From contig NW_027271753.1 in the NCBI RefSeq assembly GCF_040938485.1, forward strand, positions 868,001 through 932,000: a stretch of 64,000 nt of DNA, written 5' to 3'. This document shows, piece by piece, positions 1 to 64,000 of this stretch. Both the position numbers and the translations under genes were made by a program. The notes under the pieces were generated by a model, which made no database searches, was not told the DNA's origin, and saw only the letters and a list, made by a program, of their open reading frames with translations. The stretch comes from Diadema antillarum (taxonomy: Eukaryota). Within the stretch, counting starts at the first letter, position 1. The number at the start of each line of letters is the position of its first letter.

Positions 1-106
1 TCCTCTTCAAACTAAGACAAGTACAGTGTACTCATTAACCAAAGCCATCAATGTAAGAAAGTGCTGTCTTGCCCAAGCTCTGGAGAGAAAATCATGACTT
101 GCTTAC

Positions 107-2101
107 AAGAGGGGAGCCTGGTCATCATCCTCATCCTCCTCCACCTCAAGGAGCCATCCATAGCCCTTGGTCTGCAGGAACTGAGAGGCAGCATTACCTC
201 GAGGCCTCAGCTCAGGGTCACCCTTCACCTCATCATAGCTCATCTCCCCCAAGTCCAGCTGCACATTCTTCTCTGCAATCAAAATATTCAAATGTGGTAA
301 GATCATAATTTAAGAAAATGCTGTTCCCAAGAAAACCTCATATCTCAGCTAAAATTGTAATTCAGAATGTATGACTGATATCCAATTACCAATCATCATT
401 GTCATTATGAAGATATGAAAATGCAAATTATTACAAATCTTGTCATGTGGCGTGCAACATTAATGATATAATAGGTAGCAGACTTCGAGTCAAGAAACTT
501 GAAACAGGTTAAACGCTCTCTGATATAGTATTGAATATGTAGGAAGATCTGATTTCAACAATGTGCCAGATTATTACTCATACTACTCATGAAGCATGTT
601 AGTCACTGGAAAGGTGCAGGAGTACATATTCTACACCATCCTAAACCACTATAATACTTTTCAGATCTAACTGCATGTGGCATGATTTACTGATCACAGT
701 TTACAACATATCTTATAAGAACATGAATTAAAACAAAAAAAGCAACCTCGCACAGAGAAAATTATCACAAATACATAATTTATAAATAAAAATAAATTTA
801 CCTTTCATTAGGCCTACTGCTGAAAATGTATTCAACAGCTCTAAATAATATGCTACAGTGGTACCTGTCATAATGTAATAATAATATACTAATAAAACTT
901 TATGTACAAGAAAATCTAGAATCAGCTGACACTGGACCCACTGAAATGTGTTTCATTTTTTTCACGTATCTCATGAATAATGATATTTGCCATGCCTGGT
1001 TTGCCTGTGTGTGTGCCTCATTCATTTGCAATATATGATTCGGCACGCCGTACACCGGGGTACCGTTGTAACGCGGGGTACCGCGTTGTATAGCGCCATC
1101 TCATGCCCATTATTTATAATGCGCATCCGAATTCAGATACGCCGCGATTCTGAATTCGGATACGGCAAAGTCGTCACAATGAACTAGCACCAAAGGTGTT
1201 TTTCCAAGTAATTTCTAGCACCACACCGTTTTGTAAACATCATCTACCGTAACTTTTCATATTTTTTATTTTCAGAAAAAAAAAATCACCGAAAGCCTAG
1301 AAATATTCACCCCCAAATCAACTGTATTTCTTCAAAATTTGATCATGGGGGCTGCCATCTTTATAATCTTCCACACGTGCGAGAAAATGGTCGATAATAA
1401 GATATGAAATGCGAAAGAAAAAGGTTCAGAGCAGAAATTAATTATCAGTTGCATGCATTAATTGTTGCATAATCACAAATAAGAAAACATTTTTGTGCAT
1501 AATACTACTAAAATAATACTAAAAAATATTTTGACACATTTTTGGGTAAGCCAGGGTACAGCGCTGGAAAAAAAAATAATTAATTCAACAGAATGGCGAA
1601 TATTCATTTGGTACCCCAGCGTACCAAATATTGCATCATATGTAGGCCCTAGTAGGGCATGTATATTAGGTCTAGGTCGTAGTTACTAGATCTAGTATAG
1701 ACTAGGTCTAGTCTAGTTGCAATTGCATGACACCTACCTGTGCACATTACAGGGAAATTCTCATCCTTCATCAAACCAAAGGCACTACAAAAATCATGTC
1801 ATTTATAATAAGCGCTATTATTCCCCTAGGATGCCAGCTACTGTACTCTGAAATGCTATAGACCTAGACTAGACTCTAGATTCATATTTAAGGCCTGCAA
1901 AGCAAAATTATCAGTGGGCCACCAACACCCGACAGGAAACATAATGCATGGGACTTGAGTCTACACGACACTGACGGGGCATACACGCATTCTCAACTGA
2001 TTAAATCCGGGTAAATCTTAATACTTGCCGTTGTCGCTGTTCTTTTCCCCTTGCGTTGGAGAAACAAATACAAATTCACTGGATGGTGATGTTGTAGACA
2101 T
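107..2101 (-). CDS. YIPF4: Protein YIPF4 (Yip1 family, Golgi), 5' part only: exon 1 about 2029-2101 and next clear exon 107-272; gene continues off the left edge
   Basis: Exon 107-272 (acceptor TTTTGATTGCAG, donor TT|GTAAGC) reads EKNVQLDLG...AASQFLQTKGYGWLLEVEEDEDDDQAPLL. This matches the YIPF4 signature I recall (FLRQRGYGWLLEVEDDD...KPLL). Exon 1 MSTTSPSSEFVFVSPTQGEKNSDN resembles the YIPF4 N-terminal GDFTFVS motif. The exon 1 donor is uncertain (see findings). Confidence 0.9.
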
Positions 2102-4497
2102 CGTAAAATGGGAAGAATCAATGTTATTACTCGTGAAAATGGGTGGTACAAATTAATCAATTCACAAGTTTCCACGTAAACATGAAGCCTGCCCTCTCAA
2201 GTCACGTCGTAGGTACTCTCTCAATGTGCTCTCAACACCGATCGGTGGCTCTCAATACATAATGTTGTAGGAGCTCCAGAGAGAGATAACATCTTCGGAG
2301 CAGCTCCCCGAACCTCTCCAACTCCTCAAGACTGAATTTCCTTTCCCTAGGTGCACGTTGCTCAATGTCAGACCTGTTTCTCAATGAATCAATAAGTCAT
2401 GTGTTACTGCAATGACAAGAAGTGCCAGGAAAATATTTCAACTTTTCTTTATAGGCTGTAAAAATCCATACTCAAATCAAAATCGGTTCATTATAGGCCT
2501 AGTGTACTTTTCTTTTGAATATAACGGAATATGACGAAAAATGATGTAGGCATCGCCACGTACTTTTATTCTCATATCATAAGATATCATTGATCATAGT
2601 CATCATTCCTATCAATTTTCTCAAACGTCCACCATAACCATTGAGTGTGCCTTGATGTTGTTTACACTTCAGTATATTTGTTTTTCTGCTCATCATGCAT
2701 CACTGCATCTACATGTACTTTTATCATTCGTTTACATGACTGTTTAAAACTGTATCTTGATGGTTTTGATGTTGTTTTGTCCAGCGATGTGTATTAAATT
2801 TTGCTTTTGTGAAATAACATGAGAAATGAATTAATCACGAATTCAATTCAATTCAATACAGCGTAATACATAGACCCACACATAAGTTTGACATAAATTT
2901 TATTTGCAAACATTCTAAGCTCAATTCGACACTCGAATTTTTTTTTTCAAAGTCTTCTTCATGCTGCTAAGATCATTGAAAGTAAGAACTACAAAAAGTT
3001 AATTGCAGTAATGTTAGAGATAATATAGTAGTAAAAGACAAAACCATGCGCCCTAACATGATTACATGTCATTCATCATAGACACTATACATGAGTACAA
3101 TTTACTATATCATTGTTGCTGTTTCCTCTTCTTCTGCTATGTTGTATATACCACGCTTAACTATGTCGACCAAACGCGACTGCTCTTCTTATGATATGAC
3201 CTTAATAAACACAGTACGACCCCTTCACTATAAAGAAAGAGAAAATCATATGAATTGAATATCATCATGTGTTAAATACCGTAATATTTTTTTTCCTCTA
3301 TAGAATGTTCTCTCTTTCGCATAGCAGCGGTATGATGTTGTCCGGTCCGTGACTGAAAATCCATCTGCAATGTTTAATAATCATGCTTCAACACAAGACA
3401 TAGTTGACCAAAAAGTGTAAATCGCTATATAGCCATTGTGTTGGCTGCAATTTCAGGAATGTAATGATGACAGTATAACACTTTCTTTCATGCGTTTCTA
3501 TGGTTGCTGTGAGGTTGCTATGGTAACTCTCGTCGTGATGCCTTAATTCGGTCGTCAACGAACCTCGTGGCAGGGAATAACGTTATTAATAGCCACACTC
3601 TAGTTAAAAATGATGGGCAAATAAAGACTTGCAAAAATTAAACATAACAAGTTTCTAGCAGCCTTTCTCAGTTTGGACAATTGCTATTATTTCTAATGCA
3701 CGTCACCAACTGTCCTCTAAGAAAGGCACAAAATGTGGTGACAAAGATGGACAATGAATCAAGGAAAATGGGAAAATAATTGTGATAGATAAATACGTGC
3801 AATCTTAAAACAGTGAAATCATCAAGCACTGGATTTTTTTTCCATTGATTTTTTTTTCTATTCTACCACGCTGTTAATACCTTCTTTGATCCGAGGATGT
3901 GATGATACTGGATAGACTTACTTTTTCTTTTAAATCGAGGGCTTGTCACTCACAGCTGTATAAAATCAAACCCCGTCATTTAGCGGGCTTATTTCATGAA
4001 GATGTTTGCAACGGTTTATTTAGTGGCGGATCGGGGGGAGGGGATTAATTTCGTTTAGAAAATGAACAGTGAACATCGGGAGCACCCCCTTCCCCTTTAA
4101 TTTGGGGTTTTGTGTGTGTATGTGCGCGCGTGTGTGTTTTTAATGAAAGTATCTTTTTAAATGACACCTGGATGGCATCAGAAATATAAACTGCATCTCC
4201 CTCCCCCCCCCCCCTTACGGAATGCCTGGAACTGTTCCTTCGTTAAGTTACAAATGATTCAGCACAGACATAGGTTTAAATGTTGTCAAGTTATTGACTC
4301 TTTCCAAGCTACTTCGATAATAACTGCAATTAATGCGAATTATAATCATTAAGCATCTCTTCATGAAACGGAGGCCTATAGACTCGAACATTCTTCATCA
4401 CGTTCCTTTTCCCTTTATCGCGGGTACAGTCTGTTACCCCTAACCACATTGAACCATTGATAGAGATGTGTGATGGTGAGGGGTCCATCGCGGGAGT

Positions 4498-7032
4498 TCA
4501 CATGATGGAGCACCACGAAGTAACGGAACTAGTCTCCGGTACAGCTCTTCTTCGCCGACGATGACGTCGAGGTTCAGTGCATTCACTCGATCTTTGAGTG
4601 TGATGACGATGGCGATGATGATGAGGAGTAGAGTACATGGTTTCCTCGAGGTCACGAGTGACTCGCCTACCATCAGAAGCGGCTTCATCTTGCCTCTTTC
4701 CGGAATTCACCTGTCGGGGACCACCTGCACTTTCATCATGACCTCTTTGAAAGGAGCCGCGATGAGAATCTCCTAAGTGATCTTCACTGTCGTTCTGATA
4801 CCTCGGCGACTCTCGGGTCAGACCTTCGCTTTGTCCTGGAGAACCATCAAACTTCTTACGACGTTTACGCACGTCCATCTTCTCTGGCGAACGTTCGTAA
4901 CGACTCGTTGACCCTCCTCTGGACGTGGAAGGACCTGCTCTACTCTCAAAGTCCAACTCTGAGAAGTCGGGGAACTCCCGTCTCCCTGGTGACGATCGTC
5001 TTGACCCCCGCTGTCGAGATGGAGTGGAGGATGCAATAGGGCGCTTCAAATCTGTGGAGTTAAATGTCATTATGGTTATGATTGTCAGCTTATCGATCTA
5101 AAATGCTATATAGGGGCCTATACAATAGATGTATAGTGTATTTTCAGACATCTATTACACACACACACACACACACACAAATGACGAATATTGTTCAACA
5201 AAATTTTATTAGTTGAAAACAAAACCTAATAGACAAACCACAAAATCACTTTTTATCTTCTTTGTAACATTGCGACTTTCATCAACATTTCTTGGTCTAG
5301 AGTCTATACAAACAATTTCCTTTCTTTGATTTATGTTATTGTTCCCCATCTCATAATCCCTGTTTTCTTCATCCACTTTTCCTCTTCTTCTCCCTCCATC
5401 CGTGTTTGGCATTCCTTTATGCAAGCATTAGATAGCCGCCATAACGCTCTACGAAGCTTTGGTTTTACTGTAATTCCTGCAATTAATTTCTTCTAAAAAG
5501 CATCACGATTAGCCCACTGATAACCCGATAACATTTCTGAGTATATCTTCAGTTTGTGTGGTCAAGTCTGGTAATACTTTTGATGGAATAGACCCTCTCT
5601 ACTTTAAGTTTGGCAATATTTCTGCATTTGATTTCATCTGATTTATTATATCCCGAGTGGTTCCCAATTAACGTGTTCTCTTATTCTTTTCTTCAATCTG
5701 TACGCATATATCGGATGAACACATTGTATGTTTTATTGTCTTGAGAATAAAAAGAAATGACTGTATTTCATTTGTAATATTTAATGCAGGAAATTCCCAA
5801 TAAATTCAATTGAATGGAAAATCGAAGAAAAAAATACATTTCTACATACCATTACTCCCCTTGATGTGTTCCTGTGCCTCCTGGACCCAGTTCTCTAGAT
5901 CTTGGCGGGTCAAATGCTCTCGCCCTTGTCTACTCCCACGACCCTTGGCCTGCCTGGATGGCGACTGACTTCCAGTCCGAGGACGGGGTGGAGGTGATGA
6001 TCGACGCGATGAGACTGGGCGACCCGCATCGAACTCGACCTCTTTTTCAATCATTCTTCTTTCTGGAGGAGGTGACACACGTGGGCTTTCATCCGTTGGA
6101 CGAGAATCGTCAAAGTTCTCAGTCGTCCTTTTCGTGTCACGAACAACGAAATATTCACGGATGTCTTCATCGACCACGGACGAGTTTCTGGTGAAGCGAT
6201 CTGGGGAAGGTGACGGCTCGTGATGGGCGACAGAATGATCAGGCGGCGACACATGCTGGTTGGTGACTGGAATATCGAGCTCCTTCACATTGATGGTCAA
6301 AAGGGGACGCGGTTGCCCCTCGGCTGGCAAGTCTCCGCTGCCGCATAGCGTCAAATTGCAACCATCTTTTGCAAGCTTGCCCAGGTCTATGCTAATGTTC
6401 TGTCTCGAGTCCACATAAACAGGTCCATCTGAGAACATAGTGCGTCCCATATGCGTCTTCTTACTCGAGTGTGAGTTGCGATAAGGTTTTCTGGGGGAGC
6501 GTACTGCGGTCTGACGAGGTGGACGAGGTAAAGTCACTTGGCGACTTGGCGATTTGCCACGAGATGCTGCTCGACTTGATCGAGCACTCCTCGGCGAGCT
6601 AAGCCGAGAGGATCGCCGACTCGATCGACGACTACGTGATGATGCCCGAGATGGAGCTCGGCTTGGCCGGCTGCTTCGCCGCGGAGAGCTAAGTCTGCTC
6701 GACGGACGGCGCGACTTTCGTCGTGCTGACTTCGACAGCGATGTAGCATGACTTGGCTGTCTGCGTCTCCTTTCTGTTGGAGAATTCATTCGAGATGAGG
6801 GCCGGCTCGAACGTGGGCTGTTCGGAAGGATGTACAAATGTTGCGATATCACTTCAAGGAGGTGTTCACCGATTCCATGCACGGCCAGTAATTCATCTAG
6901 ACTGCTAAAGTTTCCTAGGCGATTTCTTAGGCTCAAAATGCGTCTCGCAAGGGGTTTTGTCATCCCTTCAACCATGGTCAGCTGATCCAAGGCGCAGCTG
7001 TTTATATCCAACCTTCTTCTGGTACAGGGCAT
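4498..7032 (-). CDS. Uncharacterised 578-aa protein, join(5850..7032,4498..5051): ComEA-type HhH domain, R/S-rich basic region, disordered region, C-terminal CaaX (CSIM)
   Basis: ATG at 7032 in an ACC-ATG context. Residues 8-69 (LDINSCALDQLTMVEGMTKPLARRILSLRNRLGNFSSLDELLAVHGIGEHLLEVISQHLYIL) fit the HHH_3/ComEA pattern. Donor AATG|GTATGT at 5850/5849 and acceptor TTTAACTCCACAG|AT at 5052/5051 are both phase 1 and join the two long ORFs in frame (GSN-D-LKRP). The protein ends WCSIM-stop. Confidence 0.8.
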
Positions 7033-8100
7033 GGTGTCGTTTCTTTGGTAACAGTGCAGTTTTACCTTTAATAATCCTTCATAAAAATGCGCAGATACTA
7101 AGCAGGAAGAGTGAAATGGTAGACTTATCAAATCACAGGACAGGAAGTAAACTCACCAAAAGTCATATACAGCGTATATAAGTCGTTGCCAAGAAATTAG
7201 CCATTAGCGCGCACAGTATAACGTGCGTACAATAAACATCTGCGTCGAGACGCGTTGTCATAGGAATCATCTGTTGGCAATATAGTTTAGTGAATTGTTT
7301 CACGAATAAGAATTGTAAATTGAAAGGCATATTATGACTTCAAAAATGGGGTGTACAAAATGTCACATGCTCAATGTGTTAATAATATAGGATGCTTACA
7401 ACGTTTTCTTGTCATTTAAGTACTGTCGGTGATGAGTTTCAAGTTTGTTTAATAACTATTTAAGCAGCAATAAAAGAGAACTACGAATAAGGAAATGTTA
7501 CATTGAAAATCCTAAAACGCAAGAATGATGTTTGCGTTACTAATTATTCACTCTTGCTAACTAAATGAACTATATTGCAAAAGTTTGTAAATGTTTACTT
7601 TGATTGTTTTGTTTACTTGACATGTTTAGAATCTTTTGCTTATGCTGCATTTTACATTTCAGAACACTTGAATCGAATAATATTCAGTTGATTTTTTTTT
7701 GTTATGTTAGTGGGCCTATTTGTCTTTATTCGGAGACCATTTAGTGCTGCCTTTTGACACTGATTTTTTTTTCGCCACGTTTCGTAATCAGATGATTTTT
7801 TTTTCTGAGTTGTTCATTATTGTCATAATTTTTGAACTTTTGTTGATATTGATAATTATACTGCAGCACATGAATTTATGTTATCATATTGCGTGTAGTC
7901 TTGTTAATTAGACTAAATTGTATACTTGAAAATGATTGTATTGAAGTTATTCCCAGTATCCTATATTCATTATGGTTGCCATAGAAGGGGACTCGTCGGA
8001 AAGTGTTCTTGGAAGAATGGTGGAAATACATGTATCCATATAGGTCTGCAATATCTCATCAAGGTGGTAGGCCTACAAGGTGAGACTGCCCTAGTACCTC

Positions 8101-10078
8101 TTCTTCTTCTTCTGATTAAGTCTGCCTCCTTCAATAGACTGAAGATTCTTGCAGACTGGTGCTATTTACATTATAATACAATTTATTTACAGATATTTAC
8201 AAGCACATAGAAAATTTGACGAAAATACTAGCCACTGTGATCAACCGTTAGACGGTTTCGAAATGATCCCACAGATGGCGCTGAAACAATTTCTGACGAC
8301 AGGGAATTCCAGTTCCTTACAGTTCTTGGGAAGAACGAATGGCGATGCGATTCAGTTCTCGAATATGGTACCTGATAGGAGTGTGGTTGCGAGGCTCTCG
8401 TTAACTGAGTAGCCTGTTTGATGATATAGTCCTGTGCTGAAAGAGGAGTGAGATTATTGTGTATTTTGTACATCATAATTAACCTGTCATTTTCTCTGCG
8501 CTGTTCCAGAGTGGTCCAATTAAGTTCTTGTAGCATTTTGGTGACACTCGAGGTGTTATGGTAGCGATTTAAAGTGAATCGCGCAGCTCTTCTCTGGACC
8601 ATTTCCACTTGGTGGATTAGGTTCTTGGTAGATGGGTCCCAAACTGTGGAAGCATACTCAACAATTGGTCGAACCAATGTTTTGTAAGCTGTGGCTTTAA
8701 CATCAGAAGATTTTATGCGAAGATTGCGTTTTAGAAATGCAAGCACGTTATTGGCTTTATTGACAGTATTGTTGATGTGTTGGGTCCACTTCAAATCAGA
8801 AGTGATGGTTACACCCAAGTACTTCACGGATTCAACAGATTCAAGAGGGGCGTTATTTAGATGATACACGTGTTGCACCTTACTTCTTTTCCTGGATATC
8901 GTCAAAACCTTACATTTATCTGTGTTCAAATCCATCATCCATTTTTTCGCCCAGTCACCAATTTTGTTTAGGTCCTCTTGAAGATTTTGCGTATGATGTT
9001 GATTGTCGATAGTCATGTAAGAAATTGCATCATCAGCAAAAAGGCGAACCTTTGACGCGAGACCATCAGGCAAGTCATTGACGTAAAATAGAAAGAGGCA
9101 AGGCCCAAGAACCGACCCCTGAGGCACTCCAGATCCTACCGCTACTGAAGAAGATTTAATACCATCCAAAACGACCCTCTGACTTCTTCCATTGAGAAAA
9201 CTTTGAATCCATTTCAGATTTTTCCCCCTGATACCGTAGTAGTCCAGTTTACGTAAAAGCCGCTCATGCCCAACCTTGTCAAAAGCTTTTGAAAAATCCA
9301 TGACTATAACATCCGTTTGACGTCCTGCATCCAAGTTCCTATGTAAATCGCTTGTGAAACCAAGTAATTGTTGTTCACATGACATGTTCTTACGGAAGCC
9401 ACATTGCAGGGGGAAAATGATGTTATTTTCGTCCCCGTGCTTCATAATTTTGCTCGCTAAAGCGTGCTCCATTAGTTTACAGCAAATACATGTCAGTTGA
9501 ATGGGGCGGTAGTTTACAGGAGTAGATCGATTACCTTTCTTGTAGACTGGTACAACATTTGCTTCACGCCAATCATTTGGTATTTCACTTAATTCATATG
9601 ACAACCGGAATATATTGCAAAGAATCGGAGCCAGAATTTTTGCCAGCTGCTTCAAGACTCGTGGAGTTATACCATCCGGTCCAGGGGCCTTACATGTCTT
9701 CAAACCACAAAGCAACTTCTCTACACCCTTTGATGTAAACAAAATATCCTCCATTTCTTCAAAGTCTGAGGTTTCCGGTAGTAAGTCATTCGGTATGGGA
9801 GTTTCCTTGGTGAAAACACCTTTGAACTGTTGGTTTAATGCTTCAGCTTTTGCAATTGGATCAGTGATCGTAATACCATCACTTTTCAGTTCTCTTATTC
9901 CTGTATTATCAGTTCTGTTGTGTTTGATGAAGCCCCAAAATCTCTTCATACTCTCAAATTCTGTGGTATCTTCATCGATAGAAAAAAGAGATTCCACATA
10001 ATTCCAATAAGCCCTCCTTAGCTCCTGTTGCAGTGATTTCTTGACTGCTTTCAACTCTTCCTCCAATTGAAAAGGGAC
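8101..10078 (-). mobile_element. 5'-truncated non-LTR retrotransposon (LINE, CR1/L2/jockey-like ORF2) with intact RT domain; endonuclease domain absent
   Basis: Uninterrupted ORF 8228-10093 (GTG start) with KAPGPDGI, YRPIQL, QCGFR, DFSKAFDKV, GVPQGSVLGP, LFADD and C-terminal SFFPRTVRNWNSL motifs. A (GAA)n tail lies at 8101-8112. Candidate 6-bp TSD TACCTC at 8095-8100 and 10079-10084. Confidence 0.95.
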
Positions 10079-10169
10079 TACCTCCTTGATCACACTAAAA
10101 ATTTCAGTGATGCTTCATTGATCAGTGTGAATGGGGAATAGGAAGCTTGTGGTGGCACAACTTCACATC

Positions 10170-10347
10170 ATCCCATACACCACTCGGATCGCATCATCGC
10201 ACCGAATCGTATCACGTCTGCGTAAAAGCAAAGTGCAAGCGTTATATTGTGCGAGCCGCGTACTATGCACAGAATCTTTACGTCGCGTCGGCTCGTCGGC
10301 TCAGCTGTTCTTGCAGACTGACTAGTGACTAATGTGATCGGATCACC
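10170..10347 (+). promoter_or_regulatory. CpG-rich segment immediately upstream of the BABAM2 start (promoter or 5' UTR)
   Basis: Local run of many CG dinucleotides in otherwise CpG-poor DNA, directly before ACC-ATG at 10348. An acceptor-like TGTTCTTGCAG ends at 10316, so an upstream non-coding exon cannot be excluded. Confidence 0.5.
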
Positions 10348-23021: not shown

Positions 23022-23180
23022 NNNNNNNNNNNNNNNNNNNNNNNNNNNNNNNNNNNNNNNNNNNNNNNNNNNNNNNNNNNNNNNNNNNNNNNNNNNNNNN
23101 NNNNNNNNNNNNNNNNNNNNNNNNNNNNNNNNNNNNNNNNNNNNNNNNNNNNNNNNNNNNNNNNNNNNNNNNNNNNNNNN
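23022..23180. other. Assembly gap (159 N)
   Basis: Run of N. Confidence 0.99.
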
Positions 23181-23449
23181 AATGTTACAAGTGGAGGTGT
23201 GACTTTTACCTGCTGTATCTGAATGCATGTTGTGTATTGAGGCACAAATTCTGTCACGTCGAGTCTATGAACACCAAACTTGCCAAGAATGATCCAGGCT
23301 CCCTGGTGTGCCCTGTCAGCCAGTCAGTGTGTGGGAGAGGAGGCCTGTCGTGTGTGTTGATGTACACAGCCGTAAGTTTGTTGTCATGTGACACTTGTTC
23401 TGCTGTGGAGTGATGGGTTTGTGCTAAGTGTTCGCTGTGTGTGTCCTGA

Positions 23450-23580
23450 GGGGCCCGTTTCATAAGACTTGTCATAGATGTGACAAGCTACTGAAACCCT
23501 TGCATCTGATTGGCTGAGAGCAAATTTGTCATAGAAATGTGGCAGTTGTCACTGATGACAAGTTTTATGAAATGGGCCCC
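23450..23580. mobile_element. Harbinger/PIF-like MITE
   Basis: TIR GGGGCCCGTTTCATAAGACTTGTCAT...ATGACAAGTTTTATGAAATGGGCCCC. The TSD is not clean (TGA vs TGG). Confidence 0.7.
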
Positions 23581-24217
23581 TGGTGTGATGTATAACACAG
23601 TATGTGTGTATTGTAGTCTGGGAACCAGATGCTGAACCTTGTTTTACCATCTGCCCATTTTTTTGTTTCTGTGGTCTTATCCTATTTCGAAGGTGGATTT
23701 CCGAATCTGGATGATACCACTTTTGCCAAGTCAGAGTCTTGCATCCTTGAGGGTTTTCAGATATGGCCACCAAAGTGGCTGCCAAAAACTGAAATTGCTG
23801 TAATATTTCCTTTAAACAGTGAAAATTGAAAACAATTTGATATTTTACAAAGTTAACCCTATTTCCAGGGTACTTAATCCGAATCTGGGTCATGCAGCTC
23901 TTTGATCCTTAATGTTTTGAGATGTTTAATGTGACCAACGAAAGAAACGTCAGATTTGCAATCCATCTTGAATATCCTAAAACCTTCAAGGAACAAGAGT
24001 TGCATTATCCAGACTCAAATTTTACATCCTCGAAAAGGGGCAAAAACCTCATTCTGTTCAAATTTTACCATTAATTTAAAAAAAAAAACCAAATATGAAG
24101 GAATTTCAAATATTTGAAATATTTTGCAATATGTAAATATTGAAATATATTTCAATATTTGAAATATTTTGGTGGCCACCAAAATGATGCCAATATTTGA
24201 AATTCCTTCATATTTGT

Positions 24218-25502
24218 TTTTGTCCCCGCCGAACGAGTTCGAGCAGGGGACTATGAAACGGGCTCCGTACGTGTGTGTGTCCGTGTGTCCGTCCGTCCGT
24301 CCGTGTGTCCGTGTGTGCGTCCGTGTGTGCGTCCGTGTGTGATCAAAATCTTCAATTTGCTACTTCTCTGTCATTTATGAGCCAATTTTGATTCTGTTTG
24401 CTTTATATGATAGCACTACATGGGAGCTTTGAAACTTCTACACAGAATTTCAGTCGTGACCTTTGACCTTGACCTTTGACCTATATTGTACATTTTGCTA
24501 CAAAATGCTACTCCTTCGCCATTTCTAACCCGATTTCGATTCCGTTTGCTTTATGTGATGGCACTAGGTGAGGGCTTCAAAACTTCTACACAGAATTTTG
24601 ACCTTTGACTTCTTTGACCTTTGACCTTGATTTTTGACCTGTATTGTACATTTTGCTACAAAATGCTACTCCTTCGCCATTTCTAACCCGATTTCGATTC
24701 CGTTTGCTTTATGTGATGGCACTAGGTGAGGGCTTCAAAACTTCTACACAGAATTTTGACCTTTGACTTCTTTGACCTTTGACCTTGATTTTTTGACCTA
24801 TATTGTACATTTTGCTACAAAATGCTACTCCTTCGCCATTTCTAACCCGATTTCGATTCCGTTTGCTTTATGTGATGGCACTAGGTGAGGGCTTCAAAAC
24901 TTCTCCACAGAATTTTGACCTTTGACTTCTTTGACCTTTGACCTTGATTTTTGACCTATATTGTACATTTTGCTACAAAATGCTACTCCTTCGCCATTTT
25001 TAACCCGATTTCGATTCCGTTTGCTTTATATGATGGCACTAGTTGAGGGCTTCAAAACTTCTACACAGAATTTTGACCTTTGACTTCTTTGACCTTTGAC
25101 CTTGATTTTTGACCTATATTGTACATTTTGCTACAAAATGCTACTCCTTCGCCATTTTTAACCCGATTTCGATTCTGTTTGCTTTATGTGATAGCACTAG
25201 GTGAGGGCTTCAAAACTTCTACACAGAATTTTGACCTTTGTCTTCTTTGACCTTTGACCTTGATTTTTGACCTATATTGTACATTGGCTACAAAATGCTA
25301 CTCCGCCATTTCTAACCCAATTTCGATTCCATTTGCTTTATGTGATGGCACTAGGTGAGGGCTTCAAAACTTCTACACAGAATTTTGACCTTTGACTTCT
25401 TTGACCTTGATTTTTGACCTATATTGCACATTTTGTTACAAAATGCTACTTCCGGCGGAGACATATATTACGCACCGCGTAATTTCTACTTTTCCTTGTT
25501 TG
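24218..25502 (+). mobile_element. Helentron-associated non-autonomous element (HINE/DINE-1-like) carrying a tandem array
   Basis: 5' subTIR GTCCCCGCCG after a T-run, (GTCC/GTGT)n microsatellite at 24270-24340, internal tandem array, inverted subTIR CGGCGGAGAC at about 25453-25462, then hairpin ATTACGCACCGCGTAAT and a T-rich end. Confidence 0.8.
24355..25450 (+). repeat. Tandem array of a ~158-bp unit (about 7 copies, first one diverged)
   Basis: Unit start CT(A/G)TATTG at 24481, 24639, 24798, 24956, 25114, 25272 and 25419 (spacings 158,159,158,158,158,147); rich in GACCTTTGA. Confidence 0.95.
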
Positions 25503-25839
25503 ATTAATGGTAAAAATTTGTACAAAATGAGTTTTTTTTTGCAATTTGTACAAAATGAGTTTTTTTTTTGCCTTTTCGAGGATGTAAAATTTGTGCTCGA
25601 ACCGAAAACGATTATTATTGGTTAAACTTTACACCGGCGCGGGAAAATCTCGAAATTTTGGGCTTGGGCATATCGATATTGGGAATGTCAGAGAATTAGA
25701 GATACATTTACTTTTGTAGTCATGTACATTCCATTTTGGGGGTTTAGCGTGAGATTTCGTTTATCAGAGTGAGACAGTCAAAATTGGTTGAAATGCGTGA
25801 GTCTCGCGCTCAATGCGTGAGAGTTGGCAGCCCTGTGAT

Positions 25840-26045
25840 GGGTGGTGTGTGTGTGTGCGTTTGTTCCTGTTGTGGGTGTAAAGTGAAATATTGTGTTGGG
25901 GCAACGGATACTTTGCGTGTTTGGCTTGTTCGGGATGGTGGTGGTGGGTGATGGTGGTGTGTTGGTGATTGGTGGTGTGTTGGTGATTGGTGGTGGTGGT
26001 GGTGGTGGTGTGTGTGTGTGTGCGTTTGTTCCTGTGGTGGGTGTC
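25840..26045. repeat. Compound (GT)n/(GGT)n low-complexity repeat with a duplicated GTGTGCGTTTGTTCCTGT segment
   Basis: Direct reading; this explains the spurious T/H/P-rich ORFs here. Confidence 0.85.
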
Positions 26046-27199
26046 TCCGCAGTTGCGTGGGGGGCTCGTGACGCGGGTCCGCTCATGGCGGCCTCCAGGG
26101 AGAATTCCTGGGGTTGCATCTCTTTTATTGACTTCTTTGTGTTCCGCATGAATGATCCCGAGTCGCTTAGCCTTTTCATGCCAGCCGTTTTCTCTAAAAT
26201 CTAGAGAAGACAGCATCCAAACATCATAACCACATAATGTTGGGTGATGTGAAAAGGACTTGCGCGAGGAGACCAAACCGTTTATAGTTCTGTTCAAGTG
26301 CCCACAATCTATCTACAAAAGAAAGAATTAACCCCCTCGAAACCACATTCCCAGAGTTCCAGGGATTCTGTATAGGCCTACAACAGGTTGTGAATAGTGA
26401 TGACAGTTTCAATACCCTAGTGGTAGACTTTTCCCGTCGTAAAAAGAGACTTCGTCCCCATGTATTCTACCAGTATGGTCGAGGATTGAAGCTTAAAAGA
26501 CTGGAGTGGACAATGGATAATGCCAACCAGGTTTTCCATGCAGGCTGCGTAAGAATACAGTTTAGTGTAGAGGCGTTCTACCCGTATTCATTCGCTTCGC
26601 ATTTAAAAGAGGGCAGGCGTAGACACAAAATGTATGAATACAAGTGTCACGCCCCACCCTTAAACTAAAAACAAACAAAGCATGGCTCAAATCGTCCCTG
26701 TCTAAAATTCATTACTTGAAGTATGAGATCTGTAATGTACACTTCAGACAAAAGTTGTTAACATGATGAGCTCCCATCTGTTCATGAGTACATGAACTGT
26801 TCATGCCTGAATAGCCGCTTTGAGACGCAATTTTCCTTCTCCTAACACTGGTTATTTCTCCGATGAACTCTTTGGCACATTTTGTTTTAAAAAGGTCACA
26901 TTTAAATACAGGAATACAAAAATTTCGTTTATTAAACCATTCTTTAAACTATCATGGAGGCTGTTGAAGTCCCCATTTACACGCGAATACAGCCGTTATA
27001 TTTCTTTTAAGTGGTTTTAGAATTTATTACTGTAGGCATGTGTTAACATCACAGTTGGACGAGAATGTGCAGTGATATGAACGTGGGGTAAATATTTTGT
27101 TGTCGGCCTGGTTTTGTTTTGTTGAGGATAGTGGTAGTATACAAGTGGTCGTGAGTGATAGGTAGGCATGTTTTAGGTACATATATAATGGTAATATAG

Positions 27200-27216
27200 T
27201 AATAATGATGATAATG

Positions 27217-27262
<46 letters not shown>
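27200..27262. repeat. (AAT)n microsatellite
   Basis: Direct reading. Confidence 0.95.
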
Positions 27263-27264
<2 letters not shown>

Positions 27265-27832
27265 TTATTCATGACAATAAAGGTTATTATTATTGTTATT
27301 ACTACTACCAACCGGGACTACTACTACTGCTACCAAGTTCTCATTATTATGCAGCAGCATTAACTTTATTAAAGTATTCATTAAGATGAAATTAGCAGCA
27401 ACCATGAAAACAGAAGAGGTAATTGGTAAATCTAATAATTGTTACAATTGGAGGTTGGTGTAGACTGTTGATGACGAAGATTTACGTGATTATCATCAGT
27501 GAATTTGTTATTTTCATCCTTGTAATTTTAACGTCGCTTGAATTTCAGGTGTTGATTGTTGAGTCTATCAATGGATCGTCATATTGATAGTGATGTAGAT
27601 TGATGAAGATGTACACGTTCATGTACAGTCATCATCGCTTATTATCATTGATTTTATAATTCTTTTCGTCATCATTGGTTAAATATCAGAGTCGTCATAA
27701 TCTAGTAATGATCTTAATTTCATTTCGATTGGCACATTACAGAACAGACAAACATGTTATAACTTTGGAGTCTTTCCTAAACTGTTCAAAACAATTGTGA
27801 CTATCAAATTTCATTCAAAATTTTACGTGAAA

Positions 27833-28087
27833 TACTCTCTAAAAAAAGAAGAGTGAAAATGTTCACTCTTGAAGGAGTGAATAACAGAAAAGAGTGAGTT
27901 TCGAGTGAAATTGGAATGAATTTTGAGTGAAAATGTTCATTTTCACTCATTTTGGAGTGACCTCAGGGATCACTCCAAAATGAGCGAAAATGAACACTTT
28001 CACTCAAAATTTCACTCGAAACTCACTCTTTTCTGTTATTTACTCCTTCAAGAGTGAACATTTTCACTCTTCTTTTTTTAGAGAGTA
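27833..28087. mobile_element. TA-flanked foldback MITE (near-complete palindrome)
   Basis: TACTCTCTAAAAAAAGAAGAGTGAAAATGTTCACTCTTGAAGGAGT... mirrored by ...ACTCCTTCAAGAGTGAACATTTTCACTCTTCTTTTTTTAGAGAGTA, built of GAGTGAAA/TTTCACTC repeats. Confidence 0.85.
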
Positions 28088-29536
28088 GATACAGCTTGTA
28101 ACATAATGAAATGTGCAAGCCTTTCTTCGTCACTAAATTTCGTCTTGGAAATAGCGCGGAGTCGAGCTTGGTTTCAAATCCTAGAGGAATGTTACACATC
28201 ACGATGGTATGGATTATGAAGAGCTAGCCACGGCTCCTATATACAACTCTGCAGAAGACACAAAAACTGCCATCGCGCGCTCACTCATTTCATTTTCTTC
28301 TCTGCATTCTGTCATGACCTGAAACATTTGACTTCATACTACAAACATCCAGTATACGTCTTCTCTTGTGGAGTCAGGTTTATTGACAAGTAAGAGACAA
28401 ATGTGCTTGGGGGTATACATGATTATGTACGTGCGCTGTTGCACATAGAAAACTGCACACGGTATATATACATACAGATCGCTATTCCTAGTCTGTAATA
28501 CATTGTAGAGTACTTGAAAACGGCTGAAATTTATCTTTGCATTAACTTCAGTGGAGACGCACTTCAAAGTTTCAACACACTCAACCCTTTTACAACCTGT
28601 GATGTAAACTGCACACAATCATGTAATATACGTGACTACACTAAGTGATTATATGCGATGATAAAGATGATAATCTGTAACACGTGGTTCTCTGTCACAT
28701 CACATTACTGTCTTGAATCAGAATATCACTGTTAAACCATCTTTCATTTCTCTGCTCAGCAGCGTTGTCAGGTCCCAACAGAACAAAACCACGAAAGGCA
28801 TGTTGAAAAATCACCAAGAATTACTATATTTATGTATTATAAGTACCAAGAATGTTTTTTTTTTAAATACAAACTTGCTTGCATTGTGTGCATATTGTGG
28901 TCACAAACGAAATGAATAAAGATAATAGAATCTAATTTATCAAACATTCAGATTACACAGGTACAGAAATAGACCATAATAAAAGATTACTTGCAGCCGT
29001 TTGCAGTAGTGCTGCTTGCATATACAGTATTATACGTGTAATGCAAATCGTGTACGATTTGTGTGTATGTGTGTGTGTGTGAGTGTGTGTACGCACACGT
29101 TACTGTATGAATCCAGAGTTTCTACAGTGGACTGTCACGCAGTCTAAGACATGTAAGAGGAAAAAAATGGGGCTATTTATCATCATTGTCTTTTTACTGG
29201 TTCCAATCACTACAAATTGTAAAAATTCACCAAAATATTGACTTGGTGACAAGGCTAGAATTTTCTCACTGCGGATTTTCAAAAAAAAAAATGTCACCAT
29301 TGTTGGTGACTGAGAGCACCATCTGGCAACGCTGCCTCAGTACAATCTCTCCCTGACAGTCTTTCGTCAGGTTTTACAGCAACACTGCAGTGCATCAAAT
29401 GATAACGCTCATTCACGATTTTATCATCTCCCGACGAACTAAGTTAAAAGGAAGCTTATTAACAATGCTTTGTGATGGCGGTGTCATAGAGTGCTTTGAT
29501 TAAACCACGGGTCAACATTACTTGTATAAGTCTATG

Positions 29537-29835
29537 GGGTTACAGCTCGTTATTCCGAAGATTCGTTATTCCGAAGGCTCTTTAGTCCGAAGATTCGTTA
29601 TTCCGAAGGTTCGTTATTCCGAATTTCACTTTCGAATTAACGAATCTACGGAATAACGAACCTTCGGAATAACGCCACAAATGTTCGGATTAACGAACCC
29701 TTTTTCATTTTCGGATTAACGAACCTCTGGGTATAGGGAATTTGTGTGTTTCGGATTAACAAACCCTCGGAATAACGAACCTTCGGAATAACGAACCTTC
29801 GGAATAGCGAACCTTCGGAATAACGAACGGCACCC
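29537..29835. mobile_element. MITE with 8-bp TSD and TTCGGAATAACGAACC subterminal repeats (hAT/Merlin-type TSD length)
   Basis: AGTCTATG at 29529-29536 and 29836-29843. Termini GGGT...ACCC. TTCGTTATTCCGAAG repeats lie on the left and their reverse complements on the right. Confidence 0.85.
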
Positions 29836-30941
29836 AGTCTATGGATCACCTAATAAATTAAGCGGTTGCACTAAAATGCTTTTAAAGGGAGTAAATGACA
29901 ATATGGATGGTAGTGATAGTTTTGCGTCTCAAGCACTGTGTTGACCTGAAACTATTGTAATAATAGTGGCATATTATTACGTACACAAACCACGTATAAA
30001 ACTAAATAAAGATCGATCCCATCCAAATGATACAGACAATTTCTTCTCATTAATCCCACTATGCCGTTTAAGAAAAAAAATAATATTTCAGACTGTCGTT
30101 AAAACTTAAACTTGATTTTGATCTTAAAAGAAAGTCATTACCAGGTACAAGAAGTATACATGTAGTAATAGCAGGCAATAATATTCGAAATCGCAATAGT
30201 CTTCAAAAATTGAAATCGGGTTCCATAGCGCATTGGTTCGTATAGTTTCACGTAGATCACAAGATAAACGGAAATGCCACATTTAACGTAATCTTGTTAC
30301 TATGAGATTATTCTATGCCCAAAGTGTTAGAATAGGTTTGTTGTTTCATCTTATTACTTTGTATCATGATTTCACAAAATCATTTGTCGTACCAACAGAC
30401 TGATATTCACGGGGGGCGAGGGAGGGGTTCCAAGCGACTTCTTGGGGGATTTACCGTTAGATTGGAGATGACTTGCCACGGACGTTTTAAAAGGAAGAAG
30501 AAATGCTTGGTATTTCTTTGCGACAAATCCGAGTTGGGAATATAATCCGGTGTGGCGCACTGCGGCGCATGACAAATGTTTACGCGAAATCAGCGTATCT
30601 GCCAACACATAGCGTCTCAGGTTTTACCAGAGAATGAACCGACAGATATTACATTGTGCTTCTGCCGAACACATTTACATATCCATATTTGGTTTGAATT
30701 GGCATAGTTAACGCTCACGGAATCCATATGCGCAATTCGCAGTTCTCTTGTTGAATCATGTTCCATGACATTCTGAATGATCTGCCAAGGTATATAAATC
30801 AGGGGCCGCGGAACACTTTTTTTTTTTTTGGGGGGGGGGGGCGGTTGCGGGCAGAAGGGGTCAAGAGTAGTGCTCAAAGGTCGTGGACAGGGTAGAGCCC
30901 AACGTGGGGGGGGGGGGGGCATCGCATGTATTAGACACTCT

Positions 30942-31187
30942 NNNNNNNNNNNNNNNNNNNNNNNNNNNNNNNNNNNNNNNNNNNNNNNNNNNNNNNNNNN
31001 NNNNNNNNNNNNNNNNNNNNNNNNNNNNNNNNNNNNNNNNNNNNNNNNNNNNNNNNNNNNNNNNNNNNNNNNNNNNNNNNNNNNNNNNNNNNNNNNNNNN
31101 NNNNNNNNNNNNNNNNNNNNNNNNNNNNNNNNNNNNNNNNNNNNNNNNNNNNNNNNNNNNNNNNNNNNNNNNNNNNNNNNNNNNNNN
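30942..31187. other. Assembly gap (246 N)
   Basis: Run of N. Confidence 0.99.
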
Positions 31188-32277
31188 ACGATGATATGAT
31201 TGCTTATATATAAGCACGCTACAACGTATCGTGACAGTCATACCCTCTAATAGTGGTGACAACAAACACCAAACCAAACAGATTGGACGAAGTGTGTCCC
31301 CATAAGCTAATCTATATTAACTCTCAACAGCGCGTCTATTTACTTTCAATATGTGATACTGTAACTGCATGCACTGCAAGTTCCTATTCATTTTCCTTAT
31401 TTTGGAAAAAATAGAAATAATGGGGAAACCTATTGAAGAAGATTTTACTAACGCTTTAAGAGGAAAAATTATTTTAGGGAATGAAACCAGAAAGAAGGAT
31501 CTTCTGGTGATGTGTTTTGAGGCAAGTACATGACCACGGACCTCATCCTGGGCCCCTGTTTAATGCCATCACATGTGCTGCCACCAATCATAGATATTTC
31601 TGGCGTGACGTGTCGAGTACCTGCAGCTTGAAGTGCGCCCCGAGTGTTGATACTTGGCCAAGATAACGCGTCGTAAACACACTCACGCCGCATTCACACC
31701 AACACGTAACAAACCACGAAGCATCAAGCGTTCTGCCTACCTCAAGTGATACATTATTTACCCACGAAAAAAAAATTAAGTCCTATATAGTGGGAGATTT
31801 GCTCTTGTTGCAAGGAAGACGAGTTAAACGGGGTTTGATGTCAGTTCTCACACTGTGAAACAAACATCAGCCAATTTGCTCGAACAAAACAACACCTGCC
31901 GCAGATAACGGAAGAAATAAGCAGTAACTAGCAAGTGACAGTTTGAAAAGCGTTACATAAAGTGAATCAAGATGTTTGATACCAGTGTATTCAGATAATT
32001 ATTGAATATCATTAGTTATAGGGTGTCATTAGAAGATCATCGTCTTGTTAAAACCTTGACAAATGTATGGTAAATTCGTGGTCAATGTCTCATATCTGTA
32101 TTCAGTCTTTTCTTCAGATTCCTTTATTTGCCACGACGTGGGTTTGAGAGAGAAAGTAAGATTCTTTAAATTTTGTAACTCATTGTCACCGATGAGAATA
32201 TGCAGCCGTGGCTTGTGACTGTTCATCATCGTGCTTCATCCAGGCCAAACTCACATCGAATTCTACTTTGAATCTGC

Positions 32278-32786
32278 TTATTCACCACTGTCGAGAACCT
32301 CAGCCTTCTGGACGTGACCGTCTCCGGGATTGTCGAGGTCGACGACGTCATTCGCGTAGTCGGACGCGACCTCTGCTTGAGCAAGTTGAATGGCTCGTAC
32401 CGGGACCCCGACGTCTAAGTCGGCGGCAACCTCAGCAACCTGATCAAAGTCCAGGTCATCGGCAACGTGCTCACCGGCCACTTGTGCCTGGCCCATTTGT
32501 ACAGCGCGAACGGGTGGGACGACGGCGTCCGTTGTCTCAGCCCGCTGTCCTAGGTCGATGACGTCCTTGCATCCATCGGACGTGATGTCGGCCTTGCCTA
32601 GCTGGACGGCTCGGACAGGGGGACTGACGACGGTCTTCAGGTCGTCTGCTCGCTGCTCCAGGTCGTGGACCTGTGGGCCGTGATCGGTGGCGACATCAGC
32701 TTTACCCAGCGTGACAGCTCGCACCGGCGGAGGAATTGTGGGCTGAACTTTGGCTTGGTGTACTTTGGTGAGCGGCTTAGCTTCGA
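32278..32786 (-). CDS. Terminal coding exon of an uncharacterised acidic protein with four ~36-aa repeats (PVRAVxLGxAxV...DL); 5' exon unresolved
   Basis: GC-rich ORF 32278-32832 in AT-rich flanks, with four diverged peptide repeats that vary at synonymous positions. Phase-1 acceptor TCAATTTGTCCTCAG|TC at 32787/32786. Confidence 0.75.
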
Positions 32787-33414
32787 CTGAGGACAAATTG
32801 ATGATATCGGAAAATGGCGATTTAAAAGTCATTATTCGGCTTCTCAGTAACCAATCTTATGTCGGCATATAAGTTTCTGTGTGGATGTTTGTTTCATATC
32901 GCTCATTATGAAAATACCATTCTCAAAAACATTAGTCTTATGACTAGAATCATTGATATAAAAAAGATCAGTTGAGATACAGCTTGTAGATGATGCAGAG
33001 AAGTTAAAGTTAGTGAATCAAAGATTTTTTTGCTTACCTCGAAAACTTGGAAGCTATGATAAAAGTAGCCAGCAGTCGTTAGTAATGTACAGTGCAGTTG
33101 TGCGCCAAGCCATTTTGTTCTCGAAATCGTGGAAATCCGCCCTCTATGTCCGCATGCTTGTAAGTTTGTTGTGGCCAGAAGCTTGTCAGTGAGAGAGCGG
33201 TCTGGAAGCTGACATGCATTAGGAGATCTCGGCATTCGCTGTCTGCATATCTCATTCATCATTTGACATTCAAGAGGACTTATTCATGTTTCAGCAATGT
33301 GTCACAGTATGAACGTCTACATAGCTGTCTACGTCTAGCGGGCTGGAGGTTAATGCATAAAGCAGCTGAGAGGAAAGTTAGTGGTTTGTTACTTATACTG
33401 TTTACCTAAAGTAC

Positions 33415-33564
33415 CAGGGCTCTACGTTAACTGTGGACCGGTGGCCCGGTGCCCAAGGCCACCAGAAATTGATGTCGGGCCACCAAATTTCGGATAAGGA
33501 TATCCTTGGTGGCCAAGATAGATTATGTTTCCGTTTATTTCTGGTCACTGCATTTCTCTTTTTT

Positions 33565-33596
<32 letters not shown>

Positions 33597-33648
33597 TTTT
33601 GTAATCCGAATGCAAAAAAAGAAGAAAAAAAGTTAGTGTTGAGCTCTG
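33415..33648. mobile_element. hAT-like MITE (CAGGGCTC family), degenerate
   Basis: CAGGGCTCTACGTTAAC...GTTAGTGTTGAGCTCTG with GGTGGCCC/GGGCCACC subterminal motifs. Confidence 0.65.
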
Positions 33649-36623
33649 CCTAAACAAACTAATGTTTATTATCTTTTTAAGCAGATTTGTTTTTCTTTTT
33701 AAAATCATCCTTTTGGTTAGTTGTAATTTCGACACCATTAATGACTAGCATGCTATGGGATAATGCTTGTCGAAAAGAAAATGTGAGCCCAGCGAGTTTC
33801 ACTCCGGTAATCCCGTACTTTACTACGGCTTACCATGATCATGTAAAACGAATGGACGCTCTTCATTAGGCCCATTCCTTCACGTGGTAGTAAGTGGAGA
33901 CGCTGCATTTTTCAGGCTGCATTCGATATCGCGTATCTCTCGCCTGCTCCCACCTGCTTGTAACTGTAACTGGGATTTGGGCGGCTGCAGACCAGAATCC
34001 CAGCAATACGAGGGGCGGGGTAGTGCATCTGGACCCTGGAAATCACTGTCAGCACGTCAGGGAAAATTTTTCAGCTTATCATGTTTCCTAGATCATTTCA
34101 TTAGGTAAAGTCTGACGTCACAATAAAATAGACTCAATGGTTGCATCAATGGACAGCTTGAGACAGTTGGAATATCAACTCGCTACAAGAGCCCAATTCA
34201 ATGTTTGAATAATTGTGCGTCTCTGGAATAGTATACATTATTCAAACAAATTACATGTGATTTGATTTGAATACCACTTCCAATAATAGCTTCGAATAAT
34301 AACATTAAACTTGAGGATATTCTAGAAAACATTGCAGTACTGCAGTAAGTAGTGTAATGTAGCCTGATTCCACAATCCAATCAGTTCTGATGATGACCAC
34401 AAATTGATTTGGTTATGCATGGCCCTTAAATGAATACATGATTAACTAACGCTGATATCATGATCCACTACTATGTCAACATGAAGAAATGTAAGTTTGA
34501 CTTTGAGACCATAGGAAATGTCAACATATGCGACATTAACCATTGGTTTAGTAGCAAAAATAGATTTTAAAGTTACTCTATAAATGCACAGCGGAAATGG
34601 GTCAAAGGCGCCACAGGAGGGCGGTACGGAGGGGGAGGTATCACCCCAACATTCCGGAACCACCCTCTTCAAGATAAGCTTTACACACCACCCCTGGCTC
34701 AATGAATCGGAGCGGCAAGAATGTTCCCCCCAGAGCCCGGTGTCTGGAAAGGGACACCCCACCCCAGTCTGATACCATCGCTCTCCGGCACATTTATGGA
34801 TATAGCATTTCTGCTGTTTGTTACCACACGCAACCCAACGCTCTTCTACCACTGATGTGAACGAAGTCTGCCGCCAGCGCAGATAATGCAGAAGTTGTGC
34901 AGTAGTACGTGCATTTGAATGGCTGCTTGTGTTTGTTTATGCATTTATATGCCTGTGCGTGTGTGCATGTGTTCCATCCATTATGATATTTGTTAGTCGC
35001 AAGAGGAGGGAGAAACACAGGTCAATTCGGGTAAATCAAACAACAAAAATATCAACAAGAAAATAAAGTTTTGCCAGCAACATGAAAGGAAATTATGAAA
35101 AGTTCGTTATCTTTTAATTCATTCACCTGATTTTGACCTTAAAAACTCAAGGCGCTAACCGGGTTTCCATTGTTATTTGTCGTTTTGTATACCATGATAT
35201 TGCGACTGACGCGATACAATTCGTTACTTATTGTGAAGTTAATGTAGACTGGATGTATCTCGTTTAAGGAATTTTCTCCAGGGTTGTGCTATATTGCCAT
35301 TACGTACACGTCTTTACAGTGTGTGGGACTATGTGTACTCATACATCAATAAACTGTAAATTGTGTTAGATTGGCAGAAATAAACAAAACATTCCAGTGA
35401 TGTCATTGAGTTAAACGTCGTCAGCTTGTTCCCTGGAATTCCAGGAATGCGGAAGACATCTCGCACACCACAGACTGCCGTGGCCGCGTCGAACGCCGCT
35501 CCGCCATAGGCGTCACTCACGAGCCGTTTCAAAGCAATTCTCAATCAAGTTCATCATCGTCAATTGAAACAGGAATGCAAGCGATTTACAGTCTATAGCC
35601 TACGAATCAACCTTGTGCGAAGAGCAGCACAAGATTTTGAGGTATCCCTATAGCTATGTAATGGTATGGTGACTTGTGTATTACCGTTTCACTATAATTA
35701 TAAGAACTTGAAGTAGATTTTAACAAGGAATCAAGCAACTTCAAATACCGTCATCACTCACCGCACACACAAACGCTTACTGACGTGCAAAGAAACTGAG
35801 AAATGTGCAAAAAGATGTCTAGCCCGGCCAATATTGTCAGAAACGCCCCTTGGTAAGCTGGAGTATACATTGTACACACTGAAAACACGTGAATGAAGTT
35901 CAAACGCATTCAAGTGCACCCATTAATCCACGCGTTATCAAACTAATGTTCAAGATGTTGTAGAATAACTGTACATGTTTGTTTACTTTCTATCCTATTG
36001 ACAGTACAATAATTATGTCAATAATAGTAAAGAGCAAACAACAACTACAACAAAACAAACAAAATGAAAAATAAAAGCCGAAATGGCCGACTCGGCGTGA
36101 CGAAAAAGTTTAGCCAATATTTTTTGTACATCACATTAATTATGGAGCCAGGCTAGGATAAAAGACTTCACTCAAATATTTTCTTCTGCTTTGTTCGTGA
36201 TGTCAGTGTCGAATAGTTGCTCATCAAATTTTAGGCGGTTGATCAGGAATTACATGCTGTTTGTCTGATGGAAGTGTCCGAGTACCGGAGTTCTTGTACC
36301 TTTTGTGACATCCATCCATCAACTATATCATTCTTCTTCTTTTTCTTTTTTCTTTTTTTTTGGTACGGAAATACAGAGCTATAGTATATATGGAAGGACA
36401 AAAGCTTATTTATATGGGATTTATTAATGTAGTTATAGGAAATTGAATCTATGAGATCAGGGAAGTGCAAGAGAGATGCACCCCCTAATGAGATAAAGGG
36501 GTGGTATACACCTCGGCTGTGACAGACTGGTAGACTAAAATACCAGGCATACCTTTGCAAGATAAAGGTGTTCCTGACATAAAAGCTTGCCCGAGGCTTG
36601 ACGACAAAGCTAGAACTGCATTA

Positions 36624-37064
36624 GGCTGCGTTCACATAGAAGTATACTATTCGGGTATTCGGGTGCTCGTTTTCGAGGGCACGCGAATAGCTTGAATCGA
36701 ACGATAGGATTTCCTAACACCGGTTCACATAAGAGGGCACTATTCGAAAATACCGAATAGCTGCGAATAGTATAGCATAGTGGGAATCAAGCTTGTTCGA
36801 TTTTCGAGCAGCGTATACCATCTTTCGTTTATTAAATGATGAACATTTTGGTCTGGATTTGCCCTTTAGCAAAAATAAGCATATAGACTGACATTCTGAT
36901 GCAGTTTAGAAATTGTTATTGCTGGGATGATTGTGTAGGAGGGAGAAGTAGGGAGTTGATGGTGCGGGTGATGGTGTGATAGGCCTACTGGGTCGACTTG
37001 ACGGCGCATAGCGAATACCGAATACCGAATGCCGAATACCGAATACTTCTATGTGAACGCAGCC
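36624..37064. mobile_element. PIF/Harbinger-like MITE
   Basis: TTA|GGCTGCGTTCACATAGAAGTAT...ATACTTCTATGTGAACGCAGCC|TTA: perfect 22-bp TIR, 3-bp TTA TSD, CCGAATA repeats. Confidence 0.9.
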
Positions 37065-37903
37065 TTAGCACCACGTGATTACTACTTGAACCTCAGACTT
37101 GATTCTGAACTTAGCAAGAAAAAGTACATTCTGTAGCTCGTTTAACATAATTATAGGTCCTTATTGAATATATCCATCATAAACGCAACATATCATTAAA
37201 TTTGCTTTTGTCAATTTTGTCCAAAAAAAATTGTGTGTCATCAGAGGGGCGTGATCCCTGTCATGGATGTTGCACTGGTGCGGACACACAATTTAGATGA
37301 TTGAGAGGCAAGTGTGCAGGTGCACTCAAGCGTGTCTAGCTAAGAGCTGTTGGTGACTTTTAATACGCAGTAGTCATTAAAAGCAAGAACACACTGAAGA
37401 CGCAAACGCACACATAAGAAGGCAAAGAAACAAATTGTTTCAGGCTTTATCTTTAATAATTTGCCAACGAGATTTTAACCATGCAATCACACTATGTTGG
37501 GTACACACACCTTATCTGAGCCCAGAGCATGTGGCTATAAATTGCCTTATGAATTCAGCCATAACACCAAGTCTCAAAGATCGCACATTGCAAAACCAGA
37601 TCCATCTACATTGCTCTTATGTTACGTTCAGGCGAGGCATTCCGTCATTCTTTGACTCACAGAATTCACTATCAGGCATTTTTCTTTCTTAAAATTATGA
37701 TTCCAATACACACTCCGTTAAAAACAAATTAACAAATTTATTACAAAACAAAAAGATATGACGCAATGTTCTAAAATAGAAACATTAAAATTGTGAATAC
37801 ATTCTGACGTGTGAGGAGAGAGAAAAAAATAAACTCTTTCCATATATTCCCCTCGGCGCTTTCTTTCTGTTCCTCTATCCGGAAAGACACTCTCTTTATC
37901 ATG

Positions 37904-38068
37904 CAGGGCTCGACACTAACGGTGGCCCGGTGGCCCGGGGCCACCAAAAACGCACGTCGGGCCACCAAAATTTCAGAAATGAAGAATTTGGTGGCCCAAT
38001 CGGGCCACCAAATAAGGTCGGATGTTTGCCTTTGGGCCACCAAAACTAAAAGTCAGTGTGGAGCCCTG
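37904..38068. mobile_element. hAT-like MITE (CAGGGCTC family)
   Basis: CAGGGCTCGACACTAAC...GTCAGTGTGGAGCCCTG with GGTGGCCC/GGGCCACC repeats. No clean 8-bp TSD was found. Confidence 0.75.
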
Positions 38069-39409
38069 CTTTATGATATATTCACTACTTGCCACCATGC
38101 ACTAAAACTATAGTCTTTTACCTCAAAACTAGACTACATAAGATTATTTGCGATTCAAAACATGTACAAGTGTGTACAAAAGAAAGAAAGAAAGAAAAAG
38201 CTTTCGATTGGGTTTCCGTGGACGTGAATACGTGTTTGAACATATGCTGCATTAGAATATTTGTGTTGATTTACACATTGTACATGTAATTTCATTCTGG
38301 ACAGCACAGTGTATTTGACGATTACTAAAAAACAATAGTACAAAGAGTGAACGATTGATTACAAAGGCTTAGATGCTGCCTTCGGACTAGGTGAAATAAG
38401 CTATGCTTGGTTTCTGATTAATTTAGGATGTTTGCTTGTGAAGCTGCAGGGAACGTGAATAGCATTTGTATAAATGATGTGCTTCAGCTAGCGGTGGCGC
38501 TGATATCATGCAAATTAGGGGTGCATGGAATCTTCTCAGCAATTAGATTTACATGGCTTAACATTTTTTGTCAAATCAAAAATATAAAACTTAATCCGAT
38601 TCTTAATTCAGAGGAGAAGTACAAACACACCAACTCATTAGACTTCAGCCAGTAATATTTGCGCTTTGGAAGTTAAAAAACGATAAAATGTGATCATTAA
38701 AAATGGCTTATTTACATCATGGTTTGCACTGAACAAAATCCCCAAACGATTCTATATTACGTTAGTCATATGTCGTTGAAAAACAATAGAAAGTGTATTG
38801 TCATAACAAACAAACAAAATCACACATAAACTATAGAGTACACAGTATCGCAATCAATATCTGCATTATACTCAAATGCGAAAAGGGGGATTCTTATGCC
38901 GCTAGGAACTATATACATTGTATGAATGTATATTTGTATCTTTTGTTGATGACGATGAATAAGAAAATATTCTCATAGAAAATAAAACTTTTCTTACAAA
39001 AATGTGAATGACGAAATCACAAATGCGTAGACAAGATAACTAGGCCTATTATAGCTGTCTGATGACAGGTACGTCATTCTTGTCTAAAGATTCAAGACTA
39101 ACAAATGGCTGCTTATAATCTATTTTTGTTTTAAAAAATGCCAAGTGTATTGTCATATGAATGAATGTACTCTCCAGTACGGTGCACTTATGGATACGAT
39201 GGGGGACATTTCTTATCTCGCTCACTATCTGACTTCGCAATCTCAGCATGTTACGATCTACTGCTGATAGACCAATCAGAAGCAAGGTGAAAGCCTTGTG
39301 ATCATCCAGTAGAGATTTCAAGTGGGTGAGAGATTGTGGCAATTTTAGGGGGAAAAATAACAATTTATGGACTCTGGAGGCCCAGCAGGCTGCTACAGGT
39401 GACATGGGA

Positions 39410-39991
39410 TTAGACTAAGTAGTGGGACACCCTACCTAGGTCGTCATGCGACTCTACGATTACGGGTCTGTAGCCCACGGTAACCCTCTGGCGCCTGGTT
39501 GGGAAACTGCCGTAGAGGTATCCATGCCCGTAGCCTGGAGAGTAGATATCGGTGTAGCTGTTGGGGTAAAACTGCGAGTAGCGAGTTGAAGCTGGTTTCC
39601 TCTGCTTTCTGGGGGTACTGTAGGTTCCATAGTAACTTCCAGTGCGGGATAGGTAGTCACGTGATGCGTAGTAATACGGGTCCGCTTCGCGTAGCCCAGT
39701 CGTTTCGCCGATGCGCATCAGGGAGTTGCGGTAAGATGGCGGAGGGATCAAATTGTTGGCGTTTGTCAGGGATTTTCTCGGGGGAATCGTCTGCGGTACC
39801 ATGTAGCGGGACTTCACGCTTTCGTATGCTCGCTGTTGGTAGGACTTTCCAGCACCCGTATAACTGCTTGAAACACTGGAACTGCTTGATGGCAGTGGAG
39901 TGCGAGCTGTTGGTGGGACCGACTTCGATCTCCTCTTACGTCGAGGGACCACAGGCGTGTAAGCTGGCGTGTAGGCTGCACTATAAGACAT
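39410..39991 (-). CDS. Uncharacterised 193-aa Ser/Tyr/Arg/Pro-rich low-complexity protein
   Basis: GC-rich ORF with CCAACC-ATG start, preceded by an acceptor-like TCTATTGTTACCAG. Contains PRRKRRSKSVPP and a Tyr-rich C-terminal half. A possible internal phase-1 donor CTAG|GTAGGG lies at 39436. Confidence 0.75.
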   Translation of the reverse strand: MSYSAAYTPAYTPVVPRRKRRSKSVPPTARTPLPSSSSSVSSSYTGAGKSYQQRAYESVKSRYMVPQTIPPRKSLTNANNLIPPPSYRNSLMRIGETTGLREADPYYYASRDYLSRTGSYYGTYSTPRKQRKPASTRYSQFYPNSYTDIYSPGYGHGYLYGSFPTRRQRVTVGYRPVIVESHDDLGRVSHYLV

Positions 39992-40199
39992 GGTTGGCTG
40001 CTGGTAACAATAGATTTACGACAAGAAAGTCAATCTACAACCAATCCAACTTGAAAAACGTTCTTTATTCTTGAACGGAGAAGATGGTAGGACCGTCAGC
40101 TCTTACTGAATATTACAGTAAATCTTACACGAGTTACTTTCCCTTGTGGGCAACACTCAAAACAGGCACAAACACACAGAGACGTCCAACGCTAGCAGA

Positions 40200-40620
40200 C
40201 AGCCAGACGATTATTACACCAGCTGAATAGGAGGCACCCTATGTAACGCCTCGAATGGAGTGTCTGGGCACCTTTTCGCTCTGCCTGCATGTGGAAGGAT
40301 CGGCCGAACACAGGCCTGATGACATTTGCTGCTCGGCGAGGGGCAATAGGACTGCCTTTCAGTGTCTCCCCGTCATCCGATTACAGGTTGGAATTGGCTA
40401 GTGGGCCACCTCTGGGTTAGGCGAGGCGTCGTCTCAACATGCCAGCTGACTTATATAGCTCTGCCATTGGCACGGCTGTGTTTTGATACACCCTCCTTCC
40501 AGCGAGCCCTTGGGATGGAGCGGAGGTTATGTTGACGAGATGGGCGTGGCCTAGGACGGTGGTATATCTAGTCATAGGTGAGGGAAGGGGCGGGAGGGGG
40601 ATTGGGACAAGGTCGATATG
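40200..40620 (-). promoter_or_regulatory. Putative promoter/5' UTR of the 39.4-kb gene
   Basis: GC-rich block with a minus-strand TATA-like CTATATAAG at about 40450-40458 and two CAGCTG E-boxes. A donor-like GTAAGA lies near 40125. Confidence 0.4.
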
Positions 40621-41812
40621 TTGGGGTGAGATGGTGGAGGGAGTTCACATCCTGTTTACGGCGTACGTGTGTAAGAGTGAATGCATGTGTGTACGTGTGT
40701 ATTTGTGTGTGTGTTTCGCCATTTGGAAGGGTTTATACGTGCCATGAGGAAAAGACAAGTACACTAGTACAACAATATCAATGTTTGAATTTGAAGCGAT
40801 TACGAAAATGCGACACTTGAAAATACGCTGTCCATGGAATAGAAGGGGGAAAAGCGATAAAAAGAAACTGAAGAAAGACGGTAATTTATTATCATCCTTT
40901 GTTTATTGGTAGAAGCTATGATTGATGTGCAGTATATAGAATTATAAACTTGACCAAAGCGTAAAATGGTAATAATCTATAATAATACGGAAAATGAAAC
41001 AAATGAAAAGGAAGGACATCAAAACCATCACGTAAAATAACATGAACTTGCCTTGCAAGGCATGCAAGCAGTACAGATGTATCCACTGAGAAAGATACAG
41101 AAAAAAATACAACGGCAGATAAGAAACAAATTGTCAATGTTGCCTATAAATATGTATTGCTGCCTGGATGCAATGTTTGATACCAACATATATGAGAAAA
41201 TCTGTAACTCTAATTAAAAATGATAAAAGAAGATGAATCTATTAGTTATCACCACTCGTAATCCTTATTCCGAAATCTAACTTTAGGGCATATGATTTTC
41301 ATTGGATTGATCTAGATGCGATGATGTGAATCGTGATTTCATCAATAATCATGACTTAGTGAGATTAACAGTAATGCAAATAACATGAAATATTCAACGA
41401 CTGACATGACATAAAACAAAACACACACACACAAACATACATGCATTATAACGAGTATTATTCTATGCAAGTACAGTTGCATAGAATAATAGTACAAATG
41501 CATTGTAACAGGACTCGAATCCTTACTGCTGATATCCACGCATCCCTTGCTATTACGCTAATTCTTCATAAATAATCATAGAATCATAATAGTAATGATA
41601 GTGATTACATTGAGAATAGTAATAACAGTTATCACATGTATCATGATAAGAATATATTATGATTTCTTACACAGGGTGTGATAGCCAAACTAATTTTACC
41701 ACTATAGCATTACACTCATCAAAGCCGTGACAGTTTCGTGTTTATAGTTTAAAAAGTAACAAATCACACACGCATCATTAGGAAACAAGTCCCGGGAATT
41801 CTTACCTGAGAG

Positions 41813-43300
41813 TCAATTCAATTCAATTTATTCAATTTTCCACAATCAGGCAAAATATAAACAAAATACGACTATGATTAAAAATAGTAACAAACAATGC
41901 AATACTGCGTTTACATGACAACTCATAATGCGTATAGGTCATCACAAAAGGCTGTATTAATACAAGAAAGTGGATGGGGATAACAAAAGCAAAGTTGCTT
42001 ATCCAGGTTAAAACCACAAACATGTCATGCATAGCGAATCCCATCAATCAAGTATCATAAAAGTTATGTATGTACAGAGTTAAATTGTATGTAAAGGGAA
42101 TAAAATAAGTTCCTAAATCATAAAGAAAATACAGTCATACAAGCAAACAAGAACACACACTCTCAGGCATACACACACGCACACACAGACACGCACGTGC
42201 ATATAGCCATGTGCACATATCATACACGAACATATTATATGCCTTACTTTCTTTTTTTGGTGTTAAACATTGCCAATCATAGATGCTTTTAATCTGCGTT
42301 TGAAAATATGTAATGAAGTACTACAAATTATTCAATCACTCAAACTATTCCATGTAACTGAGTCCTTATAAAGAATAGAAAGTTTTGAAACATCAGTTCT
42401 TATTACAGAGGAATATGGAATTTTATTGGCTAATCTACTATTATGAGCGTGTGTATTACTATTGACGTCAAAATTCAAAAATATATGACGAGGTATTTCA
42501 TTTTTAAAACACAAAAACATAAAGATTGCATTGTTGTAATAATTAAAATCAAATGTATTCATAATTTTCAATTTGGCAAAAAGAGGCTTGGTATGCGCTC
42601 AGAAAAAATAATTGGAAAGTACTCGTATAGCTTTCTTTTGTAATAAAACGGTCTATTCATACAGTAACCTGTTGAATCACTCCAGGCAATGTTACAATAA
42701 ATTCAAATGTGGAAGTGTTATTGCATTATGTAACATTCTTGAAATACATTGAGGTAAAAAAACGTAATCTATTCAATATTGCGACACCTTTGGATACTTT
42801 ATTACAGACACTACCAATATGCTCATGCCATGTTAATTGATTGTCAACTGTTATTCCGAGGAACTTTGTTGAGAAAACACATTTTATCTGTTCTCACCAA
42901 TTTTAACATCAATATCAACATTCATATATCTTTTGGTAAATATCATATAATTTGTTTTCTTAATATTCAAAATCAATTTATTAACGGATAACCACTGAGT
43001 TAGTTTTTCTAATTCCATATTGAATCGATTACATAAATTTTGAGGATCATTACCAGACATAAAGACGCTTGTGTCATCAGCAAAGTGAATGAACCGCAAA
43101 ATATTGGATACATTGTAAGCATCATTCATATAAATCAAAAATAATAAGGGTCCCAAAATGGATCCCTGGGGCACTCCACATCTTATAGTTTGTAATTGAG
43201 ATTCGAAATTATTATTGATGACATGTTGTTTTCTATCACTTTAAATAACTTTTACACCAATCCAACAAAACATCACTAATTCCATAATGTTTTAGTTCTC
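41813..43300 (-). mobile_element. Decayed, 5'-truncated LINE (L2/CR1-like RT fragment)
   Basis: PQGSILGPLLFLIYMND, FADDTS and KTNYMIF in 42884-43174; LKHYGI upstream and TWNSLSD downstream in other frames with stops or frameshifts. (TTGAA)n tail at 41813-41836. Confidence 0.9.
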
Positions 43301-43523
43301 GGAAATTCTACACTTTTCACGCCAGGAAGAAGGCTGCAAATATGCCAACCCCTAACAATAAAGGACGATTGAATGACATCAGACGTATTATACCGCTAAA
43401 GAGCAGACTAACGGATTGGTAAAGTATGGTACAACCAGCAGCCATCAGTGGAAGACGGTTATATGGACAAGCGCCCTCTTCTGACGATTCAGCACATGGG
43501 GAGAAAACTTCAAGGGTCATTAA

Positions 43524-43906
43524 AGGGATCATATAGTTTTGGTTAAGACCTAATTTCAGGTTTCTAACATTTTTGGCGAGATAATGAGAAACCTCTCATG
43601 AAATATGAAAGGGTATGTAATTCGTTAAGGAATTCAACGGTCATGTGATGAAAATTTGTTTTGAAATGTCTGAGATATCCAAAACAGAGCGATTCTAATA
43701 AAGTGTGGGACCCACCTTTCATTACGATCGCTTTGTTTTACCTTGTTTTTGGATGTTTCAGTCATTCCAAACCCGAAATTCATCAAATAAACTTTGAATT
43801 CCTCTTAAAATGGTATGCTCTGTACTATTTCATAAGTGTTTCTTGGTATCTCGCAAAAAGTTAAAAGCCCGATTTTTCATCTCCACCAATACTGTACCCC
43901 ACCCCT
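43524..43906. mobile_element. Kolobok-like MITE (TTAA-flanked), degenerate TIRs
   Basis: TTAA|AGGGATC...CCCCT|TTAA with partial terminal complementarity. Confidence 0.6.
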
Positions 43907-44954
43907 TTAACTCCTTCTATGCCAGGGAATGTGGACTGTGTGTACGTCGCTACAGAATTTGCTGTGCCAATCGCACTCAAATCAAACAAAGTTTTAATTA
44001 AATGAGGCAAATTTGGGAGAGCTACATGAGAGGTAAAAAGGCAACGAATGTAATTACCTCATTTTATATCTATACCTTGGAGTAGATATCGAAGTGATTG
44101 GTTGGCCTATCGTAGGATTGGTTTGAGGCACCGAGAATTTTGTTTTTTCTATTAATGATTCCGTGGACTCTTTTAGTAAAAAAGGCTGGGACACTCCAGT
44201 CATACAAAGCGAGCAAAATAATGAAGACCCAATTTGTACTTATTTCTTCCTCATTTATATGTGAACTGTATATAATCAATTGACAAACAGATGACGTCAC
44301 TGATGTTATATGACGTAGAAGCATACTAGCTAAAATCATCCATGTGAAGTGGATATTTTATGCCTGCTACCAAATATTACGTGCGTAATATCAAAATATT
44401 TTGCAATATTGACTTTGGTAACGTAAGAGAGCATGAATCGAAGTAGCAGGAAACCATGTTGGTTATCTTCATTTTCTATTGTTATCGTTTTGTTATCAAA
44501 GGTCAGCTTCATGATTTCACTGCAGTCGGTTATTGATTTACTTTACGTTTTCTACAATTCAATGGAGTACGACTTCTGAATCTTATGCAGTCAGTGTGAA
44601 TAAATACGCATTTTATCATCACCACCATTATGCATTTTGCATAATATTGTTTTCATTATATCACCATCACCATCGGAATGATTGTATTTTTTTCAGTGAA
44701 AAGAGATTGAAAATACTCCAAATTCTATAGCCACGCATGATTTCCATGTGACAGAGCAATACATTGAAATAATATACCACGCGTCGTGCCAATCAAGAGG
44801 TGTTATAGGCTTACTCCACGTGTCTGAAAGCGCATGTATATGAGCAATGCATTTTCATTTGGACCCCGGCAAACAAACATGGTACAAGCTTTACGTAAAG
44901 AGCGTTAGTGACAGATACAGGCAGACACGTGAACGGAAACAACGCCACGGACAG

Positions 44955-45000
44955 AAACACAGACAGACAGACAGACAGACAGCAAACAGACAGACGGACA
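44955..45000. repeat. (GACA)n microsatellite
   Basis: Direct reading. Confidence 0.85.
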
Positions 45001-46278
45001 AACCCAAATCTTCATAATTTATATTCCCTGCAGCCAATGACCGCTGTACATGTGTTCCTTTGTCTAAAGTGTTACATAATCATGCGCGTCTCTCTGTCTT
45101 CAGAAGATGTTGATGTATTCACAACTTATCGTCGTTTCCAAAGTATTGCTCATGGGTACAATTTCACTCTTTTCGTCATGATACTGATTGAAAATACTTG
45201 AAGAGGTCTTGCCATGCTCAGAATATTCTTGCCTCTATAGTGTTTGATGATGGTGGGGTACGCTTGAAATAACAAAGGCTGTTATAAAAGCACCATTTTG
45301 AACTTCCCAGTTGCGTAAATGCTAGAAATAAATGGTAACCTTACAAAGAAGAAAGAAAACATGCCATGCAATTTCCTATCAAGCAGAGGTTACAAATGGT
45401 TGAAATAATCCCAAACAAATAGAATTCGATAAAAACGATCTGATATTTGAACAAATCGAAAGGTTTTCGTGTTTTGTAACATCAAATTGTTGAGGTGTAC
45501 AAATTTGTTTGTCATTACTGTTCTTCTACGACAAAGAATGAGGGGAAAGACAAGCGGTCTCTCCTTGTCTCGTGTAGAGGTTGTTTTCGTTTTCTTCTCC
45601 GACCATGAAGCTTTGTTTTCGATCACAGTTAATTTGAGTAACTGAAGAAAATCAATACCCGACTTTCTGCGATAAACAATAACACGTGTCATCCTCAATT
45701 CGAACATAAGGTCGGCTTGTTGTAATTATGCTCAACACCAAAAGAATTATTTTTGGCAGTAGGCCTATCGGCCCAAAGTGTTCGATACGAGTGTGCTCAA
45801 AAAGCTTCCAATGTCTATTTATCGATCCATGGTACCAAAAAATGAAAAAAGAAAGAAAAGACTCACACACGAGAAATAAAAGGAGGGGAGGGTAAATACG
45901 GCCTTGGCTGTGGCAACGAATGACACGTCATTTCTAACACGTCGACAGTTTCTACGTCGGACGAATTGATCAATGCATATGTAGTGACACTCTCGCCATT
46001 CTCCATCTCGCGCTTGTTACAGTAGCAGGGAGAGCGAACCGGATTTGAGAAGCAACTTGTGGCTTTAAAGCGACATCCGATCGATGTCGTCGTTTCACCA
46101 GACGTTCACTGAGGATCCCAAGGTGATAGAAAACATTCATGATCACACTACACTATCCATTTAATACAACCAAAACAGTCTTAGTAATTACGACATACCT
46201 GGATTTAATGTGACAACAGACGAATGTATTACGCCTTGCATGGGTGCGATTATATACATCTTATTTCTCCATGTATAC

Positions 46279-46315
46279 GTGTGTGTGTGTGTTGTGTGTG
46301 TGTGTGTGTGCGTGT

Positions 46316-46356
<41 letters not shown>

Positions 46357-46545
46357 TGTGTGTATACAGAGAGATGTGATTTCTCCACTATGGTCGTTAT
46401 TGCAGTATAGGAGTGACTACTTAGCCCTTCAACAGATGGGAGCCAACGATTAGCGCATTTTATACATGCATCATGCGTGTAGTTCATATGCAAACACAAC
46501 ACACACACATACACACACACACACACACAAACACACAAACACAAA
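46279..46545. repeat. (GT)n tract at 46279-46363 followed by an oppositely oriented (CA)n tract at 46494-46545
   Basis: Direct reading. Confidence 0.9.
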
Positions 46546-48059
46546 ATAAACATACAAAATGATAGACATTTAGAAATTTGCAGTCATGATAGATGGATTT
46601 GGTACTTGTGTTAAACTGAACATCGTGTTTTTGTTTTCCATTGGAACACTTTCTTTTCCGTCTCTGTACTGTCACTTTAGGGTCAAGGATGTTGAAAGAG
46701 CAACAAGCTTGAACCAAGCATGAATTTAATCCGATGACGAAAACGCGACATTCCGCTCTTCAGTGCGTGCGACCTGTTTAACTCCCTGGCTAGATCGATA
46801 ACTCTCGTCATTACAGCGAGCAATATTGATCTCCGTCAAAATGTAAATTTACCACTGTTGCTCAATATCATGAGTACCATCCACACTGACCAAGACAATC
46901 GAGAGGGAATTTATGAAGCTAACTGTCATGCACGGAAGATCATTGTTTATCTTATTTTCCTATAATGAGCATAAAATCCCATATATTGATTCCGAAGTCA
47001 TACTTCCGAAAATGACTTCTTGCGAAAATGAAACGCATAAGCTTATTGCTTGGTGGATATTGTGTCTCTATGAGATGCACCAGGGTGGGGTGGGGTGAAG
47101 GTAAAGCTAAATGTGGTAGCAGCAAATGCATGAATTTTGATTAATTTTGGCTGGTCTGTTTTCCTTACAAAGCTGCAGGTGCTTTTTCATAAAAGCGTGA
47201 ATAGATGGAGGAAACGAGAGAGATAGAGAGAGAGATAGACTCTGCTGGAGAGAGAGAGAAAAAAAAAACATATATGAGGAGAGTAAGTCAGAAAAAAAAA
47301 GTTATGAACACTGCAGTACATGTAGTTGTAAGGTACCTGTATTGGCCTAGCAGCTGTGTGAATATGTCAATATTTGATACAGGATGTCCTTAGTTCATAA
47401 AGAGTATAAAAATTATCGTTATCATCTTTTAAAAAAAATTCCCTATAAATGCCTTAATATCAACGATCTTTTCATTGTTCAATCAAAAGTCCAACCAATG
47501 GGAACCTGAACAATGCATTGAGAAAGAAAGGGGGAGGGGGAGCGAAAAAAAGTAGTAAAAATAGGGGAAGTCCAAAAGTTGCCGTTCGTGTTTACTTCCT
47601 CGCATAACTAGACTGTGAATGGAATGAGCTCACCACGAAGGAATGCACTCTAAAACGATCGATATACTAACACAATGATAAACGAGCAACAGAGCATTGT
47701 TAAACATGTCATTAGATTTGCTGAACACGTTGACCAGTCATTTCATAGATTTATGTTAAAATCCATACCTGAAACAACTGTCAATATGAGCAGATTATGA
47801 TATAAGAAATGTCATATTTCCTCAGTCTATATTAATCATTCACACAAGGGAGAGAAGGGATCTGTTTCTGGGGATGCATGGAAACAACAAGAAAAAAAAT
47901 GTTCTGACTCCGATTATGTAAAATTGTCAGACATCACCAACTGCCGCTTATGTCATTTTTGTACAATGACAACGGGGTGAGAAAGGGGCAGAGCCTTGAA
48001 AAATATAGAAAAAGATAGCTTTCAAAGCCTGAAATTCAAATTTATTGTTCAAAGTATTT

Positions 48060-48391
48060 AAATAACTCGGAAGTACGGCGGTACCCACGAGCGAGCGAGC
48101 GGGGGCCAACCAACCATCGGCGAGTCTGCATCACAGCTGTACAACGAGCGGTACGCACTCACCGGCCAACAGCCTTACTACTACATTCATCTCTTCCACA
48201 CACTCACTCGCATTGACAGCACGAATAGACTACAGTATCGGCAGCATCACCGGAAGCGCCGACTAGCTTCATTGGCACAATTTTTGTGATCTCTAGTAGT
48301 ATAGAATTCTCAATCTTCAGCATTGGACGTAAAAAGACAGTCTTATTCATCGATTTTTCATCGCTTGACAAAACCACCGTTTTTTCAAAAG
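48060..48391 (+). promoter_or_regulatory. Putative CpG-rich promoter and non-coding first exon (about 48200-48391) of an unidentified plus-strand gene
   Basis: CpG-rich block, then an ATG-free segment ending at donor AAAG|GTAGGA (48391/48392). CpG-poor intron-like DNA follows to the window end. Confidence 0.5.
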
Positions 48392-50327
48392 GTAGGATGA
48401 ATTTTTCAGAGAATGTGTGTGATGAGGTGACTAGAATATACATGGATGGATGGCGTCAAAAACCTATTGGCGCACACATGGCGTGGAGGTGTGTGGAGGG
48501 TCGGTGGGTAGTGTACCAGCTGGTAGCTCCACTACGCACGGAGTGGTTTAGGCGGGTTCCGTTGTTACACGACACCAGCCAGTAACCCCACCTGTCTTGC
48601 CGCAGTGGGTTGCTGTTGTACTGTATACTATCTGCGGCTTTGCCGTGCCCTTTTGACAATCTCGTACACAGGGAGAATCTACTTCACTGACCATGTCTGT
48701 TCATGTTTGATAGGGTTTCTGCTCGTTGCTTCACTATTTTCTGCCCCTCATCATTTTCTTAAAACAATATCCAAATTATTGTGCTATTTTGAAGAATTCG
48801 AACTCAACATCTTGTCTGAAATCGGTAATGATTTTAAAGCACAAATCTCTCATGGCCAAGTAAAACCGGTACAGTTTTCTAAGGAGCATGCATGCATTCA
48901 TCTTCAGTTCAGTTGTGACTGACAACACCAATACATTTTGCACTATCTTCGCAGTACTTGTATAAAAACTGTATGTGCTCTTGAATTTTCATACAAGTGT
49001 TTAGTTTGTTGCTGTTGTTTTTTTAACAACAGCAAACACACCAGGATATTTCTGACATCTGTAGAGGCACTCTAACAAAAAAGTGAGATCTTCATTGTCT
49101 TGATCTTGGGTTGATCAGGCCAAAATATGTACTCGATGGTCATCATTAGGAAAGTTACAAAATTTATAAACATTGTGAAATAATCTGGCCAAATGCTGTG
49201 TACCTAGAAAACAACTTACAATGTACATGTGGTGTACAATACCCAGTAGCTGTATTGAACTTAAAATGTGACATTACTGTCTGATGTTATGCAAATTATT
49301 CCATAAATTCCTGCTCATGCCCTAAATGAAAATGAAAATTGCAGTACATTCAAGAGCAGTTGATATTCAAGCCTAGCCTGATCACGTCTTATTGTATCTG
49401 CAGGGTAGTATAAATGTATTGTATATTTTCATTGAAAAAAAAACAAAAACACATGAATAGGTACAAGTAGTATCATATTAAACACAATACACAAAGAAAT
49501 GGTAATAGCCGCATGATTTATAATCCAATTTGGTACAAATTGTAGGACTCAAGCATTGTGCCAGGGTAGTACCATGTTGCATTGCATGTGGTTGATCAGA
49601 ATGTTTTGAAATGGAAGTGCAAGTATAATTACCATGCTATGAAATTGTATTACTGTTTTCAACGTGGGAACTCTGAATAGACGAGAATTTAATGAATTAA
49701 TTTTAGACTCAATATTCAAGTATTGATCCTTAAACTCTGAACTTAAAATGTCTTTGACAGACGTCTTTGATAGACTTTAAAACAGTTGTATTTTGCTAGC
49801 AGAAACTTTCATTTTTGTTCCAAAAAGAAAAGGTACAATTTATGTATCGAATGCTTTCATTTAAATGAAAACATGTGAATACACTAATTTGGGAATTTCC
49901 CTGAAATTGGCCCAGTGTGAAAAATCAATCTGCAAAAGTTATCATTTTTACTGGTTGTACTACAATAACAATATATCTGAAATGCTGACAGATGCTGAAA
50001 TTTGTTGATATTTTGTATTTTTGTGGATAAGAATTTTTTAACCACAGATATATATTATTGATTTTTTCATGTCATTGACCACAACGCTGAAAGCACCAAC
50101 GTGAAGCTGAGGATGCAGTGTAGGTCTATATAGCAAATGAATTCTCCCTTTCTTCTTTGCTCAATCTCCCTTCTCTTCTTCCTCCTCCTCCTCACTTTCT
50201 CTTCCTTCTCACTTCCTCTTCCTCATCTTTACAAAGTTTTTTTTCATGATTTAAAGTGAGGCATAAGGCTCCTGCCATGTGTGATAATTACTGGTGTATG
50301 CAAGATCCCTTGTGCATCTTTGCTACT

Positions 50328-52418
50328 GGGCAAGTCCAAGATAACACGCGCGTTACGTATGGGACATTCAGAGACTTTTATGACCTGAAAAATAGTGTTA
50401 ATGGCTTTTGATCATATTAAACTTTATCATGGTGATTGATATCTAGGAGAAGTATAATCATGCAAAAAATGGAGAAAAATGACCTTCACAATTATATTCT
50501 AGAAGAAAAAATATGTGCCGTTACGTATGGGACCAGAAAAATTTTGTTTTTTTGAACATTTTTTTCAACCTCAAAACTCTCTGAAAGTATTTCATTCTAC
50601 AACTTGTAACTCACTGTGATGAAAGTCACAACACTCAAGATTATCACAGGTAAGTTTCGTGTCATTAGGCGAAAAGCTCTAATTACAGGTTCTAATTAAA
50701 GACAGACATGACGTGTTACGTATGGGACAGTTACGTATGGGACAGTTTGTCCCCCATTCATTTAGTGTGTGAAGAACCATGTTTATGGGTATTTTGCATA
50801 ATTATTGAAGTAAAATCAGTTGAAACTACTCAAATACTGATCCAGATTGTCAAGGAAACAATATTCCCCAAATATTCACCATCATAATCATATTCAATTA
50901 TATTTTTATATTTTTATGACCAACCTGAGTATGCATGCCCTTTGTCCCCCATTCGTTTAGTGTGTGGAGAGACATGTTTATGGGTATTTTGCAAAGTAAT
51001 TTTGCAAAATACCCATAAACAAATTTTTGCATAATTATTGAAATGAATCAGTTGAAACTACTCAAATACTGATCCAGATTGACAAGGGAACAATATTCCC
51101 CAAAGATTTACCATCATAATCATATTTAATCATATTCTATATTTTTATGAGCAACCTGAGTATGTATGCCCTATTTTTATCAGGATAGTTACTACTGAAA
51201 AATTGACTAGTTTAAAGTGTTTACTTCCATTGATGAAGGGCAGTTTGCCATTTCGTTTCAATAAAACACAATTTGACACAAGAAATATTAATTTTTATAA
51301 ATAAGCAATACCTGCTGCGTGGAACCCCAGTGATCGAGTAGATATGATGTCTGTCTAGCAGTCAGGTCGTTGATTCGAGTCACACCTCAGTATGTATACC
51401 CATGAATTTTGTCGTGGCTATTATTGAAACCTGAATAAGGACAATTTGTGTATCACTTGCAATTAAAAAAAAATCATTTTACTTTATATTTTTTTAAAAT
51501 ATTTATATTACAACCATTTCAAATTGGATCTCCATCACTAAACTTTGAATTCCTCTAGTCTTAGGATTGTATGCTCTTTAGTAATTCATATAATTGGTTT
51601 CCAATCATCTCATTAAATGTTGAAAACTGAATCCCCATTTCTAAAAAAAACTATACCATCCCTTTAATGCTGATTTTTCGTTCTGTATTTTGCCATTTTC
51701 CCCTCCCCCTTTCTGAAAATTGTTCAGTCAAGTACATGTATTGTTTAAAGTGTCTATAACTCAAAATGTAGCCACAATGTTGGGATGCTTTCTTCAGGAT
51801 GATTGACCATTTGTGTACTGAGAGACCTTCCCAGCTAGCTACATGCATTTACATGCATTATGTATGAGGATGTCCCATACGTAACGCATTTGTCCCATAC
51901 GTAACATTATTTCAATGCCTAATAAAAAATATTCCTTTTACTGTTTTTTCTTTTTTCTATGGTATTTAATTTCTCTAAACAATAAATTAGAACTTTCCAA
52001 AAGGGCATTAATATAACCTTAGCAATTTCAGAAAAAACCTAAAAAAATGACCTCAATTTGTTACGTATGGGACATCTCATGATAGGACACGAGCTAATTT
52101 GCATAATCATTTGCATAATCCCTAAATTTTCATACCAAGTTAAACTATTTGATGAACTTCTTATGTCCACATATTAATCAAATATCATTTGCTTTCCTTT
52201 GAATTAATATGAATTTTTATAAATGTCCCATACGTAACGCTGTGTTTCACATTTATGCAAATGAAGCCCTTGAAATTTGCATAAATTTACGTAATATACT
52301 TTTTTCCTCCATGGAAATCAAAACTTCAACTCATAAGCTTCAAAATGATACCAAACATGTCAATATTAAGCAAAGATGAAATTTTGCCTTCTGAGGGGAC
52401 CTTATCTTGGACTTGCCC
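50328..52418. mobile_element. 2.09-kb non-autonomous DNA transposon with 4-bp TSD (Sola-like)
   Basis: TACT|GGGCAAGTCCAAGATAA...TTATCTTGGACTTGCCC|TACT: perfect 17-bp TIR. It carries eight GTTACGTATGGGAC motifs and an internal ~195-bp duplication (50746 vs 50941). No transposase ORF. Confidence 0.85.
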
Positions 52419-52685
52419 TACTGTAGGTTCATGATCTTCATACCATAGCCCTTGTAGATTTTTTTTTCTTAATGTACATGTACACTTACATGGTACATGA
52501 CTGGAGTGTACAAAATGTACATTCAAGCATACCAGGATTGACAACACTGTACAGTGCATTTTGTGCTTGTAGCTGGATAGTCACAACTGAGGTTCAAACA
52601 TTATTTTGCCATTTGTACTTCCATTGGTTTTCCCAGTTACTGCCAAAATAATGTTCATTGTGGCAGTAACAGGCTTCATCATATA

Positions 52686-53130
52686 CATGGCTCGACACTA
52701 ACTTTTTTGTTTGGTGGTCCGATGGGGCCACCAAAATCCTAAATTTCAAATTTTTTGTGGCCCGAGAGAAAAATTTGGTGTCCCGAAAAAAACAATAAAA
52801 AACATTAAAAGTCCTTTTTTTTTTAATGAGTCAAATATTTAAGTTTTATGATAGTAAGAATTAGAAGTTGGACATATCTACTCATAAATAAACTTCAACA
52901 AACTGGCAACACTCACTCTCAAGCACTTATTCAGTCCTTTTCATCCATCCTTTAAACAAATTTAAGTGCTAATTTCCGGCGCAAAAAGTTACGAATTTAT
53001 TGACATACTTTTCAAAAAAATTTGGTGGCCCGAGGCGGGCCACCAAATTTGCCCTTTTTTGAAATTTGGTGGCCCGACTTTCATTTTTGGTGGCCCCGGG
53101 CCACCGGGCCACCGTTAGTGTCGAGCCCTG
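52686..53130. mobile_element. hAT-like MITE (CAGGGCTC family), longer copy
   Basis: CATGGCTCGACACTAAC...GTTAGTGTCGAGCCCTG. The right end is the reverse complement of the left end of the 37904 copy. Confidence 0.8.
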
Positions 53131-56100
53131 ATATAGGATACACATGCACAGTTTTTCTGTTCTATTGATTTTACAGGTGTAAAAATGACTCATTACAGTG
53201 ATGTTCATGTCTGATTTTAAGAAAATGCTGTGACTGAATGCACACACAAAAAAAGATTTTGCACAAATGACTCGGCACCCTTTGACTTTTTCTCCTCAAA
53301 GATATTTTAATCTAATCCTTCAATTTTTTTAGGCTGATTTCCTGTCTTTCCCATCAAACTAAAGATGATTTTATGTTGTACTAGGTAACTGATGTTGACT
53401 ACGTGTAGATGCAAACTGTATTTTATAACAACTGTATGCAATATACTGTACAACCTGTAATTTATTACTTAAACTGTATTATATCACGTGGTGATTTTGT
53501 TCCATGTCAGGCCGAGTATTTATGATACTTGAATTTGAACTCATCAGACATGAAAAACGGTGCGCAGTTCTACTGGTAGTTAATATTACCAGTGTGTCTG
53601 TGTATACCAAATTCACAATACTGGTGTTATAACCGACACCATTCAGGGATGGCAATATTCATTCTCTCAGAAATAGATTTTGATAGAGCAATAACTGCAC
53701 TTGCAACCCCCAAATATGGCCTTGGATTCATGTTGGTTCACTGCTTCGGTTATTTCCGGCAACTCATTATTTTGAGGTTGTGTATTCTTGTGCCTCTATT
53801 TAACGGCAGTCATCTGATTCAGGAATGAGTTAGAGGCAAAAAGGAGCTTTATTTGAAATAGCACCGCAGGCATTATTCACTGCTGCTAATATTAATGTAT
53901 TTGGTAACAAGAAACGAAGTCAATGGTTTCAAAATGAAAAAGAAAAAGAACACAATTACACATTCCACTTGTAGCACAGGTCAATGGGTAAGCTGAACAG
54001 AGGTACGGCAGGTTTTGAAATTTGAAGTGCATTGGATCATCTGGCTATTGGCTGAGCTCCCCAGAAGGGAATTTCCTCTGTTTGATTAAACCATATTGTG
54101 TTCTGCCCTGTGTTTGAACTTGGCAAGCCGGGCTGGTGTTCCTACCACTCTCTGTAATTATAGATCGATTGGTGCTTCAGGTCAATATGTGAACAGCTCA
54201 GTTTGTCCTTCGCTTCCATTTGTTTTCCACTTCAGCCATGCCCAGCAAATTTAATTCCATTATTCTTCACAGGTTTCCTTTCAGAATAAAAAAGAGAAAG
54301 TGTTACCAGTTAGACAGAAATGCTAAAGATGTCTAATTTCTATCTCTGTATGTAGAGCATATCAATGGGAATTTGCAGAACATGTTATATAGATTAAAGG
54401 AAAAATGTTGGAAGCATGCAGTATTTTCAGAAGGAGTTAAATGTTTTTGGCTCTCCACACAAAGCAGTTAGAAGGCCAACAATAGGAATTAATTTTGTCA
54501 TAACTAATCAGCAATTTATGTTTATTTATTTGTTATCGTTGCTACATGTCATTCTACCAGTCCTTAAATCGCATGTAATTAGTGAAATAACTCTGATAAC
54601 AAGTAACAAGGTCAACTACAATGTATATTACCAATGATGATTGAAGAGCATTACTATTTGTAAATTGTGTCATTATGAAGAATAGATAATGCTTCCCATA
54701 CATGTACATGTACATTAAATTGTATGTTGTGCATCTACAAGTTGTAGCTCTTCTTGCATTACATACAAACTGTAAGTACCTGTATTGTAATTAATCATGG
54801 ATTTAACGAAACTGATTCATGCTCTCATTGAAACAAATCGCCTCCAACTAAATTTTACACTATTTAGCTATTACTCATATCAATGACAGTGTTATCTGAT
54901 TTCAAACTATTAAGGATCAAAAGTGGGAAATGTTTTTTGTAACACCTAGTACATGTATGTATCTAGGGATGTTTCTCTGTGCTTTCCTTCAGAGAAATAT
55001 TCCATCCAACTGTAGGCCCTTGACTTAACGTCAATATTATGTTGACATTGCAAAGACCGAGTTCTGTGGCATGCATGAACATGTTGGGAAAGGTAAACTA
55101 TGAGAACATTCATTATACAGTGAACTGTAATCAAGTGATCCAATGTAAATGTGACATCCATACAACACTGTCTATTTTCTTTAACCTGATTCTTTATTCT
55201 GTGTGCCAAATTGAACTTGGAAAAACGAACCTGCCAAGAGACTGCACTAGATTAACCCATGGCCTATAGGCATGTGATGAACGATAAGCAGAATCCATGG
55301 GAGTGTACGAAATAGGTTAAAGTAGCTGCCCAAGGAATCTTTCCCAACTGGTCCTTCACAGGTTCAGCCAAAATGTAAACATTTGCTGCATTTTTTTATT
55401 AAGTTTGCAGAGCAATTGTAAATTTACAGAGGTCCTCAGGTTGGTGGTCCTACTGTAGGCTAAGTGTTTGTCCCTGAATGTATTGATTTTGGACTAAGGG
55501 TTTTAGACTGTAACAATGGCAGTCCCCAAAATAGAGACTTTCTGGGCATGGGAATTCAGTTTTATTTGGTCGTGATTGCTTTCTTAGCAGTGAATGAAAG
55601 AAACTTTTGATTCATTGTTTTGCATTTTATACCTGGGTAGAATGTTTTTATAGGGTGTTACTCGCACCTCCTAACAAGTGTGGGTCATGCACTTTTGATA
55701 CACAATAGGGCAGTTCCCGAGGGAAATAGGATTGTGAGAAGTTTCTCAAAGAATACTTATATTGTAGCTCGATTTACATTTATTGTGTTCTTCAGTCTAC
55801 AGTTTATACTCAGACCTCCCAACCATTCTGAATTTCAAGCAAAGAATCTGAATGTTGACCATTCCCAGGCCATGTTTTCATAAGACTTTCCTATTTTGTC
55901 TATAATTTAACTGCACACTCAGGCTACAGGACATATTAACATTGCTTTGCTTTGAATACATTATACATGTACATGCTCTTTTATATTACTGAATGTTTTT
56001 GAGACTTGCCAATTTGTATACAAGTACTTAAATAGAAATACCTAAGCATGATGAGTGCTGATTGGCACAGTAAACCTTTTAGCTTTGTACACACTGTCTA

Positions 56101-56475
56101 ATGCCCCTGGCATAGGAAGAGTTGACTGGGATATTTTAAAGTGCTTCAAAACCGAATAGGTCATAAATGTACCATAAATTCATTGTCCAAAGTCCCATTG
56201 AACTCCATCTGCTCAGGTTCTCAACTTGGTTGCACCATTTTGACATCACTGAGTCTGTTAAAAACTCAGAACATAAAGCACTTGTCAGTTTGTGATTATT
56301 TGAAATTGTGACAATGAATGTGTGCACAAATACACGCCATCCATTCTCAATCATTCTTCCAAGTCTTCTTCCTCCTCCCATTTGACAAATCACAAAGAGC
56401 ACAATATTCTTTGCCGAATTCCTTTGAACTTACGGCTTCATCTCGGGATTACTCATTGTAAAGATTACTGAATTA

Positions 56476-56501
56476 TCTCTCTCTCTCTCTCTCTCTCTCT
56501 C
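56476..56501. repeat. (CT)n microsatellite
   Basis: Direct reading. Confidence 0.9.
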
Positions 56502-57243
56502 CCTCTGCTTCTGATAAAGAATCTGTTCTGAAAGGAGTGTTTTGTAGCAATTCTCAGAGAGCAGGATTTTAGGCCTTTGTGTGAGATTTGTGATTGTCTG
56601 TTCTTTGCTCGGCATGAGGCAGGCGTAGAGTGTAAAGGGGTACCAGTGTGTGTATGCACCAAACATTCACACTCTAAATCCAAATACCATGGCTGCTTCG
56701 GTCAAGAAAAGGGTGCAGTTGTATGAGTTTTGAGCACTTTGGTGCTAGTTGACATTAGAAGGTTAACACTAAAGGTATTTCTCTAATACGGCTGTCATGA
56801 TTACACACTAATCCAAGGAGTTCAGATGTGTTGAATGTTTACACTTTGTGTCAATAAAATATGATGAATTGTGCAATCTTTCAATCTCATTGGCAGAATG
56901 GGTTAGGCAAGCATTTATCTCAACAGGGGAGAAATGCAATACTTGCAGCTTTAATCAATATCAAAGATGGACCGTTCATTGTCTTGAAACCCCCCAAATC
57001 AATATGCTCTGTTTATGTACCAAGAAATGGCTTCAAGGGCATTTGTCTATTCAGTGTGGCTAAACAGGGCATGTTCAATGAGCTAATGAGTACTGTGTGC
57101 ATCAATCAAATACCATTGACAGCAGAATAGGTTACAAATGCATTGTTTTACTTTTTATCCTGATTCTGATGTTGAGTAAAACAGAAATCCCAGAATTGGA
57201 CACATTCATTAATCTTCCTTTGTGTCATTATGTCTATTCAGCA

Positions 57244-57394
57244 TATCGTCGGTCTTATGCCAAAAGGGCCTTAAACTACTTCCACTGTTATGCCAAAAGG
57301 CCCTTAATGCTATAGACTTTGTACACTATTAGTGCCCTTTTGGCATAACAGGGGAAGTTCTTTAAGGCCCTTTTGGCATTTAAGGCCGACGATA
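57244..57394. mobile_element. TA-flanked palindromic MITE
   Basis: TATCGTCGGTCTTATGCCAAAAGGGCCTTAAA...TTTAAGGCCCTTTTGGCATTTAAGGCCGACGATA with a second internal TGCCAAAAGG pair. Confidence 0.75.
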
Positions 57395-59685
57395 TAATCA
57401 GCTATTGCTATTCATTAAATTTAACATTCCCTGTAGAGTAACATTAGTCATAGCAAGTACCATATTGTGGATCAATTAAAGCGGCTGGACTTTGCTGTTC
57501 CATGCCTGTACATTTAAATCATTGTTGTATCAAACTCCAGATGATAAATTCCTGTGTAGCGCCCTCAGTGGCCAATTGTTGCATTTTGCCATCCATCTGC
57601 GCTGCATCTGTGGAAGGGTCAGACTATCTGGGTTGGATATTAATGATGCCATCGAAGGTTGAGTGTCTGAGGAGCCTGGATTAGTTCTTGCTACGTGAGC
57701 TAGTGCACATCTCCTATACCAGCCTCTCAGAATTCATGCTGTATCTGGAAGTGTGTGTCTTCTAATCGAGGTTGCCGGTAGCAACCCATCCTCAGATTTA
57801 TACCATCATCTGAATCACTTGATTTCCCTTGTGCTTCTTGATGCCAGGTTTGTTACATGTACATCCTGCTCGTAAACTTCAAGTGTGTGCTTTGATATTA
57901 ATTTATGGTAACTTCATCTTTATTCCGACCATATGATCAAAGGGTTCATTGTTTCAGAGCTTTTCATTATTATCCCAGAGAGCTAATACATGTATGTACA
58001 ATGTAGGCTTACGTAGTCTACACATACAATCTGTAGAAGTGTTAATTAGTGTGCTGGTAAAAGTACCTGTGTAATTGATGCACAAGCTACTATACATATA
58101 GTATGCCCTTCTTGCAGAAACTGTGAGTTATGGGTCCACTCTTGCTAGAATGGAGACATAAACATGTGACTAATTCATCAGTGTGTGTCAGGCAAGGCTT
58201 TTTAATAATTTTGTGTAAAGTGTAAGGGTGTGTGCTTCTGTTGTATGTATAGGTTGCAAACAAATACTGCAAGAAGTGATGCATTCATTATTGGTAATCT
58301 TGTATTGTAAACATGTACAATATACTCTATATTTTGCAACACTGCACTGTTGTAAGATATTTCCAATGTACTTATGAGAATAATGTAAAATGAGTTTGAT
58401 TTCTAAGATACATGTATCTTGCTTTTTACAAGGAGTCCATTTTAAGATATATTTGTTGGCTCATATTAGACATGTACAATTTGTATTGTTTGACTAGGGT
58501 CCAGTCATTTGTATATCATAATAATGACATGAATTTTACTTTGCTTAGTGTTATAGGGAAAGAACTTACTTGCAATGTAGTACATAGCTTGTCACAGTAA
58601 AGCATACTCGGTCGTCAGTGCATTTCGCCATGGCTACTGTAGAAAAACATCTGCTTCCTGACTCTGCTAAACAATAAGCAGTTATAGAGTGTATGATTTA
58701 TTTCATATACTCTTTGATTTTTTTTTTAAGGACACTATTTCCCAGTCTCCATTCTAATCAAATCATCAGCAAAGATGCATGCCAACACTGCCATGAAAAT
58801 AATGATTCAATTGACAAGAATTGCTCGCAGACCTGAATTTTGTTCCAAAGTAGATGGTTCACATGTATATATTTTACATAAAATTGTTTCATGTTATCAT
58901 GTTTATTTTAACAGTTTATTTAGAGTTCATAGTTAGCAGGTTGATAAGTTACAGTTTCCTTCATTTGTAACATGTGCATCAATGCCACTTTCTCTACTTC
59001 AAATCTATTCTAAACGTTGGAATTTATTTTGCTGTATATGATAATTCACTAGAAATATCCAACTGTTTATCTAAAAATGAAAGAACCTACCAAACTATTT
59101 TCATTTGGTCTGCGGACTATACCAAGCAGTAAACCGAGCATTATGGAATGAGTAACTTTATCACACTATAACAAAGGAGTTTGCAGCTGTAGACTACTTC
59201 CTGTATCAATCTCACCAGCGTTATCTTCATACTTCCTTAGAAACCATCAACCAATCACAACAGATAATAATGGATTGCCATTCCAGAATTCAGTTGAATG
59301 GGAGGCTTTCATATTTGGTGGTTAGCATTTCCCTCTTATCATACAGGAAGTAAGGCTGGTTTCAAAGATGCTGGCTTCTGAAAAATGCCGGCAGGAATCA
59401 CATAGCAGTGGTCTTAGGCAAGCGGATGTTAAGTTTAGTGCTGAGGGTTGTCAGAATGTCTGACTGATTAGATTGTACATAATGCATCATTTGTGAGAAT
59501 TATGATACAGTATTTGTATTATTTCATCTATTGCACTAGCACAACACAATCAGAATGAGTTGTGCTACAACAGCATGCTATTTGTTGAATGGAAAGGTGG
59601 CTCAATGACAAATAATCAGTCATAGATAAATATTGACAAACAATAGTCTGTACTTTTAAAGCAAGAGAAGGTAGATCATGTTTAA

Positions 59686-60042
59686 AGGGGAAGGCTAGTA
59701 ACTGATCAGTGGGAATCAGTGGAAATGCTGGGAGAAGATTGTTCCAATCCTTATGGGATTCATTCAAGAGTTCACTGTATATCTATTGTTGTGTGAAAAT
59801 GATTTGCTTCAGAACGGTCTCATATTCAAGTAATGTGCAGATTAATGCTCCGTCACTGACCAGGGACGCTAACCTGGAAGCATTAAACTGCACATTACTT
59901 GAATATGAGACCATTCTGAAGCAAATCATTTTCACACACCAATAGATATACAATGAACTCTTGAATGAATCCCATAAGGATTGGAACAATCATCTCCCAG
60001 CATTTCCACTGATTCCCACTGATCAGTTACTAGCCTTCCCCT
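59686..60042. mobile_element. 357-bp foldback Kolobok-like MITE
   Basis: TTAA|AGGGGAAGG...CCTTCCCCT|TTAA. Arms 59686-59849 and 59879-60042 (164 bp each, 5 mismatches by eye), 29-bp spacer. Confidence 0.9.
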
Positions 60043-60046
60043 TTAA

Positions 60047-60608
60047 AGGACAAGTTCACCTTCATAGACATGTGGGTTGAGTGAATGCAGCAATAGTAGA
60101 ACACATCAGTGAGAGTTTGAGCAAAATCGGACAATCCGTTCAATAGTTATGAATTTTTGAAGTTTCTACTCAGTCACGGCTGGATGAAAAGACTACTATA
60201 GCTTGTGATGTCACATGAGTACAACGATATAAAGAAAGAATAAAGAAAATTCAACATATTTCCATTTTTCTCGCATAACAAAAGAACACTCGACTTCTCT
60301 CTTTCAGAAGGCAGGGGGAATAATATTACCCTTAACATACGTCAGTAGCAAGTCGAAGAAATGTGCACTTTATTCAAAAAGTAAAGTTTTGTGAAATTCT
60401 CTTTTTATTTTCCTTATATAGTTGTACGCATATGACATCATACACTGTAGTAGTCTTCTCTTCCAGCAGTGACTGCGCAGATACTTAAAATATTCGTAAC
60501 TTTTGAACGGATTGTCCAATTTTCCTCAAACTTTCACTGATGTGTTCTACTAATATTGCTGCATTCCCTCAATCCTCAAAGTTATGTATATGAAGGTGGA
60601 CTTGTCCT
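60047..60608. mobile_element. 562-bp Kolobok-like MITE with ~110-bp imperfect TIRs
   Basis: TTAA|AGGACAAGTTCACCTTCAT...ATGAAGGTGGACTTGTCCT|TTAA. Its left TTAA is shared with the preceding element. Confidence 0.9.
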
Positions 60609-63600
60609 TTAAGGAGAAAACCCTAAGGCTCACAGCCACACCAGACTAGACACAACACCACGAATAGCATTGATGTATGAAAGCACATTTGATTTGATTC
60701 TTGCTCCCCTGTTTATTTTTTTTTCGAAAAAAGTGGCAACCTTTCCTTTGAATTATTGTTTTAAAATGCATTATGACTGTAGTACATATATAAAATGACT
60801 AATTGGCTCTTTTACTGTTATAAAAACTCATCATTATAGTTCAATAAAGTGTACCTTAATATCCTGAGGGTCAATGTGCACATGTTTTGGATTATCTACA
60901 GTAGAATGCATACGCTTGCCATGAATATGAGTTTCCACAATCACAGCCGGATATTACCGGGGGTGGGGGTGGGGGCAACAATGAATAAAAACACACATTA
61001 GTGAACATTTTGTGCTGTACTCACTTGCATTCAACATGCCACTTGCCAGCTTATGAAGCTTTAGTCCTTTGGAAATTAAATGGAGTGTACTATGAAGATC
61101 TCCAGCTTTGTAATAAAGCAGGATGCCTCCTGACATTTGCTGAGATTGTTCTGTGCAGTCAAGTTACATGGCTCTAAGGCATTTAATCAGAGATCCATGA
61201 GAAATATGGTAGCCAATTTATTTGATGTATGATCAAAGGCATGGGTTTTCAGCTCTGCCAAATATGGGGTAACAGTGCAGTGCAATAAAGCCACAATACT
61301 GCATCTCATGCATGCTCTTCTTCAGATAACATGCAAAATGTACAAGTGCATTTAAGACCAACGTCTTGCATTTTGTGGTAATGAACAATATGTGTGTGCA
61401 ATTACAGTGTCTGACCTACAATATGTAATCTAGTGCTTTATTACTGTAGATGTTTATCACTCCCCTTCATTTAAATGCCCCTTTTCCCAAAAGCTACAGT
61501 AGAGCAAAAGATCTTAAAGGCAAAAGAGCTTAGAACTAGAGTTCATGCTCTGTATGGGATGTACAGGGCATGTTTTTACAATATTCAGTATATTTCTTCT
61601 TCAACAAATAAACAGTACAATTTGTATGTGATATAGATGAAAATAATTGTATTAGATTTTTTTTCTGAAATTTGTTTTGGTAGGCTGGATATGTTCAAAT
61701 TTACCATTTTCAATGTAAAGATGAATTTAAACCTACAGAATACAATGTACAAGTATGTGTTTTACTGTATATTAGTATATCAATACAATGTAGATCTACA
61801 GAGGTTGCAGCTGTGGATTTCTCATTGAATATCAAAACTTATCACTATTACCATGACAAAAAATTGGGTAGTTTTTTTTTTTCCATCAGTGGAAATCACT
61901 ATGATTACCGGTACAGATTGCAAGCCAACAGTTTTGTTGTAGTATTTTTAGCAGCTGTGATGTAGACTGTGATTTACCATCTTTACCATTTGTTGGTTTC
62001 CCCAATCCCAAAACAGGTATTGTAATCCTGCTTTGCTATACAGGGATATTGCCCAAAGCAGTTTAACACATTGAATCAAGTTTGATTACTGACAGTCACA
62101 ATAGATCCCAATTAGAGGCTTATTGCATCATCTCTGCCTAATCACACTCTGCCAGTTTGCATTTGATAAACACAATCCTGAGATCGCTGGACTTCGCTTG
62201 TGTGAATTGGGTGTGAGGGATAGGAAGGTTTTAGTCTGTAGCTTTGTGTGTAAAGTGTGTACTGTGATGCATCATTATCACAGTGTGCCTATGTATAAAT
62301 GTGTGTGCGAGTGGGTGAGTGTGTGAGGGTGGATGATAGATAAAGACAGATCAGAGATACTGTAGATGGAGAGAGAAGGAAAGATGGGGGGGGGGGGGGA
62401 GAAGCATGGTATAGACAGATAGAGCATACCAATTAAGCAAATGATTGTATTTTTTACACTGCAGGTACTGAGTGTTACAAATGTAGTCAATATCAAGCCT
62501 GAAGCCAAGGATCTATTAGTGCCAATATTTTATGATAAAGATTTGCCTCTTTTAAAAAAAAAAAAAAGGGGGGGGGGGAAACATACTGGGAGCAGAGAAG
62601 TTATGTATTTGCATCAGCATGTACAAAAGACTTAACATTTGATTTGAGGAAGTAGCACAATAGATCAGGATCTGATACATGGTAATGAAATTGAGGTCAC
62701 AGAGATGTAGAAAAGAGTGGAATAAAAGGAAAGTATGTGGTTCATTTTAGATAATTTTTGCATCCTGATGAGGGAGTGGCAGACAGCTTGCCCTCATTGT
62801 CTGAGTTGATTAGAGCCAGGCTGTCAGGCTCAGAATAGCTTGACGTGTCATCTCATTATCTGTGACGTGGTAAAAGGGTGGGGAAAAAAATGAAATCTGT
62901 TGGCTATTTGTCAAGAGTCAGTCTAAGCCTCACTGGCGAATGTATGGATTATGGATGTAAGGTTCTTAAGCTGACCAGATTACAACCTTTTGAATGTCTG
63001 CCATCATACAGTACAACGTACATGTACATGTAGTACAGTGCAGGTTACATTTGTACAGTGTACCACCATGGTTTCATGTGAGCCATGAGGGGGCCTGTTA
63101 ATTCTACAGTGAGGTTTGTGATTACTGCAAGTTACAAGTATTCGAGTTACCATGGTGACAAATGAGATACTTGTAATTGGTTGATTCATATCTCTCTGCT
63201 ACTTGTAAATAGTGCAAGCTGTAATTATTGTACCCATACGTGCCATGTATGGAACACTGGATACATTGTTGCAGTAAACAAGATTATAATGAAATTTTGT
63301 GACGATGAAGTAAAAATTCAGGTCCCAAAATTATTATCTCTCATGCCTACTGTGCAAAATTTCCTAAATTTGGATATAACGAAGTAGCACTACCGGTGTC
63401 GAGGACTTCATTTTATTGGGAGTCACCTGGACAACAGACGATACCAGCTAGTGCAGGCACTGTCAGATCAGTGATGGTTGGTAGGCTTTGGCAACCTGGC
63501 TTTCAAAGTTTCATGCTGACTGGGCTCAATTGATGTAAATAGGGATTATCAAATGAAAAGACCAGAGCTCTCAATTTTATGGAATAAAGATTTTACGACA

Positions 63601-64000
63601 CATTATTCTTAAGCGTGGTGCCTATTGAATAGAGTGATATCTTTAGCGAGCCTGAGGAACAGAGCCCTTGTCCATTGTCATAAAATTAACTGAAGCAACT
63701 CAAATATTTGGTCATATTTTATATGCAACATCCATTATTCTGCTGTTACTGCACACAGTACAAATTTTTGGTTCATGTTATTTTTTTTTTGAGGGGGGGG
63801 GGGGATAATTAATTGCAAAATGATGCAATAAACTCCAAGGCAAAAAAGGGAAATTTGACCAAAAATTTTTCATGTAAAATAATTTGAAACTTAAAGTGGC
63901 ATGTATGCATGCTGCAGATTGAGGAATTGAAATAGTTCCCAAAAAGAAAGTTATCACATTTATAATTTATCTGTTTGTTTTACAGTGTGATCTGAGCTGA

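What the first reader, a model, noticed from the sequence alone, without database searches (positions are those of the whole stretch)
4498..7032. Two 'separate' ORFs splice into one 578-aa HhH-RS-CaaX protein: candidate novel DNA-to-membrane tether
Seen: the 429-aa ORF reads through a consensus donor (AATG|GTATGT, 5850) two codons before its stop. The 190-aa ORF contains an acceptor (CTGAC branch-like site, then TTTAACTCCACAG|AT, 5051). Both are phase 1, giving a 798-bp intron and a continuous frame. The architecture is HhH DNA-binding module, very basic RS/SPR tract, long disordered region, NLS-like RKRRKK, polybasic RRHRRRRR and terminal CSIM. Established: tandem HhH (ComEA/HHH_3) binds DNA without sequence specificity, and CaaX directs prenylation. 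Inference: I know no protein with this combination. It could anchor chromatin or stray DNA to the nuclear envelope or another membrane, functionally like lamin B receptor (RS domain) or the farnesylated Drosophila Kugelkern.
Basis: partly seen in the sequence, partly recalled or inferred. Interest (0 to 1): 0.9.

Follow-up and report, generated by a model that had tools for sequence, protein, structure and literature searches.

The report
Sea-urchin HhH DNA-binding protein with CaaX
The two reading frames are one real two-exon sea-urchin gene, already modelled in RefSeq but never studied, whose protein has a DNA-binding helix-hairpin-helix domain at one end and a conserved lipid-attachment (CaaX) signal at the other, so it probably ties DNA or chromatin to a membrane, most likely the nuclear envelope.

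Summary
The window is Diadema antillarum DNA. On the minus strand, exon 1 (7032-5850), a 798-nt GT-AG phase-1 intron (5849-5052) and exon 2 (5051-4498) give a 578-aa protein ending CSIM. NCBI models for D. antillarum and D. setosum use the same junction. A phase-1 intron sits at the same place in Lytechinus variegatus and in a fourth urchin. An uninterrupted, transcript-like contig from another urchin encodes the whole protein.

Residues 7-66 are a Pfam HHH_3 domain (E 7e-13). The model superposes on ComEA at 1.0 Å, and the closest solved sequence is EEPD1. The rest is a basic, Ser/Arg/Pro-rich disordered chain with a few conserved short blocks.

All four lineages are only about 40% identical, yet all end in W-C-S-[I/V]-x (CSIM, CSVL, CSIA). 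That points to a functional prenylation signal. dN/dS is about 0.3.

An exhaustive profile search found full-length relatives only in sea urchins. None is characterised, and I found no paper on them.

Membrane tethering of DNA or chromatin is plausible but only inferred. The nuclear envelope is the likeliest site. The RKRRKK motif and the polybasic patch are not conserved.

The parts
4498..7032 (-). Whole coding region of the two-exon gene (578 aa, pI about 11.3, 16% Arg, 16% Ser, 9% Pro)
   Evidence: Identical to NCBI D. antillarum model P0002 apart from one 84-nt piece, and 95% identical to D. setosum P0001.
5850..7032 (-). Exon 1 (coding part), 1183 nt, aa 1-394 plus the first base of codon 395
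   Evidence: The start MPCTRR is conserved as MP[CNK]TR[RK] in all orthologues.
5052..5849 (-). 798-nt phase-1 intron: GTATGT donor, CTGAC about 37 nt upstream of the CACAG acceptor. AT-rich, and holds an (AC)11 microsatellite at 5157-5178.
   Evidence: Homologous phase-1 introns occur in L004 (Lytechinus, 2605 nt) and L002 (482 nt).
4498..5051 (-). Exon 2 (coding part), 554 nt including the stop at 4498-4500, aa 395-578
   Evidence: Purifying selection on this exon between Lytechinus and L002, dN/dS 0.39.
6835..7014 (-). (HhH)2 / HHH_3 domain, aa 7-66. Hairpins are EGMTKP and HGIGEH. It is the only confidently folded part.
   Evidence: Pfam PF12836 E 6.8e-13, 49 bits against cut-off 27, found in all 7 family members. 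AlphaFold pLDDT about 90. Foldseek gives ComEA 8dss at rmsd 1.0 Å over 64 columns and 2duy at TM 0.85. By sequence the closest solved chain is EEPD1 9yi2, E 8e-12.
6451..6822 (-). Arg/Ser/Pro basic tract, aa 71-194, with SPxR/SPRK motifs. Predicted disordered.
   Evidence: 36 RS/SR dipeptides and 8 S/TPx[KR] sites in the whole protein, and similar counts in every orthologue.
6504..6587 (-). In-frame 84-nt GT…AG piece inside the RS tract (aa 149-176). Removed in NCBI's D. antillarum model (550 aa) and kept in the D. setosum model. Possible exitron or annotation artefact.
6274..6426 (-). Conserved block I, aa 203-253: GPVxVDSxQNISIDLGKLAKDGCNLTLC…PLLTINVKELD. A weakly predicted small strand-helix-strand unit of unknown role.
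   Evidence: Alignment. pLDDT 52-75. No Pfam or Atlas match.
6112..6189 (-). Conserved block II, aa 282-307: RNSSVVDEDIREYFVVRDTKRTTENF
   Evidence: Alignment.
5854..5913 (-). Conserved helix at the end of exon 1, aa 374-393: L[ST]RxD[IL]ENW…
   Evidence: Alignment. Predicted helix, pLDDT 65-83.
4978..5040 (-). Conserved P-x-A-[ST]-S-T-P motif followed by a basic cluster with SP sites, aa 399-419. The only positionally conserved NLS-like patch.
   Evidence: Alignment (RRKKR, KRER at this place in L001 and L002).
4852..4869 (-). RKRRKK, aa 456-461. A classical monopartite NLS pattern, not conserved outside Diadema.
4546..4626 (-). His/Arg-rich tail, aa 537-563 (HHHRHRHH … RRHRRRRR). The H/R richness is conserved, but a net positive charge is not.
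4501..4515 (-). Invariant Trp plus CaaX box, W-C-S-I-M (aa 574-578), at the exact C-terminus
   Evidence: Orthologues end WCSIM, WCSVL, WCSIA and WCSIA. CSIM is the farnesylated CaaX of human prelamin A (PMC7431821).

Best explanation
This is a real two-exon gene of Diadema antillarum, found so far only in sea urchins. It encodes a 578-aa protein that is very basic and mostly disordered. Three things are shown: an N-terminal ComEA/EEPD1-type (HhH)2 domain; a Ser/Arg/Pro tract rich in S/T-P-x-K/R sites; and a strictly conserved C-terminal W-CaaX box. The mechanism is inferred. The Cys is prenylated: farnesyl where X is M or A, geranylgeranyl where X is L. It is then trimmed and methylated at the ER or nuclear envelope. 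The Trp-prenyl end sits in a membrane. The many basic clusters carry the protein into the nucleus, as happens for lamins, Kugelkern and GFP-NLS-CaaX, so the membrane is most likely the inner nuclear membrane. At the other end, the (HhH)2 domain binds the DNA backbone without sequence preference, helped by the adjoining SPxR/RS tract. Crowding on the membrane adds avidity. The result is a flexible chromatin-to-envelope tether. Phosphorylation of the S/T-P and RS sites by CDK- or SRPK-type kinases would release DNA in mitosis.
For: Gene reality: the splice arithmetic holds. The translation matches NCBI models at the same junction. Intron position and phase are conserved in Lytechinus and L002. 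Contig L001 carries the whole ORF uninterrupted. dN/dS is 0.32 overall and 0.39 in exon 2. HhH domain: Pfam E 6.8e-13, pLDDT about 90, ComEA at rmsd 1.0 Å, EEPD1 at E 8e-12. Prenylation signal: Cys at -4 with a2 = I/V, preceded by an invariant Trp, in four lineages only about 40% identical overall, with unconserved neighbouring residues. CSIM equals the farnesylated prelamin A motif. No TM segment exists (max KD19 0.87), so the CaaX is the only membrane anchor. Nuclear-envelope logic: NLS plus CaaX is enough to act on the nuclear membrane (PMC2947476). The protein has pI 11.3, with an RS tract and basic clusters in every orthologue. A net-basic patch next to the CaaX, the K-Ras plasma-membrane signal, is not conserved. 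Precedent for HhH plus membrane anchor: EEPD1 and TM-anchored ComEA-like proteins.
Against: There is no experimental or expression data for any family member. Prenylation, localisation and DNA binding are all untested. No classical NLS is positionally conserved except a basic patch after the STP motif, and RKRRKK is Diadema-only. Isolated EEPD1 (HhH)2 domains do not bind DNA stably on their own (PMC12988330), so a single (HhH)2 may bind weakly or serve another role. EEPD1, the nearest relative of the domain, sits at the plasma membrane, not the nuclear envelope. Some farnesylated nuclear proteins use the lipid for protein-protein contacts rather than membranes (own knowledge: CENP-E, CENP-F, Spindly).
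Confidence: 0.4

Rival explanations
1. The protein is prenylated but works outside the nucleus, on the plasma membrane or endomembranes. There the HhH/basic part would bind nucleic acid or acidic lipids or proteins, as myristoylated EEPD1 does at the plasma membrane or K-Ras4B does with farnesyl plus a polybasic patch.
For: The closest solved sequence relative of the HhH domain is EEPD1, which lipid anchors hold at the plasma membrane and which was not seen in the nucleus in that study. Diadema has RRHRRRRR 12 residues before the Cys. No classical NLS is conserved in position.
Against: The tail is not net-basic in L002 (9 K/R against 9 D/E) or in L001, so a K-Ras-type second signal is not conserved. 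There is no second Cys near the CaaX for palmitoylation. A pI 11.3 protein with an RS tract and many R/K clusters is expected to be imported into the nucleus (inference).
Confidence: 0.2
2. The farnesyl group is a protein-protein targeting handle rather than a membrane anchor, and the protein acts on chromosomes or in nuclear bodies. Examples would be a mitotic chromosome or kinetochore factor, or an SR-like speckle or RNA-binding protein, with the HhH binding DNA or RNA.
For: RS tracts and His-rich runs are known speckle-targeting features (own knowledge). NCBI auto-names the Lytechinus copies SRSF4-like and SRRM2-like. HHH_3-type domains also occur in RNA-associated proteins such as Tex, and a related HhH fold occurs in TEFM and in chromokinesin KIF22. 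There are 8-12 CDK-consensus S/TPx[KR] sites per orthologue.
Against: No member has an RRM or any other RNA-processing domain, so the SR-factor names rest on composition only. The invariant Trp next to the prenyl-Cys fits insertion at a membrane interface (inference). There is no coiled coil or known kinetochore motif.
Confidence: 0.15
3. The joined model is an annotation artefact. The two ORFs would then be separate genes or a decaying pseudogene, and the CaaX would be a coincidence.
For: No RNA-seq reads could be inspected here. The donor exon side (ATG|GT) and the polypyrimidine tract are not ideal. NCBI's two Diadema models differ over an 84-nt internal piece.
Against: Four urchin lineages keep both halves, the same phase-1 intron position and the W-CaaX end. 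An uninterrupted 595-aa ORF lies on contig L001. dN/dS is below 0.4 in both exons.
Confidence: 0.03

Closest known systems
[quoted passage not shown]
   Same: Its (HhH)2 domains are the closest solved sequence match to this HhH (9yi2, E 8e-12), with the same G-x-T first hairpin and G-[IV]-G second hairpin. It is also a lipid-anchored HhH protein (N-myristoyl plus palmitoyl at the plasma membrane; PMC5321112).
   Different: EEPD1 has two (HhH)2 units plus a dimeric EEP domain and a Gly2 myristoylation site. This protein has one (HhH)2, no EEP domain, starts MPC with no Gly2, and carries its lipid signal (CaaX) at the opposite end after about 500 disordered residues.
ComEA (bacterial competence DNA receptor; founding HHH_3 family)
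   Same: Same fold: 8dss at rmsd 1.0 Å and 30% identity, 2duy at TM 0.85. In Gram-positive bacteria, ComEA is a membrane-anchored, sequence-independent dsDNA binder (own knowledge). The ComEA-like hits of the profile search carry N-terminal hydrophobic anchors.
   Different: ComEA is bacterial and extracytoplasmic, is anchored by a TM helix, and has no RS tract and no CaaX. No orthology is implied.
Drosophila Kugelkern and B-type lamins / prelamin A (farnesylated nuclear-envelope proteins)
   Same: They combine nuclear import signals with a C-terminal CaaX. CSIM is identical to prelamin A's motif. Kugelkern is similar in size (570 aa), largely unstructured and restricted to one lineage.
   Different: There is no IF rod or Ig-fold (lamins) and no long coiled coil (Kugelkern). 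Neither lamins nor Kugelkern has an HhH domain. No sequence relationship was seen in the exhaustive search.
Lamin B receptor (LBR) N-terminal region and sea-urchin sperm histone SPKK tails
   Same: Both have a basic RS or S-P-K/R-K/R tract that binds DNA or chromatin and is switched off by phosphorylation (own knowledge). This protein has 8-12 S/TPx[KR] sites and 29-54 RS/SR dipeptides per orthologue.
   Different: LBR is anchored by eight TM helices and has a Tudor domain. The sperm histones have histone folds. Neither is present here.
SR splicing factors (SRSF4, SRRM2), the names NCBI's pipeline gave the Lytechinus copies
   Same: Arg/Ser-rich composition only.
   Different: There is no RRM or other splicing domain. 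SR factors have neither an HhH domain nor a CaaX.

Membership tests
HHH_3 / ComEA-type (HhH)2 domain (PF12836) | Profile match above Pfam's gathering score | tested here: met
   49 bits against cut-off 27, E 6.8e-13, aa 7-66 covering profile positions 5-64 of 65. All 7 family members match.
HHH_3 / ComEA-type (HhH)2 domain (PF12836) | Five-helix (HhH)2 fold with two G-h-G-type hairpins | tested here: met
   AlphaFold pLDDT about 90 for aa 5-70. Foldseek gives ComEA 8dss at rmsd 1.0 Å and 2duy at TM 0.85. Hairpins GMT and GIG are seen in the sequence.
HHH_3 / ComEA-type (HhH)2 domain (PF12836) | Sequence-independent dsDNA binding | not testable with these tools
   Needs EMSA or anisotropy. Caveat: isolated EEPD1 (HhH)2 domains bind poorly on their own.
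CaaX prenylated proteins | Cys exactly four residues from the C-terminus, an aliphatic a2, and an X that selects FTase (M, A, S, Q) or GGTase-I (L) | tested here: met
   CSIM in Diadema, CSVL in L001, CSIA in Lytechinus (two copies) and L002. The motif is conserved although the flanks are not.
CaaX prenylated proteins | Actual prenylation, -aaX cleavage and carboxymethylation | not testable with these tools
   Needs an in vitro FTase assay, metabolic labelling or mass spectrometry.
EEPD1 orthologue | Two (HhH)2 units followed by an EEP (DNase I-like) domain | tested here: not met
   One HHH_3 hit only, and no EEP family hit at E up to 1.
EEPD1 orthologue | N-terminal Gly2 myristoylation and Cys palmitoylation site | tested here: not met
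   The protein starts MPCTRR, so there is no Gly2.
SR splicing factors (SRSF family) | One or two N-terminal RRMs plus a C-terminal RS domain | tested here: not met
   No RRM in any of the 7 members. Only the RS-rich composition is shared.
Lamins | Intermediate-filament rod and lamin-tail Ig fold ahead of the NLS and CaaX | tested here: not met
   No Pfam filament or LTD hit. The only predicted helix outside the HhH is 20 residues long.
Kugelkern-like farnesylated INM proteins | Coiled coil plus NLS plus CaaX; nuclear-membrane localisation dependent on the CaaX (PMC2947476) | tested here: inconclusive
   CaaX is present. Basic NLS-like clusters are present but poorly conserved in position. No long coiled coil is predicted. 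Localisation cannot be tested here. Sequence homology to Kugelkern was not tested directly, because no Kugelkern sequence was fetched.
Lamin B receptor | Tudor domain, RS domain and an eight-TM sterol reductase body | tested here: not met
   No TM segment (max 19-residue Kyte-Doolittle mean 0.87) and no Tudor or ERG4/ERG24 hit.

The most novel reading that the evidence does not exclude
Sea urchins have a lineage-restricted third class of prenylated nuclear-envelope protein, after lamins and Kugelkern. It would contact DNA directly through an (HhH)2 domain and an SPxR/RS tract, and insert a Trp-farnesyl end into the inner nuclear membrane. That makes it a one-polypeptide, phospho-switchable chromatin-to-envelope tether. 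It could matter for rapid envelope reassembly in cleavage divisions or on sperm chromatin at fertilisation.
Probability: 0.33. Interest if true: 0.7.

Novelty: new variant of a known kind. Interest (0 to 1): 0.5.

Why it matters
Proteins that link chromatin to the nuclear envelope are normally either integral membrane proteins (LBR, LEM-domain proteins acting through BAF) or lamins. A soluble, lipid-anchored protein with its own DNA-binding fold would be a minimal, easily engineered form of such a tether. Sea-urchin eggs and embryos are a classic system for nuclear-envelope assembly, so it could be tested there directly by mRNA injection, a Cys-to-Ser mutant and farnesyltransferase inhibitors. 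The finding also adds a third, independent pairing of the ComEA-type HhH module with a membrane anchor: a TM helix in ComEA, myristoyl plus palmitoyl in EEPD1, and CaaX here. That hints at a recurrent design. On the practical side, the Lytechinus copies are misnamed in public databases as splicing-factor-like on composition alone.

Tried and rejected
1. Word-index homologue searches with P0003 (whole length) and with the conserved middle block of P0001 returned only the query or the Diadema proteins. Low-complexity RS words swamp the index. This says nothing about absence elsewhere.
2. ESM Atlas feature searches gave only generic HHH_3 clusters for exon 1 (score 0.68). For the middle block they gave nothing credible (at most 0.67, structural TM at most 0.33).
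3. Pfam scans of exon 2 and of all orthologues found no second domain.
4. Literature searches for HhH + CaaX + nuclear envelope, for prenylated DNA-binding INM tethers, for the Lytechinus accessions and for the SRA run of L001 turned up no description of this protein.
5. The SR-splicing-factor reading was rejected because there is no RRM.
6. EEPD1 orthology was rejected because there is no EEP domain, only one (HhH)2 and no Gly2.
7. A hidden TM anchor was rejected.
8. A K-Ras-type polybasic second signal and the RKRRKK NLS were rejected as family features because they are not conserved.
9. dS between Diadema and the other lineages is saturated, so only the Lytechinus-L002 pair gave usable dN/dS.
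10. The species behind L001, L002 and P0004 could not be determined. DNA for P0004's contig was not retrievable.
Full report
**What is in the sequence.**
- On the minus strand, an ATG at 7032 in a good Kozak context (ACACCATGC) opens a frame that runs to 5850.
- There the sequence reads AATG|GTATGT, and the frame stops two codons later.
- A second frame (5070-4498) contains CTGAC about 37 nt upstream of TTTAACTCCACAG|AT. The first exon base after that acceptor is 5051.
- Exon 1 is 1183 nt and exon 2 is 554 nt. The intron is 798 nt, GT-AG and phase 1.
- The joined frame gives 578 aa with a single terminal stop. The junction reads …HIKGSN-D-LKRPIASS… and the end reads …SWCSIM.
- GC is 52-55% in the two exons and 36-40% in the intron and flanks.
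The "429-aa ORF" is a mechanical TTG-started ORF with 35 extra N-terminal codons.

**Is it a real gene?**
- A protein search with exon 1 returned two NCBI models.
- P0002 (Diadema antillarum, 550 aa, "uncharacterized protein") is identical to my joined translation except that it also removes an in-frame 84-nt GT…AG piece (window 6587-6504) inside the RS tract.
- P0001 (D. setosum, 579 aa) is 95% identical, keeps that piece and has the same exon junction.
- The window is therefore D. antillarum DNA, and the splice is already in RefSeq.
- An exhaustive profile search of 1.8 billion representative proteins found only three further relatives that match well beyond the HhH domain:
  - P0003: 595 aa, from an SRA assembly.
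  - P0006: Lytechinus variegatus XP_041461435. A second copy, P0152 / XP_041461732, lies 1.1 Mb away.
  - P0005: an exon-1-only call.
- P0004, a 278-aa exon-1-like fragment, was already known.
- P0003 sits on a 2142-nt contig with short UTR-like flanks and no interruption. This is what a spliced transcript looks like, though I could not confirm the library type.
- In the Lytechinus genome (L004) the NCBI model has a phase-1 GT-AG intron of 2605 nt at the homologous codon. In contig L002, from another urchin, a phase-1 GT-AG intron of 482 nt at the same place joins exon 1 to an exon ending WCSIA.
- Between Lytechinus and L002, dN/dS is 0.32 overall: 0.25 in the HhH, 0.18 in the RS tract and 0.39 in exon 2.
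- The joined gene model is as secure as it can be without looking at reads.

**Architecture.**
- Pfam finds one domain, HHH_3 (PF12836), at aa 7-66: E 6.8e-13, 49 bits against a cut-off of 27. It is the only domain in all seven family members.
- AlphaFold2 on the seven-sequence alignment gives pLDDT about 90 for aa 5-70 and under 50 for 412 of 550 residues.
- Two stretches are intermediate. One is a small strand-helix-strand unit over conserved block I (pLDDT 52-75). The other is a 20-residue helix over the conserved L[ST]RxD[IL]ENW motif at the end of exon 1 (pLDDT 65-83).
- Foldseek places the folded part on ComEA (8dss, rmsd 1.0 Å over 64 columns, 30% identity; 2duy, TM 0.85) and on Tex.
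- By sequence the closest solved chain is human EEPD1 (9yi2, E 8e-12). It matches both of EEPD1's (HhH)2 units.
- There is no TM segment.
- The protein has pI 11.3, with 16% Arg, 16% Ser and 9% Pro.
- Each orthologue carries 29-54 RS/SR dipeptides and 8-12 S/T-P-x-K/R sites.

**What is conserved and what is not.** The four lineages (Diadema, L001, and the Lytechinus/L002 pair) are about 40% identical to one another. The conserved features are:
- the start MP[CNK]TR and the HhH domain;
- the RS/SPxR character of aa 71-194;
- block I, GPVxVDSxQNISIDLGKLAKDGCNLTLC…PLLTINVKELD;
- block II, SSVVDEDxREYxVxRDTKRxTENF;
- the ENW helix;
- P-x-A-[ST]-S-T-P followed by a basic cluster at the start of exon 2;
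- a His/Arg-rich tail;
- the exact C-terminus W-C-S-[IV]-x.

The endings are CSIM, CSVL, CSIA and CSIA. The Cys at -4 and the Trp at -5 are invariant, while the 15 residues before them are not alignable. That is the signature of a used CaaX box. CSIM is the farnesylated motif of human prelamin A (PMC7431821). From established prenyltransferase specificity, X = M or A directs farnesylation and X = L directs geranylgeranylation.

RKRRKK is Diadema-only. The tail is strongly net-basic in Diadema (10 K/R against 3 D/E in the last 45 residues) but neutral in L002 (9 against 9).

**How it most likely works.**
- Shown: a single polypeptide with a ComEA/EEPD1-type (HhH)2 domain at the extreme N-terminus and a conserved prenylation signal at the extreme C-terminus. 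About 500 disordered, basic, phosphorylatable residues lie between them, and there is no other membrane anchor.
- Inferred:
  1. The Cys is prenylated and processed at the ER or nuclear envelope.
  2. The basic clusters and RS tract drive nuclear import. As with lamins, Kugelkern and even GFP-NLS-CaaX (PMC2947476), the lipid then holds the protein on the inner nuclear membrane. The invariant Trp would help insertion at the membrane interface.
  3. The HhH domain plus the adjacent SPxR/RS tract binds DNA without sequence preference.
  4. CDK- or SRPK-type phosphorylation of the many S/T-P and RS sites releases DNA in mitosis.
- Weakest links:
  - Localisation. EEPD1, the nearest relative of the domain, is held at the plasma membrane by its lipids (PMC5321112).
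  - DNA affinity. EEPD1's isolated (HhH)2 pair does not bind DNA stably; avidity from several units is needed (PMC12988330). Membrane crowding and the basic tract would have to supply that avidity here.
- I give the full chain about 0.4. Prenylation alone I put at about 0.75, and the gene model above 0.95.

**Rivals.**
- A plasma-membrane or endomembrane role in the manner of EEPD1 or K-Ras (0.2). The unconserved polybasic patch and the absence of a palmitoylatable Cys weaken this.
- Farnesyl as a protein-protein handle on chromosomes, kinetochores or speckles (0.15). There is no RRM, coiled coil or known motif to support it.
- An annotation artefact (0.03). Four-lineage conservation all but excludes this.

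**Comparison with what is known.**
- The protein is a member of the HHH_3 domain family and, by sequence criteria, of the CaaX protein class.
- It is not an EEPD1 orthologue: no EEP domain, one (HhH)2 and no Gly2.
- It is not an SR splicing factor (no RRM), whatever the automatic names of the Lytechinus copies say.
- It is not a lamin and not LBR.
- It resembles Kugelkern in logic (a lineage-restricted, largely unstructured nuclear protein with a CaaX) but shares no detectable sequence and lacks the coiled coil.
The concept, however, has precedents: an HhH DNA-binding module joined to a membrane anchor occurs in ComEA (TM helix) and in EEPD1 (myristoyl plus palmitoyl).
- I found no paper on this family.

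**Limits.**
- The exhaustive search prints only its best 150 hits, and bacterial multi-HhH proteins filled that list down to 88 bits. A weakly scoring single-HhH orthologue in other echinoderm classes or in hemichordates could have been hidden. "Echinoid-restricted" therefore means "found only there so far".
- I could not see RNA-seq reads, expression data or the species behind three of the contigs.
- The status of the 84-nt internal piece (exitron or annotation artefact) is open.

**Verdict.** The gene is already modelled, though uncharacterised and in Lytechinus misnamed. I class it as a new variant of known kinds (lipid-anchored HhH proteins; NLS-CaaX nuclear proteins). Interest is 0.5.

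Noticed in passing
window 8228-10093 (-): A 621-aa ORF with a reverse-transcriptase domain (Pfam RVT_1, E 2e-36). It is a non-LTR retrotransposon copy lying about 1.2 kb upstream of the HhH-CaaX gene on the same strand.
   Followed up: partly
window 6504-6587 (-): An in-frame 84-nt GT…AG piece inside the RS tract. NCBI's D. antillarum model removes it (550 aa) and the D. setosum model keeps it (579 aa). It could be an exitron or alternative isoform, or a pipeline artefact.
   Followed up: partly
window 5157-5178: An (AC)11 microsatellite inside the 798-nt intron.
   Followed up: no
L004 and L005 (Lytechinus variegatus CM031018.1, about 48.05 and 46.95 Mb): Two copies of the gene lie about 1.1 Mb apart on one chromosome, with different gene spans (4.2 and 7.2 kb). 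Both end WCSIA. They are auto-named SRSF4-like and SRRM2-like although neither has an RRM.
   Followed up: partly
proteins P0007-P0151: The proteins read from the non-echinoid hits of the profile search (16 of 145 inspected) are bacterial-type proteins with 2-7 tandem HHH_3 units. Most of those have an N-terminal hydrophobic anchor, and one (P0007) has an EEP-like C-terminal domain reminiscent of EEPD1's layout.
   Followed up: no
window 32278-32832 (-): A 184-aa ORF that another first-stage note describes as four ~36-aa PVRAV repeats. I did not examine it.
   Followed up: no
conserved block I, window 6274-6426 (-): Two N-x-S/T sequons (NIS/NVS and NLT) are conserved in block I across urchins, although the protein has no signal peptide or TM segment. 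This is probably coincidental to a beta-strand motif, but it is unexplained.
   Followed up: no

Follow-up and report, generated by a model that had tools for sequence, protein, structure and literature searches.

We found that a minus-strand gene in the 64,000-nucleotide stretch of Diadema antillarum DNA analyzed here (the window) encodes a 578-residue protein that ends in Cys-Ser-Ile-Met (CSIM), directly before the stop codon. This end is probably a genuine, selected CaaX signal that closes a sea urchin protein composed of a helix-hairpin-helix (HhH) domain, an Arg/Ser-rich region and a disordered tail, and its mechanism would be lipid anchoring. The evidence comes from the structure of the gene, from the conservation of its last residues among sea urchins and from comparison with known CaaX and HhH proteins.

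Gene model and C-terminal end

The features of the gene and its product, in order of translation, are as follows.

5850..7032, minus strand: first coding exon, residues 1-394 plus base 1 of codon 395, from the ATG at 7032-7030 to the donor G/GTATGT
6835..7014, minus strand: HHH_3 helix-hairpin-helix domain, residues 7-66 (PF12836; AlphaFold2 pLDDT about 90)
6433..6825, minus strand: Arg/Ser-rich disordered region, residues about 70-200, from composition and AlphaFold2
6271..6432, minus strand: small conserved beta/alpha unit (NISIDL..GCNLTL..TINVKEL), residues about 201-254 (pLDDT mostly 67-79, with dips to the 50s)
5860..5907, minus strand: conserved helix (L-x-R-x-D-x-ENW), residues about 376-391 (pLDDT about 70-78)
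5052..5849, minus strand: intron, GT..AG, 798 nt, from splice-site reading
4498..5051, minus strand: last exon, residues 395-578, with a phase 1 acceptor ccacag/AT at 5052/5051
4852..4869, minus strand: second dense basic cluster, RKRRKK, residues 456-461, shaped like a classical NLS
4546..4569, minus strand: basic cluster RRHRRRRR, residues 556-563, 12-19 residues upstream of the Cys
4516..4545, minus strand: polar/acidic spacer, ten residues followed by the Trp in Diadema, from alignment and count
4513..4515, minus strand: Trp574, directly before the CaaX Cys, invariant (alignment columns W179 and C180, nine sequences)
4501..4512, minus strand: CaaX box Cys575-Ser-Ile-Met578 (CSIM), with the Cys invariant in relatives
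4498..4500, minus strand: stop TGA, three residues past the Cys, at an identical position in all relatives

The start ATG (7032-7030) lies in good context, and the donor at 5850/5849 and the acceptor of the last exon bring one base and two bases together into a GAT codon, so that the HhH exon and the tail exon join in frame across a GT-AG intron to give a coding sequence of 1737 nt, or 578 residues. A word search with the first exon matched it, at 100% identity across the aligned stretch, to a protein listed by NCBI as "uncharacterized protein [Diadema antillarum]" (P0002, 550 residues), a model that differs from ours only by an 84-nt GT..AG excision (6587..6504) in the Arg/Ser region. The same search identified a 95% identical protein of 579 residues in Diadema setosum (P0001). 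In the NCBI models of both Diadema species, the HhH part is continuous with a tail whose last residues are WCSIM; the two parts are joined in the annotated models of five species, and a 2142-nt contig of another species (run SRR6173504) carries the entire frame uninterrupted. The intron position is common to the camarodont gene copies, whose contigs enter the intron after RIDRG. A highly repeated element is present inside the intron region, at approximately 5561-5851.

The initial annotation allowed the tail to be either spliced to the HhH exon or expressed alone. The in-frame join and the five-species models bear out splicing, and the stand-alone alternative is not needed. The minus-strand tail open reading frame spans 4498..5070, and we rejected its expression alone from the ATG at 5070 because that ATG is intronic, upstream of the acceptor. 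A search of sequencing runs found no RNA run containing the gene. The three matching runs were DNA contigs of a relative that is approximately 96% identical; they cover the intron and are uninformative on expression or splicing. In them the CSIM codons are unchanged, and an additional Arg codon is present at 6589, as in D. setosum.

The protein end that had been annotated, CSIM followed by a stop, matches the minus-strand reading frame exactly (WCSIM-stop, 4498-4515); the boundary first given to this feature, 4580, falls a few bases past the peptide quoted for it, which is immaterial. In the window protein and in nine aligned tails, the Cys is exactly fourth from the C terminus, the a2 residue is aliphatic (Ile or Val in all) and the X residue is one accepted by prenyltransferases (M, A, L or F), while the a1 residue of the nine tails is always Ser or Thr. 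The segment before the box is predicted to be flexible, with AlphaFold2 pLDDT values of <50 over residues 394-579 (D. setosum numbering), so the CSIM end is expected to be accessible. The identity of X sorts substrates of farnesyltransferase (M, S, A or Q) from those of geranylgeranyltransferase I (L or I) (PMC13524398). CSIM is the box of prelamin A, and green fluorescent protein (GFP) fusions that end in it are farnesylated (PMC5946110), in agreement with the earlier reading of this end as a farnesylation motif of the prelamin A kind.

Only two dense Lys/Arg clusters are found in the protein, RKRRKK and RRHRRRRR. The former lies in a segment that is missing from the Lytechinus proteins. The latter is kept in position in all relatives with its core His-x-x-Arg-Arg retained, and His559, Arg562 and Arg563 (D. 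setosum numbering) are invariant in four lineages. Between this cluster and the Cys, all lineages have a spacer of 10-13 polar or acidic residues. The end had also been described as a K-Ras4B-type signal, that is, a prenyl group combined with a polybasic stretch. The conservation of the basic cluster agrees with that description, but its placement does not, as it lies at -12 to -19 behind the polar/acidic spacer rather than in the roughly 10 residues just before the prenyl-Cys. Because this spacer parts the cluster from the Cys, the urchin end is not a close copy of K-Ras4B, and RRHRRRRR may be a weak electrostatic helper, an NLS or something else.

Conservation of the tail in sea urchins

Relatives of the protein end as follows.

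D. setosum (NCBI), 579 residues: WCSIM
S. purpuratus XP_030855553.1 (NCBI), 571 residues: WCSIA
L. variegatus XP_041461435.1 and XP_041461732.1 (NCBI), 533 and 534 residues: WCSIA
L. pictus (NCBI), 537 residues: WCSIA
Tail exon from a transcript assembly (P0017, Logan), 182 residues: WCSIA
Contig of run SRR6173504 (P0003, L001; Logan, 2142 nt), 595 residues: WCSVL
Low-coverage genomic contig from an ENA assembly (L002), read in collinear pieces: SWCTIF-stop

An X residue of Phe, as in the last of these, is accepted by both farnesyltransferase and geranylgeranyltransferase I, as known from RRAS2. Loss of the Cys at -4 in orthologues had been set beforehand as the observation that would count against a prenylation signal. 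We found that this Cys and the Trp at -5 are invariant in 9 of 9 tails, which represent about five lineages, and that the stop follows exactly three residues after the Cys in every one of them. Outside Diadema, the tails are only 24-38% identical to that of the window and indels are frequent; when the last exons of all nine are aligned, just three columns are invariant, namely, the Trp, the Cys and a single Arg within the basic cluster.

A CaaX motif in one sequence alone is weak evidence. Among stop-to-stop reading frames in all six frames of the whole window, 3.4-3.6% have a Cys at -4 and 0.5-0.7% end in C-x-[ILV]-[MSQALF]; the CaaX end of the urchin protein exceeds chance because it is conserved across relatives. 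With four lineages counted, a hypergeometric test for finding three invariant columns within the last five gave P = 0.02-0.06, a modest level of support since the remaining invariant columns are abundant R, S, P and D residues of a low-complexity tail. The stronger argument is qualitative, namely, that in about five lineages the two rarest residues keep a constant distance from a stop that is itself fixed, and that the positions beside them show only compatible changes.

Word searches and a whole-library profile search found no full-length relatives outside sea urchins. The profile search returned 28,055 proteins at an E value of ≤0.001, and among the best 150 of these, only urchin sequences align beyond the HhH domain; these 150 are filled by multi-HhH bacterial proteins down to an E value of 4e-23, among which a weak orthologue may hide. 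Because all relatives are sea urchins, the phylogenetic depth of the comparison is limited (Echinoidea at most) and the conservation partly reflects shared ancestry. Judged by these searches, the protein appears so far to occur only in sea urchins. In the literature, we found no paper on the protein and none linking HhH, CaaX and sea urchin.

Pfam placed a single domain of the protein over threshold, HHH_3 (PF12836; E value of 7.6e-13, 48.8 bits against a cut-off of 27), and assigned no family to the last exon; the records of the relatives likewise list only PF12836, with PF00633 (HHH) in addition in some. The 578-residue protein contains 16.4% Arg and 16.3% Ser. An AlphaFold2 model, run on a seven-sequence alignment and described here in D. 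setosum numbering, had a mean pLDDT of 47, with a confident HhH domain (residues 5-70, about 90), the beta/alpha unit (residues 202-255) and one helix (residues 377-392). All else was disordered, including the entire last exon, which puts the CaaX box at the end of a flexible tail some 185 residues long.

The closest solved structure to the HhH domain is EEPD1 (9yi2; E value of 1.2e-18 by profile and 8e-12 by single sequence), both HhH units of which align to residues 5-68, and the second-best is ComEA (8dfk; E value of 4e-9). Both of these closest solved matches are membrane-attached DNA binders. The isolated (HhH)2 domains of EEPD1 show no stable DNA binding alone (PMC12988330), so DNA binding by the single HhH unit of the urchin protein is not assured. 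A feature search of the ESM Atlas gave no usable match for the whole protein or for residues 195-579, and its structural matches beyond the HhH domain had TM scores below 0.25.

Proposed mechanism and alternative readings

Prenylation of the urchin protein at the CaaX Cys is very likely, judging from its sequence, and the CaaX tail is very probably a real membrane anchor. From the motif, the splicing, the conservation, the predicted disorder and the HhH domain, we infer a mechanism of lipid transfer, processing, membrane attachment and DNA tethering. Cytosolic farnesyltransferase would add a C15 farnesyl group to Cys575, whereas the CSVL relative would receive a C20 lipid from geranylgeranyltransferase I. 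Removal of the three terminal residues and methylation of the new Cys carboxyl would follow, carried out by the enzymes of the general CaaX pathway (RCE1 or ZMPSTE24 and ICMT). The lipid and the neighboring invariant Trp574, perhaps with the Arg cluster, would pin the end of the flexible tail of ~185 residues to a membrane, and the N-terminal HHH_3 domain and the Arg/Ser-rich region would be left free for nucleic acid binding.

Each of three other readings of the conserved end explains part of these data. The end could be a class I PDZ ligand (Ser/Thr-x-hydrophobic-COOH, represented by SIM, SVL, SIA and TIF), with a free C terminus that docks on a PDZ scaffold and no lipidation. In every tail, Ser or Thr stands at -2 from the end and a hydrophobic residue closes the chain; since farnesyltransferase does not need the Ser/Thr, its conservation is otherwise unexplained. 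However, the PDZ consensus leaves the invariant Cys at -4 and Trp at -5 unexplained, all four X residues suit prenyltransferases, and Ala, Met and Phe are uncommon as last residues in class I PDZ ligands. As CSIM is farnesylated in cells (PMC5946110), a modification that would abolish a PDZ ligand, we regard this reading as improbable. A transient anchor, in which the tail is cut near the basic cluster after farnesylation to separate the protein body from a short farnesylated peptide, is suggested by analogy with prelamin A, which has the same CSIM box and is cut by ZMPSTE24 15 residues before the farnesyl-Cys, and by the distance between cluster and Cys, which is held at 10-13 residues in a tail otherwise rich in indels. 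It is nevertheless distinctly improbable: a conserved hydrophobic pair comparable to the prelamin A Tyr-Leu-Leu site is missing, neither Pfam nor the best 150 of the 28,055 profile matches revealed any similarity to lamin tails, and the relatives end in CSIA, CSVL or CTIF, of which CSVL implies a geranylgeranyl group, a lipid that is not known in the ZMPSTE24-type prelamin A pathway. Finally, the motif might have no function and be kept by kinship and too little time for divergence, as could be argued from the restriction of the relatives to sea urchins, the modest hypergeometric result (P = 0.02-0.06) and the fact that about 3.5% of random frames carry a Cys at -4. This we consider very unlikely, because tail identity has fallen to 24-38% with many indels and yet the Trp-Cys pair and the stop are fixed in about five lineages, and because the two variable positions of the box have changed solely to compatible residues.

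If the end is a prenyl anchor, the membrane that it reaches is the less settled part of the proposal. The inner nuclear membrane would be the most likely target, a choice that we hold with slightly less than even confidence and favor because the protein is very basic and has NLS-like clusters and a DNA-binding fold. GFP fusions that carry an NLS and CSIM localize to the nuclear envelope, while those without the NLS are cytoplasmic (PMC5946110), and GFP-NLS-CaaX and Kugelkern act at the nuclear membrane (PMC2947476). The protein could instead be prenylated and anchored at the plasma membrane or endomembranes, in the manner of K-Ras4B or EEPD1, which we consider possible but on the unlikely side. 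The nearest solved HhH relative, EEPD1, is myristoylated, palmitoylated and localized to the plasma membrane (PMC12209743, PMC5321112), the Arg cluster upstream of the Cys is conserved, and a short NLS-20-CSIM construct was also seen at the cytoplasmic membrane (PMC5946110). Against this, the Arg cluster is 12-19 residues off, behind acidic residues, and the protein combines 16% Arg, NLS-like clusters and an RS region, features that elsewhere drive nuclear import; moreover, constructs with both an NLS and a CaaX box localize to the nuclear envelope (PMC2947476, PMC5946110). Taken further, the preferred nuclear location raises the tentative, and to us doubtful, idea that the family is a prenyl-anchored tether of DNA or chromatin at the inner nuclear membrane that exists only in sea urchins, a third farnesylated kind of envelope protein after the lamins and Kugelkern. 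If true, such a tether would combine a ComEA/EEPD1-type HhH head with an RS region resembling the one in the lamin B receptor, the lipid replacing the transmembrane domain, and it might act in the large nuclear remodeling of urchin gametes and zygotes.

Relation to known proteins

Prelamin A and the B-type lamins are farnesylated nuclear proteins with a CaaX end. Prelamin A shares with the urchin protein the identical CSIM box, a flexible tail and NLS-like basic clusters. In contrast to the lamins, which have an intermediate-filament rod and a lamin-tail Ig fold, the urchin protein has neither (Pfam identified HHH_3 only, and the AlphaFold2 model lacks a long coiled coil); in addition, there is no lamin-like match among the best 150 of the 28,055 profile matches and no evident ZMPSTE24-type site. 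We rejected a relationship to lamins because the rod and the Ig fold are lacking. Kugelkern, a farnesylated protein of the inner nuclear membrane in Drosophila, is largely unstructured. Like the urchin protein, it belongs to one animal lineage and has an NLS and a C-terminal CaaX box, a likeness of description with no claim of homology; it differs in having a coiled coil and no HhH domain and in occurring in insects, whereas the urchin protein has an HhH domain and occurs in echinoderms. In 2010, Kugelkern was described as the sole farnesylated nuclear protein known besides the lamins (PMC2947476).

K-Ras4B, like the urchin protein, has a CaaX box that ends in Met and an upstream basic run. 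Its Lys run directly abuts the Cys, whereas the Arg cluster of the urchin protein lies at -12 to -19 beyond a polar/acidic spacer, and the urchin protein lacks a GTPase domain. ComEA shares with it the HHH_3 domain (PF12836), coupled to a membrane anchor as is proposed for the urchin protein. It is, however, a bacterial competence DNA receptor that has an N-terminal transmembrane helix as its anchor, acts on the outer side of the cytoplasmic membrane and has no RS region or CaaX box, while the urchin gene is an animal gene with an intron and an HhH domain that starts at residue 7. Vertebrate EEPD1 combines HhH with a lipid anchor, as is proposed for the urchin protein, being myristoylated and palmitoylated (PMC12209743). 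EEPD1 has two (HhH)2 units, an EEP domain and a lipid at its N-terminal Gly2. The urchin protein, with a single HHH_3 unit, lacks the EEP domain and Gly2, starts with Met-Pro-Cys/Lys and carries its lipid signal at the C terminus. N-terminal acylation of EEPD1 and C-terminal prenylation of the urchin protein would attach the same DNA-binding module to membranes through different lipids.

CaaX proteins are a small, heavily studied class with few known nuclear members besides the lamins. The urchin protein adds to it a lineage-restricted, uncharacterized CaaX protein in which ~500 mostly disordered residues lie between an HhH head and a tail with a lipid signal, and this HhH-RS-CaaX architecture is unusual within the known class. 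The analysis also corrects database names. The S. purpuratus and Lytechinus proteins are named "SRRM2" and "SRSF4-like" at NCBI, names driven by composition only, and we rejected an identity as an SR splicing factor or SRRM2 as the protein contains no RRM or cwf21 domain.

Possible optional splicing and the probable source of the DNA runs

Within the Arg/Ser-coding region of the helix-hairpin-helix (HhH) gene we found a segment with splice-site dinucleotides at both ends.

6504-6587, minus strand: GT..AG segment, 84 nt

The NCBI model for D. antillarum (P0002, 550 aa) removes this segment and that for D. setosum retains it, which reflects either an "exitron"-type alternative splice or an annotation artefact. 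At window position 6589, an additional Arg codon (CGT) is present in the three DNA runs compared with the window (X1-X3), and the D. setosum protein has the same extra Arg. These runs also diverge from the window by approximately 4% overall, and their probable source is D. setosum or a close relative rather than the window's species.

Repeats and open reading frames around the gene

Repeats were seen in the intron and 3' flank of the HhH gene, and a LINE-type retroelement lies approximately 1.2 kb upstream of its start codon.

4200-4216: poly-C run, 3' flank
5148-5188: (TG)n microsatellite, intron; left out of the read comparison as a repeat
8228-10093, minus strand: ORF of 621 aa containing RVT_1, a reverse-transcriptase domain (E 2.3e-36)

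At 5561-5851, within the intron, contig depth across X1-X3 rises from approximately 30-50 to 500-17,000, with numerous loose ends, which indicates a short, highly repeated element adjoining the donor site. Pfam returned no matches for three other ORFs of 177-193 aa.

25764-26297, minus strand: ORF
32278-32832, minus strand: ORF
39410-39991, minus strand: ORF

Relatives in other sea urchins

The automatic NCBI names among the sea-urchin relatives P0154, P0008, and P0160 include "serine/arginine repetitive matrix protein 2" and "serine/arginine-rich splicing factor 4-like." We set the splicing-factor names aside, as they reflect composition only, with no RRM or other splicing-factor domain among the domains recorded for these proteins. 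Lytechinus variegatus has two near-identical gene copies (XP_041461435.1 and XP_041461732.1; P0008/P0156) on one 66-Mb scaffold; in one copy, the basic cluster is altered to HRQRMR, yet the terminal WCSIA is retained.
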